A DNA stretch of 63,221 nucleotides, the filler included, from Reticulomyxa filosa (taxonomy: Eukaryota; Protista; Foraminifera), in assembly GCA_000512085.1 (NCBI GenBank). It is 18 parts of 18 records of this genome, joined end to end, with 100 filler letters (N's around TTAATTAATTAA, not from the genome) between each part and the next. Parts side by side here need not be neighbours in the genome. Positions count along the whole stretch, not along the records: positions 5,026 to 11,984 come from ASPP01022284.1; 17 more parts are not named here. The stretch is one strand, 5' to 3'. Made by a program: the position numbers and the translations under genes. Shown piece after piece: positions 1 to 63,221 of the stretch (position 1 is its first letter; each line of letters begins with the position of its first letter). Below the pieces are notes generated by a model that searched no databases, was not told the origin of the DNA, and saw nothing but the letters and a program-made list of their open reading frames with translations.

Positions 1-1947
1 TATATACATAAAAAAAAAAGTGAAATATCAGGAATATGTGTATATCGAAGAGACATGCGTCGAATTGGATGGAGAAGAGGCTGGAATGAGTCAAAAGTAT
101 ACGTGTTCAGATGGAGTATTAACTCGGCAAATTTACAGATCGGGGATGTTTCCCTTGGGTGCCACCAATGGAGCAAGCGTTTTACAACGGCTGTCACCAC
201 TACCCAAACATGAACAAGCAAATGAAATTGGACATCCAATGTATTATGCTTTTTTTTGTTTTGTTTTATTTGATAGTGCAAACTTGTCTTTTTGTGTGTT
301 TGTGTTATCTGTTTCCAAAGTCGGGGGGGGGGGAATCTAACTTTATAACACGACGTATACATACATACACATACATAACGCATAAGGCGGAACAGAAAAA
401 GAAAAGGAAGAAATGGACTTGAGATCAAAAGGAGAGAAAGATGAAATGAACAAAAGACCAGTGTATCCATGTAACTTTGTCAGCTTTGATGAAGGCGATA
501 TTTTTGCATTGGATGAGTGTGCGAGTGTTTACGATGAGAGCCATAACCTGACTTACAGCTTCATGTTTCATTGTCGTAGCAATAACTTTTCCGACATGCC
601 GCATGCTGATATCTTCCTCCATTCCGACAATTGCACTGGTCCGTTGTATGATCGCTGGTTTTTCAATTACACTGAGAAAGGTATTCTCCCCTCTGTTTTT
701 CCAAGCTTTTCATATCTGCGCCATTTGTCCCCTTTTGAAAACGCTTCAATCACAAATGAATGAACAAACAAACAAAATTAGAGTGTGAAGCTTCCAGTTG
801 TAATACAGTGAAACTCAAGCAATTTGAATACAATGGCGAAGATACAAACTGCAGTGATACTGGTAATGTTTTTTTTTTAAAACGTAAAAAAAAAAAAAAA
901 AGGGGGAGCAAAATGTAGTTTTTGTAAACTTGCTTTGAATAAACCTTCACTAGGTAATTATAAAGTTTATCCTTATGTCAGCGATGTTTGCTTGCCGTTG
1001 AATGGAGACTCGCATTTGTATCAGCGCTACACGTGCAAAGACACAATTGGACTACAGTATGACATCTTCAACCACTCGTCTTGTCAAAGTCAATATCTGG
1101 TCATGTCGTCGATCGATCGCGTTGGCTGTCATCACTACGGCAACAACTCTTTTTTTGAAAGATATCAAGTGCAATGTATGTGTGTGTTATGCCCTTACTT
1201 TATAATGTGATTTTCCAAAGGGGTTGTTTTTTCTTTTTTTTTTTTTTTCCTTCTTCCCCCTCCTCCTCCACCTTTGTCTTTCTTCCAAAAAGGGTAACAA
1301 AAGTGTATACGTACTTGTCTATTTTGTTTGCTGTTGCTGTGTAGGCAGTCAGTCTATATACACCACCACGAAGGATATCCTCTATCCAAATACGAGTACT
1401 ACGATGGCGACACTTAGTACCACAGATACGACCACAACAACAGCAACGACAGGTATGTCTACAAGCAGTGGGAAGATATGCAACTTTCTCAGCCTTGAGG
1501 AAGGGAAAATTGTTCCTTTGCGAAAATGCTTTTCCAACAAAACCCATGACAAGGAATGGAGCATTATATTTTATTGTGACAGCAACGATCCACTGCAGCT
1601 GCCTTATGCCCACATTTGGGAAAATTCCACCAACTGCACGGGGAACACCGACGTGGTTTGGCATTACAATGTCACTGACAGGGGTATTGTTTTACTTTGT
1701 TTTTTTTTTTAAAAATAATAATAACAATAATAAAAGGGAGAGGTACAATCACAACAAAAAATGAACTGCAACAACCCACGATTGGTACGTATAGAATGCG
1801 AAGCCCAGGATTGTGATGCAATCGAATTTTCGCAAAATTGGTATCATTCGAATGACACCTTATGCAGACATGTTGGTGCGTTTGTTTGTTTGCTTTTATT
1901 GCGTTTGGACAAACACAAAATAGTAAAAAAATTTATTTTGGCGTTGC
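1..1947 (+). CDS. Partial multi-exon Cys-rich extracellular glycoprotein with internally repeated modules and a Thr-rich linker
   Basis: Coding segments separated by GT-AG introns with poly-A/T. Repeated module CNFVSFDEG..C..C..NCTG..W.FNYTEK|ECEASSC versus CNFLSLEEG..C..C..NCTG..WHYNVTDR|ECEAQDC. Many N-x-S/T sequons. Confidence 0.6.
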
Positions 1948-2047
1948 NNNNNNNNNNNNNNNNNNNNNNNNNNNNNNNNNNNNNNNNNNNNTTAATTAAT
2001 TAANNNNNNNNNNNNNNNNNNNNNNNNNNNNNNNNNNNNNNNNNNNN
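1948..2047. other. Artificial contig-joining linker (44 N + TTAATTAATTAA + 44 N), first of 17
   Basis: Identical 100-bp linkers with stops in all six frames at 1948-2047, 3628-3727, 4926-5025, 11985-12084, 17805-17904, 21745-21844, 23444-23543, 25371-25470, 29652-29751, 31368-31467, 32806-32905, 39949-40048, 42299-42398, 46092-46191, 47429-47528, 54686-54785, 57482-57581. Confidence 0.99.
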
Positions 2048-2115
2048 AATCCATTCTCGGTAAAAAAAAAAAAATTTGCTTTTATTTTATTTTTTAAATT
2101 AGTGTGAACACTGTA

Positions 2116-2149
<34 letters not shown>

Positions 2150-2157
2150 TATGTATA

Positions 2158-3552
2158 GGTGAAACGTATCAAGACAAGAATGATTCGCAATCATATTTCG
2201 TACTGAACTTGGACAAAAATAGCGACACGATTGCGTTTGTGGGACAAAATCACTTTATAATGAACAGCACGGTGAAGGAAAATGTGCTGTTCGACTGTGA
2301 GTTTGACGAGAAGAAGTACGAGACGGTGATCGACGCAAGTGCGCTACGTAGCGACTTGATGTTGCTACCGGCTGGCGACGAGACGGAGATTGGAGAAAAG
2401 GGAATAAATTTGAGTGGTGGTCAAAAGGCTCGCATTTGTATCGCGCGAGCATTGTATCGAAGCAACAGCATATCGCTAATGCTGTTGGACGACCCGCTGA
2501 GTGCGGTAGACAATGACGTAGCGCTGACGATATTCCGCAAAGGTATCTTGGACATTGTGAAGAAGCAAAACATTACATGCTTGGTGGTGATGAACAGCAT
2601 TTGGAATTTTTGGAATACTTTGACCGCATCTTGGTGATGGAGCAGCACGGCGGAGTGTGTCAACTGGCGGACAATGTCGTGCAAAGTGACTTGGAGTATT
2701 TGAAGACAAAGTACTCTAAGCTGTTGGATCATTTGATCAGCAAAGACCGATTGAGGAAGCAGCCGCAGAATAATGTCCCTACAAAGACAGTGACAACAAC
2801 AACAGCGACAACAGCGACAACAACAACAACAACAACAACAGCAACAACAACAACAGCAGACACATCGACAGCGGCAGCCACGGCGATGGCCATAGGGTCC
2901 ACATCACCGGACCAAGTATTAGACGAAGCACAAATATTGGAAGAAGAGGACGAAAACACTTCCAATAAGAAGGCCCAATTTACTCCATTGGAAATTCAAA
3001 CTGAAACACCACAACAACAACAACAACAACAACAACAAACGAAAAGTGATGCTACTGCTACTCTTATTCCATCAGTACATCAGATTGGCCAGGAGAAAAA
3101 ACAATTGTTGGGAGACAAGTACGAAACAATGCGCAAAATAACGGTGCAAGAAGAGCGAAAGCGAGGCGACGCTCGGCAAGGGTCACTACTGAAGTACATG
3201 GACGAGGCTTCAAATGGACACGGCATATTGCTACTCTTTTGCGTCATTTTGGTGAATATTGTCGGACAGATCCCACTCGTCCTTTGTGATATGTGGCTGT
3301 CGTGGTGGGCCTCAGCCAATGATCACGTCACCTCCACGGCCTCGTTTCGTCCGTTCTTCGATACCGAACATTGGAAACAACACTGGTGGATGCTCGGCAG
3401 CTTCATCTGCTGCATCACCGCGCTTTGCGCTTCCATTTCTAGGCTCCTCTTTGGATATCTGCTTTGCATGCGTGCCTCCGCTCATTTGCACTCCGACATC
3501 TTGGAAAAGCTTTTGCGCGCACCTATTTCCTATTTCGACGCTACGCCTACTG
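2158..3552 (+). CDS. ABCC/MRP-type ABC transporter fragment (NBD1, low-complexity linker, start of TMD2) with one frameshift near 2598
   Basis: TEIGEKGINLSGGQKARICIARALY signature, Walker B LLDDPLSAVD, and TMD2 motif LLRAPISYFDATPTG. Frame changes at MNS/HLEFLEYFDRILVM. Poly-Thr and poly-Gln linker. Confidence 0.9.
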
Positions 3553-3589
3553 GTTAACATTTACTTTTCTTTGGCTCTCATGCACTTAC

Positions 3590-3627
<38 letters not shown>

Positions 3628-3727
3628 NNNNNNNNNNNNNNNNNNNNNNNNNNNNNNNNNNNNNNNNNNNNTTAATTAATTAANNNNNNNNNNNNNNNNN
3701 NNNNNNNNNNNNNNNNNNNNNNNNNNN

Positions 3728-3900
3728 TCGTCGTGTCGGGCATTTCGACCGCCCGGAGTGCCGGGCTGTCGCCCGGCTTCATCGCGACCTGGATGAGCGC
3801 CTGGGGCCTGTCCTGGCTGGTCGCTTTTCCCGTCCTTCTCGCCGTCATGCCTTTCGTGCGGCGCATCGTCGGCCTGATCGTGGAGACACGTCCGGGCTGA
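3728..3900 (+). CDS. Bacterial small membrane protein, DUF2798-like, 5'-truncated
   Basis: Frame from 3730 reads VVSGISTARSAGLSPGFIATWMSAWGLSWLVAFPVLLAVMPFVRRIVGLIVETRPG*. The WxxAWxxSWxVAFP pattern is typical of DUF2798. High GC3. Confidence 0.7.
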
Positions 3901-3903
3901 GGC

Positions 3904-4650
3904 TCACGGCCGGTGCGCCTCCAGGAACATCCTGATGTGGCGCACCGCCAGCGGGACGCGCTCGGGCGTGTCCTTCCACGGATAGAGCGTGACCTGCGCG
4001 TTGGGCGCCAGCATCGCCACTTCCATCGCGACCTTGTAGGGGTGCGGCGGGCTGTCGTCGGGGGCGACGAGGATCGGGGTCTTGCAGGCCTTCACGAACT
4101 CGCGCGGCACGGTGAACACGAAGTCGGATTTCTTCGTGTACATGTTGGTGAGGAACTGGCTCACCTGGTCCATCGTGACGTCGGGGCGCCTGGCCACGAA
4201 GTCGGGACCCCAGCCCTTCATGTTGTTGTCGTAAAACTGGTTCGGCAGTTCGGGCCGGAAGCCCGACGGCTGCGTCAGCACGGCGGCGATCACGCGATCG
4301 CCGACCCGCTTGATCAGGTTCCAGATCAGCGGCTGGCCGATGCAGTAGCCCAGCACCATGAACCGGTCGGCGCCGAGATGATCCATCAGGCCGACATGGT
4401 CGTCGGTGAAGGAATCCCACGTGCGCTCGATGTCGAGCGGCCCGGTCGACTGGCCGCCATTGGCGTTGCGCAGGTCGGCGCAGATGCAACGGAAGCGGTC
4501 GCTGAATTCCTTCATCGCGCTGAACGGATGCGTCCTGTCGAGTCCGGCGATCGTCGAGTTCAACCCGCCGCCCGGAATGATCAGCAGCGGCAGGCCCGCG
4601 CCCGCCTCTTCGTAGTGAATGCGGACGTCGCCTTTTTCGTAGAACGGCAT
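3904..4650 (-). CDS. Bacterial alpha/beta-fold hydrolase with a Cys nucleophile elbow (GYCIG)
   Basis: 248-aa ORF with strong GC3 bias. IHYEEAGAGLPLLIIPGG, ICADLRNANGGQS, GYCIG, and PILVAPDDSPPHP. Intronless. Confidence 0.88.
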   Translation of the reverse strand: MPFYEKGDVRIHYEEAGAGLPLLIIPGGGLNSTIAGLDRTHPFSAMKEFSDRFRCICADLRNANGGQSTGPLDIERTWDSFTDDHVGLMDHLGADRFMVLGYCIGQPLIWNLIKRVGDRVIAAVLTQPSGFRPELPNQFYDNNMKGWGPDFVARRPDVTMDQVSQFLTNMYTKKSDFVFTVPREFVKACKTPILVAPDDSPPHPYKVAMEVAMLAPNAQVTLYPWKDTPERVPLAVRHIRMFLEAHRP

Positions 4651-4790
4651 GGTGATTTTCTCCCTGCTGCCAGCGTGCCACGCGACGCGTTAGGGCGCAA
4701 AGGCGAGGTATTGTCGCCGATGCACAATCAGCGGTAGTGCAGTGCTTCTCGTGACTGCTACGGTGGCACAGGCGAGGGAGAGAGCAACGG

Positions 4791-4925
4791 ATGAAGAGTC
4801 TGGGACGTCGTGATGCGCTGCTGGTACTGGGCGTGACACTTGCAGGATGCACTCCCGAGCAGAAGGCCGTCACGCAGTCGAACGTGGCCGCCGGATCACA
4901 GCGAAAGCTCGGGCGGGTGGTGATT
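4791..4925 (+). CDS. Bacterial lipoprotein N-terminus (RR motif plus lipobox LAG-C), truncated
   Basis: MKSLGRRDALLVLGVTLAGC, with purine-rich RBS-like GAGGGAGAG upstream of the ATG. Confidence 0.6.
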
Positions 4926-5025
4926 NNNNNNNNNNNNNNNNNNNNNNNNNNNNNNNNNNNNNNNNNNNNTTAATTAATTAANNNNNNNNNNNNNNNNNNN
5001 NNNNNNNNNNNNNNNNNNNNNNNNN

Positions 5026-5767
5026 GCAAATCAAACATTTTATTTGTTTGATTTGCAAAGAAATTGTAAACAATCCTATGGACATAAACTGTCCACATCA
5101 CGCAAATATGGATGAAGTGCTAATTGCTGGAGAGCATTGCCTAAAATTATTTCTCGAAAACAATAACAACTCTTGTCCAATTCAACCACATGACAACTGT
5201 CAGTATTCAAGAAATAACGCTGTGAGAAAATACATTGATGATTTGACAGTAATGTGCATAAGACAATTTGAACAAGATCTGAAAATATCACATGAAACTG
5301 AAGGTGAAGGAAAAACACCTGGGGTGATTAAATGTGGTTTTCATGGGAAATTAAAAGATTTAAATAATCATTTAATCAATGAATGCCCTTTGACCTTAAT
5401 CAATTGTTGGTTCAAACCATTTGGTTGCAATCATACATGCTTCAAACACAATTTAAAAGATCATCTAATCACAGACGTGAAATTACATTTTGATTTAGCG
5501 ACTCAATTATCACAATCCATGAAACAGGAAATTCAATCGAAAGATAAACAAATTATTGAAAAAGATAATCGAATTAAACAAATGGAAAGAGATTATCAAC
5601 AAGAGTTGCTCAAGTATCGTGCAGATATTGAAATGATTAAAAAAGATTCCAATGAGAAAGAAAAACAATTTTTATCTAATCATGAAAAAATAGTTAAAGT
5701 ATTGCAAGAGAAAAATGCCAAATTTACTCAAGATTATGAACAATTAATTCAAAAATTAAATCTTTAA
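5026..5767 (+). CDS. RING-like + TRAF-type zinc finger + coiled-coil protein, 5'-partial
   Basis: CLICKEIVNNPMDINCPHH...GEHCL...CPIQPH (RING-like); CGFHGKLKDLNNHLINECPLTLINCWFKPFGCNHTC...HL (TRAF-type finger); C-terminal coiled coil; no MATH domain before the stop. Confidence 0.75.
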
Positions 5768-6264
5768 CACAAAAAAAGAGGATCTGGTTTAAATGATTAT
5801 TACAAGCAATTGTGGCTGTCGCCACCTGAATAATGTTTTGCTTTCCATTTTTTAATTCAATTTCTTTGTATTGTTGTTTGATTAATTTTTTGGAATTTTT
5901 GTACTAAAATTGAATTTTGGTATTTGATACTTTTGAGAAAGCGGAAATGCATGTCAATGACAAAGAATGTGAACGCTAACACAAATGAAAAGATTTTGAA
6001 AAATACAAATGCAAACAGTTTTTGCATATAAAGTTGATTTCATGATAGAGATAAATAAATACAATTATTAATATCTTAAATCTAATTTATTTCCACAAAT
6101 AAAATATTTTTAAATTCTTTAAATTGTCTTAAGTTGTGTCATGTCTGCTACAGAGATTATACAAAGAAGCTTAATTGGAAAAAAGTACTTACCGATCAGA
6201 AGTTGTCCCAATAATAGCAAAAAAAAGATAAAATTATGCATTTTAGCCTACAAACAAATCAGCA

Positions 6265-6371
6265 ATGGCATTATGTGAAGAGAATCGATTTTCTCCGTGA
6301 AAAATAAAGATTTAAACCTAATTTTTTAAAAAATATCTAGTTTTTAAATATGAAATTGGTTTTATAATAAG
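6265..6371 (-). repeat. Dispersed AT-rich non-coding repeat, copy 1
   Basis: Reverse complement cttattataaaaccaatttcatatttaaaaacta...tttaaatctttatttttcacggagaaaatcgattctcttc closely matches 32906-33030. Confidence 0.8.
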
Positions 6372-7121
6372 TTTTTTCTATGTTGATCAAAAATATGATT
6401 TTTTAAAATGATTTTTAAAAATTTTGAAGTAGCTCATATAAATTTTAAAATCTTCTTGTTTTCATTTTAGGAATACTCAAGTCACGTAAATACTTTTTTA
6501 AAAAATAAGCATTGTATCTTTCGTAATTTTTAATAAAATTTGAAACCTTTTTTTGATTATTTCATTAAAAATTTTTTTGGTAATGTTTTTACCATTTTGT
6601 TGGTTTTCTTTGTACATTGATTAAAGTTTCAATTCTCCTTGGCATTGACTCAACTAGAACTTGACTAGTTGATTGTCAATTTTTTCCTATTTTTTTCAAA
6701 TTTTTCCCAAAGTTATTGTTTGTTAATTTTTTTGACTTTTTATAATTTTATTTTAATTATCCAACAAATTTTTTAAATTGGATTTATGCCCCATCCCAAT
6801 ATAATATTTAATTGCAAAAAAAATGTTAACGATTTTTTATTATTTTTCCCATGAATAAGCACATCAATATTTATATGGATTCATTTAGGGAATCTATCGA
6901 TTGTAATTGAATCTTTAATTTTATTAATGTCCTTTTTTGTTTATTTGTTTATTTACACAAATTTACATCAGCCTTTTTGGTGACTTATGGTGAACAATTT
7001 CACCTATTGCAATTTTTATTTGTTTTGTCTAATCATTTAAAGAAATTTATTTTGCTGTCAATAATAAGTATCATTGAGAACAAGCACTTATATATTTTTT
7101 ACAAGCAATAAATAAAAAAAA

Positions 7122-10100
7122 TCAAAATATTCCGCCACGCTGTTTCACAAGCAATTCTTGTAGAGATGTTAAACCTTTTGTATCTTTCCAAATACTACTT
7201 TTCATTGACAAACCACCTTGAGTGCCCACTTTCCAAATATAGTCTACTGAATTCTTTTCAGTTACGTCAATAATTTTACCATTATCACTACTCCATAATC
7301 GAATTGTTTTATCCTCTGAACATGAAGCTAATTTTGAACCATCAGGTGATATAACAATGTCGTTAATAGTCCCATTATGTCCTTCCAATAATTGGATCTG
7401 CTTTCCTGAAGATACATCCCATATTCGAATTGTTTTGTCGTCCGAACACGAAAAAATTTTAGAACCATCTGGGGATAATTGTATTCCGGATACTCGATCT
7501 GAATGTCCTTCTAATGTTTGAATCTTTTTCCCAGTTAATATATTCCAAAGTCGAATTGTATTATCTGCTGAGCAAGATACGATTTTAGTACTATCTGGAA
7601 AAAATTGTGCATCTAGTATACTCTTTTGATGTCCTCTAAACAATAAAATTTGACTTCCAGATGATGTATCCCATATTCGAATCGTTTCATCGCTTGAACA
7701 TGATATGATTTTAGTACCATCTGGAGAAAAGCGTACAGTATCTACACAATCTGTGTGCCCTTTTAATAATAAAAGTGGTTTCCAGACGATACATCCCATA
7801 CTCGAATTGTTTCGTCATCTGAACATGATACAATTTTAGATCTATCAGGCGAAATTTGCATGCTGTTTATCTCATCGGAATGTCCTTCCAATAATTGGAT
7901 CTGTCCTCCTGATGATATATCCCATATTCGAATTGTTTTATCCACTGAACATGACACAAGCTTGGAATCATCTGATAAAAATTGCATATCGTATATCACA
8001 TCAGAATGTCCTTTTAATAGTTGGAGCTGTTTTCCTGATAATATATCCCATATCCTGATTGTAGTATCATTTGAATACGACAAAATTTTGGAACCATCAA
8101 ATGAAAATAACGCTCCACGCACAATATTTGAATGACCTTTAAACACTTGAATATGTCTTCCTGATTGTGCATCCCATAATCGAATAGTGTTATTCGCAGA
8201 ACATGACACAATCTTAGAACTATCAGGAGAAAATTTTAAGCTCATTATGACGCCTAACTCTCCTTCTGTTAACTGGATTTTTTTTTCTACAGCTATATCC
8301 CATATACGAATAGTACCATCAAATGAGCATGACAAAATTTTTTGTTCATTTGAAAAAAATTCCACTTCAGTTATTTCACCCGAATGTCCTTCTAATTCTT
8401 GAATTTGTTTTCCAGATGACACATCCCATAGTCGGATTGTACCATCATCCGAGCCTGATACAATTTTAGAACCGTCAGATGAAAATCGTGATGTTTCTAC
8501 ACAGTCAATATGTCCTTTTAACGCTTGCAGTTGTTTTCCAGACAACAGATCCCATAATAGAAGAGTGGCATCATCTGAATATGACAATATTTTTGAACCA
8601 TCTGGTGAAAATTGAATTCCATTTATATTCTCGGTATGTCCTTCTAATATTTGAATTTGTTGACCTGATACTACATCCCATATTCGAATAGTTTTGTCAT
8701 TTGAGTATGATACAATATTTAATCCATTGGGTGTAAAGTGTACTCCATTCACACTGTCTGAATGTCCTTCAAATAATTGAAGCTGTGTTCCAGATGACAC
8801 ATCCCATATCCGTATGCTTTTATCGTCTGAACATGATACAATTTTGGAATAATCTGGTGAAAATTGCACTGTATTCACAGAATCTGAATGCCCTTCTAAT
8901 AACTTAACTTGTTCTCTAGATGACACATCCCATATCCTAATAGTTTTGTCATCTGAACTTGACACAATCTTAGAACAATCTAATGAAAATTGCGCAGCAG
9001 TTACATCCGATGAATGTCCTTTTAAAATTTGAATTTGTTGACCTGATAATACATCCCATATTCTAATAGTTTCATCACATGAGCATGATACAATTTTAGA
9101 TCCATCATGTGAAAACTGTACTCCACTTATGTCATCTGAATGTCCTTTCAATACACAAAGTTGGTTGCTTGACGCTGTGTCCCATATTCGAATAGTTTCA
9201 TCATCTGAATAGGATACTAATTTAGTTTTATCTGGTGAAAATTGAATTCCTCTTATTATATCTGAATGTCCTTCCAAGTTCGCATATTCTCCAAAGTAAA
9301 TATTGCTCATTGATGCATTTGTGAAATTGACTTTGGTTAAACAAGTTTGATAAAAACGCACATGGTCTAAATTTGCATTACTAAAATTGGTTCCTTCAAG
9401 GAAAGCACGATCCAAGATTGCATAAGGTATTTTTACATTGCTCCAATTTTGATAATTCATGTCGATATTAGCCGAATTGAGTATTGTAACTGCATTTGCT
9501 GCTGCAATACTAACATTGTCATTATTTTTTGATGATTCAATAATTCGAAATAATCTTGATTTTAAATTTACAAATATTGGATTATCGTCATGAATTCTTT
9601 CGGCAATAAATTGGATAATCCCTAATTCTTCATTTAATAGCTTACAATTAATAAATAATTTTTGAACATGTGTTTCAAATTGTTGTTGAAATTGTTGATT
9701 GTCAATAGTGACAATATCAGGTTTCCATGAAATGATATCAAATATAATTTTTTGTGCAGCATAATATTCTTGACATGATTTATGTACAAATTGATATTTA
9801 TTATCACCAACTCTTCTTAATACATACTTTGCAATACTCTCACCATTGAAATAGCTTTCCCATATATCCAGTGATTTTGTAACTGACGTTTTAGTGTCAT
9901 TTATTTTTATTGTTTTTGATACATTTTTAGTCACCTTGCCATTACGAACATATTTTTTCCAAAAACTTTGTGTTTTTGAAACAAAAGTGTCACTTTCATT
10001 CATTTTTAATTCTGTTTTTTCATTTTCATTTTTAGTCTCTATATCCATTGTTGGATCCAATTGACTCCAAATGTTATCAATTTCATATTCTTCACAATCA

Positions 10101-11984
10101 TTTTCTGTTGCAACTTGATTTCCTTGAATAAGCATTTCAAATCCTAGATTTTGACAATATTGATGAAATGCTGTTTTGATTTTTTTTGGATTTGTTTGAA
10201 TTCTTAATTCGAATAATTTATTTACAATATTTTTTACATGAATATCAATCCATTGTTCATTGAATGCTTCATAAACTTGTGATTTTGATATTTTAGTTCC
10301 AATGGAATGTTGTTTCATTAATGATGGTAACACAGTTAATATCATTCGAAGTAAAAATGGTTCTTCCATCATCTTATTTAAATTTGGATAATTTTTCAAT
10401 GTTGTTTTATATTGTCGTACTGTCCAATTCAAACTATTCTTCTTTTTTTTTTTTTTTATTCATTTTCACAAATTTATTAATATATCCATTCACTTGTCCT
10501 TTTGAAAAAGGCCATAAATATGTCATTGATGTTATTATTAAGTCCTTTGAACCAATTAAAACCTGTTTAATATCTCCATCATCTAATGCATGACTTCGAC
10601 AACTGACTATAATTTTTGCATTCCATTCATTTAAATTGAATCGATCATAAAAATATCTTTTATCATTATCATTTTTATTGTATTTGTCAAATATTTCATC
10701 AAATCCATCCAAAATAAATACAAATGAAATATTTTCACGAATAATATCAATTATCTCTTTATTGATTTGTTTCATTTGTAATGCTTGAGAAATGATTTGT
10801 TTTTCATTCAATTCATTATAACATTTTGGTAATGAAATATAAACAGGAATTGATATTGAAGGATCATTTGCATATAATTCCCACAATGCCTCTTCTAAAT
10901 GACGACAAAATAAACTTTTTCCTGACCCTGATTTTCCTTGCAATATTATCACTTGTTGTTTTTGTTGGTCATTTTTTTTTTCTTCTTTTTGTTCAGCTAA
11001 CAAATTAATTATATGTTGATGACAATCATATGAATCTTTTTTTTCATTGTCATCACCATCAGTATATGAATAATTGTTTGCTTGCAATGGTATATATGTT
11101 TCAAGTGCTTGCAATATAGTTGTATCTTCTTCTAATTCTTGTTTCCTTGATTCTTTTAATAATAATATAACTTCAGCACAACTTGTAGGATTCATTTCGC
11201 CCATAATGTATTTTTTAAAATATTCAAATAAAATAACATAAATAGCTTTCCCTTTCATTTCCTGTGGATTGAATTTACACAGTTGATCATAAACGAATTT
11301 AGTTAATTTTAATTGGATATCATTTTTGGAATTAATTTCTTCTTCAGTTATTCCTTTCAATTGAGGAGGTTTTAATATTCGAATTTCTGAATGTGGTTTG
11401 TAACGATTTGAGATTTTTTTGATTTCTTTTACATCAATCCATTCGCAGATTATATCATTGATTTTAGTTAATGTCTCATCACTTGTTTGTTTTAATTCTT
11501 CTTCTGATTGATTATTAGGTTTCCATGCTCGAATGTGTTCATAGAATAAATGACTTAATTTTGGATTTTCAATCACGGTATATCCTTCCAATGTTGTAAA
11601 ATTCTTCAATGTTGCTTGCATCTCAATATATACATCATGTTTTGGAACATACAATTTGATATTATGGAATCGATGATGTGTCTTTGATTGTTTACCAAAG
11701 AAATCTTTATCTTCAGACACAATCAAATTAAATTGTTCTGCTTTCTTCATAACTGTGACTGCAGTTTGCAATTTAGTTGAATTATCACATAAAATGGTAA
11801 ATCTTCCAATATCAAATGCTTGATTAAAGTCACCACCATAGTCTGCTTGAATCTTTTCCAATAATCTTTCATTTCCTTTTAAACTTGGTGGTTTCACAAC
11901 CGTAATATCATATTTCTGCAGTTCTGTCACCAAATTCTTTATTTCAATACTATTCATTGCACTTTCACTCCTTTCTCTCAAATC
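7122..11984 (-). CDS. NLR-like STAND protein: RelA/SpoT-like nucleotidyltransferase + NACHT + pentapeptide repeats + 16 WD40; possibly 5'-truncated; two homopolymer frameshifts
   Basis: ORFs 10434-11981, 7763-10432 and 7122-7799 join through single-base changes at an A15 run (~10443-10457) and an A3 run (~7779-7781). Walker A GKSGSGKS, Walker [15 protein letters not shown], pentapeptides [16 protein letters not shown], and 16 GH...WD repeats of 42 aa. No introns. Confidence 0.9.
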
Positions 11985-12120
11985 NNNNNNNNNNNNNNNN
12001 NNNNNNNNNNNNNNNNNNNNNNNNNNNNTTAATTAATTAANNNNNNNNNNNNNNNNNNNNNNNNNNNNNNNNNNNNNNNNNNNNAAATGAAAGATTAAAA
12101 TTTTTGAAAAAATTATAAAG

Positions 12121-12281
12121 ATTTAATAAAAAACCAAAATGATATTTAAAAATTACACGATTTGTAGATATTTTTTTAAAAAAAAATTTTGATTAAATGT
12201 TGTTTTTTTATGGAGAAACAAAATCATCTCTATAAGGTGGCATTTTAGGTGTCAACTTTCTTTTTTATCTTACTGTATTTG
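12121..12281 (+). repeat. Dispersed AT-rich non-coding repeat, copy 2 (diverged)
   Basis: aaaaccaaaatgatatttaaaaattacacgatttgtagatattttttt...ggcattttaggtgtca...tactgtatt aligns by eye with 32906-33063. Confidence 0.6.
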
Positions 12282-12389
12282 GAGAAATGATAACTACAGT
12301 TATTTGAACATTACGTTCTATATCTTATAGTTAAACAGTTCTACCACATGAACACGACACGTTGGCAATATAGTAAAAATTTTAAAGCA

Positions 12390-12660
12390 TACATCCAATA
12401 TGCGTGCACTTTCAATTTATCCACTTTAGTCCTTGATGCATTGTCACATATAATTTCTTATTTCTTGTCCAGATTTTACATCACAAAGTAATTATTCTAT
12501 TAATTGAACATGACAATGATCAAACTGTCCGGTGAAAATTCTACAAATTTAATACCATATAAATGCGGTGGAAGTTCTTGAGTTTCGTTTCCCGATACTG
12601 TATCACAATCTAATTGCTATGTCACCAAAGAAACAATTTTAGTGCAATATAACAAAAATC
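12390..12660 (-). pseudogene. Degraded WD40-repeat pseudogene
   Basis: Minus strand reads GDIAIRL/DTVSGNETQELPPHLYGIKFVEFSPDSLII and NRIITL/DVKSGQEIR, with frameshifts and stops at the WD codons. Confidence 0.65.
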
Positions 12661-13926
12661 TTATACTTGTAATATATCACTAGTAACCTGAAAAACTTTC
12701 AATTGATCGAAATATTTGATCTATTGAAGTGTTAATAAAATTTTTGAAAGAAATTTAAAGCATTCAAAATAGATTTATCTGCAATAGTTTTGTTTAATTC
12801 ACTTTATTTAAAAATCTCGCTTTGTGCACAAAAATAAACAGAAAAAAAGCTAAAACAGTTTTGTAGAGTACTTCGTTTTTCAGATATCAAATTGTGATTG
12901 ATTAAAGAATTACGTTTGATTAACATTATCATTTGTTGTATATCAATACTTGGTGTCTCTTTCGAATGCGACATACAGTTTTAAAGAAATTTATTTTTAT
13001 ACACATGTTGCATTTGTGATATAAATATGCAAGTATTTTTCATATTCCGAAAATCTAATTAGCACGTAGGATTCAGCGTCCAATCCAAATGCAGTAACTA
13101 TGTTATTCATGTCAAGACAGAGCTATTCCATAATGAACAAATGTGAACATTTAAATGTGTTTCCTTTGCAAATATCACCTGGCGGTCAGAATTTTCCGAT
13201 TTTCTACTTTTTTGGTTTAATAGATTTTTTGCGACTTTCAATTATTGGAAATACCAAGTCATTGATTAGATCTTCAAGCTTTGGCTTCAGCGTCTTGATC
13301 TTAATAAGTGTTTTTTTTGTGAACCAGTATTTTTTTCCTTTTTTGCTCTTGTGCTCAACTGCACTAACTCTGCGAATTTCTCGAACCATATTCCGGAATT
13401 AACTTCGAATGATCAGACATATTAAATATTTCAAATAGTTCACGACATTTCCATAACAGATGAATGTAAAATTTGTTATTAGACTTATTGAAAGCAATGC
13501 ATTCGTTTACCAGGTTGTTGCAACATAAAGTAAGCTACAACTCAGTTATTATGCATATTAATGCCATCAATCAAAACATTTTCTTGACAAAATCATTATT
13601 TTGCAATTAAAAAATGAACATAAAAAGATTTGAGTAATCAATATAATTTCGTGTGACTGGTTCAGTGATCCGAAAATTCCTGTTTTAATCTTTTCCATTC
13701 ATTATTTGTAAAAATTTGCACGCTTTGTTAAGCTATAAATTCCGAGTAAGGTCAACTTAACTTTAATTAAATCTCAGAAAACAAATCATTAACATGTCAT
13801 GTTTTCTACACTTTCATTGAAGGACAATAAATTTTATATCACATGATGTAAAGATAATATTAAAAAAAAAACCGTGAAAAAATTGTAATTGTCCATTTTA
13901 GGGAGATCTTTTTGCGTTGGTTGTAT

Positions 13927-16761
13927 CTATTTCTCTGATTTCTTCCATGTTGCTTTGTCTTTCTCAACAAACGGTAATCCATAGATGACAGTGTCAACTA
14001 TTGCACACTCAAAAGCAACTTGTTCTCCCCGTGAAACTTTCTCGAAAAGGAAAAGCCAAAATAAGTTGATATTATCGTTGCAACATCGTAATTTTACAAA
14101 CTCCTTCATTTTTTCTTCATATTTTTTGTCATTGTATTTTTGCTCTTTCCATGTACAGAAATCCGACAAATATTCATGTATCTCATTAATATCGTCTTGG
14201 TTATGTTTTGCTAGCACATAAATGAGATTGAGGTCAATACAATGGCCCCATATTGCACTGATTTCCATAGTTTGTTGTAAATACTCATCATACTCGGTCC
14301 ATGTCAATAATATCATTTGTGTGTCTTCATCTTCGCTCTCTATTTTTGCATTCCACAATGCAATTCCTTTATGTCCATCTTTAACACTATTATAACAGGT
14401 AATCGATCTTGCGAATAAAATTTCACGTTCATGTTTGTATTCAGATATCCACGACACATCACAGCTTTTAATTCCAAATGCTCGTCTCATAGAAGGATGG
14501 AAATGTAAAATGCATCCCCGGTCAGATCTATACATTTTTGCAACTTGTAAATCATCAGAAGTACTTACATGGCTAACGAAATATCCAGCTTCAATCTTTG
14601 TGATGTCTTCCAATCTCACTTGTTTCAATCCACTATATAAATCTATGTTACTTTCTTCTCTCCTTTCATAATTATGCAAAATAGTGATAGCAGCATGTAA
14701 ATACATATCCAAACAAGTCCAGCGATCATGTTTAAAATTGATTTGGTCAGAACTGAAGCCAGTATTACATGATTTACTGCAATACAATACAATTGCACAA
14801 ATATGATATAATTGAAGTGGATATCCCATTTGTTTATGAATATTATTATGATACAATATCTTCAATTCTTTTAATATTGTTAATATTTTATCATTTAATA
14901 TCAATTTATCTGGATTCTTTTTATTATAATTAATATTTTGTTTGATTACATCTTTTCCTGTTCGTAGTACTTTTGTAGAAATTAAATCGGTCAAATAGCC
15001 ATTCTTTATTATTTCATGTAACAATTCTTTCAATTGATTATTGGTTGATGTCTGGAGTAAATACAATTTATCTTCAATAGCTTTAATTCGATCGAAGTCG
15101 TTTTCAAACAGTAATGGATTAAATTTTTCTTTTTTTGTCGAAACAGTTTTACCTTCACCAAAAGCACTTGCCAGCGGGGTATCGATTTGTACAGGGATTG
15201 TATACTCATAGGGCACCATGCAATAATATGTTATCTCCCAATAGACTGGAATATTTGGATAATTACGAATATGTTTATAAATATCATGTAATAATACATT
15301 TTCATTAATATTTGGAGGAATTGGTGGTACACATCTGTCAAATATACAGTCAAAATATATAATTTTTTCCATTCCATGTTTGAACTTTCTTAAAACCTGT
15401 AATTTTTGCTTTAATTGTTGAAGCGCTTGTTTCAACGTGATAGAATAAGGATTCAATGGCTCTCTGTGAAATTGAAATTTTCCACCCTCACCATTCCATA
15501 TTACACTAAATGAATTGAATCTCTGTGGACATAGATGTAACAAAATATTTGGTCGATATACAAGTAAAGATCTATTCATTCAAAATAATTGTTTTGTGTA
15601 AACTTGTTAACTGAGCAGCTGTTTGATAAGAGCATGCAATCAGTCCAATCGAATGTGCGAAAATGCCAAGACTTGTTGAGGATGATATCGCACCACATGG
15701 TATGTGTGAGATCGTCAGTGGAGAAGTAATTTTGCCATTGAATGTCGACATTTAATTCCAATGATTTTTTCTTTGGATTTCCAACTTGTAATGATTTTAC
15801 CCTCAATGTTGTTTCGTCCAATAACATAATTGTTCGATGTTGATAATCAAACGCAATTTTATAATCTTTCCATGTTTTATTCTTCTTCATGCGTATCGTT
15901 TTTGGAATACCAAATATTTGTCTGTATCTATGTATGCAGCACAAGCCTAAGATGTTTTTGTCATTTTATTTGCAAATGCAAATAAATAATTGAAACACAG
16001 TACAATACATCAATTGATCATTGATGACACTTTGATAGCATTTCCACAATTTCTCTACGTTCATATTTTGGAAATACCAGTTCCCGTCATTGCCTTTATC
16101 GAAGCCGATTTTTTGCAAATAAATGGTCATATCAGCAAGTATGTCATCGATATTTTCATTTAATTTCTGGCATTTGTCTTGCAAATTTCGCAACAATGCA
16201 TTGTTGTCGATTTGACGGTATTTCGTTTTTGTAGGAAAATTTAACAGATTCCATAACACGTCCAAACATATTTCACGCGTTATTTTCAGATCGTTTTCTT
16301 CTTCAATTCTATGATAGACAAGCTATAAGCTCATTTATTTTTTTTTAACACTCCGTCCTGTGTGTGTGTGTGTGTGACCACAAAGTTTAACTCATTGATG
16401 TCCATGACGAAGGACATTTCAACTAATTTTCCAGTAGTATCACCGAACGCTCTATCAGATGCGTTCCAAGACTCTAAAATTTGCTCTTTGGAGAGACAAT
16501 CACCAAATATTTGCAGCAATTGCATTAATATTTTTTGCTGCTCAGGAGAAGTGCTGAAATTTAACAATTATTTCATGATTTGTAAAACAAGAACTGCAAA
16601 AGATATTCACAGAATCGTAACCTGTTCTTGCTAATAAAATTCAAGATTTCGACTGTTTCGTCTACGTCTTTTTTACGCCAAGTCCATACTTGAAAAATGA
16701 TCTCTTTGTCTAGATTTTTGAAATCTTTTTGAAGGCGCTGAAAATAATCCGAGGAAGTCAT
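13927..16761 (-). CDS. Five-exon protein: two CUE-like domains, PUB domain, C-terminal R-S-E-type ADP-ribosyltransferase domain
   Basis: Introns at 16554-16621, 16309-16391, ~15928-16008 and ~15523-15611 splice in frame. PUB-like LDVLWNLLNFPTKTKYRQIDNNAL...LQKIGF. ART motifs LYSGL (~14630), HVSTS (~14560), and DVSWISEYKHEREILF (~14415-14460). Confidence 0.75.
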
Positions 16762-17079
16762 TGTTTGATGCAGGATCTTTTTTGGTGTTACTTGTTGGGA
16801 TAAAAAAACTGGCTCTAAAAAACCCTTTATTCAAGTTCGTTCGAAAACTTGGACGTTGTTTTGGTAGAAAAACTATGACGCGAAAATTTTGTTTAGCTGA
16901 AGATGATGAAGTTATACAACAAAACAGAGCCATTATTTTTATCCACTTAAAAAAAAAAGCAAAAAAAAAAGTTGTGTAGACACAACAGAGTTGTAAGTAA
17001 TCCTCAAAGTAGAGAGGAGAAAAGCTAATAAATTACAGAAAATTTAGCAAAAGTGAATGGGCTGAGAGAGGATGGAAAG

Positions 17080-17700
17080 CTAAGGAGTAGTGGAATAGTT
17101 ATGATAATTATTGGTTACATTGTAGGCGTTGACAGAATGATCCTGAAAAGCCCAAGGAAGGACGTACGTCATGTCGTTGGAGGTTGTCTGATAGCTGGTG
17201 GCATAGATGGTATAATTGGAATTGTCATTAGTTTGACAGTTGGTATTTGCAGGATAAAACCACGTATGATTCAGACCTGGAGTGGGGAGAGGAGGGGGAT
17301 TGGTTGTTTGCTTGCTTGGGAACATGTCAATTCTCTCTCCCCTCCAAAAAAAAAAAAGAATACCATTGGAACAAGAGTTAGCATCGCAAAATGACCACGC
17401 TCCGTCTTGCCACACTTCAAACCAACTGTGGTTGTCAGAAAGTGAGCTCGCGACGCTATCGTTATGCATCGTGGAGTCGGTAGTTTGCGATAGGCCGGTG
17501 CAATTGGCATTCCATATGGTCCCTGCTACGCGTGTGGGCACACCTATTGCACGTAGCGCTGCCACCAGCGTGATACTGTGGCCAGTGCACGATGCATAAC
17601 CGTACGTTGTCACTTCAAATGGGGACATGACCAATGGGGTTTGGTCTGACAACCATACCACATTCAACATTGTCCACATATTATTCGCCATATATTCGGC
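17080..17700 (-). CDS. Transglutaminase-like superfamily protein, 3' part
   Basis: YASCTGHSITLVAALRAIGVPTRVAGT...NHSWFEVWQDGAWSFCDA gives the Cys-His-Asp triad. One intron at ~17278-17362. Confidence 0.85.
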   Translation of the reverse strand, partial: AEYMANNMWTMLNVVWLSDQTPLVMSPFEVTTYGYASCTGHSITLVAALRAIGVPTRVAGTIWNANCTGLSQTTDSTMHNDSVASSLSDNHSWFEVWQDGAWSFCDANSCSNGILFFFWRGERIDMFPSKQTTNPPPLPTPGLNHTWFYPANTNCQTNDNSNYTIYATSYQTTSNDMTYVLPWAFQDHSVNAYNVTNNYHNYSTTP

Positions 17701-18129
17701 TAACTTTACAATTCATTTTTTTTTTTTTTTTTTTTTTATTGTTTATAATATATACGCATATATCTCAAATACACATTTTAAAACTTTCTTTTTTTTTTTT
17801 TTTTNNNNNNNNNNNNNNNNNNNNNNNNNNNNNNNNNNNNNNNNNNNNTTAATTAATTAANNNNNNNNNNNNNNNNNNNNNNNNNNNNNNNNNNNNNNNN
17901 NNNNCGAAATCAAAATCAATGTGTGCTGAATTGTTGCAAAGAATTAAATAGCAACTCAAATTGACTAGTAATTCTTCACTTCTTTTGGTAAAGAAGGACA
18001 AGGTTATCAACGAAGACAAATTAATGGATAAAAAAACCGAGTGTCACCTGTTACTCTTTTTTTATGATAAAAAAGTTAAAAAAAAATAAAACAAACAATG
18101 CTTAATTATTTTAAAAGAAGACAAGCGAA

Positions 18130-19030
18130 TTGGCATGGTATCTTAGAAAAGTGAATATTCCAAATTTTTCTAACACAGAGAATTGTGAGCAACATTTTGC
18201 AGAGTTAAAAGAATTAGTGAAAATGTCTTTTGGTGAGCATTTACAAGACGATAAAAACGAAAAAGCGATACATAATGAAAAAGATTTGAAGGCAGTTTGG
18301 AGGAGTTTGTGTTGTGACAGCGATACGTATTGTTTGAAATTGTCAGTAGTCAATGCAAACGATGCCAAAAAAGTAAGCAACGAGTACGGACTAAAGAATG
18401 TACCAATGTATGAAGGAAAATAAGAATAGTGCAAAAATGGGCATTGAGTTGAAAATGTAGATAGTAACGATTGGAACGACAGAAAAGAATTATTGAGAAA
18501 AAGAAAGATGCATTACCAGAAATTGAACGCAACCAAAAATCAAATTTTACCGAAAAGGGAGCATCAGACGGATGAAGGATACTTAAACAACCCAAAATAA
18601 ATATCTGTGGAGTCTGTGGAGGAATCAACGAATTCAATGGTTGGCAAAGAGAAAGAAGAATTTAACATACAATAAACATTAAAGTTGATAAGCAAAGTGG
18701 ATGAAATTGCTACAGAAATTACAGATAAATATGTAATTTTGTTTCATGGAGGCACGAGTAATGAGTAAATCCACGTTAATACACTTCCTTTGGATCAAAG
18801 ATGGAAAAACAAATTGTAGATAATAGAACTCATATCGCTCTTATCAAAGTCCAAAACAAAGCTATATAAAACGTTGTCACCACAGCTGCTTCAATCGATT
18901 TAAAGGAGATGAGTTATTTACTGAGAAAGACAGTGTCGTGCTTATGACACTCCAGAATTTGAAGATACAATTGGCCCTGAAGTTGCTGTTGCAAATGGCA
19001 TTGGAATCATTCGAGCACACAAGCCATGAT
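18130..19030 (+). pseudogene. P-loop GTPase (AIG1/MMR_HSR1-like) pseudogene
   Basis: Broken G1 VILFHGGTS../KSTLIHFL (~18730-18790) and G3-like DTPEFEDTIGPEVAVANGIGIIRA (~18945-19015), with multiple stops and frameshifts. Confidence 0.6.
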
Positions 19031-19329
19031 TAAACTTTACAAAAGTTTGTTAAATTGTCTATGTTTTTTCATCATTGTTGCTTTTGAGCTAAGCTATGTT
19101 AAAAAGCAGCTACTTACATACTAATTAATTTTTATTATGGAAACTTACAGAACCGCCCAAAATTTATACATGAATGAAAGAAAATAGAATAATTTGCAAT
19201 TTTTTACAGTTGAGAAAATTAATATATCCATTTATTCGCTTATATTACAAAAGTATTTGTGATATTTGCATACTTAAATTGTTTTAATAGTCTCATAGTA
19301 TTAGCGTTGTCAAAGCTAATTACACTACT

Positions 19330-20562
19330 CACTGTTATCTTTTGACACCGCTGTCCGACCACTAGTGAATTCATTTTGGATAGATACGACGCTACAATCA
19401 TTGATTATGGGCAAACGGTTGGCAAAAACAAAAAAAAAATTCTTTAGATTTTCGATGGAATTAAAATAATTCCAACAGGAAAAAATTTTTTTTTTGGAGA
19501 CAGGATATGTAATAAAAAGGTGTTAAAAAAAAATGATACTATCAAAAAAAACTTTATTGTTCTTAATTATTTATCAAAAAAAAAAAAAGGGTCCAGAAAA
19601 AACATATACAATGGGAACAATGAGATGTGATGATGTAAAATCGCAAGAATTATCATATTTTGCTATTCAAAAACTCAATTTACCGACATGATGAACAAAA
19701 ACACAGTTGACCAAATTCAATGTTTGTTTATTGAAATCTCTAACGAAGAGACTCGAGACGCCACCAAGGCATTGACAATCCGTGAACACACAGATCTGGG
19801 AAGCACCAACTCCCGAATACACATCCCAGATTCCAATTATTTGATAGAAAGAGAAAAAAGTCTTATACAAAGGATTGTGTTTTGAGAAATGCTTACTTTT
19901 TTTTTGAATGCTCAGTTGGAAAAAAAATAATTGAAATTGAAAACTATGTCATCTGTAATGGATATTCTCGAGGCCTTGGATCGAGGGAACACATCTCGAG
20001 CCACAGCGTGCACACAAATGAATATTGAGTCGTCAAGATCACATGTCGTATTTACAATCTATTTGCATCAAGTCAAGTTTCATTTTGTTGATTTGGTTGG
20101 CTCCGAACGTGTCAAAAAAACAGGTGTCAATCTTTTATTAATACCTTTTAACATCCTTTTTAAAAGAAATTGAAATAATAAAAAAATAAAGGTGATGTGG
20201 GTGCCAGATTGACTGAAGGCATTGCCATCAACAGTGAATTGCTTGCCTTGGGCAATCCTCGATTGAAATGCACGCACGCACCATTTCGAGAATTTCGAGA
20301 TAACAAAATTGCTCGCTTGATACAGTATTCACTAGATGGCAATGAGCGCACTTTAATGGCTGCCTACATATCCCTCACTGCCATTAGCAAGAGCGCGCTG
20401 AGCTATGTCGATCAAGCAAAAAATATCCACAATAAGCATATTGTGAACAGAGACCTCCCCATATCAAGAAAATCCTGGATGCGAGTCTGCAGTCATCGTG
20501 TGATCTCGACTGCAACAATATGCAAGATTTTGCTGACCAAGCAGAACAAATTAATCAATTGA
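19330..20562 (+). pseudogene. Kinesin motor-domain pseudogene (kinesin-4-like)
   Basis: ATIIDYGQT|intron|GPEKTYTMG (degenerate P-loop GSGKT), [45 protein letters not shown], with internal deletions and frameshifts. Confidence 0.8.
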
Positions 20563-21844
20563 AAGCCTGTTTATGCGATTCCAATAACGAAGTCATTTGT
20601 GAATAATATATATAACATATATGTATATATTTTTATACACATATATGCATATATAATGAATATAAACAAAGAGCAACTCGTGTGGACGTGAAATGCATAG
20701 CTTACTGTTGCAAGAAAAAACGAAACAGCTGCGATTGTAAACTATTGTGCAAGTTGAGTGCACGTCTATCTTGGTTGTTTTGATTTTGACAATGCACTAT
20801 AGACAAACAAGTGAGTTGCTTTTTTTAATATGACGATAGACTTGTCAAATGCGATTGGAATGGATTTGATGTGACTTTGCAGTGGACAGATGTAAGAACA
20901 ATCAATAAATGCATAAACTTCAGAACAAGTTGTTGAAAATAATACTGAAAAAGAGCAAGACGATAATGATCATATTGGCGCTGATTCGAAAAGCAGAACA
21001 GAAACTAGTATAATTTTTGAAAAAAAAAGGGATTAATGAATCAAAGATTATTGCAGCTTATAAAGAAGATGTCACAACTTTGAAAGAAGGTGAGCAGAAA
21101 TGTGATAAGATAGAGAATTTGTGCTGTGAATAAAACTCTGGTTTGGATCCAAATTTGTCCAATATGTACTATATGTACTATATGTACTATAATTTGCTTG
21201 GCTTTTTTGTTCGAATTCTTTACTCATTTCTGGTTATCGAATTTTTATACACAAATGTTAATTTGATATGTATTGTGCACTTTTTTTTATCTATTTTTTT
21301 TATTGAAGATAAGAAAATTTCGGTGATACAACTTTAATTGTATTATTTACTCCACACATATTGTTTGCTTACATTTTTGTCGTTATCATTGTATTTTTCC
21401 CCTTTTCCGGTTTCTTCCACTAGTAAGGAATCGGACACCAACACTATTTCATTTTTGGCCAATCCATACGTGAATACAAATTCTTCATTACCACGAAATC
21501 AAATTCATTGTTTTTTTGCGTTGCTTGTTTCAACTTTAAATGATCGGGGTTTTGAGCTTTGTGAGATAAAATCACCAAATAAAAATGTCATATTGAACTG
21601 GCTTTACTTTTCTGACAATACTTCCTTTTAAAACACTTTTCTATAACACATGACAATGGATTATCATTATCCATTCTTTCATTTGATTTTTTCAAAAATT
21701 CTTTGCTCAATTCCAACTCTTGCTTTGATTGATCTTCGCCATATNNNNNNNNNNNNNNNNNNNNNNNNNNNNNNNNNNNNNNNNNNNNTTAATTAATTAA
21801 NNNNNNNNNNNNNNNNNNNNNNNNNNNNNNNNNNNNNNNNNNNN

Positions 21845-21882
<38 letters not shown>

Positions 21883-22292
21883 TGAACAATTTTGTAATAC
21901 AATAGAGCTATTCACAAACCCAAATTTCTGACTTGCACAGATGTGCCTTATCGTTTTGTGTTTAATGAAAAAAAATCCTATGTTTGTTCTGTTGGTGCAA
22001 GAACGTACTATGTGCTAACTGATTTGTTGTTCCACCCCACAGCGGAAAAAAAAAAGGCAAAGAAAACTCGCTTCAGATAATGCCTTTCAAAAAAAAAAAA
22101 AAAAAGCGCACGATAATGACACCAATTAGAGTCGGAGTTGGAAGTGCAGAGGTCAATGCAGCATCAGCTACTCTACAACTTGGTATTTTTTTAAACTGCA
22201 AATTGAAATATATTTGATTGTTTAAAGTGTCCGTTTTTTGTAGAACAATGGCGGCGGTTTTCCCTTTTTTTTTGTTGCATTGGCTCATGTAA

Positions 22293-23370
22293 ATGACCAC
22301 GCCTGAACCCAAAGACTACGAATCAAAAATTCTTTGGCGTACCGTAATATTCATTCGTCATGGTGAATCTGTGTGGAATGAAAGCACAGATCAAGGTTTA
22401 CGAGCGCCTCTACAAGCAGCAATGGCAATGGGGCAGGGATTAAGAGAATACGCAACCCTGAAATGGCGAACAAACGAATACAAGCACGAAGACAGCTTAT
22501 TCGTGGACGCGCCGTTATCAGCAAAAGGGATGAAGCAAGCAAACGAATTAAGTGAGACTTTGAAAAAACATGCCAGCATTCGCGAACGACAAAAAACTTT
22601 TTTTTTGAGGCAGCATCAACAAGTTTTGAACTGTCGAACACAAACAGCTTTTTGGCATAGCATTACAGCAACACATATGTATATTTATGCACGTACGAAA
22701 AAAACAAACAAACACTTTGTTTGCAATTGTGGTCAAAACAGGTTGCCTCTCCAATCAAAGACGCTTATCGCGATCTGCAACAATGTACACATTTGTGTTG
22801 AGGGTAAAACGAAAAAAAAAATGTTTCACTTTGCAAGATTATGTCACCCAATCAAAAAACTCATACCAACACAGCAATAACAATAAGAAAAAAAAAGGGG
22901 GTGAAACATCTTTTTTATCTGAGAAAGAAAAAAAAAAAAAAAAAAACAGATAAAGCTGAAATGGAAGAAAAATTAAAGACCAGCGAGAAAAAAAAAACTT
23001 GGACGGAAAATGAATTAAACAATACAGACAAAAGCAGTGAGGACGGAGACGAAGCACCACCTTTGTATACGAGTGCAATGGAGCACTTGGAAGAAGCAGT
23101 GTTGAGAATGGAAATAATAATGACCAATGCACTGCCGCTGGACCCGTTTGACTGCATGGTATACAATCATCAACTGTTGCAACAACAAACGAAAAATGAA
23201 TCGGCCGATCTGTTCATTCGCAATGACATGCCTTTGGACCGAAATTACGTTTTCGATATCCTCAATGGGTTCAATGTACCGTCTATTGTTGCTTCGAGTA
23301 ATCTACGTCGCGCCATTTCGAGTTGCGTTGTTGCTTTGTGGTCAAGGCTAAAAATGTCCAATGAAAAAGT
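22293..23370 (+). CDS. Histidine phosphatase / phosphoglycerate mutase family protein, multi-exon, 3'-partial
   Basis: VIFIRHGESVWN, DAPLSAKGMKQA, then a long insert, then IVASSNLRRAISS. Confidence 0.85.
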
Positions 23371-23589
23371 TTAATTCAAAACAAAACAGAGCAATTTATT
23401 CTTGTCATAATAATAACAACATATACATATACATATACATATANNNNNNNNNNNNNNNNNNNNNNNNNNNNNNNNNNNNNNNNNNNNTTAATTAATTAAN
23501 NNNNNNNNNNNNNNNNNNNNNNNNNNNNNNNNNNNNNNNNNNNTATATGTATATATATATATATATGTGTATATACATATATGTATATG

Positions 23590-24000
23590 ATATGTATGTT
23601 TTGCAGCATGGAACAATTTTTGCAATTCAACTTTGTTGCTATTTAACATCAATTGTGGCTGTTGCTCTATTTCGTTTTCATTGCTTGCCTCAATAGCCAT
23701 CATTTGCTCACTTTCATCTATTGACCCCCTTTGCTTTCTTTCATTTTCCATTTTATTTTCATTACTTTTTTTCGGTCCCTTTTTTTTTTTCCCCCCACAC
23801 AAATACATAAATACACAAGTTCAATTGTTTCTTGCTATTCACTTTTTCATTTTATTTATTTTGTTTTTTGCTTGTCTTTAATTTGACGGGAACGCACTCA
23901 ACACCACAACCGACTCCTCATAGTTGAACATAAGGATATCGTCATCGGTCGAATTGCGGTCGTGACCGGCTCCACTTTCTTTAATGGTCATAGGGTTCAT
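23590..24000 (-). CDS. 5' exons of a hypothetical protein
   Basis: MNPMTIKESGAGHDRNSTDDDILMFNYE, followed by a putative intron and exon ENERKQRGSIDESEQMMAIEASNENEIEQ. Confidence 0.35.
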
Positions 24001-24518
24001 TGATGTATATCTATGCAAGCATTTAGTACAAACTCATTGCTAATGTTTCTTCTTTTCTTTTGTGTTTGCTCATTTGTTTGTTTTGTTTTGAGTCACATCA
24101 CACAAGGTCTACTTTTGTTTAAACAACCAAGCGTTACTGTGATATCTGCTTGTGGATCAAAATTTTCTAAAGAGTGGTAAGACGTAGTGTTTTACTATAT
24201 TAGCAAATTGGATGCTGCTTTTCCACCGAGGAAAAATAAAAATGGTGTTGACACGTTGATGGAAAATGGGAGGAGATCAAAAAAAAATTTTTTTTGAAAA
24301 CTGAACGAGTCTAGGGATCGCACTTGTCAATGAAATCGACCTTTATCCATTTGAAGAAATGTGTATTTGTAGGGTTTATTTTTATTACTTGCGGGTATTT
24401 AATTAAACCAAAGCAAAAACAATAAGAAAAACAGTGGCTCGGAAAGAAAGAGAGATATATGGGACAAAAAAAAAAAACACCACATGCATTGTATTTTTTT
24501 TATATAATTAAATCTTCG

Positions 24519-25331
24519 TTATTTAAACAATCCTCCGCACATGATACATTGAACAGTATTAAGTGAATTGTGAAATGTACAATAGTGACAACTCCACCAG
24601 CCCTCTTGTTCTTGACGAGTTTTTCGTCGATTTTGATAGTACAACCAGTCAAGTTTGAGGTCATTTTGAAGCTCTGTGGTTAATTGTTTCAATTTGCCAA
24701 TATCGACATTGTTGGTCTTCACCTCTGTGTTTTTGTTATCCTTGTTGTTATTATTATTGTTATTATTGTTATTATTGTTGTTATTATTATTATTATTATT
24801 GTTGTTGACATTATTGTTATTATTATTGCCATTGTTATTATTGTTATTGTTGTTGATGCTATTGGTAGTACTGTTGTTGTTGTTGTTATTATTATTATTA
24901 TTATTACTATTGTTGTTGATAATGGCATTGTTCATATGGTTTGTGACAATAATGATGCCATCTTTCTTTTCAGTTCGATCGAGTTCATTCATGGCCAAAG
25001 AGTTGAAAAGGGGTATTCCACTGCCAGAACTCAGGCTATTATTCAAGTTGACGCCAACGCCATTGTGGATATGACTTCCCCCATTTACAATCATTCCACC
25101 AATGACATTGGCAAGGACATTTTCGTGCATTTTCATGTCCCCTTTCATCATCAGCAGTGTTTTGTTGTCCTGGTCCAGTTTTTTATCCCGGCCAATCATG
25201 TCAAATCCAGTTCTGTCTTCCATCGACAAAACAGAAGGTATGGTTAAGTCTTTGGTTGGGATGATTATGTTGTTTCCAAGTGAATTGTCCAAATTTATCG
25301 ATAGATTTCTATTCAACGAACTGGCAACTAC
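24519..25331 (-). CDS. Last exon of an Asn-rich protein ending in a RanBP2/NZF-type zinc finger
   Basis: WWSCHYCTFHNSLNTVQCIMCG fits W-x-C-x2-C-TF-x-N-x6-C-x2-C. Long poly-Asn tract. Confidence 0.8.
   Translation of the reverse strand, partial: VVASSLNRNLSINLDNSLGNNIIIPTKDLTIPSVLSMEDRTGFDMIGRDKKLDQDNKTLLMMKGDMKMHENVLANVIGGMIVNGGSHIHNGVGVNLNNSLSSGSGIPLFNSLAMNELDRTEKKDGIIIVTNHMNNAIINNNSNNNNNNNNNNNSTTNSINNNNNNNNGNNNNNNVNNNNNNNNNNNNNNNNNNNNNKDNKNTEVKTNNVDIGKLKQLTTELQNDLKLDWLYYQNRRKTRQEQEGWWSCHYCTFHNSLNTVQCIMCGGLFK
24742..24921. repeat. (AAT/AAC)n trinucleotide repeat encoding poly-Asn
   Basis: Mixed tta/ttg triplets on the plus strand. Confidence 0.9.
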
Positions 25332-25335
25332 ATTA

Positions 25336-25370
<35 letters not shown>

Positions 25371-25599
25371 NNNNNNNNNNNNNNNNNNNNNNNNNNNNNN
25401 NNNNNNNNNNNNNNTTAATTAATTAANNNNNNNNNNNNNNNNNNNNNNNNNNNNNNNNNNNNNNNNNNNNAAAAAAAAAAAAATTTAGGTAAGGTAGTTT
25501 TTTTTTTTTTTTTAAATTTACTAAAAAAAAAAAATTCAATTTACCCCTTTTTTTTTTTTTTTTTGAAAGTTCCATGATTTCAACTTTACACACAACTTT

Positions 25600-25874
25600 A
25601 GAATATTGACTACATGGTGACCGCGACGCAACTGAATCAGACTTGCGTTGAAGTCCCTGTTTATGCAATAGAAAATGACCAAGATCCGGGCATTATCGAT
25701 GACAAGTCCAAGCTGTTAGGGACCATTTCCATTCAATTGCCCTCCGATTTTAAGCACAAAACTGAAAAAATCACTGTAAGGTTTTATTTTGGGGACACTA
25801 CTATTAAAGTCTCCGCTATTCTTCGTGAGAAAGCACAAAAAACTGATGTCAAAATTACTTATGCTCAAAAGTGA
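25600..25874 (+). CDS. C-terminal exon of an HSPA12-like atypical Hsp70
   Basis: KLLGTISIQLPSDF...KITVRFYFGDTTIKVSA matches the HSPA12 C-terminal pattern LGxLxxxLP...IxVxxxFGxTxIxV. Confidence 0.6.
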
Positions 25875-26319
25875 TTTGAAAAATTGTTTTTTTTTTGCCG
25901 ATTGTTCAATTCTTTTTTTTCCCTAAAACAAGGCTTAATTTTCTTCCATTTTATTTGGATGAATATCCTTGAAAAACTTTTTTCGGATTTGTAACAGTTG
26001 GTATGCCAGCTTTACAATTGCTTGTTCAAAGCACAATGTTTTGTCACAAAAATGAATGCTATCGATTACTTTATTAAAGTTATTGTCGTCTTTTCCAAAT
26101 GCTAAAGAAACTAGCCAAAAACGGTATTACAGTCAAAGGCGTCGACATCACTTTTCCTTCGTCAAGATCTAAGTAATTTGTCAGTTTGCTCTCTTCAATT
26201 TGTCAGAAAAGCACTCACATGAAAGAGAAAGAAATAAAAAATCTCGAACTGACGCCTTTTAAGAACTACAATATTATTTTAATAAATGTTTCATATATTA
26301 TGATATTCTTATTTTTGTT

Positions 26320-27880
26320 TTCATTGGAAAAAATGTTTTTTTTACTTTTCAAAAAATGAAAATTTTTCAAACACAAATATTGCCATTTAAAAAAGTGTTA
26401 TTGATGAACAATCATAAATATCGTCCAAATTATATTTATTTATTTTTAAATTTAAACAAATCTCACTACACCAACATCAGTTTCAAATAGAACTTGAATC
26501 AAGTTGATAAAATAACTAAATAAATGGACTGTATACAGAAAAAAACACATGAACTACACTTTTTAGAAATTAAATTTTAATTTTTGTTTTATTGTTGAAG
26601 GTATCAAACCAAAATATAATTTTTTTTTAAATACAATTTAATTGTCCATTGAATCTGAAAAACAACGTCTTTCCCAAGAGCACATTTTTGCTTATATTCT
26701 TTTTTCAAAGGAAAATTTGATGTTGTGATACAATTAAACAATAAAAAAAGAATTTTCTCTTTCTAAATCTATTCTTCAGTAAATGGTAATGCAATACAAA
26801 ATTCTAATTATCTTTTTGCTCTACGCAATGAATAACATCAAGATGAAATTTATTCAGTTTTTAAAAAAGGAAATGCTTCATATTATATTCGTTTTATAAT
26901 AAGACAATATTAAAAGTATATTTTTCAGCGTCTATAAAAACATGCGAGCAAAACAATAAAATGCCTTTCGGTGATTTCACTCAAAAAATAAAAGTCTGGT
27001 TTATCTTATTAACAATTGATTTATCGGACTTGCGTAAGAGCGTTAATAAGAAAAAACGATCGAAAAGTGATAAAAAGAAAGATATTGATTGTATGAATTT
27101 AGAGCATCCAAACTTAAAAAAGCTTGTTTATTTTCGGTTTTTTATGACAGAAGAACCAAAAACGTTTTCAAAAAAATCCGACATAATCATTACTGTAAAC
27201 TATCCTAATGATGACAAAGCATATTTTAATTTTCTGATTTTTGAAACGAAATGATTGCTTGCATAATTAATTGTTTTATTTCAGAAGATGTTATTTTTTT
27301 GTTTTACTGAAGAAGAGGCCTCTTTTTTTAAAAAAAGAAAAATTTGGAACTACCCCTTTTTAAGAAAAACTTTCGTAATTATGTTATTTTTATTAAAATT
27401 TTTATTTTACTTCCATTGATGCAATTTTTTTGGTTGTGGAAAAATTTTCACTTTAAAAAAATACATATAAAATTTATCAAATATTAATATTGTTATTTAA
27501 AAAAGTGTTACAGATGAACAACATAATATTTATTTAATTTTTAAGTTCAGATTTAAATGATATCTCACACTAAAAAACATTATCCACTTATAAATAGAAT
27601 TTTGAACAATTAAATTAAATTTTGTCAATTAAATTCATATCTTATACCAAAATATCGTTTACAAACTTTTGTATTTCGGTTGATGTTTGAGATTTTTAAT
27701 TAAATTAATAAAACTGAGATAAACGATAATTATATAAATAAATGACCTTGCACAAAAAAAGCACAAACATTGCACTTTTTAATTTAAAAGGTCGTTTATA
27801 GATAAATGTTTTTTGAATTAAATTTTAATATTTGTTGCAAAGATGACAACATTATTGAAGAATATCAAATCCAAACATCA
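26320..27880 (+). repeat. Degenerate direct duplication (~26320-26620 versus ~27430-27880)
   Basis: tattgccatttaaaaaagtgttattgatgaacaa versus tattgttatttaaaaaagtgttacagatgaacaa, followed by further colinear blocks (atctcac, aaataaatg, aaattttaa, tgaag..tatcaaa). Confidence 0.65.
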
Positions 27881-28412
27881 TTAAAAACTTTATTTTTCAG
27901 ATCACTACTAACAATCAAACTGCACAAAAAATGTCTATGGAAAAACTTATAATACTTAATATTCTTTTATATTTGTAATTGCTATATCATCGAAATTTAG
28001 CATTATACAAAATAAATATGTTTGTTGGATATACGTATTTATAACTAGTTGTAATATTTTTTGTTTAGTGTACTGAATAAGACTACAAGACCTAGACAGA
28101 TACCCAAAGGCATTTTTAACGTTACCCAAAATCTGACTCAAAAAAAGATGGTACAATCAAACACTACAAGAAGAACTGTTCTTTCTGACCTGGGATATTT
28201 ATGTATGGTGATGTTTTCCTCAAAAAAAAGTGCTATGCAACATAAAAATTCGATCAGATTTCATCACAGTTTACCAATATCTATAATACTGTGTTTTTTT
28301 CGTGTTACTGCAATGAATGTAAAGTTCAACGAACTTTGTTCGCTTTTTCAAAAAAGGAAAACAACTCCGAAATCCAAGGAGAAAAAAAGTTCTTGAGTTT
28401 CCCTTGGCAGAA

Positions 28413-29651
28413 ATGGCTGAGAATAATATTCTTGGAAAAACAACCGAAATGACAAGACAAAAATTGAAAGACCATTACAACTCTCAAGACAAACTAGTCC
28501 CATTATTTGATGATCCTCCACAGTCAGTTAGCCACCTTTATGTTCGGTTGGCCATTTTAGCTCAACAACAGGTTCAAGAAAGAAAAGGCAAAACGTCAAA
28601 TAAAAACAACAAAGAAAGAAAAGGCAAAATGTCAAATAAAAACAACGAAGAAAAAAAAGGAAAATCAAAAAAAGATCAAGAATGGTCGAGCACAGTAGAC
28701 TATTCATTAATTTATGGTGAGCAAATATTGATTGATGAAAAGCAAACATTGAGTTATGAAGGGCAAAAAACAATAGAATTAGAAGATATTTGGAAAGTAG
28801 AAAAAAGTAAAAAAAAGGAAAAAGATATTGAAGGAAAAAAACTAGAAGAAGAAGATGAATTAGAATTACGTCACATTAGTATTCATGGAGAAGAAGAAAG
28901 TGAATTAAAATTACGTCACATTAGTATTCATGGAGAAGCAGGGACTGGTAAAAGTGTGTTGTCTCAAAGAATTGCATATCTATGGGCAAATAACCAAATA
29001 TGGAATGATAGATTTCAATTATTATTGCATATTCCTTTGAGAAAGATTGCAAATATTTTTGATGAAGAAAACAATGACAAAATCGAAAAGCAATGGACAA
29101 AAATAATGAAAGAATTGAATATTCCACATTGTGATGAAAATGATACAAAATGTATAATGCGTGCAAAAGATGGGTTGTTGTTGGTATTGGACGGATTTGA
29201 TGAAATTGTAAATGAGTTAAACACAAAACTGGGTTTGAGACAGTGGTTGCAACTTTGCATTTCAAATACAAACTATTCCATTATTATGACAAGTCGTCCC
29301 AATGCAATGTGTTCATATTTGGATAATAAAGTAAGAAGACTCAGTGTCATTGGATTTCAAACACGAGATATTCAAAATTATGTTTATGTATATTTTCGAA
29401 ACATTACAAATGATGTCAACAATAATCATCAAGCAAATGCATTGATAAGAGCATTGCACTGTAATTCAAGTTTGCAATTATTGAGTCATACTCCATTGTA
29501 TTTACGTTTACTTTGTTGTCTTTTAAGACAGGAAATGAATAAAACAAATGAAACCAAAGAGAAAAAAGAAGACAAATTATTAGATGAATTAAATGGGATA
29601 TCTATTTCAAAATTGTATGAGAAATTGTTGGAATGTTATATGAAATGGAAT
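28413..29651 (+). CDS. Intronless NACHT-domain STAND NTPase, 3'-truncated
   Basis: Walker A IHGEAGTGKS, LLHIPLRKI, Walker B LVLDGFDE, IIMTSRP, IGFQTRDIQNYV, and HTPLYLRLLC. Confidence 0.9.
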
Positions 29652-29751
29652 NNNNNNNNNNNNNNNNNNNNNNNNNNNNNNNNNNNNNNNNNNNNTTAAT
29701 TAATTAANNNNNNNNNNNNNNNNNNNNNNNNNNNNNNNNNNNNNNNNNNNN

Positions 29752-29787
<36 letters not shown>

Positions 29788-29820
29788 TATACGTTGCAAT
29801 TGCAACTGTAATTTATTATA

Positions 29821-31195
29821 GTTAACACAAATGGGCCATGAAACTGAAGAGTCCAGCCAAGGCATCCAGTTTTCTCGCAGCAGTAGCCAGCACAAAAGAG
29901 ACGAGAGACTGCGACGGGTGATGAACAAGCAAACAATACTGGTGGTGATATGCGTGCTATCCACGCTGATCTATTTGGTCGGGGCGTTCAAAGAACAGTC
30001 CACTTTCTTGACGCCCATCGACTGCATCGTCAACGCCTTCTGCGTCTGGTTCATGTTCCGCTTCGCTGACGTCCTGTGGAACTACTTGGTGTCCCTTTGC
30101 TGTTTCTGTGGACGTCACAAATGGGCCAACTCTTTTATACAAAGGTTTTCAAATATATGTATTTTTATATATTTATTTATTTATTTTATTTGTATATGTA
30201 TGTATATGTACATATATATACTTATTTCTACACACAATAAAAATGATAATGATAATAATAATATATATATGTATATATGTATATATGAAAGAGCGAGTAG
30301 TGCTTCTATACTAGCTACGCGCACATCGAAAAGTCCAACGCTGAGTGGTCTCCCAGGATTGGATCGCCCTCCGTCGGCGCGCACAGACAGTCAAGAACAC
30401 TCCACGGTAGTAATGTTCACGCGCAACAAGACCATCAGCAGCGCTTGGGAACGAAATCACAACAGCAATGGACAACCCAATCTGAAAATTCGAACTAGTC
30501 CGCTGCAATTGAATCCACAATCGTCCTACTCATCACCATTGCAACAACATCAACATCAACATCAAGGACATGAGCAACGTCAACATGAACATGAACATGA
30601 ACAACAAAATCAACAACAAGACCAACAACTACAACAATCTGAACATATATATTCTCAATCCCAAGAACAAGCTCGACGTCAAAACAATGGACAAGAACAA
30701 GGACATGAACAACACGAAAATCGACAGTCGCAAGAATTTCAATTGCTTGGACTTAGTGCGAAACCGAGACAGACAGAATCGAATGTGAGTGAATACACAT
30801 TGGACAAAGACAGCTATGATGCCCATCCCGCCGCGAATGACCCCATTCCACCACTGACTCCGAACGACCCTTTCAATCGCAATCCCGATGTGGAATTGGC
30901 GAGGGTTACCGAAGAGCCCTTTGCTCTCAATGATGACACCGTCTCTCCTCTCTCTCCCCTTCAACACTCCAATCACTCCACCATTTTCCATACACATCAA
31001 TTGCTGCATGGACTCGCTCCCTCCCACAGTCAAAATGTATCATATATGTATATGCATATACATATATATTTATATATACATATATAGGTTATGTATGTTG
31101 GTTTTTGATTGCGTCAGAAAAACAGTGAAACCAAACACTCTGATGACATTGATGTCGATGAACATGGAATCATTGACCCTAAACCACAGTCTCAA
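29821..31195 (+). CDS. 3' part of a 7TM/GPCR-like membrane protein with a long His/Gln-rich cytoplasmic tail
   Basis: Two hydrophobic helices (KQTILVVICVLSTLIYLVGAF; TPIDCIVNAFCVWFMF), an amphipathic helix and CCFC cluster, then an S/P/Q/H-rich tail. TA-rich introns. Confidence 0.5.
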
Positions 31196-31467
31196 TGATT
31201 TAACTTCTTACCCATATTATTAGTTTCTCACGTTTGTTATACTATATCATTTTTCAATCTTGTTTGTGTTTTGTTGTCACTGTTGATCTATTATATTTCA
31301 TTCCATACATTAACACGTGAGATTGTAGTAAAACATATTTTTCCTTCTTTTTCCCTCTTTTTTTTTTNNNNNNNNNNNNNNNNNNNNNNNNNNNNNNNNN
31401 NNNNNNNNNNNTTAATTAATTAANNNNNNNNNNNNNNNNNNNNNNNNNNNNNNNNNNNNNNNNNNNN

Positions 31468-31503
<36 letters not shown>

Positions 31504-31506
31504 AAA

Positions 31507-31767
31507 GAATATATCTTTTATGCCCACGGCGAATGGTGGTATGGCAATGCCAAGTGAAATGACGTACGCACCTTCTTTGCCGACGCGAAGCCCAGCGTTA
31601 GCTATGCTTTCAGGGACTGTCCCCACACAAACACAAGGGTATGCTATGCAGCAAACAATAACATCACAGGTATTGGGCGGGTTGTTGGTGTTGTCAGTTT
31701 GAGGAAACTTTTAATCACAAAATTGCAAAATGAGTTCAAAATTCATCTTGCAAAAAAAACCGATCAA

Positions 31768-31805
<38 letters not shown>

Positions 31806-32670
31806 AAAAATGTGAGGTGTTTTGTATTGCTTTTCATTTTGTGATTGGGGATGGACTATATTTTAATTGTAGCCTATAATGACTCCTCTGGCCACCTATC
31901 ATGGACAAGAAAAGACAATACCTAATGGGTCACAATTGTCTTCTTCATCTTCTTTGTTGTCGTCATCTCCTTGTCCTAGTGCCGGTGTCAATGCTAATGC
32001 GAATAACAATGCCATTACGAATGCGAACGCTGGGGGAAATATACCCCACAATGTGGGTATGAACGCCAATGTAAATACGGCAATGGGCTTACATTCTAAT
32101 GGCAACTTACGAGGAGGAGGAGGAGGAGGAGGGTTCACAATACCGCCGAATGCCACTGCGTTTTTTCATCACATTCACCAGCATGGGTATATCCCTTCAA
32201 ATCTTCCCGCTTTGACAGCGATGATGAATGCCAATGCATCCACGACTGATTCTTCGTCGGACACTAGCATGGCCGACAATGCACCTAAAAAAAAAAAGTT
32301 TTGCCAATGTTGTACGAACACATATACACTCCACTCAGAGTAATTCTATGAAATGCATTGTTGTGTATGTCTGCACATTTGCCATGGGTGGGAGATAATT
32401 GTAGATTCCAGATTGGTTGCAAAAGATGCTGAAGCAAAAAGAGGAGAAGAAAAAACAAGAAGAAAAAGACAAGGAAAAGGAAGACGACGCAAAAAACAGT
32501 GGTTGTGGACAGAAGAGGCGCCCATGCAGCGAGCGAAAAACGCTTTGCATGTGTCCGCTTATGACATCTTGACCACCAAAAAAAGAAACAAATTCATATC
32601 CAGTGGCTTTGTTGTTCAACCATCCAAAGAAGACACGCAAATGGTCGACGCCAAACGCGGGCGAAAAGTG
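31507..32670 (+). CDS. Internal exons of a low-complexity hypothetical protein
   Basis: GC-richer exon-like blocks (Ser/Asn/Gly-rich; basic RRKRQGKGRRRKK NLS-like stretch) between poly-A introns. Confidence 0.45.
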
Positions 32671-32761
32671 TCCTTTTTATTGGTTTGAACGATTTTATTT
32701 GTCTTCTTTTGCGCTTGTTTATTTGTCTTTTCGAGTTCTACTAACTATCGAAAGAGTGCAC

Positions 32762-32803
<42 letters not shown>

Positions 32804-32905
32804 GTNNNNNNNNNNNNNNNNNNNNNNNNNNNNNNNNNNNNNNNNNNNNTTAATTAATTAANNNNNNNNNNNNNNNNNNNNNNNNNNNNNNNNNNNNNNN
32901 NNNNN

Positions 32906-33063
32906 CTTATCATAAAACCAATTTCATATTTAAAAACTACAAGATTAGTAGATATTTTTTAAAAAAAAAATTATGTTTAAATCTTTATTTTTCATTGAGA
33001 AAATCGATTCTCTTCGTATAGTGCCATTTAGGTATGTCAGTTTTTTTTGCAATCTACTGTATT
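32906..33063 (+). repeat. Dispersed AT-rich non-coding repeat, copy 3 (at contig start)
   Basis: Matches the reverse complement of 6265-6371 with a ~9-nt indel, and also matches 12121-12281. Confidence 0.8.
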
Positions 33064-34069
33064 AAGTATATCTTTAGTCAATTCGGCAGACAATATACAC
33101 TAATAATTCTACATCAAAATTATGCTAATATCATATAGTCTCTCACCTGGAATTTAACTTGCCATTATAATAGACAAAATTCAACAAGCAAACATCTCGC
33201 GAAATATTGCATCTTGCAATATTGTCGCAAATTGTATAACACATGTTTTAATTTTATAAATTGTATTGACAATATCTACTGCATTTTTGTTCGACGATTT
33301 GCAAATAATAATATTTTATCAATAAATGTATTTGTGTACAAATAGCAGCCAATGTTCATATATTTCTGATTTTAGTTCGAATATTTCTCTATAATTGAAG
33401 CGCAATCTTTCAACTTGCCGATTGTACGGCCAAAGTCATATGGTGACAACAAAGAATACACCTTTCAGTTTTTTTGTTGGGTTTTGGTTTGTCAACACTA
33501 CTTCAGTTTTACTAAGTGTCAAACAAATTTAACATTAATACTTTTAAAATGTTGACAGTCACTCTGTAAATATCAGCAATATCGAAACATGAAACGAGAC
33601 TGCAAACTACTACAAGTATACTGTAAAATGCAAAACACAACAATAAGACAGTTTTGTTTAAGACACTTGAGCACAATGTTCAGTTTACCAAAAACTTTTA
33701 CTGACTATGAAACGGTGATATATCAGACATTGTTTACAAAGTTTTCTTTTTTTAATACTATGTCGAAATTGTAAAAACGCTTTTGCTAATTCCTACTATG
33801 AAGACTAAAAAATATTTGTGTACGTACCGCAATAATTGTTTTAAAACCAAAAACTCTATGCTTGGAATGGTGGAGTCTCAACGTGAAATGACATTCTTGA
33901 CACTTGCTAAAGAGCAAATGGAAAAGATTTGAAATTTACTCAAATGACAACAAGTAAAAATTTGAGAGAGTACGATTGATTACTAAAAAAAACTTGTTCC
34001 CTCAGTTATCAAATGAAATACAAGCACAAATTGTACCATAAACACTTTTCGTTACAAATTTGTTCAAAA

Positions 34070-34549
34070 TCAATGACCAGAAGTGGAAAGTCTTCGTCTT
34101 TTAGATCGAACAACAGCTCTATTATGGCTACGTCTGTTTCTGGTTGGGGCTGTCGATCTTGGCTTTTTCGTTCTTGTTGTTTTTCGTTTGGCTGTCTTCT
34201 TGGGCTTATTGCTCTTTGTTTTAGAACTCTTTGTTTTCTTCGGACTTTTAGAGGAGCTTTTTCTTCTTGCTGTTGTCTTTTTGGTTGTGTTCCTGGAACT
34301 TTCCGGTTTTTTGGTTTTTTTCATCTTCTTCCCCAACTTAAAGCGTTGCGTCGTTTCACCTTGCTGCAAATATCCTTTCTCTAAGCCTGTGGCAAGAGCT
34401 TTTCGCAGATGAGCGTTAAGCATCGCGTTCTTTTCTTTTTTGTAGTGTTCGCAAATGAAATTTGCAATTGCTATTCGCGAAGAGCCATGGGGGTGATGGA
34501 GTTGACCAATTGCCTCCAAAACAAGTTCCAAATAGGTCATTTGGGACAT
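34070..34549 (-). CDS. H1: Linker histone H1/H5 (winged-helix globular domain plus basic tail)
   Basis: TYLELVLEAIGQL...GSSRIAIANFI...LRKALATGLEKGYLQQ...RFKL, followed by a K/R/S/T-rich tail. Intronless, 159 aa. Confidence 0.88.
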   Translation of the reverse strand: MSQMTYLELVLEAIGQLHHPHGSSRIAIANFICEHYKKEKNAMLNAHLRKALATGLEKGYLQQGETTQRFKLGKKMKKTKKPESSRNTTKKTTARRKSSSKSPKKTKSSKTKSNKPKKTAKRKTTRTKKPRSTAPTRNRRSHNRAVVRSKRRRLSTSGH

Positions 34550-34809
34550 TATTCACAAATTCAGAACGACTATACAACCAAAAAAAACAAAACGAACGGG
34601 CGAAGGAAAGAGTTTTTTTAACTTGCGCACTCGGCGGAATTAAAAAAGCCTTTTAAATTTTTGCATTGAAAAAAAGTATATTTAATACCATAAAAGTGAA
34701 ATTTGACTAAACAAACCAGCAGAAACAAGCAACAAAATAAAGTTTTTAAAAACTCCTTACAGAAAAAAGTTAAATGTGCTCACAGTTAAAATCTTACCTC
34801 AAAGAAGTA

Positions 34810-37800
34810 TGTGGAAGAGTAGATCTTCTCCTGCAGGTATTATAAATAAATAGCAACATTTTTCATGACGAAAGTGCAAAGCCGTTATCATTACTGTTTT
34901 TTTCTTGCCTTTTCTTCCATCAAAAGTTGCCTTTGTATATGATGTTGATTAAAAGCATCGCCACATTAGTCATGCGGTGCATTTCCTGAAGAAAGTATTA
35001 GATGAAAGTATTATACCAGTTGTATCCGAGTGTACTGGCAATGCAAAGCGAGCAAAAAAAAAAAGCAATTGACACTAATCGAAGTGTCATTGATTGCATT
35101 GCTGTTGAGCCAGTATGTGAGATTGATGCACAAATATTACCTCATCCAAAAGGGCACTCTTTTTGAAGATAGTTGCATTTATGGTTATTGTGAACAATTG
35201 CAACAATTGCTGTTTAGACTTTTTTTTTTCCAAACTTTTTTTTTGGAATAGCGCTTGTACGCATTGGGAACGAAACGGGAACGGGGAGGAAATAGATCAG
35301 AACAAACAATGCATGACGGAAGTCGATTACAAGGAATAATAGTATTAGCTCAAGTGTTGTTCGATTATTCGCATTTGGAAAAAGCAAGTTATTGGTGTGA
35401 CGCTGGCATTCCTTTGTGTTACCAGTTTTGCATCTGTGTTGACCCCTTTTTTTAAAAGGGAAAGAGAGAGACGGTCGATGATGGACCCCCTATAAACAAA
35501 TAATTTTTAAAAAATTATATAAAAACTCAAACAAAACAGAAGGAAAGAATGGAACGCATTGATACAAATAATAATGATGAAAGCACAAATCCACTATTTC
35601 GAAGCAACAGAAGAAGATCCAAAGGTAGGCTCCGCAAAGGCGGGCGGACTTGAACAGCTATCCAAGCTGTTTACGCAAGTGCACGCATATGAAAGCGACA
35701 ACAACAATCGCGAGAACGATGATGATGATGATAATAACGAAAATGTTGACAATGATGAGGAAAGCACAAATCAAACTAAAGCCGGAAATAAAAATAAAAC
35801 CAGTCGGACGATGCCTATAACCCATCACATTTTGTTGCGATTGTTCCAATGTCACATCTATTTAATGCTGGATGAACTCCAATCTGCTGTTCGTCACTTG
35901 CGTCGAGCCACTCTTCTTTTGTTGGTACACTTGTTCTGATTAGCTTCTCTTTTTACTTTTTTTTTTAATTTGAATTGACTTCAACTTGGAACCTTTCCCC
36001 TTTTTTTTTTTTAGAAAAAAATTATTGTGTGAATGTTATACAACACTCAAAAGAAAAACGTAGAAGATGTGGAGATGAGCGAGGTGAAGAAGGAGGACAA
36101 GACAAAGAAAAACTTGATGTGGCTATATTTACTACGGTACAATACATTTTTAGCAATGACTTGGGTGATGCGCAATCGAATATTTGGAATCGACGACGCG
36201 GAGAATGTGTTTGACGACAATTTCAAAGAGTGGATGAACCACGAAGAGTTGAATAAAATCGACGTGGAATTGCAGGACATTATTCAAGACCCAAAATGCT
36301 TGGCGTCGGCCAAATATCAACTCATTCACCCAATGGAAAAAACGCTCATTCAAATCTCCGAACAAGCCAAACGCGAGTTTGACGATACACAATTCAAACA
36401 AATCAATGGCATGCTCATCGAACAACAATTACTCCCCAAATTAAAGCAAATGCACTCTTTGCTTGCTGCTGACACTCTTGCGCATCTTCATTCAACTCAT
36501 TGCAATCCGTTCTGGTATACATGTACATGTATATGTACATATATTTACATGCACATATGTATATACATATATATATATGTATATGCTGAGTAAACTACAT
36601 TTTCTTTGCTTCCATTCATTTCTTCTAATTTTTAATAATAAAATAAATTAAAAAAAATTACGATCATACAAAACATGGACACACATACACATACTGACAA
36701 TACAAATTGAACAAGATTCGATTTGAGGATTTAGTCATTGATTACACCTATCAAGATTGCACTGATTACATTGAAATGCTCTACTTTTGTAACAAGTTCT
36801 TGATTACTGGCCAATTTGCCAAGGCCAAGCACTGGATAAACCAATTAGATCAATTACTGACTACTGTTTGTTCCCGGAATGACGCTGGAACAGACGCTTC
36901 TCCGCCTTCTTCGAATCGCAAACTGCATGACGAATGGATATTCATCGGCCGGATGACGGTATTGCATTATCATTTCTATTCCCATAAAAAAATTGATCAA
37001 TGTTCACAAACCCTAACACAAGCTCTTCAACGTGAAGAATGTCTGCATCGAGAACTTTGGAAAATGCTTGAGCGTCCTAGCAGCAATGACGGTAATGAGA
37101 AGAATGACAATTCAGAGAATGATGACAATAATAATACTAATCCAAAAAACAATAATAATAACAACAATAATTTGATCTTTAAAAATAGTTATAAGAATCT
37201 TCAATCCTTTCAAAACGAATTGAGTGCCCTAAAATTGTCTGATGTTTTGCCTTTCGGCCGAGATGATGCTATCAGTTTTGCTGCTCATTCTTTGTTGTTT
37301 TTTTGATTTTTTTTTTTTTTAAAAAAAACCAAAATAAAAATAATAAAAAAAAGGTATCAAACAATATTGCCGCCATTGCAATTGTGCTCCCATTTGGAGG
37401 CATCGTTTGCGTGTGCGAAGTATTTGGTGTCATTTTTTATGTGCGACTTATTCCCTGACAGTGCATGAACTGATTCCTCTTAAAAATCAGTTGAAAAGAA
37501 TGTATAGGCTTACTCATAAAAAAACCGAACCATGCATGCGTTATCACCTTCGTTGTCTTTTGGCTTTGTCGAGACTCGGCTTTACTTGTTTCGTTTTGTT
37601 TTCTTTTTTTTTGTTTTGTTTATTTGATCTCTTTGTTAATGTAGGGACTGAGAATGAAAGAGTTTTTGGTTTTGTTTTGAATGCAAAGCCACAAAAAAAA
37701 GGGATATTGATCAGTGCAAACGTGGCGTAAACGAACTGTTTGATTATTATACTCAAGCCTTCCAATCAAAAATTGTCCAATTCTATGCACTCCAGCCACT

Positions 37801-38354
37801 CATTCAACTGTTGTTCGTGTATTTATATTCTATTAATCAATTGCCCATCCATGGTTGTTTGGCATCAAAAGTATGTCCTGGCTCCAAACCTGTCCCATAT
37901 GAGTTACCTGTCCATTTTTTTTCCTCATACAAGCAAACAAAGGATCTTTGTTGATTTGTTAAAAAGTTCTCATCAAAGTCGAATTATTGGAGTGAAATAC
38001 TTGCTGCACAAAATCAAGGTGTCGTTATTGGAAGGACGTTTTAGCATGGATATTATGCTTGGCTTCTTGTTTATCGTGTCGATATATTATCACACATCCA
38101 AAAATTTTAGAGCAAGTCCGGCCTTGGAACGCATCTACCAATATGTAACACAGAACTTTGAGGAGACCACTCCTGTCATGCGTGCTGTTTGGAATGTTGT
38201 TGTTCCTAAAGCGCTTCAGTTGCGAGGCAATTTTGAATGCTTCAATAAATACGTTGAAGAAATGGATCAAACGTACACAAATACACAAACACATAAATTA
38301 ATAAAACGATTATTGTCAGATTGGAGTGATGTCTTAGTGGGTCAAGAAAATTAG
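34810..38354 (+). CDS. Large multi-exon alpha-helical (possibly TPR-like) hypothetical protein; start uncertain
   Basis: Series of same-strand exon ORFs (35255, 35559, 36033, 36707, 37407, 37740-38354) separated by AT-rich introns. Helical patterns such as VLAQVLFDYSHLEKASYW and ITGQFAKAKHW. Confidence 0.55.
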
Positions 38355-38699
38355 TCATTTCCATCCTTTGAATCTTAATGTGCCATAACGTTCTACGATT
38401 TGTGTTTGTATTTACATGAGCATATTTGTTCTCAAAAAATCGTTAAACATATTTCATAAAAAATTGAGTTGAAAATTTCGGAACTAACATAAATCGAATA
38501 TTTTTGTAATGTATTTTCATATCCTTCAAGTTGAGAAATTTTTTTGAAAATTGTTTAGAATGTGAAATTTCTTTTCAACTTACAGGATTTTTGATTATGA
38601 TTGTATTTTTTTAAAGTTGGAAAATTTTTATTCTGTTCAACATTCGCACTTTTTTTGGTTACAATGACAGAAGATAGTTTTGTTTTTGTTCACCCAATC

Positions 38700-39845
38700 T
38701 TACTTCGACTGTTTGACAACACGTGGAATGTCAAGCGAGTTGGCCTCGACACTATGATGTTGCATTTGACCTTTGAAAACCAAGAAGAAGCGTGTCATCA
38801 CGCATTCTTCTCTATCAACTACGTAAATGCCTTGAGTTTTTATCCATCGATTTTTAGGATCCCCTCCCCTGGTATTAAAGGCCGTTTTTAGCACCGACGT
38901 CGCAGATTTTGTCGTCGATGGCACAGGGGCCACAGTCGAGGTATCTAAAGCAGATGCAGATTTATTTACAGAATTTTTTTTGACATCATCATCATGATAG
39001 CAAACTTCGCACAACGCCATGCATGACAATGATGGGCCGTACATGGATTTCGGCCAACTATTGTTGGGTGTATAACGACAATACCCTATTCGACAACAAG
39101 GAAAAGTTGTTGTTATTATTTGGTCATTTCCTTGTAAACAATTAAATAAAAAAGTAGCACACACACACAAACAATTACAAACCAGCAGAAGTGGCAAAGT
39201 TGCTTGCCATGTAAATGCCGCTACCATACGCGGCTCCATGTAGTTGCTGTTTGGTATTGCTGTAGTTCTTTAAACCCATACGAAGAATAGAGTGCCAGTT
39301 GCCCATGGGAGAGCCATGGAAAGCCAAAAAGGAGCCATTTTGTCGCTGAACGTTTTGAAATTCGGCCTCTTTTGCTGGGGTGGCACTAGCCAGAGCAAAT
39401 TGATACTCAGCTTTGATGCCTTTGACTTGCTCGTTTTCGGAGAGAACGCGTAAATGTGCACGATTGGAGGTAACAATCCAGCATAGCAATGGATACAATA
39501 AACAACTAACCTCCCCGAGTTTTTTTTTCAGCGTGGGATCGCCTTCAACTGCCCATTTTTTCATGTCTTCAATGCATGGACAATTGTCCAACAATTGCTG
39601 CAGCTTAGCCACATCAGGTTGTCCAGCAGTGTTCAAAATGGATTCGTTTTGGTTGTGATCTTCCTGGCCTCGCACTGACTCTGGGAAAAAGATGGTTATG
39701 CGCTGATTCAAGCAAGCAGCATAACACAATGATATCAGCAAGTCAGTTATTTCGGCTCTGTATATAATTTCACTTGCAAGAGAAAAGCCAAGGCCAATTG
39801 AGTCATGTCGAAATTGGCAAAATGGTTTTGTGCAAATGGATGGCT
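38700..39845 (-). CDS. PARP6/PARP8-like mono-ADP-ribosyltransferase, 3' part
   Basis: FLAFHGSPMGNWHSILRMGLKNYSNTKQQLHGAAYGSGIYMA, an intron, then CMALCEV...GIYVVDREECVMTRFFLVF. Upstream PSICTKPFCQF and DLLISLCYAA match the PARP6/8 family. Confidence 0.88.
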
Positions 39846-40777
39846 ATGTTATTATTTATTGATTGTTTATTGTTTATTATATGTGTATATAAACACATAT
39901 AAATATATAAATATATAAATATATAAATATATAAATATATACATATATNNNNNNNNNNNNNNNNNNNNNNNNNNNNNNNNNNNNNNNNNNNNTTAATTAA
40001 TTAANNNNNNNNNNNNNNNNNNNNNNNNNNNNNNNNNNNNNNNNNNNNTTTCTGTTTCTGTTTCTATCTCGTCGTTCATTACAAGATTCTTTAACAAGAC
40101 TTTTTTAAAAGGTAAACCCTTAATCATTCCTATTTTATAAGGTTATTTCTCTATTTCTTTTTTCAGCATAAAATATAATTCTTTTAAACTACGTTACAAG
40201 GAGTTTTTTTATATGAAAAATTTACAAAAATGAAATTTAAAAATAAAAAAAAGGATTATTAGGATTGATATTCATAGTCAAAATATTATTTCTAAATTAT
40301 TAGAATTACGTATATTAGGATTTGATATGTTTGATCAATCAAATCAAATTGCAATTGAAATGAAAATGATATTATAAATAATAATACTTCACAAGATTAA
40401 AGGTCATTCAGATACTGTTTTTTTTTAACAAAATAGTATCTCATACTATTTGATTATGGGATATTCATTGTTTAAAAGATTATAATCTGGTTTGTCATTG
40501 AAGAATAGTACTGAAAGCATTTAATGCTTGTTTAATTCAATCAAATTATTCACGAACTTCTTCTCATCTTATTTGATTAAATTGTTTTACACATAATTAA
40601 TCTATATGTCAATTAAACATTTGAATATGCATTTTGTAAAAAGTTTAAGAGAAAAAAAAATTACAAATTAAATCAAGTACACATTGCAAATTGGAAAATA
40701 GCAAAGTGTTACCTTGATATGAGAAAATTTGTACATGATTCTTTTGAAAAAAAAAAAAATTCAGCAACATCAACAAT

Positions 40778-41408
40778 ATGGGCAATCGAAATACAACACA
40801 AAAATCTTCTGAACAAAAGCAAAAAGATTCTACTATCTCAACTTCTTTTCAAGTTTTAAACGATTCCTTTACTCCACTTGCTAATCTTGAACACAATCAA
40901 CATATTATTACTTCAGCTCCCTTTCAAATTTTAAAGGATTTATCAAATCAATTTTCTCAATCTCAATGTGTACTATACAAACATGAAATCCTCATTTGTG
41001 AGTGTTATTCTTATCATACACTTAAAAACGAATATAAATTTATCTGTAAGTATCCAAGTGCTATTAAATTACATGGACATTGTGTAGTGAAATTGATAAA
41101 TAATAATGAAATTACTTTGTTGTCTTTTGGTGGATTATTTAAACATACATTGATAATGAAATATGTAAGTATTTGGAGTGATATATCAAAAAAATTAAAT
41201 AATCACAATGAATGGATTCCTTTCACAGACAATCACAATCATCCAATTATCATTGGAAGAGATGAAGATGATTATTGGTGGAAGTAACAATCATTTATTA
41301 TTTATCACTTACCTTGATAATAATATTAGTGTTTTTGATTTAAATATATTTCAATTTATTAAACATGATATTTTATCAACTGATGATATCTTTTATCAAA
41401 TATATTAG
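40778..41408 (+). pseudogene. Kelch-like beta-propeller pseudogene with an MG myristoylation-like start
   Basis: SQSQCVLYKHEILIC..CYSYHTLKNEYKFICKYP..LHGHCVV..TLLSFGG..HTLIMKY parallels 48501-49418, but has deletions, a frameshift and an early stop. Confidence 0.7.
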
Positions 41409-41810
41409 AATGCAATAAATTTTATTAAAATAAATTTTATTTTTTAAAATTTACAAAAAAGTTTACTCTGATTAGTCTTTTCATACGGTCCCATTTTATG
41501 CTTAGTTTTCATTTCTCAAATATGATATGTCCTGGATCTAATGTATTTGGAGATGAGAACATAATAACAATGGTTTTTAAAGTTGCTACAATATTTATGA
41601 AATAGTTTTTATTTCATTTTAAAATTTACCTCTAATAAAAAAAGAGGAATTGACATATACCATATTATCAATATTTTACACCCTTTTTGACATGATAAAT
41701 TATCATTTTCAATTTCATAATAAACAGATCAATACAAAAGATTGGAGTTATCAGATAAAAAATTCCAAAATCAAAGAAATGATATTCATTGGTTTATGAA
41801 GATAAAAGAA

Positions 41811-42298
41811 TCAATAAAAAATAATATTATCCCCAAAGATAAATAAGACCATTGCCTGCACCATAACACAGTTCAATACCATTACCTTTATTTTTTCTGT
41901 TTTTTTTAATTGTATAAATTTAAGACACATTATCCCTTTTTTCCAGTCATCTTCTTTGATTGTATACAGTTCATTTTTATTGGATCGAATATCCCAAAAT
42001 CGAATCGTATCATCATCTGATCCAGAACATATCACATTTGAACTAGTACCAACTTCACTATTATTCACTACAAATGGTGAATATTCAACATACCATATAA
42101 AATGTGTATGTCCATTGAATTGTTGAATTTGTTGACATGATCGAATATCCCACAAACGAACGCTTTGATCATCTGATCCAGATAATATTGTATTTGCACA
42201 TCCAATATTTCCTAATTCATTTGATCCATATTTTATACTCCTCACTGTATTTTCATGTTCTTTGAATACATTCAATTGTTTGGTTGTTTCAATATCCC
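41811..42298 (-). CDS. WD40-repeat protein, 3' fragment, frameshifted near the end
   Basis: ILSGSDDQSVRLWDIRS, FNGHTHFIWYVEYSP, and ICSGSDDDTIRFWDIR. Confidence 0.85.
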
Positions 42299-42488
42299 NN
42301 NNNNNNNNNNNNNNNNNNNNNNNNNNNNNNNNNNNNNNNNNNTTAATTAATTAANNNNNNNNNNNNNNNNNNNNNNNNNNNNNNNNNNNNNNNNNNNNAA
42401 AGAGAGAGAACAAAAAGAGAAAGAACTTGCACTTGACATACATATATATACATATATGTATATGTATACGTACATAAAAAGTCTTGCA

Positions 42489-43354
42489 GATGACGAATAA
42501 AGGAAGACAACAATGACGCAGAAAACAAAGAAAAAATAGCAAACGCAACAGGACTCAAATTAGACTTTCAAAATGACATAGCCCAACAACTTGCAGGGAC
42601 TGATCGTTCCAATGAAAAAGTGGACAATGGCAATTCTACAGTCAACACGCAAGCCAATGAAAATGCAAAGATCGACCCTCCTGCTTTGGTGGGCATAGCT
42701 CCTGAACTTGTGGAAGAAATGACAAGGGCCAGCACGCAGCATAACACCAAAACGAGTCCTGGGGAACGGTCTTTTCGTCGCTCAAAGACCTTTTCTCACA
42801 ACAACAAAACTCTAAAAAATCAAAACAAATCGAGTACTGATCACACTGCCGTTGCCAATGGTGGCACGGAACAACAGCCACAATTGCAGGCGATGACGTC
42901 CACACCTAGTCCGCAGGGACGATCTAAACCCAGTGGAAGTCTTAATTCCCCTGTCAACTCTGCCCATAAAACGCATCTTGGACCTGATGCTTTTCGCTGG
43001 CTGCCCGAATCCACTGCTCGCTTGCGCAACGAATTTCTGTCTGACAACTCAAATGGAGCTGCTGCGCGTTGGCGGATGAGCTCGCATCGAGATCCAAGCG
43101 CCAGCATATCTAGGAAAATGTCCATTGTTAAGGAAGTGGCAGATGACCTCACGGAAAAAATTGCTCCGATTGGATTGAAGGCAACTATGAGAGCATTACA
43201 GTTCTTTCAGCCGTCTCTATCTTGCGTTTCATCTGTTTTGATCCTTTTTTTTTTCTGTCCCCCCCCCCCCCATAGCACTCATCGAGATATTGACGAACAT
43301 ATCGACAAGGTCCATAACGTACTTAGCGTAAGTGGTTTTACTGTCAAAACATAA
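42489..43354 (+). CDS. 3' part of a hypothetical disordered Ser/Thr/Asn-rich protein
   Basis: 244-aa ORF with coding-like composition; no recognisable domain. Confidence 0.5.
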
Positions 43355-44796
43355 AATTGAAGATGTGCTATATCGTTTTCTCGAAAGAAAGAATAGGGAG
43401 GGAAGGGAAAATGTTTGATATCGATGTCATATTGCTAAGAGCATTCGTGCCAATGTTGTCTATTCACTCGAATTAAAAAGTGAAAATTGAGATCTTGTAA
43501 TCTTTTGCGTTTGTAAAGAAAAGCTTTTTCATTCATATAAGCGGCAAACAGTGAAAAGGGTATATTTTCAACACGCAACAACTTTTTTGTTGAATTTTTG
43601 TTTAATGTCTCTGAAACGAATTCGAAGAAATGAATATCACTTAAAATATTCGAAAAAAGAAAGGTTGACTACTTTATAGTCAATCACCAAGTGAGATAAT
43701 AACAGCAAGAAATTTAACACTTTTCATTGAAAAAATCACTTAACTTCACAACGTTGCGTTTTATGATTTAAATTTCTTTTATTTTAGAAAAAAAATTGCA
43801 TTGTAAGTAAAATTTTGTTATAAAAATTGATTAAATTAAATTTTTAATTATTGTAAATATTTAATTTTGTTATACCTTTTTTGTCAAACTTATTTAACTT
43901 GTTTTATATTGTATACATATTATACAGAAATAGCTTTTTTATTGTGAATTAATTCATATAATTTCTTTAAGTTTGGTTGAATATCAAACATAAAGTATTC
44001 AAAATAATATTTTACAATAGCACTTTACAATAAATGACTACACTTAATGTAGTGTAAATAATGTCGTATTAGCGTGATTATTCTAAAGTTACATCAAATA
44101 GCTAATCCTTTTTTACAACAATTTCTATTATTAAATAATAAATAACAATTGATTATGTTAATAACTATTATATTTTGCAAATATACAATCGATCGTAAAA
44201 AAAAAGACACAATAAAATGAACACATATAGACATTTGCAATTTTATTCATGAAAAATTAAAAAAATTTCAAATTTTTTTTAAGTGATATCTAGACATCAA
44301 GTAGAATCTAAAAATGCTTTGGTTTTAATAAAAGTGTAGAAAATCATGCAAAAATCGTTAATGTTTTTGTTCATTTTTTGAAAATTTTAATAAATATTAA
44401 AGATTTTCATTTTTTGAATTTTGGTAATCCTTTTTTTGGTTAATCCTTCAAGTTTTTTGAAGTTTTGTTTTGTTGTCTTTAATCCGTTTTTTTTTTATGC
44501 TGAATTTTGTGAAAACAATGTGAAAACATTTTACACATTGCCAGCTTGGTGACATTAAAGCTTACAAAAGATTTGGTTCGTTTCTATCATTTTCTTGTGT
44601 ATCTGTTGGTCTTTGGTTTATTTTGTATTATTTAATTATAATTTTCTTCACGTATTCAATCAAGCCTAAAAGAAATCACAATTGATCAATTTTAATGAAA
44701 GTTAAAAAAATGAAACAAATTCTAACATTTAGCAACAAATTGTAAAATCAAATGTTGAAAATTTAATCTAAAAAAGTGTAGATATAGTAAGCGAAA

Positions 44797-46040
44797 ATGA
44801 ACGTATCCAAGATGTAATAGCTGAAGTTGTATATATTAGTTTTATTTCTGCATAATGTCTACCGCCCTCATGTTCCGTGCACCTTATATCACAAAGATTA
44901 AATTATTTTCAACAAACAAATAACGACACTATATTACCATAAAACAATAATTTTTGTTGATATATAAAGCGCATAGGACAGGAGGCTGCCCAGATCAATC
45001 AGTAGATATAATGTCAAAAGACAATGCTGACATAACTGCCCAAGAAAGGCATCAATTAATCTTGGCTGGCATTAAAGAAGTGAATAAAACCACCCAAGTG
45101 TTCCAGCTTCGTTGGTGTCCAGGGGACTTGCTGGACGAGAAAATCTTAAAATCGACCCCAATCTTTTGGTACATGGTATGTCAATCAATAGTGCTACGTT
45201 TTCAAAAGAAAAACGTCGAAGAAAAATAAAAATAAAAAAAAAGAGATTTGGATGGGGTCGAGAAGACGTCGAAAAATTGCTCTACAAAGCGAAAATTTAC
45301 GTTGATCCTGTTTTTGAGCGTTTAGCGAAAAGAAGAAGATCATTTGTTGTTTTCAAAGCAATATAACGCAACAACATAACATAACAACAACAATATCACA
45401 ACAAACAATAGAGGCTTGTGACAAAGTATTCGGAACCAAATACAAAGGCCGTTGAGTATTTCATAATTCCCTTCACAACTGAAAAACAAAACAAAGCAAA
45501 CGATCTGTTTTGTGACATTAGCTCGATGGTTGCCACCCGACAAACAAAAAGAGAAACAAGCGCAATGGGACAAGAGAGGCTTTAAAAAAAGTTGAACTTT
45601 TGTTTGAGCTGTATGGCAAAAATTTCTGAAGGGCAGGAAAAAAAAAAAAAATGATAACTTCGCCGATCTCCATCCCCTCCCCCTTTTCTCAACAACCACA
45701 TATGGAACTATATACGTAACATATACGTATATAACATAAATCGATCCAAAACGATGAAGCCGATATTTGGTGGAAGATGAAGCAAATGGGCGAGTTGCAT
45801 AAATCACAACAACCTGTTCGCGATTACAAGGATTTGCAGTTTTCAAGCGCGAAAATGCAGTTTGAAGAGGCCAACTCACGTGGACAGAAAACCGATGGCA
45901 AACGCTCTTCCGCCACTGGCAATCAAAAGGGTGGACATCAAAGACGACGCTCCTTGTTAGATCGAAATCTCACTGATTCCAAGACCGCCATTTGGCAAGC
46001 TGTTTCCAATTTTGGAGAAAGCAACGTTATCGACAAAGGT
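44797..46040 (+). CDS. Multi-exon hypothetical protein, 3'-partial
   Basis: Exon-like blocks QVFQLRWCPGDLLDEKILKSTPIFWY, FGWGREDVEKLLYKAKIYVDPVFERL, and QPVRDYKDLQFSSAK, bounded by GT/AG. Confidence 0.45.
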
Positions 46041-46191
46041 TCGGTTCAATTTTTTTTTTTTTTTTTTAATACATTTTGTAAAAAAAAAAAANNNNNNNNN
46101 NNNNNNNNNNNNNNNNNNNNNNNNNNNNNNNNNNNTTAATTAATTAANNNNNNNNNNNNNNNNNNNNNNNNNNNNNNNNNNNNNNNNNNNN

Positions 46192-47310
46192 TGGGCCAAT
46201 TCTTCGGGTTCTCCAGTGCAGTCGCGAATCTGCTGAACCTCTTTGGGCATAGGCACATACTTGATCAACATTTGCAGCTATGTTTTGACGTTTAGAATTT
46301 TTTCGTTGATTGACAGCACTGCCCGCTCGAATGTCTATGTTGCTCATTGTAAAGCAGGACAAGCCGATCAACACATTGTACAAGCGTTTTCCTTCGATCA
46401 ACTCCACGGCCGAAAATTTTTCTTCCACCAGCGATTGGTTCACAATTGCGTCCTTCAACTTTGTTATGTCCTCCCAAATGGTTCCCTTCCAATGCAGTGT
46501 CTTCATTGGCACTTTCGGGTTCAATTTACGCTTTGGCTTCGGTCCTTTTGGCACTGTCCAGCGAGGGCAGTTCTGGCAACAATCCTGGAATTGGCGCGCC
46601 GAGTATCGGTAGTGGTATGGTAGCTGGGAGTGGTAAAAACATTCTCATGTGAATGGAGCGCGCCCCACCTGCAAATGCAAATGCAAATGCAAATGCAATA
46701 TAATATACAGTTTTCAATGATTCGTATAGGGATATGTCCACAAACATTACAAAAAAGAATTTGAGAATGTTGGATTAGTTAGATATAACAACTCTGTGAA
46801 ACAAAGACGGGAAAAAAAAAAAAATACAAAACGTGGCATAGGAACGCCTCCAGGGATCGGAGCACCAAGCAATATGCTTGGATCAAATGCGAGTGTTTGA
46901 CCACGGCGTGAAAGCCGACATCGTCGTTGTTATTATCGCGAATTGCGATATCGTGATCAGCACACGTCCAATCCGCCCACTGTTCACAAACTTTTCAATC
47001 AAGTCTACCTTTGCCACTATTCAGTGCGGGGATCAAATTCGTCAGCACTTCGTGTGCCACCAATGGGTTCGTCTGCTGTTTCAGTCGTTTTACCCCAGTC
47101 CTCCTCCGCTCCTTGCTTCTGTTCCGACGTATTCAAGTATTCGCTTTTTTTTTTCAGCTGCTTCTGAATCGCAAAGTCCAGGTTACGAATCTGCACCTTC
47201 CTCTCCTCCGGGTATCCCGACTGCGCCAAAAACTGTTCCAACAGCGCCTCGTGCTCTTCATCTTTTATCTCCACTATGTCTACCAGTTCTGACTTGCGTC
47301 CGCTACTTGC
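46192..47310 (-). pseudogene. Formin (FH1-FH2) fragment, probably a pseudogene
   Basis: Pro-rich FH1-like stretch, then PKVPMKTLHW..TIW..VEEKFS..LIEGKRLYNVLIGLS; frameshift to SINEKILNVKTLLQMLIKYVPMPKE. Segments are missing relative to a normal FH2. Confidence 0.7.
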
Positions 47311-47530
47311 ACTTTATATATACATATATATGTGTATATGTACACATATGTATATATTTACATACATTTTTTTGTATAGACTCCTTTTTTTTTTTAAGAA
47401 TGAAACTGAACTTGGCTGTTAAGCCCCCNNNNNNNNNNNNNNNNNNNNNNNNNNNNNNNNNNNNNNNNNNNNTTAATTAATTAANNNNNNNNNNNNNNNN
47501 NNNNNNNNNNNNNNNNNNNNNNNNNNNNAC

Positions 47531-47569
<39 letters not shown>

Positions 47570-47572
<3 letters not shown>

Positions 47573-48063
47573 CCAGTGATATCACTCGCTTCCAATCTTT
47601 CATAACATCAAAGTGATATGTCTCAATAACCATGTCCTTATTTAACCTATGCTGCAATTCAATCGTCTCTTTCGCGGCGTCCACCTTCTTTTTTCCCACT
47701 TGCTTTGTTGTAAATAATATCTGTCGATTCAAATTGGTAGAGTCCACCACGTCCTTGTCCACCAACAACAACTTGCCCAGCCCAATCTTGCTAGTGCAAA
47801 TGCCACTGCACAACCTATCCCACCCATCCCAATACCAATGCCACTTGCTTCGTTATCGTCTCTTGGTTCCAGTGCGGTATACACTTTTGGCGATCGAATG
47901 GGTCGCTCTTGTCCTCTGGTGGAATCAGCTGGCCAAACACCCCTCTCAATTCTGCTTTTTCATCCTTTTGCTTCTCATCTTTTTTTGTTTCATCCTTTTT
48001 CTGCTCGACATCCGTTGACACAACTGTTTTCGAAGAGTCTTCTGTTACGACTAGATTTGACAT
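47570..48063 (-). CDS. ThiF/MoeB/E1-like adenylating enzyme, 5' part, with two single-base frameshifts
   Basis: PFDRQ..IPHWNQ, reconstructed LVLG(V)GGIGCAVAFALARL(G)LGKLLLVDKDVVDSTNLNRQILF..VGKKKVDAA. Confidence 0.85.
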
Positions 48064-48500
48064 TATTTACCTTCCACACCAGAAAGGGTATCAAATTTTC
48101 AATATTTTTGAAAAAAGCTTTCTTTGTAAACTACTTTTATATCTTATCTTTCTTATATCTCATAATCTAACAAACTTTGGTGGTCAATGGACTGTGACAA
48201 GTAAACAGTAGAACGAAATTTACTTTTGGTTTAATGCTTTAATATTGTGAAATATTTATCAGTATTACTTGTCACAACAACGATAAAAAACACAAGTAAT
48301 CTTACCAAGTTCAAGCAAATAAAGAGCAAGTAAGCACATACACATATAAAGTATAGTTATGTACAAGATTGAACGTTGATAAGTGATCAAACTGAAAGAG
48401 GAGAACCAGAAAAGGGAAACAATTGATCTTATCGAAAGATACTTCGAATGTATTAAGTTTGGCAATAATCAAAAGTGTGTATAGTTTGACAGTCAATCTA

Positions 48501-49418
48501 ATGTCAGCTACAAATAGTGGGTTTGAAAAATTGGCAAACCTACCAACAACATTGAGTAGTACACAGTGTGTGCTGTTCGAAAAGGAGCTACTAATTTGTG
48601 GTGGCTTTCTGACGCAAGAATGTTACTCGTACCACCTAAAAAAAGATCGATATAAAAAGATTTGCGATTACCCTGAGACCATTGAGATTAATGGACATGC
48701 AGTTGTGCAAGTAAAAAAGAGCAAGATGGAGACAACTTTGTTGTCGTTTGGAGGGAGTCACAACCATACGTTGGTGATGAAGTACCAAAGTGTGTGGAAC
48801 AAAAGCAAGAAAGTAGAGAATCAATGGATTGCTTTGACTATTGATATTGGCATCCCGGAAGACGATATGCAGCATGTACGTGCGTCAGTTGATCGCAAGC
48901 GTAGTCTATTGTTTATAGTGCACCCTCCAAATCACATGAAAGTGCTGTCAACGAATTCGTTGCAATTGAAAGCCAAAACAATGCTCCCCATTGACAACAT
49001 TGTCGGAGGCAGCTGCTTTGTGTCGCTCTCTGCACATGCAATGTTTTTTTTTAATCGCAACAGTGGCTTGCGGATTACGTACCATCAGACCCACTCCTCT
49101 TTCGAATACAAAAAGCTGCCCATTTGCGACGACTTGCACTATGCACTGGATTATTCCTTTGTCTTTTCCAAGGGTTACGTTGTGCTCTTTGGAGGCTATC
49201 GTCGTGGAGATACCTATTCTAACAGCATCTTTCTTTATTCCGTTCATACCAATGAATGGAAACGGAGCCCTTTTATCTTGCCCACCCCGGTTCACAACAC
49301 TTTCGCCATTATCAATGACAATAAAACTCATATTCATGTCATGGGTGGTTATGACGGAACCAACTTCACTGAACAGCATCTGAGGATTGACGTTGCGTCT
49401 GTTATTGGCATAGTTTAG
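48501..49418 (+). CDS. Kelch-like beta-propeller protein, intronless
   Basis: Repeated LLICGG, LLSFGG, VVLFGGY, IHVMGGY with downstream Y/W (e.g. YSVHTNEWK). Confidence 0.8.
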   Translation: MSATNSGFEKLANLPTTLSSTQCVLFEKELLICGGFLTQECYSYHLKKDRYKKICDYPETIEINGHAVVQVKKSKMETTLLSFGGSHNHTLVMKYQSVWNKSKKVENQWIALTIDIGIPEDDMQHVRASVDRKRSLLFIVHPPNHMKVLSTNSLQLKAKTMLPIDNIVGGSCFVSLSAHAMFFFNRNSGLRITYHQTHSSFEYKKLPICDDLHYALDYSFVFSKGYVVLFGGYRRGDTYSNSIFLYSVHTNEWKRSPFILPTPVHNTFAIINDNKTHIHVMGGYDGTNFTEQHLRIDVASVIGIV

Positions 49419-50939
49419 ATTCACTCTTTTTTTTTTTTTTTTTTATACTACTCTTTTTTCCTTCTACTTATCCCTTTTTTTTTAAAAAAAAAAAAAAAAT
49501 GTTTGGAACTCCAAATTTAAGGTGGTCGATGAGCAATCTTTTTTTTTTTTTTTTTGGGGGCAGTAAGTATGTGTATGTGTGGTGTTGTTGTACGTTGGGA
49601 ATTAAGGTAATTAGCGAAGTAAAAATCATTTCACGACATTGGCTGAGGTGTTCTCAAATAACCAAACTAGGCTGGATTGAAGAATTTGATAAGCTGGTTA
49701 CAGACTTCTTGTCCTGAACTTGCCTTTTTTGTTAACTCTTGTAATTACTTGTTCAATGTTATTTGTGTTTATTTTTAATTTTTGTTTTTTTTTTTTTTTT
49801 AGATTACATTTTTTGGTTTTCTCAAAATTAAAAGCACATAAAGCTTTTTCACATGGCCACTTTTTTTTTTTTTTGTGGTCTTATTCAACAAAAACAATAA
49901 GATCATTTCCTTTGATTCTACATCATCACTTTTGTAACCTTTTTCAACCTTTGCTCAATTGATTTTAGTTGGTAAAAAAATTTTGTGATACGTGATCAAT
50001 ACTATTCAAAAATGTTGAGTCTTGCATAAAGCAACGACGGAAACGACGAACAAAAAGAGGACCAAGTAAGCGTGGCATAATAAAGATGGCGATGCTATTT
50101 GGGCTGTTTGGAAGATTAGCACAGACATTGGGAAAAGCACGGCCGAAATGGCATGTCATTATCTAACACAATATAACGCCAATTCGAGTGCACTCGATTC
50201 TTAGGCCGACAATCGCACGTCCGCCAAAAAACATACTTAAAAAAAACAAAGATGATGGAAGTACAATTACTGTGAACAAGTTTTTTTTCACTTTTATATA
50301 TACATCACACATGTAGTCGATAATACCGCGCAATACAGGTACGGGGTTCAATAAGACTATCTATTGTCTTTGTTGCATAGCTGAGCTGTTGACTACAGCG
50401 CACAGCGTTTTCATTTGTTCAAAAATTTTATATTAATATCCAAAAAATATTAAATGAATGAAATTTTCTATCCAAAAATGTCACTGAAGGGTGATCTATG
50501 AAAGATTTGGAAAATACCAAAAAAACTACACGTAAGATCCAAGGAGGTTTTGACAAAGTATTACATGCGTATGAGAAAAAGTTTTTCTATTTATAAACTG
50601 GCTGAGATAAGTGCAGACAGTTGATTGCATTGTTCGGTACATTCTGTAAAATGCTTGACGAACATTAGTATACGTATTTGTACAGCAGTTAGTGAGCCAA
50701 AGTATTTAAAGGCCTGTTATTCTTGTATAAAAAAATTAAAAATACAAAACATCTTTTTTTTTTTGTTATTTTTTATTTTTATTTTCTTTTGATGCGGGCA
50801 CTAGCAAACTTGTCTACGCGATACGATGATGGTCCCATTCAAATACAAATTGACTTAATGTTCAAGAGTCTCTTGACATTAGGAGTATCTTTAGTTCAAT
50901 CTTTTGATTATCTTCTTTGCAGGCATTGCATATGTACCA

Positions 50940-51660
50940 ACTAAAATGATGTAAAATTGAAATTTTATTGTTTACAAATCTGCATTGGTTGATCGTTCTT
51001 CTGGACTCGCCCTCAATTTGATTGCTGACTGGCTGTGTCAATCTTTGAACGCCAACCGAACTCGTGTGGTTAAGCAAGCAGTGTTAAAATTGACTAGCAA
51101 GTTCAAACAATCCGTCAGACAATGATACAAAATCAAGTCCACACGTCCGATATCGCTATCAAAAGAAGATGCAATAAACACAATGTTTACAATGCATTGC
51201 AAATATGGCTGGGACGATGACAATTATTCAATATTTTTCAATTGAACATAATGGAATACACACAACTGATTCATTCGAATCAATGGTGGGCTGTGTAATA
51301 TGACAACATAACTCACATAATCGTATATCTATCGGAGCAATGGAAGTGGTTACTGTTATCATTAGTGTGTAAGGAAAGGCAGTTGATTTGTCATTGTTTG
51401 GCTCTTTTACTGCAGATGTATTGTACGTTTGAAACAACAGACAAAAGACAGCAATCCAAAAAGATTCTTTCCAAAACATTGATTAAAGTGAAAAGTTTAA
51501 AGAATTAAAAACAACTTGTCCAAAGCATCAGCATATACACTATCACTATCATATACACATATATATATACAGATATAAACATGTAACATATAATCGATTG
51601 TGCAAGCATTGAATCAATGCAAGATTTGAATGGTATAGTATGCACATTGAATGCATTATC
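50940..51660 (-). pseudogene. Possible degraded membrane (7TM-like) protein
   Basis: Hydrophobic fragments split across frames (FWIAVFCLLF; CIVNIVFIASS; LTDCLNLLVNFNTACL). Confidence 0.25.
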
Positions 51661-53797
51661 TTCGACAATAAATAGCAGTGTGTACTGTTCGCAGACATTT
51701 GAGTGCCTACAACAGTATCGATGCTAAAATTGCATTCTTTCTAAATCCATATTGCTACAAAGCAAGCAAATATTGAACGCGATTAACTAACTTATTATAA
51801 ATCGTGTGGTAACGTCATCAAATAAATGAATCGAAATCAGGCTAAGCTAATGTTGGTAGCGTTTCAACAAACTGGCCAATTTGTGTCTTGAAAACAAGTT
51901 GTACAATTACTTTACCGATCAAATCGAAGATGAAAAAGACAATTCTATCGACAGAACGTAGCGCAAATGTGTGATGTTATCCAGCTAGGTTTCTTTTGGT
52001 ACATATCATAATTACATTTCAAATAGAGGATCTCTTCGTGGTAAATTTACAAATTAATCAATTATACAATACATATAACTTTAAGACAATGATGAGAACA
52101 AAATTTACCCTGAGTTGTAATGATGTAGATGTGATTATACCTTTAGGTAAAAAAAAACATATAAAATGACAATAAAATAAAGAAAAAATGAAGAATATAA
52201 TATATCTTTGAAGGTCAGTTGAATATATGTCTGTTGTGTATGTTTTTTGATTAGGACATATTACAACAACTAAAAATAAACCTCTTTAATTTTGAAGTGA
52301 CTTACATTAAGTTTGGTGGTCAAAGAAGGTAATAAAAAAAAAGAAATGAAAGAGTATATGAAAAAGTTTGGGTCAATGGTAGTAGAAGCATATTGACTAT
52401 TTCCAGCAATATGACAAGCAGGAATGGATAGTATGAACAAGAAATGATAATGACAAAGCATCGATATTGTGAGAAGCAAGACAATGCAGGTGAAAAGGAT
52501 CGACACATAAATAATTATGGATGATATATGTGGAATCGAAACACAAATGACTGTGAATGTATTATTTGCAACAACACAACTTTATTTTCACATGATTATG
52601 TGAAAATATCTGCATATTTGTGTTCGTTAAAAAATGATTGAACTATTTCATTCTACGTTTCATTGGTTCAAATGCATTTAAAGTGAAGATATTGCTTTGC
52701 AACTGCTTTGTTTCTTTTTAATTTATACAAACAATTTTTTAAATAATGTTTGTTTGTTTGTGTGCTATCAAAATGATTAATATCAAAACTTACTCAAAGT
52801 TATTGAAGTTAATAAATATTTATTATTGTTTTTTAGGCAGTAAGAGTCTTATAGGCAATACACTTGCGATAAAATTTGGGTCCATGCTTCGTTGGATAGC
52901 ATAGCCATGTGTGGGAGTATGCTGCCGATGAAATATTACACTAAATGTAATACGAAAGGTTAATTAGCTCTTTTGAGTAAGTATCAATGAAAAAAGATTA
53001 AATAAAGAAAAGGAAAACAAACGTGTGGAAATGAGTACACCGAAACACCAGATTAAAACTAGAAAAGAAAACACTGGTGATTGAAAAGTGTTAGGAAAAG
53101 TTTAACCCACCAGGAGCTCATCAGCCCCTTTAAAGATTCTCTCTATATAGTAGGAGCTTCTCCTACACATGCAATGACAAATGATCTTTGTGATAGCAAT
53201 GGTATCAATCCCTCCAATGGTTAGGATACTTAATACATCAAATCTGTGTCAATTACGTGGCGCAGCAACTATATACCATCATATGAGATAGTTCCACCAT
53301 CACAGACACAATGTCGCGGCTAACTCAAGCAGTTGTTGAAGTTCGATATGCAGCAATTATCGCAAGACTAGCTGCCATGAATGTATTTATTTATTTTTGA
53401 TGATCTTAAAAAATTTTCAAATTAGTTATATTTTTAGAAAAATTGTTTTGCTTTTTGGATAATTTTGCAACTTGCTGCATTGTAGCGAATTTGTCTCTTT
53501 TAAAACAAAAAAGTAAGCTTCAAAAAATAAAAATCACTTTTTTTTCTCGCTCTTTTCTTTCTTTTCAGCTCCTCCTACACTTTCATTTGATGATCAATAA
53601 AAATAACAAAAGTAACACTTTGTCCAAGCGGAAAGGAGAAAAAGAGGGGCAAAAAAAAGAGTGTTGCACGAAGCCTAAAGCAGTTTTGGTTTTGTCGTTA
53701 AACCACCACAAAAAAAAAAACATCACAAAAACCAAAAAGACGGGTTGTTCAACGAATTGTAATATCACAAAAGATAACAACAACAAAAGCCTTCAGA

Positions 53798-54685
53798 TCA
53801 AGCGATGGTGCTATCGGAAGGGACACCCCTTCCTACCAAAACTTTGTCATCTTGGTCAGATGAATCAAGCATTTTCTCGCAATCCCACAGAACGGGGATG
53901 GTATTTTTCTGTCCGATTCGAGCGCAACACAACCCAAAAAACGTTTTGGCTCGAATGATTTGTTCCAGTTCCGTACTTGTTCTTTTCAGTTTGGATCGCT
54001 CTGTCTTTCTTCTGAAGAAAGCCCCCGCCAGGAATATCACTTGCAACAACACAAACGTGCAAAGAAACGTGACGAACATGCCGGTGTCATAAGACGCGAA
54101 ATTTTGGTTTGCACCGGCAAGGCCAGTCCATATAATCGCACAAAATAAGTATACAAAGCACAGGTACATGTACACATCCTACATGTTTATTCCCCCCCCC
54201 CCCCCGAACCATATAAACCCTTTTTCTGGTTCATTTCAATTCCAACAAAAAAAAAAAAGAAGAAAAATTGTCTACCAAAAGGGTAAGATAAGAGATGTTA
54301 GGGAGCTGATCGAACATCAATTGCAATGCAGCGACGTCGGCTAGCAACAAGGTCACACTATAAGCTAAACGATTCCCTAAATCTAAATTTTTTGTAAAAA
54401 AAAAAAAAAAAACGAACAAATGTACCAACGCATCATTTTGTAATATTATACATATTAATGTATATACGTTAAAAACATACCTGTATCCACCTTCAGAGCA
54501 AATACACAAAGGCTAAGAGAGAAAAAACAAAATGTGATGATGAATGGCAGGATATGACTTCGCCAAACTGTTTTACACACATGTATATGTACAGATATAG
54601 TTATGTGCGAATGCATGGTGGAAAAAAAAAAAAAGTTAACTTCGTGAGGCTTTGATTCGAATGGAGAACTCGGCATAAGTGGTGA
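53798..54685 (-). CDS. Pentameric ligand-gated ion channel, M1-M4 region, 5'-partial
   Basis: M1 WRSHILPFIITFCFFSLSLCVFAL, M2 and loop DLGNRLAYSVTLLLADVAALQLMFDQLPNISYLTLL, M3 YMYLCFVYLFCAII, short loop, M4 DTGMFVTFLCTFVLLQVIF. Split by introns. Confidence 0.8.
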
Positions 54686-55579
54686 NNNNNNNNNNNNNNN
54701 NNNNNNNNNNNNNNNNNNNNNNNNNNNNNTTAATTAATTAANNNNNNNNNNNNNNNNNNNNNNNNNNNNNNNNNNNNNNNNNNNNTTTTTTTTTTTTTTT
54801 TTTTGTTTGTGTAATATTTTTATGTTAATGCTATCTACTTCTTTTCTTCTTCTACTCTCACAACCATCTTATCCCCTCTCTCCTCCCCAAACCCCCTTCT
54901 CTCCTTCTACACTTTGTTCCAATATTAACAATTTTGTAAACACATGTTGCTCAATGTTGTCACACCAAACTCATGAAATGAAAACACATGCTATGTAACA
55001 ACTCCAATTGAGGTGTCACCGGCTTTAGCTTGGCTGCCAAATGGGTCACTGCCATTTGGGTACAGTTACGTATATTTTTTATCATAAAGTCTTGTTGATA
55101 TTTCAACTGTAGGTTACCGCGTCCCGATCCCGATCGATAAACACCACGCATACACACAATATTGTTAACCTTTTTCTTACATAATATATTGATAACTTGT
55201 TGCATTGCCTTACCTGTTGCTCTGCAGTCATGGGCAGTTTGGCCTTTAATTGTTTTTTGCTTGATTTTCTGCCATTTTTTCAAATATACGAAATTATGGG
55301 ATATTAAAACAAAAAATTTAAATTTGGAGCTGTTTCCTTTTCTCTACACAGTCACCGCTTGGAAACGTGAGACATACATTTTTTGCTAATAAAACGTAAA
55401 ACAGGAAATTTTATTCATGCACCAATAACAAAATTATCCGTTCTTATTTTGTTTCAACAGTGAACACGAACGGACGAAAAGCATATTATTAAATTTGTTT
55501 CACAAAAATATTGAAAAGACATGAAAGTAAAAAGCTAGTGAAAGTGCATCTAAAAGGTTTTTTCTAAATGTTTTAGTCT

Positions 55580-56755
55580 TGTTTATATTCGTATTTTTCG
55601 AAAAAAGTCATCATGTACGGAAAAATAATTTGGATAACGAATACAATAGTTCAAACAAATCAAAAATGTTATTGATTCTCATTGTACAAACTGAGAATAA
55701 CATAAATATGTGTTGAAATTTAATGCATTTCTCGCAAATTTTGATATTTCTGTGTATGAGATGCAAGAAAGATTGTCTTTTAGAGATTTTATTAGAGAAA
55801 AGTGAAAGTGAATTTAAATAAAAGAAAAGAATAAAAAATGTTTCTCATTAAATAGTTGAATTATTAAAACTCTGGAGTCAGTTATGGCTAATATATCACT
55901 ACACTTGTCTCATTTATTATGCTTCAACTCATTACAAAATTATTTTTTTCTTTTTTCAAAATAAAAAGTATAATGTACATGATATTATAATGATATTTAT
56001 GTTCATTTCGTTTATGTTTGCATCAATCGAAAAAAATATGAAAAAAAATAAACATGTAAAATAAAATCATATTGACTCTGGCAACTGTTTTTTCTAAATC
56101 TCAAAAAATAATTTAATTTTGAAATATACATATACATTTATGGTGTACCGAAAAATTGCACATTAGTCACACTTTTTTTAAAAAAAATCATTATCATATT
56201 AATTTAAAAAGTTATACGTTTTCATATTTGAAAAAAAATTTAGTTTTTTTTTTGTTCTGTAGAATTATAGCGACAATTTCGATCAAATATATCATATTCA
56301 AGTCCAATTTTCTTTTATAATATAATCGAAATTGACACTCTAACTTACGAAGATTGTCTTATTCATATTCGTATTTTTCAAAAAAAGTGATAATACTTTT
56401 GATATGCCATAAAAAAATTTGAATGGCGAATATAAATATGTTAAGTTATCAAACTTATAATACGAAATTGTTATCTATATTTTTGTCCAACAAACAACCA
56501 GAATGATTTGAATATTATTATTCTACAAAACAAACAAAAAAATTTTCAAAAAAAAGTGTCATGGAAATATGTTATAAAGTATATTTATCCATACAATTAT
56601 ATTAAAAAAATTTTTTAAATACATAAAATTAAATTCTCTTGACTTCTGCAATAGTTTTTTCTACATCACCCACATAAATTCAATTTTGAAATATACATAT
56701 GTATGTTGGTTCCGAAAATTGCACATTCAACACACTTTTTAAAAATGATTTTCGT
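55580..56755 (+). repeat. Degenerate local duplications in non-coding DNA
   Basis: atattcgtatttttcgaaaaaagt (~55586) versus atattcgtatttttcaaaaaaagt (~56365); ttttgaaatatacatat..ccgaaaa.ttgcacatt..cacacttttt (~56117 versus ~56684). Confidence 0.6.
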
Positions 56756-57599
56756 ACTTTCACATTTATGGTTGAAGAAATACTTGATAAAAGTTTAAAC
56801 CCAAATAATAGTAAAATTTTTGCATTATTAATTTTCATTGATGAAATCAGATTATCTTTTCAAGTGCGACTTTACTGTTAACTTTTTTCTAATTTGATTG
56901 TGTTATGTTAAGAAAATCGTTCCTTTCTCAAAAATTTCAAATTCTTAAAAGCCTCTAAATCTATTTTCCTTTTGTTGAATTTGACATTAAAAATATTATT
57001 TTTAACTATCTCAGTTGTAGTGAATTTCTACTTGTTACAAGACATGTTTTAGGAAACATTGAAATATTTTTTCATAAAGCTGAAGCAAGGCATTACAGCA
57101 AAAATTTTCTGTGAACATAAAGATTTGTTTTTCAGTATGGCTAAGCACACATTAAATTTGTGGGACGACGAGGAAGGTGCAATTTTCGAAAAGTAGTTTT
57201 TTCCCCTCGTAATATTTTGCAATTATGTCCGAATCTTCTCACGAGAATTATATAGCCCGCTCTGTGTTTGGTTATGTTTTTTTTCTTCTTGTCTTTCCTT
57301 TGGTCATTATTTTAAAAAAAAGCGAATGTTTCTGACATGTGATAACGAAACAACAAAAAAAAAAAAGTGGGGAACCTGCCCCAAGATGCGGACAGTACAC
57401 AGTTGAAGCAAATATTTTCACAAGTGGGCGAAGTCGTAATGTTTCGGTATGCGAAAAACATGTTTAAAAAAAAAAAAAAAANNNNNNNNNNNNNNNNNNN
57501 NNNNNNNNNNNNNNNNNNNNNNNNNTTAATTAATTAANNNNNNNNNNNNNNNNNNNNNNNNNNNNNNNNNNNNNNNNNNNNAAAAAAAAAAAAAAAAAA

Positions 57600-60068
57600 T
57601 CAAAATAGCTATTGTCGAATCATTTGTGCTACATAAGTCCACTGTTTCGATACTTTTATGTTCGCGGGACCATTGAAGACACTCTTTCATGCGTTGGGAC
57701 TTTGGACTCGCTATTTCAAAGCTCGATTTCGACGGTCGAGAAAGTGAAAATGCCAGAGATAATGGACATGTCCACTCGGGCGTTGAAAGATTTCCTGAAA
57801 CCGACGGTGCAATACATGATGAAACCAGAGGCCATAAAACTAGTGGAAGAAAAGTATCTGCTTTATATTGTGTTGGGACAACAAACGCAATTATGCACAA
57901 AGCGGTTGCTGCAATTACAATGTATCAAGCTCCCTCCTGACCGATCGTATCTTGAGATGCTCTTGGACGAAGACATCTCCTTCGATGCGATCCACATGCT
58001 CCATCATTGCGCCTCTCTCCGTCGCTACGATTGGTCATTCGTAATCGCTTTTTTATTTCATTTGACTGAATTTTTCGACGTCAATTACACAGACACCAAG
58101 CTGACCCTGCATTATGCCAAAAGAGCCACATCGTTATTGGACAATCATTTGACGGTCCGCACACGCTGTTGCAACTTTATATCAATATCTCTTTGTCTTT
58201 CATTTCTTTCTGCAATTGAAATGCTAACTCTATTCATTACAGTTGTTTGTTGTTTGTGTATATGTTATACTGTCTTGTGTTCTTTCGGCTCAACAGGAAC
58301 AACACTCAACAGGTGATGCGGATCGCACAAGGGCACATGTGACAACGATGCATAACGAATACTCGCTTCATCAAGAGTCGGAAGTGATCTTGCCAAATCA
58401 TGTAATTAATGAACTTGCAAATATCACCGGCATTAAAAATGAAAATGTCATCAAATTATATGCCAATCAGAACTTTTGTGTGGAATCATTCCTTTTGTCA
58501 TTTTTTAAAGTTTTGTTGTCTTTTCAGAATCTCTGCTTTCAATTCAAATTGTATACGTGTGCACATATTATACACAGAGCAAATTTTTAGCCATTTGCAA
58601 CGCAAAGGCACTAGAACTGGACGAATTTGATGTTGCCTTTGATTATGCAGTCGAGTTTGATGACTGGAAAAGGTGGATATGTACATATGCACTATGTTTA
58701 TCTGAACAAAACTATATGCATGTATATATGTATGTATATGCATTGGATTGAGAATAGCGTCCAAACTCGTGTTACAAAGTACATATCTGAATGCTGTAAG
58801 AAACAAAAGACAGAGGCGATATTAAAATTCGATTGGAATAACACGTTGTCATCAAGTATGAGATCGGTAGAAGACACATGGATGAATGAAATGTTGTCAA
58901 TGAAACAAGACATTTGGGTAACTGATGGCACTGCCTCAGCGTTCGTGGAAGAGGAATTGCTTAAAAATGCTCGAAACAATGTTGTTCTTAGTCCATTGGA
59001 CAGTCATTACTATGATTTGCTGTGGATGTATTACATGGGACAAAATAATAACCAAAAGGCCAGTCAATACATGTTGGAATATGCATTGCATATAGAAATG
59101 CTGATCAAACACAAAAACAAGAAATGCATTGGGTCCCAAAAACTGGCCGTTGCTCGTGCTCTATCTACGCTGCAATCGAGTGATTCGTCTCCAAATAGCT
59201 TTTTGTATTTAAAGACAAATCCTTTGATCGATCATTATGGAGGAACCCAACAGCATCCTTGGCTGAAGTTGTTTGATTCCAAACTGAAGCGAATTATAAC
59301 ATTGGACGGTATCCAAAAATTACATGTATTACTATCGTGCACAAATAATATTCTCTATGGTGGACACTCGGATATCTCAATGAATTTGTCTCATTTATCA
59401 CCAAGTGGAATTGCTTCAAAGTGTATTCAACAAACGCTATTTGAAGATGCCATCACCTTGGCAAAGGCATTTAATTTAGATATGGTGCAGATATTTAATG
59501 AAATATGTCTTGCTTGTTTGTACGGCAAAGATTCTGGATTGTTTACAAAAATGAATACATTATTGTTGCAATACGATAGCAATCAAAACGGATTTCAATG
59601 TATGCTGCATGTTTTTAAAACTTTGCTATTGTTGGATAACCGAACTCCGGTGCTTCCTTGCATTCAAATTGCTATCTCAGTTACGCTTGCTCAAATTTTT
59701 TCAATCTTTGAAAACATTTTTTCCACGAGACGCTATGATTTAACAACTCTGCGTCATGGGGGGTTTGTCAATAGGATTGTTTGTCGGCCGATGAATACTC
59801 GCATTCGCATCAGCCACGAAGTATTGACACATTGCTTATCCCATTAGTCCGATTATTGTGTGAATTTGATCGAGTTGTTGAAGCTGTGCGACTTGTGGTA
59901 AGCGTTTTGAATAACAACGCCAGTTACCACTCCATGTGGAAACTCTTTCAAGAATTGGCAGAATATTGCAAAAAAAGAAATCTCGCCGAAGCTGAAAAGA
60001 TCTTATTTGAAGCTGTTGCAAAAAAAATATTCCCGCCTTTGAGAAAGAGTTCTCTTGAATATCTTTAA
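57600..60068 (+). CDS. NUP160: Nucleoporin Nup160-like, C-terminal part, multi-exon
   Basis: HYYDLLWMYYMGQNNNQKASQYMLEYALHI, IITLDGIQK, LFEDAITLAKAFNLDMVQIF, and LVRLLCEFDRVVEAVRLV occur in the order of conserved Nup160 C-terminal blocks. Confidence 0.65.
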
Positions 60069-60764
60069 ATTATGCTTTCCAAAGCTATTTTGTTTTATTT
60101 AAATTTGTCGTTCAATCGGACTTAGGTGATTGACCGAAAGGTGTTATAACATTTCATTTTCGCAAAAGCAATTCTTCAAAATCTTAAAGAAAGATAATCC
60201 AATCAAATTGATGTTAGTTGCTTGGACTATCCAAAACTCAAAGCAAAATTGTTAATTTTTTTACAATTAAAGACCATATTGTTATTTCAAATCTTTTCAA
60301 CTCTACGACAATTTTTTTTATATCGAACATATCCAATCCTTTCATGTTATTAACATTTAATTACAGGCACAACAATTAATATTTTGTAAAAACTGCTGAC
60401 AATTCAAATTTTAAGAGTTCGTAGAAAAGATAGACTTTACAAAAATGAATTGAGTTTTAGTTTCAAGTAAAGATGCAGCTTGTAGGCCACTAACCCAAAT
60501 TATCAATTGTTTCAAGTTTAATAGATATTTTTAATCGATGAGCGACAGTTGTATTTATCAATTCGACACTAAATCATTAAGATCGATCAATTTGCAATAT
60601 CATTCATTTTCACACCACGATAAATGAAAGAAATAGATAAAAAGCAAAACACGTTCATATGCATACAGTTTTAATAATGTGGAAAGGTGAGTAAAAGAAG
60701 AATGAAAGAGGAATAGCAAAAAGCAAAAAAAGACACGATCTTCCCGTGATGTGACTGAAGACTA

Positions 60765-61360
60765 TCAGCCTCGTTGCTCTACAGAAAGTGTATGCCAAAG
60801 CAAGCAACCTTCATCATCTTCATCTTCTATTCATTCGAATGACAAAACATGTTTTTGTTTGAAGAACCAAAAAAATTAGTGAAATTAATGGAAATTTCAT
60901 TGCCATATACACTCACATTCACACGAATTACAAGAGAAGGGAATTCATATAAAACAATGACAACAAGGCAAAAGAGAAAAAAAAATTATACCTGACACCG
61001 CTGTTGACATTCCTACACCTATCAAATGTGCACCTTGTTTCATTGTTGGTTGTAGACTATTTAGTTTGTTGAGAGTTTTAATCGACTTACTTCCTTTTAT
61101 AAAAGAATATATTGAGAATAAGCAAGAAAATGTGAAGTTTTGCTAATTTTATTGACTTACCAAATAGGCAAACAGCTCACTGCTCCTTGTTCCATGCAGA
61201 GTGTTAGCGGTGCACATTGACTTGCGCATTTTAAAGGCGCAACAGCTGTTGCAACGCGACCATACGTGGTAATCTTGGAATTGAATGAACGCAAAGAACT
61301 ATTTATTGATGTTAGCTGATTGCTAAACCCACGTAAAGTGATGCCAATCCTTGCTTGCAT
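60765..61360 (-). CDS. Small three-exon protein with a mitochondrial-presequence-like N-terminus
   Basis: MQARIGITLRGFSNQLTSINSSLRSF (R/S-rich, no acidic residues). GT-AG splicing gives ...LPIC KSIKTLNKL...STAVS EDEDDEGCLLWHTLSVEQRG*. Confidence 0.4.
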
Positions 61361-61782
61361 TATCCTTTTCTTGGTTAAAATTCGGTTCTTAACGAAACAG
61401 GTAAGTTTCCTAAACACGTTTCTTTATCCTAACCGTAACTGAAATTTAAACTACCTCTTTTAACAAGTTAGCAAGAGAGAAGGCTATTTTTAATGCTTTT
61501 AATTTTCTTTTTCAGTTAAAAAATGCTCTTCTAAGAAGAGTAAATCATGACGAAATGAAAATGTACAATGAATTTCGATCACAAGTCTATGCTACTACTC
61601 CATAGGAAATCAGTTTGTTGGAGCCCAAAAAATTCTTGGAAGGGTGGAAAACATTAGTTGATTTGTTTGTAGCACTAAAAAATTTTTAAATTTTTTCTTT
61701 TTAAGTGAGCATTGATCACAGTCTTAGTATTGCAATTTGAATAAATATTTTGTATTTGTTCAAAAATCTTATTTTTGTGTTT

Positions 61783-63175
61783 TTATTGAAACGCATATAT
61801 CAGTGTATTTGTCAAAATGAGTTGATTTGCATTCTGACTTTCGGACGGAGTCACATCAGATAGCACGTGAAACATCCCCTCCGTCCTGTATCGAACATAA
61901 GAGATTCAGTCATCAATCCTTTGGTATTACCTTAGCCAATAACAGACAAAAATAGCAAATATGAATGAGGCAATAAGAAAATTTACGCAGTTGTGAATAT
62001 GGCGATGAAGAACGTACGCAAAATAAGTTATTAATGTTGTCCAAACTTGTCGTAGCTCCAAATAGAGTAAGGCCATCCCAACTGGAGCAAATGTTTCTTC
62101 ATTTGTTCGTAAAGCTTTCCAATAGATGTTGCGAGCACTAGTGATATTACGATGATGCACATCAAAAAAAGAGTAGCAAAATCCGGCATCAAACAATGCT
62201 TGTCCATCTCGAGACAGTTTCAAAAAGGGCAAAGAAAACATGTGTTTCTCGTATACGTCATCATCGATAGCTTTTCATAAAACAAGCACGCTAAGGATTG
62301 ATTCTTCGTAAGGATGGGAGGCCAACCATACCAATGATAATCCCCAAGGATTCGCAGCGAGCGACTTTCGTTTTGGCACGCCGCAAAGTGATGATATCGA
62401 TAGGCTATTTCCCTATGTGATTTCCTTGTGAAAATTGAGTGCGCTTCATAATGAAATGACCCATGTTTGTGCCACGAAAGCCATGCCGCATTTATTTGAG
62501 CATTTAGATACCCCTTACGAATATATATATATACGTATATGTATACATTTTTTTTTTTTTTTTTTTTTTAAAAAATGTTTATTTAGCACACGTATACAAA
62601 CATTTTTTAAAAAAATTTATATAGAATTGTCCAAAACTTGTTCCGCCATAGCGGAATAAAGAATAAACGATTTATGGAAATGTTGCATTTCAAAGGCGAT
62701 TCGCGCATGTTCCAAATTAAATTTAATAGGATGAAACTCGGCAACAAATTTCATGTATTTGATTGCGCTTCGACAATCGGCGGTTTGCACACCTTCTTGC
62801 TGCCAAAGCATAAGCGCAAAGCGATACATGGCCTTCCAACTTCCCAACAGCGCGGCCCTGTGAAAATAAACTAACGCTTTGGTGAAATTCTTGGGAATCG
62901 TTATGAGTGCTTCCTGGTCTTGCGCAGATGACTTTGTAGCATAACCTTCATAGAAGATCATTCCTAAGTTCCAAAGCGCCTCGGACGAATTTTGATTGGC
63001 TGCCGCGGTGAAGTAGTCAATTGCTTTGGTGACATTGGCGGACACTTGTGGCGGAGCACCATGCAAATAAATGAAGCCCAAAGAAGCTTGGGCAAATGGT
63101 TCGTTTGCACTGGCCGCAAATTCGAATAATGAAATTACAATACTCATGTTTGTTTCATTGGCAGGTGCATTCCTG
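61783..63175 (-). CDS. SEL1L: SEL1L/Hrd3-like Sel1-repeat ERAD protein, 3' part; middle exon appears frameshifted
   Basis: Sel1 repeats AQASLGFIYLHG and ALWNLGMIFYEG; CRSAIKYMKFVAE; YSAMAEQ|GYLNAQINAAWL; QALFDAG; APVGMALLYL; C-terminal TM helix. Confidence 0.75.
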
Positions 63176-63221
63176 TTTTATTGTTTATTGTTTATTGTTT
63201 ATTTAAAAAAAAAAAAAAAAA

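What the first reader, a model, noticed from the sequence alone, without database searches (positions are those of the whole stretch)
7122..11984. NLR-like receptor with a RelA/SpoT-type nucleotidyltransferase effector (RSH-like - NACHT - pentapeptide - WD40x16)
Seen in sequence: upstream of the NACHT domain, 11529-11894 encodes [32 protein letters not shown]...[14 protein letters not shown]...YIEMQAT...HLFYEHIR. Established knowledge: this matches the order and spacing of RelA/SpoT synthetase motifs (K..xxxEK; DxxR; KDY/F..GYRxxH; ExQ) in the LKxxxRxxEK..DYxGD variant. The catalytic Asp and Glu are retained, but GY is replaced by HH. NACHT-WD40 proteins such as fungal HET-E, and bacterial STAND sensors such as Avs, oligomerise on ligand binding to activate an N-terminal effector. 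RelA_SpoT N-termini are reported as a rare class in fungal NLRs; I know of no characterised example in protists. Inference: this is an innate-immune or non-self sensor that makes a nucleotide signal or toxin such as (p)ppGpp or (p)ppApp, or pyrophosphorylates RNA as toxSAS enzymes do.
Basis: partly seen in the sequence, partly recalled or inferred. Interest (0 to 1): 0.9.

Follow-up and report, generated by a model that had tools for sequence, protein, structure and literature searches.

The report
Foraminiferan immune receptors with alarmone enzyme
A giant single-celled protist carries about a hundred copies of an immune-receptor-like gene whose most conserved part is predicted to be an enzyme related to bacterial toxins that make the poison nucleotide (p)ppApp, so sensing a foreign molecule would likely trigger nucleotide-based defence in a eukaryote, although this particular copy is broken in the assembly and no activity has been measured.

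Summary
The domain and architecture are confirmed. It belongs to a large Reticulomyxa filosa family: 108 of 110 homologues, and 38 of 54 long ones join synthetase, NACHT and WD40 in one predicted protein. Two AlphaFold models, one built from foraminiferan-type sequences only, give an RelA/SpoT synthetase fold with Tas1/Apk1, a (p)ppApp toxin, as top hit. Distant relatives include eCIS-, MuF- and portal-fused proteins, as in the Apk toxin clade. The synthetase is the best-conserved domain (median 81% between paralogues, NACHT 65%), and 71 of 82 copies keep all eight core residues. The acceptor loop is remodelled family-wide (GY to HH, plus Phe), so the product is open. WD40 variation concentrates at a few positions per repeat. 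The closest NACHT and synthetase relatives are signal-peptide proteins, some from small-genome Bacteroidota; one (P0135) has the same synthetase-NACHT order. Fungal RelA_SpoT-NACHT-WD40 NLRs are known, and R. filosa rows sit unremarked in a published Tas1 hit list. Verdict: new variant of a known kind; enzyme activity and immune role are inferred.

The parts
5026..11984 (.). Contig holding the gene; bounded by assembly linkers, and the gene's 5' part is cut off at 11984
   Evidence: N runs and linkers listed; tblastn of paralogues P0003/P0004 starts at 11984
11500..11984 (-). RelA/SpoT-type synthetase domain closest to Tas1/Apk1 (K35, R39, K43, D57, R60, K92, E120, Q122, H144; acceptor loop THHRFHN at 11681-11661)
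   Evidence: Pfam PF04607 E=4e-4, below cut-off; Tas1 best PDB sequence hit; Foldseek top hit 6OX6; conservation
10953..11499 (-). Helical linker between synthetase and NACHT, no Pfam match; confidently modelled helical bundle in a paralogue
10467..10952 (-). NACHT P-loop core, Walker A 10937-10914, Walker B 10718-10692
   Evidence: Pfam PF05729 E=9.5e-10; motif positions
10443..10457 (-). Frameshift 1, in a 15-base A run (minus strand); paralogues read through this region in frame
9461..10426 (-). NACHT-associated helical, winged-helix and arm region (FVHKSCQEY at 9790-9764)
   Evidence: colinear with paralogue P0003 and, through P0003, with P0135; no Pfam family
9281..9460 (-). Pentapeptide repeats
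   Evidence: Pfam PF00805 E=2.3e-9
7775..9274 (-). WD40 repeats 1-12
7778..7781 (-). Frameshift 2, at a 3-base A run at the end of WD40 repeat 12
   Evidence: frame change in tblastn; sequence
7250..7772 (-). WD40 repeats 13-16
7122..7249 (-). C-terminal tail ending [10 protein letters not shown] and stop; a similar tail is seen by eye in paralogues and in P0209 and the L007 protein

Best explanation
This is one broken-as-assembled copy of a large Reticulomyxa family of NLR-like genes that join a Tas1/Apk-like RelA/SpoT synthetase domain to a NACHT switch, pentapeptide repeats and WD40 repeats, and intact members likely act as non-self sensors that would switch on 3'-pyrophosphorylation of an adenosine-type acceptor when a ligand binds. 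Shown: the architecture, the family size, the fold by prediction, the conserved catalytic core and the variable WD40 positions. Inferred from STAND/NLR biology: ligand binding to the propellers drives ADP/ATP exchange and oligomerisation, which releases or clusters the synthetase. Inferred from the Apk relationship: ATP is used to add pyrophosphate to ATP/ADP/AMP or a related 3'-OH acceptor, which drains ATP locally. In a multinucleate reticulopodial cell this would sacrifice an infected or incompatible sector, or starve nucleotide-importing intracellular bacteria. The synthetase-NACHT module was likely exchanged with small-genome Bacteroidota symbionts; the direction is not resolved.
For: Fold: two AF2 models (pLDDT 82 and 77) both give Tas1 6OX6 as top Foldseek hit (E=1.2e-7, 2.8e-6). 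The second used only foraminiferan-type homologues, and its second hit is the exported synthetase SaEAS. Sequence: the 13-row family profile hits only Tas1 in the PDB (1 hit, E=3.7e-4), and a mixed profile hits Tas1 at 8e-26 ahead of RelP/Rel. Distant homologues carry eCIS_core (3), Phage_Mu_F (1) and portal (1) domains among 57 scanned; eCIS (DUF4157) and MuF are carriers reported for Apk-like enzymes (PMC12691689 section 9). R. filosa rows (118) are in the raw Tas1 jackhmmer list of PMC10083569 Dataset S1. Selection: median pairwise identity among 33 full-length paralogues is 81% for the synthetase against 65% NACHT, 62% linker and 63% Zn domain; the synthetase is higher than NACHT in 494 of 528 pairs. 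71 of 82 covering rows keep all 8 core residues. Motifs lean to Apk type: R-F-T in syn2, Asn at the syn3 GxN position, no Arg in syn4 (signatures from PMC12226406). Sensor: across 429 repeats, entropy peaks at positions +5 (4.0 bits), +23 (3.9), +7 (3.4) and +4 (3.2) from the G of GH, against under 0.8 bits at many framework positions; this resembles the few diversifying positions described for fungal NWD repeats (PMC4986451). Symbiont link: P0135 (signal-peptide-like start, ankyrin, synthetase, NACHT) aligns with P0003 over 835 columns, E=2e-71. In the NACHT tree R. filosa is sister to P0135 plus Bacteroidota-labelled rows (SH-aLRT 96), and in the synthetase tree to P0130/P0131/P0135 (SH-aLRT 91).
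Against: No activity, expression or oligomerisation data. The acceptor-stacking Tyr, whose loss abolishes FaRel2 toxicity (10.1101/2021.04.30.441581), is His in 83 of 99 paralogue rows (Tyr in 12), but His in only 1 of 67 distant homologues. The next pocket residue is Phe in 88 of 99, against Asp in 55 of 67 distant ones. Motifs do not predict product: Apk-like relatives make (p)ppApp, (p)ppGpp or both (PMC12691689), and motif swaps did not switch specificity. Paralogues were collected with the synthetase region as query, which may inflate its apparent conservation; gene conversion could also homogenise it (synthetase-NACHT distance correlation only 0.48). The WD40 repeats of this copy are only 54% identical to each other, unlike the highly conserved HNWD repeats. 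Paralogue proteins are database gene models whose DNA I could not inspect. Both trees are quick trees without bootstrap. P0130, P0131 and P0135 have no taxon label, and no match to the synthetase profile was found in 48 genomes of the candidate symbiont family (0 of 48 at E<=1e-8).
Confidence: 0.55

Rival explanations
1. The domain is an active RSH-fold transferase with a different acceptor or product ((p)ppGpp, tRNA or other RNA 3' ends, or a new nucleotide), used as a second messenger or translation block rather than as an ATP-draining toxin.
For: The acceptor loop is remodelled and the new form is fixed (THHRFHN in 75 of 106 paralogue rows) while the ATP/Mg residues are kept. Apk-like relatives include (p)ppGpp makers. 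tRNA-modifying toxSAS have no clear sequence signature. A paralogue, P0048, couples the same Zn-domain plus synthetase to what looks by eye like a signal peptide, extracellular repeats and a transmembrane helix, as a signalling receptor would.
Against: CapRel ranks far below Tas1 in both fold searches (ranks 36 and 28); syn2, syn3 and syn4 positions lean to Apk type.
Confidence: 0.25
2. The domain is a pseudo-enzyme or nucleotide-binding/decoy module that senses alarmones, bacterial effectors or immunity proteins and regulates the NACHT switch.
For: Loss of the G-Y acceptor motif with a bulky Phe in the pocket. In a diatom protein (P0175, Proboscia alata) an Apk-like domain appears to sit inside the NACHT module, as an integrated domain would.
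Against: All donor-ATP and metal residues are kept in 71 of 82 rows and the domain is the most conserved part of the protein; it sits N-terminal of NACHT, where effectors sit in fungal NLRs.
Confidence: 0.12
3. The family is a recently amplified, largely decaying repeat family of symbiont-derived genes with no host defence role; this copy is a pseudogene.
For: Two frameshifts here; many paralogue models are partial or truncated; closest relatives look like exported symbiont proteins.
Against: Domain-specific conservation differences and position-specific WD40 variability are hard to get from neutral decay. 33 paralogue models exceed 1600 aa. Both breaks lie in homopolymers, where read errors are common (established knowledge; that this assembly used 454 reads is recalled, not checked). 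Close relatives (43-67% identity) also occur in unnamed metagenome records (P0085, P0100).
Confidence: 0.08

Closest known systems
Apk1/Tas1 (PDB 6OX6), Apk2 (MuF toxins) and exported alarmone synthetases (SaEAS, PDB 8VX3)
   Same: Top sequence and fold match; shared KxxxRxxEK...DYxGD, DxxRxT, ExQ and H-x-x-YE-x-x-R motifs.
   Different: Eukaryotic and cytoplasmic by prediction, fused to NACHT-WD40 rather than to PAAR, MuF, LXG or eCIS carriers; no immunity gene seen; acceptor loop HHRFHN instead of GYxGxN or GYRD; product unknown.
Fungal NLRs with RelA_SpoT N-terminus (RELA_SPOT-NACHT-WD40 in Gaeumannomyces; Dyrka et al. 2014, PMC4986451)
   Same: Same domain order, named at Pfam level; equally untested as far as the passages I saw go.
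   Different: Rare in fungi (under 1% of annotations; 17 or so among 4,600 Sordariales NLRs, derived from the percentages) but about a hundred copies in one protist genome. The NACHT here groups with symbiont/Mortierellaceae-type NACHT-pentapeptide-WD40 proteins. Whether the fungal domain is Apk-like was not tested; all 24 NACHT-named rows in the held part of the Tas1 hit list are R. filosa.
HNWD family (HET-E, HET-D, HET-R, NWD2) of Podospora
   Same: Effector-NACHT-WD40 build with a few highly variable positions per repeat.
   Different: Enzyme effector instead of HET; pentapeptide spacer; repeats only 54% identical within the gene.
NACHT-pentapeptide-WD40 proteins of Mycoavidus, Legionellales, small-genome Bacteroidota, Mortierellaceae and Hexamita
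   Same: Homologous NACHT-to-pentapeptide chassis (24-35% identity to P0003 over about 500-600 aa).
   Different: Their N-termini vary (caspase, ankyrin, ARM, an ART-like domain); only P0135 among those examined carries the synthetase.
tRNA-pyrophosphorylating toxSAS (CapRel, FaRel2, PhRel2)
   Same: Same superfamily fold; CapRel is a sensor-fused toxin (recalled; PDB titles).
   Different: Lower fold rank than Tas1; conserved Tyr absent; no antitoxin domain recognised.

Membership tests
RSH synthetase (SYNTH, PF04607) | Pfam gathering score | tested here: inconclusive
   Window 16.9 and 21.1 bits, below 27; 3 of 12 paralogues scanned reach it
RSH synthetase (SYNTH, PF04607) | RSH synthetase fold | tested here: met
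   All 30 rows listed for the window model are RSH-family or GTP-pyrophosphokinase-type structures, TM about 0.4-0.57; paralogue model agrees
RSH synthetase (SYNTH, PF04607) | Donor-ATP basic residues and Mg-binding Asp and Glu (syn1, syn2, syn4) | tested here: met
   K35 91/94, R39 87/94, K43 91/94, D57 93/94, R60 91/94, E120 90/96, Q122 92/99
RSH synthetase (SYNTH, PF04607) | G-Y acceptor loop (syn3) with stacking Tyr | tested here: not met
   H102/H103; Tyr in 12 of 99 rows, Gly in none of the listed top residues
RSH synthetase (SYNTH, PF04607) | Pyrophosphate transfer from ATP | not testable with these tools
   needs enzymology
Apk1/Apk2 (p)ppApp synthetases | Closest sequence and structure neighbour is Apk1/Tas1 | tested here: met
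Apk1/Apk2 (p)ppApp synthetases | Signature RYT (syn2), GxN (syn3), YH (syn4) of PMC12226406 | tested here: inconclusive
   RFT, FxN, AT: partial match, none of RSH type
Apk1/Apk2 (p)ppApp synthetases | PAAR or MuF carrier domain and adjacent immunity gene | tested here: not met
   Fused to NACHT-WD40; paralogue N-termini carry a GxNLxGxC Zn-type domain and no PAAR or MuF Pfam match. Not filed as Apk1/Apk2.
Apk1/Apk2 (p)ppApp synthetases | (p)ppApp as product | not testable with these tools
   needs LC-MS or HPLC
NLR-like STAND receptor (fungal broad sense) | NACHT domain with intact Walker A and B | tested here: met
NLR-like STAND receptor (fungal broad sense) | Tripartite effector-NOD-repeat build in one polypeptide | tested here: met
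   38 of 54 long paralogue models; in the window the frame is broken twice
NLR-like STAND receptor (fungal broad sense) | Ligand-driven oligomerisation activating the effector | not testable with these tools
   inferred only
HNWD family | HET domain and highly conserved internal repeats | tested here: not met
   No HET match; median repeat identity 54%, maximum 77%
HNWD family | Position-specific diversification of repeats | tested here: inconclusive
   Entropy pattern present; positive selection needs DNA, and mapping onto the propeller face was not done
tRNA-modifying toxSAS | tRNA CCA pyrophosphorylation | not testable with these tools
   no sequence signature exists

The most novel reading that the evidence does not exclude
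Foraminifera run a hundred-member diversified immune-receptor repertoire whose output is a bacterial-toxin-type pyrophosphokinase making (p)ppApp or a new 3'-pyrophosphorylated product inside a eukaryotic cell, a module traded with their own Bacteroidota endosymbionts; Apk-like domains on TPR, LRR and NACHT-WD40 proteins of diatoms, Parmales and other algae would then mark an overlooked nucleotide-based branch of protist immunity.
Probability: 0.35. Interest if true: 0.92.

Novelty: new variant of a known kind. Interest (0 to 1): 0.76.

Why it matters
NLR outputs known to me are pores, amyloids, proteases, NADases, nucleases and nucleosidases (recalled); an alarmone synthetase output has only been annotated, in rare fungal genes. 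Here a protist holds about a hundred copies with a strongly conserved enzyme core closest to (p)ppApp toxins, which in the papers I read have been studied only in bacteria. That makes two open questions testable with a 150-200 aa domain: whether eukaryotes make (p)ppApp-type nucleotides outside plastids, and how a giant syncytial protist defends itself or tells self from non-self. It also points to gene traffic between foraminifera and uncultured Bacteroidota symbionts.

Tried and rejected
No whole genome is held, so loci, dN/dS and a Mesh1-type hydrolase could not be examined. Sequencing runs: none was listed, so the frameshifts and expression could not be checked; this is no evidence either way. 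The ESM Atlas was never reached and VIA fold searches were never accepted. The upstream GxNLxGxC domain of paralogues was modelled confidently but got no fold match in the listed Foldseek rows and no Pfam family above cut-off. A UBA/CUE-like N-terminus guessed by eye had no Pfam support and was dropped. Genome scan with P0135 alone: 138 stretches, none a relative. Metagenome scans with the family profile and with the P0130/P0135/P0131 alignment: none of 100 and none of 383 stretches confirmed, so these proteins have no genomic context. The synthetase profile found 0 of 48 genomes in the family of G001 at E<=1e-8; in five symbiont genomes it found only weak matches (E 1e-9 to 5e-5) in frames of 590-756 aa, probably ordinary long RSH. 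PHROGs and NCBIfam added nothing for the window domain. An intron explanation for the two breaks was considered: GT-AG pairs exist near both, but paralogues align colinearly across both breaks with no insert, so 1-base indels are preferred. Neighbouring ORFs were rejected as functionally linked because they lie on other contigs, except the TRAF-type ORF at 4982-5767. The careful NACHT tree did not finish, and the quick tree was used. The R. filosa genome paper is not held. No complex prediction was run.
Full report
Observation. The synthetase-like domain and a NACHT core with intact Walker A and B lie in one open frame (10434-11984). Pentapeptide repeats and 16 WD40 repeats follow. Two things were left out. 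The window is a concatenation of short contigs with fixed linkers, and this gene runs off its contig at 11984. The downstream part is split by two 1-base frameshifts, at an A15 run (10443-10457) and an A3 run (about 7779-7781), where paralogues read in frame. Whether these are read errors or real lesions cannot be told; no sequencing run was listed.

Family. Searching with residues 8-200 gave 54 long and 56 medium-length proteins; 108 of the 110 are labelled Reticulomyxa filosa and two are unnamed metagenome records. The window is therefore most likely R. filosa (inference; the closest domain is 96% identical). These are clusters at 90% identity from a fragmented assembly, so about a hundred loci is an estimate. 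38 of the 54 long models contain the catalytic span, a Walker A motif and at least five WD motifs in one protein. 70 of 83 rows with a near-complete domain have a GxNLxGxC cysteine motif upstream; it folds confidently in the model but has no known match.

The domain is an RSH synthetase closest to Tas1/Apk1. Pfam RelA_SpoT scores 21.1 bits alone, under the cut-off of 27, and 3 of 12 paralogues reach the cut-off. In the PDB the single sequence and the 13-row profile both rank Tas1 first (E=0.12 and 3.7e-4). A profile that adds distant homologues hits Tas1 at 8e-26, then RelP, Rel and RelQ. An AF2 model of window residues 1-197 (pLDDT 82) and one of paralogue P0072 built from foraminiferan-type rows only (pLDDT 77) both return 6OX6 first in Foldseek. 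The search of 1.84 billion representatives gave 110 hits. Among 57 that I scanned, carriers include eCIS_core, Phage_Mu_F and portal domains, and also TPR, LRR, DUF285, ankyrin-NACHT and NACHT-WD40. Of 20 looked up, four have eukaryote names: Proboscia alata, Triparma laevis, a dinoflagellate and Guillardia theta; 10 more looked up later added no eukaryote name.

Conservation and the acceptor loop. K35, R39, K43, D57, R60, E120, Q122 and H144 are all kept in 71 of 82 covering rows; several of the 11 exceptions are gaps in gene models. Among 33 full-length paralogues the synthetase has the highest pairwise identity (81% against 62-72% for six other regions); the set was gathered with this domain as query, which may favour it. 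Against a simple reading, the G-Y loop is H-H (Tyr in 12 of 99 rows) and position 105 is Phe, whereas 67 distant homologues have mostly Gly-Tyr-Arg-Asp. The Tyr is needed for FaRel2 toxicity (10.1101/2021.04.30.441581, passages). The syn2, syn3 and syn4 positions lean to the Apk signatures given in PMC12226406 (parts 1-3 of 4 read), but that paper and PMC12691689 (abstract, sections 9 and 28, passages) show that motifs do not fix the product.

Sensor. In 429 pooled WD40 repeats (of 445 found, those with GH in register), variability peaks at +4, +5, +7 and +23 from GH, while framework positions are nearly fixed; the window's own 16 repeats show the same pattern. Fungal NWD repeats diversify at four positions on the binding face (PMC4986451, passages); that these are the same positions is recalled, not checked. 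Unlike HNWD, repeats within this gene are only 54% identical.

Origin. P0135, an unnamed metagenome protein with a signal-peptide-like start and ankyrin repeats, has synthetase and NACHT in the same order and aligns with P0003 over 835 columns (E=2e-71). Its NACHT relatives are NACHT-pentapeptide-WD40 proteins of a Bacteroidota MAG (L007), a Bacteroidota-labelled protein (P0214), Mycoavidus, Legionellales, Mortierellaceae and Hexamita. In a quick IQ-TREE NACHT tree (55 rows), R. filosa is sister to the P0135/L007/P0214 group (SH-aLRT 96). In a quick synthetase tree (65 rows, 18 left out as near-duplicates or long branches), it groups with P0130, P0131 and P0135 (91; FastTree 0.93 with P0146 included). 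The genome behind L007 is 0.9 Mb with 7 NACHT matches, in a family of 48 mostly 0.6-1.9 Mb genomes, and the genes sit among bacterial genes on long contigs. No synthetase was found in those 48 genomes, and the direction of transfer is unresolved.

Mechanism (inferred). Ligand binds the variable face of two WD40 propellers; NACHT exchanges nucleotide and oligomerises; the N-terminal enzyme is released and transfers pyrophosphate from ATP to an adenosine-type 3'-OH acceptor, draining ATP locally. I give this 0.55, a different acceptor or product 0.25, a pseudo-enzyme or decoy 0.12, and a decaying family 0.08.

What is known. RELA_SPOT-NACHT-WD40 is listed for Gaeumannomyces and discussed as a rare fungal effector class (PMC4986451; PMC10197012, 10.1101/2022.03.16.484565 and 10.1101/2024.11.26.625400, passages). 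Divergent synthetases are noted in Dictyostelium, fungi and diatoms (PMC3153485, passages), and RelA domains are effectors in bacterial conflict systems (PMC7159879, passages). Searches for Reticulomyxa with NACHT gave 0 papers, with nucleotidyltransferase 1 unrelated paper; searches listed nothing on this family (listings only). The raw Tas1 jackhmmer list of PMC10083569 (Dataset S1, cut when stored) has 118 R. filosa rows, while the main text never names the organism; its SI Appendix could not be read. The 2025 Apk survey was limited to bacteria, and its 6 supplements have no such rows. PMC11699363 (passages) says Apk2 has been studied only in bacteria. Subscription papers, including the R. 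filosa genome paper, were not searched, so a prior mention cannot be excluded.

Verdict. A real, large and conserved family; a new variant of the RelA_SpoT-NLR kind with an Apk-like enzyme and a likely symbiont link. It is not filed as Apk1/Apk2 or HNWD. Interest 0.76.

Noticed in passing
window 13927-15579 (-): 550-aa ORF on another contig with an ADP-ribosyltransferase-like look by eye (LYSG...STS...ExE; no Pfam family above cut-off). It matches a domain inside the Bacteroidota NACHT-WD40 proteins of L007 (32% over 256 aa, E=1e-22) and L098 (E=7e-20): a second domain family shared between this protist and the same bacterium.
   Followed up: partly
L007 2755-9888 and L098 5314-13116: A 0.9-Mb Bacteroidota MAG encodes 2,400-2,600-aa signal-peptide-like NACHT-pentapeptide-WD40 proteins. 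The L007 protein has near-identical WD40 repeats and a CaaX-like end; the L098 protein has a RanBP2-like zinc-finger end (by eye). Both are flanked by repeated AAA-ATPase-like genes.
   Followed up: partly
protein P0048 (R. filosa, 1017 aa): The same Zn-type domain plus synthetase sits behind a signal-peptide-like start, extracellular repeats, a transmembrane-like helix and a coiled coil, with no NACHT: a possible surface receptor with the same output.
   Followed up: no
protein P0175 (Proboscia alata, 1394 aa): Diatom NACHT-WD40 protein with an Apk-like domain apparently inserted inside the NACHT module; likely an independent fusion.
   Followed up: partly
proteins P0137, P0141, P0153, P0160, P0172, P0173, P0180, P0183, P0142, P0149, P0144, P0178: Apk-like domains with intact GYRD-type loops occur in eukaryote-like TPR, LRR, kinase and DUF285 proteins, some from Triparma, Guillardia and a dinoflagellate.
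   Followed up: partly
proteins P0002 and P0112: P0002 has a tandem Zn-domain plus synthetase duplication with a degenerate first copy; P0112 joins the synthetase directly to WD40 without NACHT, which may be recombination or a gene-model artefact.
   Followed up: no
proteins P0211, P0213: Related NACHT proteins from unnamed metagenome records carry caspase (PF00656) or PARP (PF00644, precomputed) domains, so the effector slot of this chassis is exchangeable.
   Followed up: no
window 4982-5767 (+): TRAF-type zinc-finger ORF at the other end of the same contig (Pfam E=3e-6).
   Followed up: no
window 41811-42350 (-): Unrelated short WD40 fragment at a contig end.
   Followed up: no
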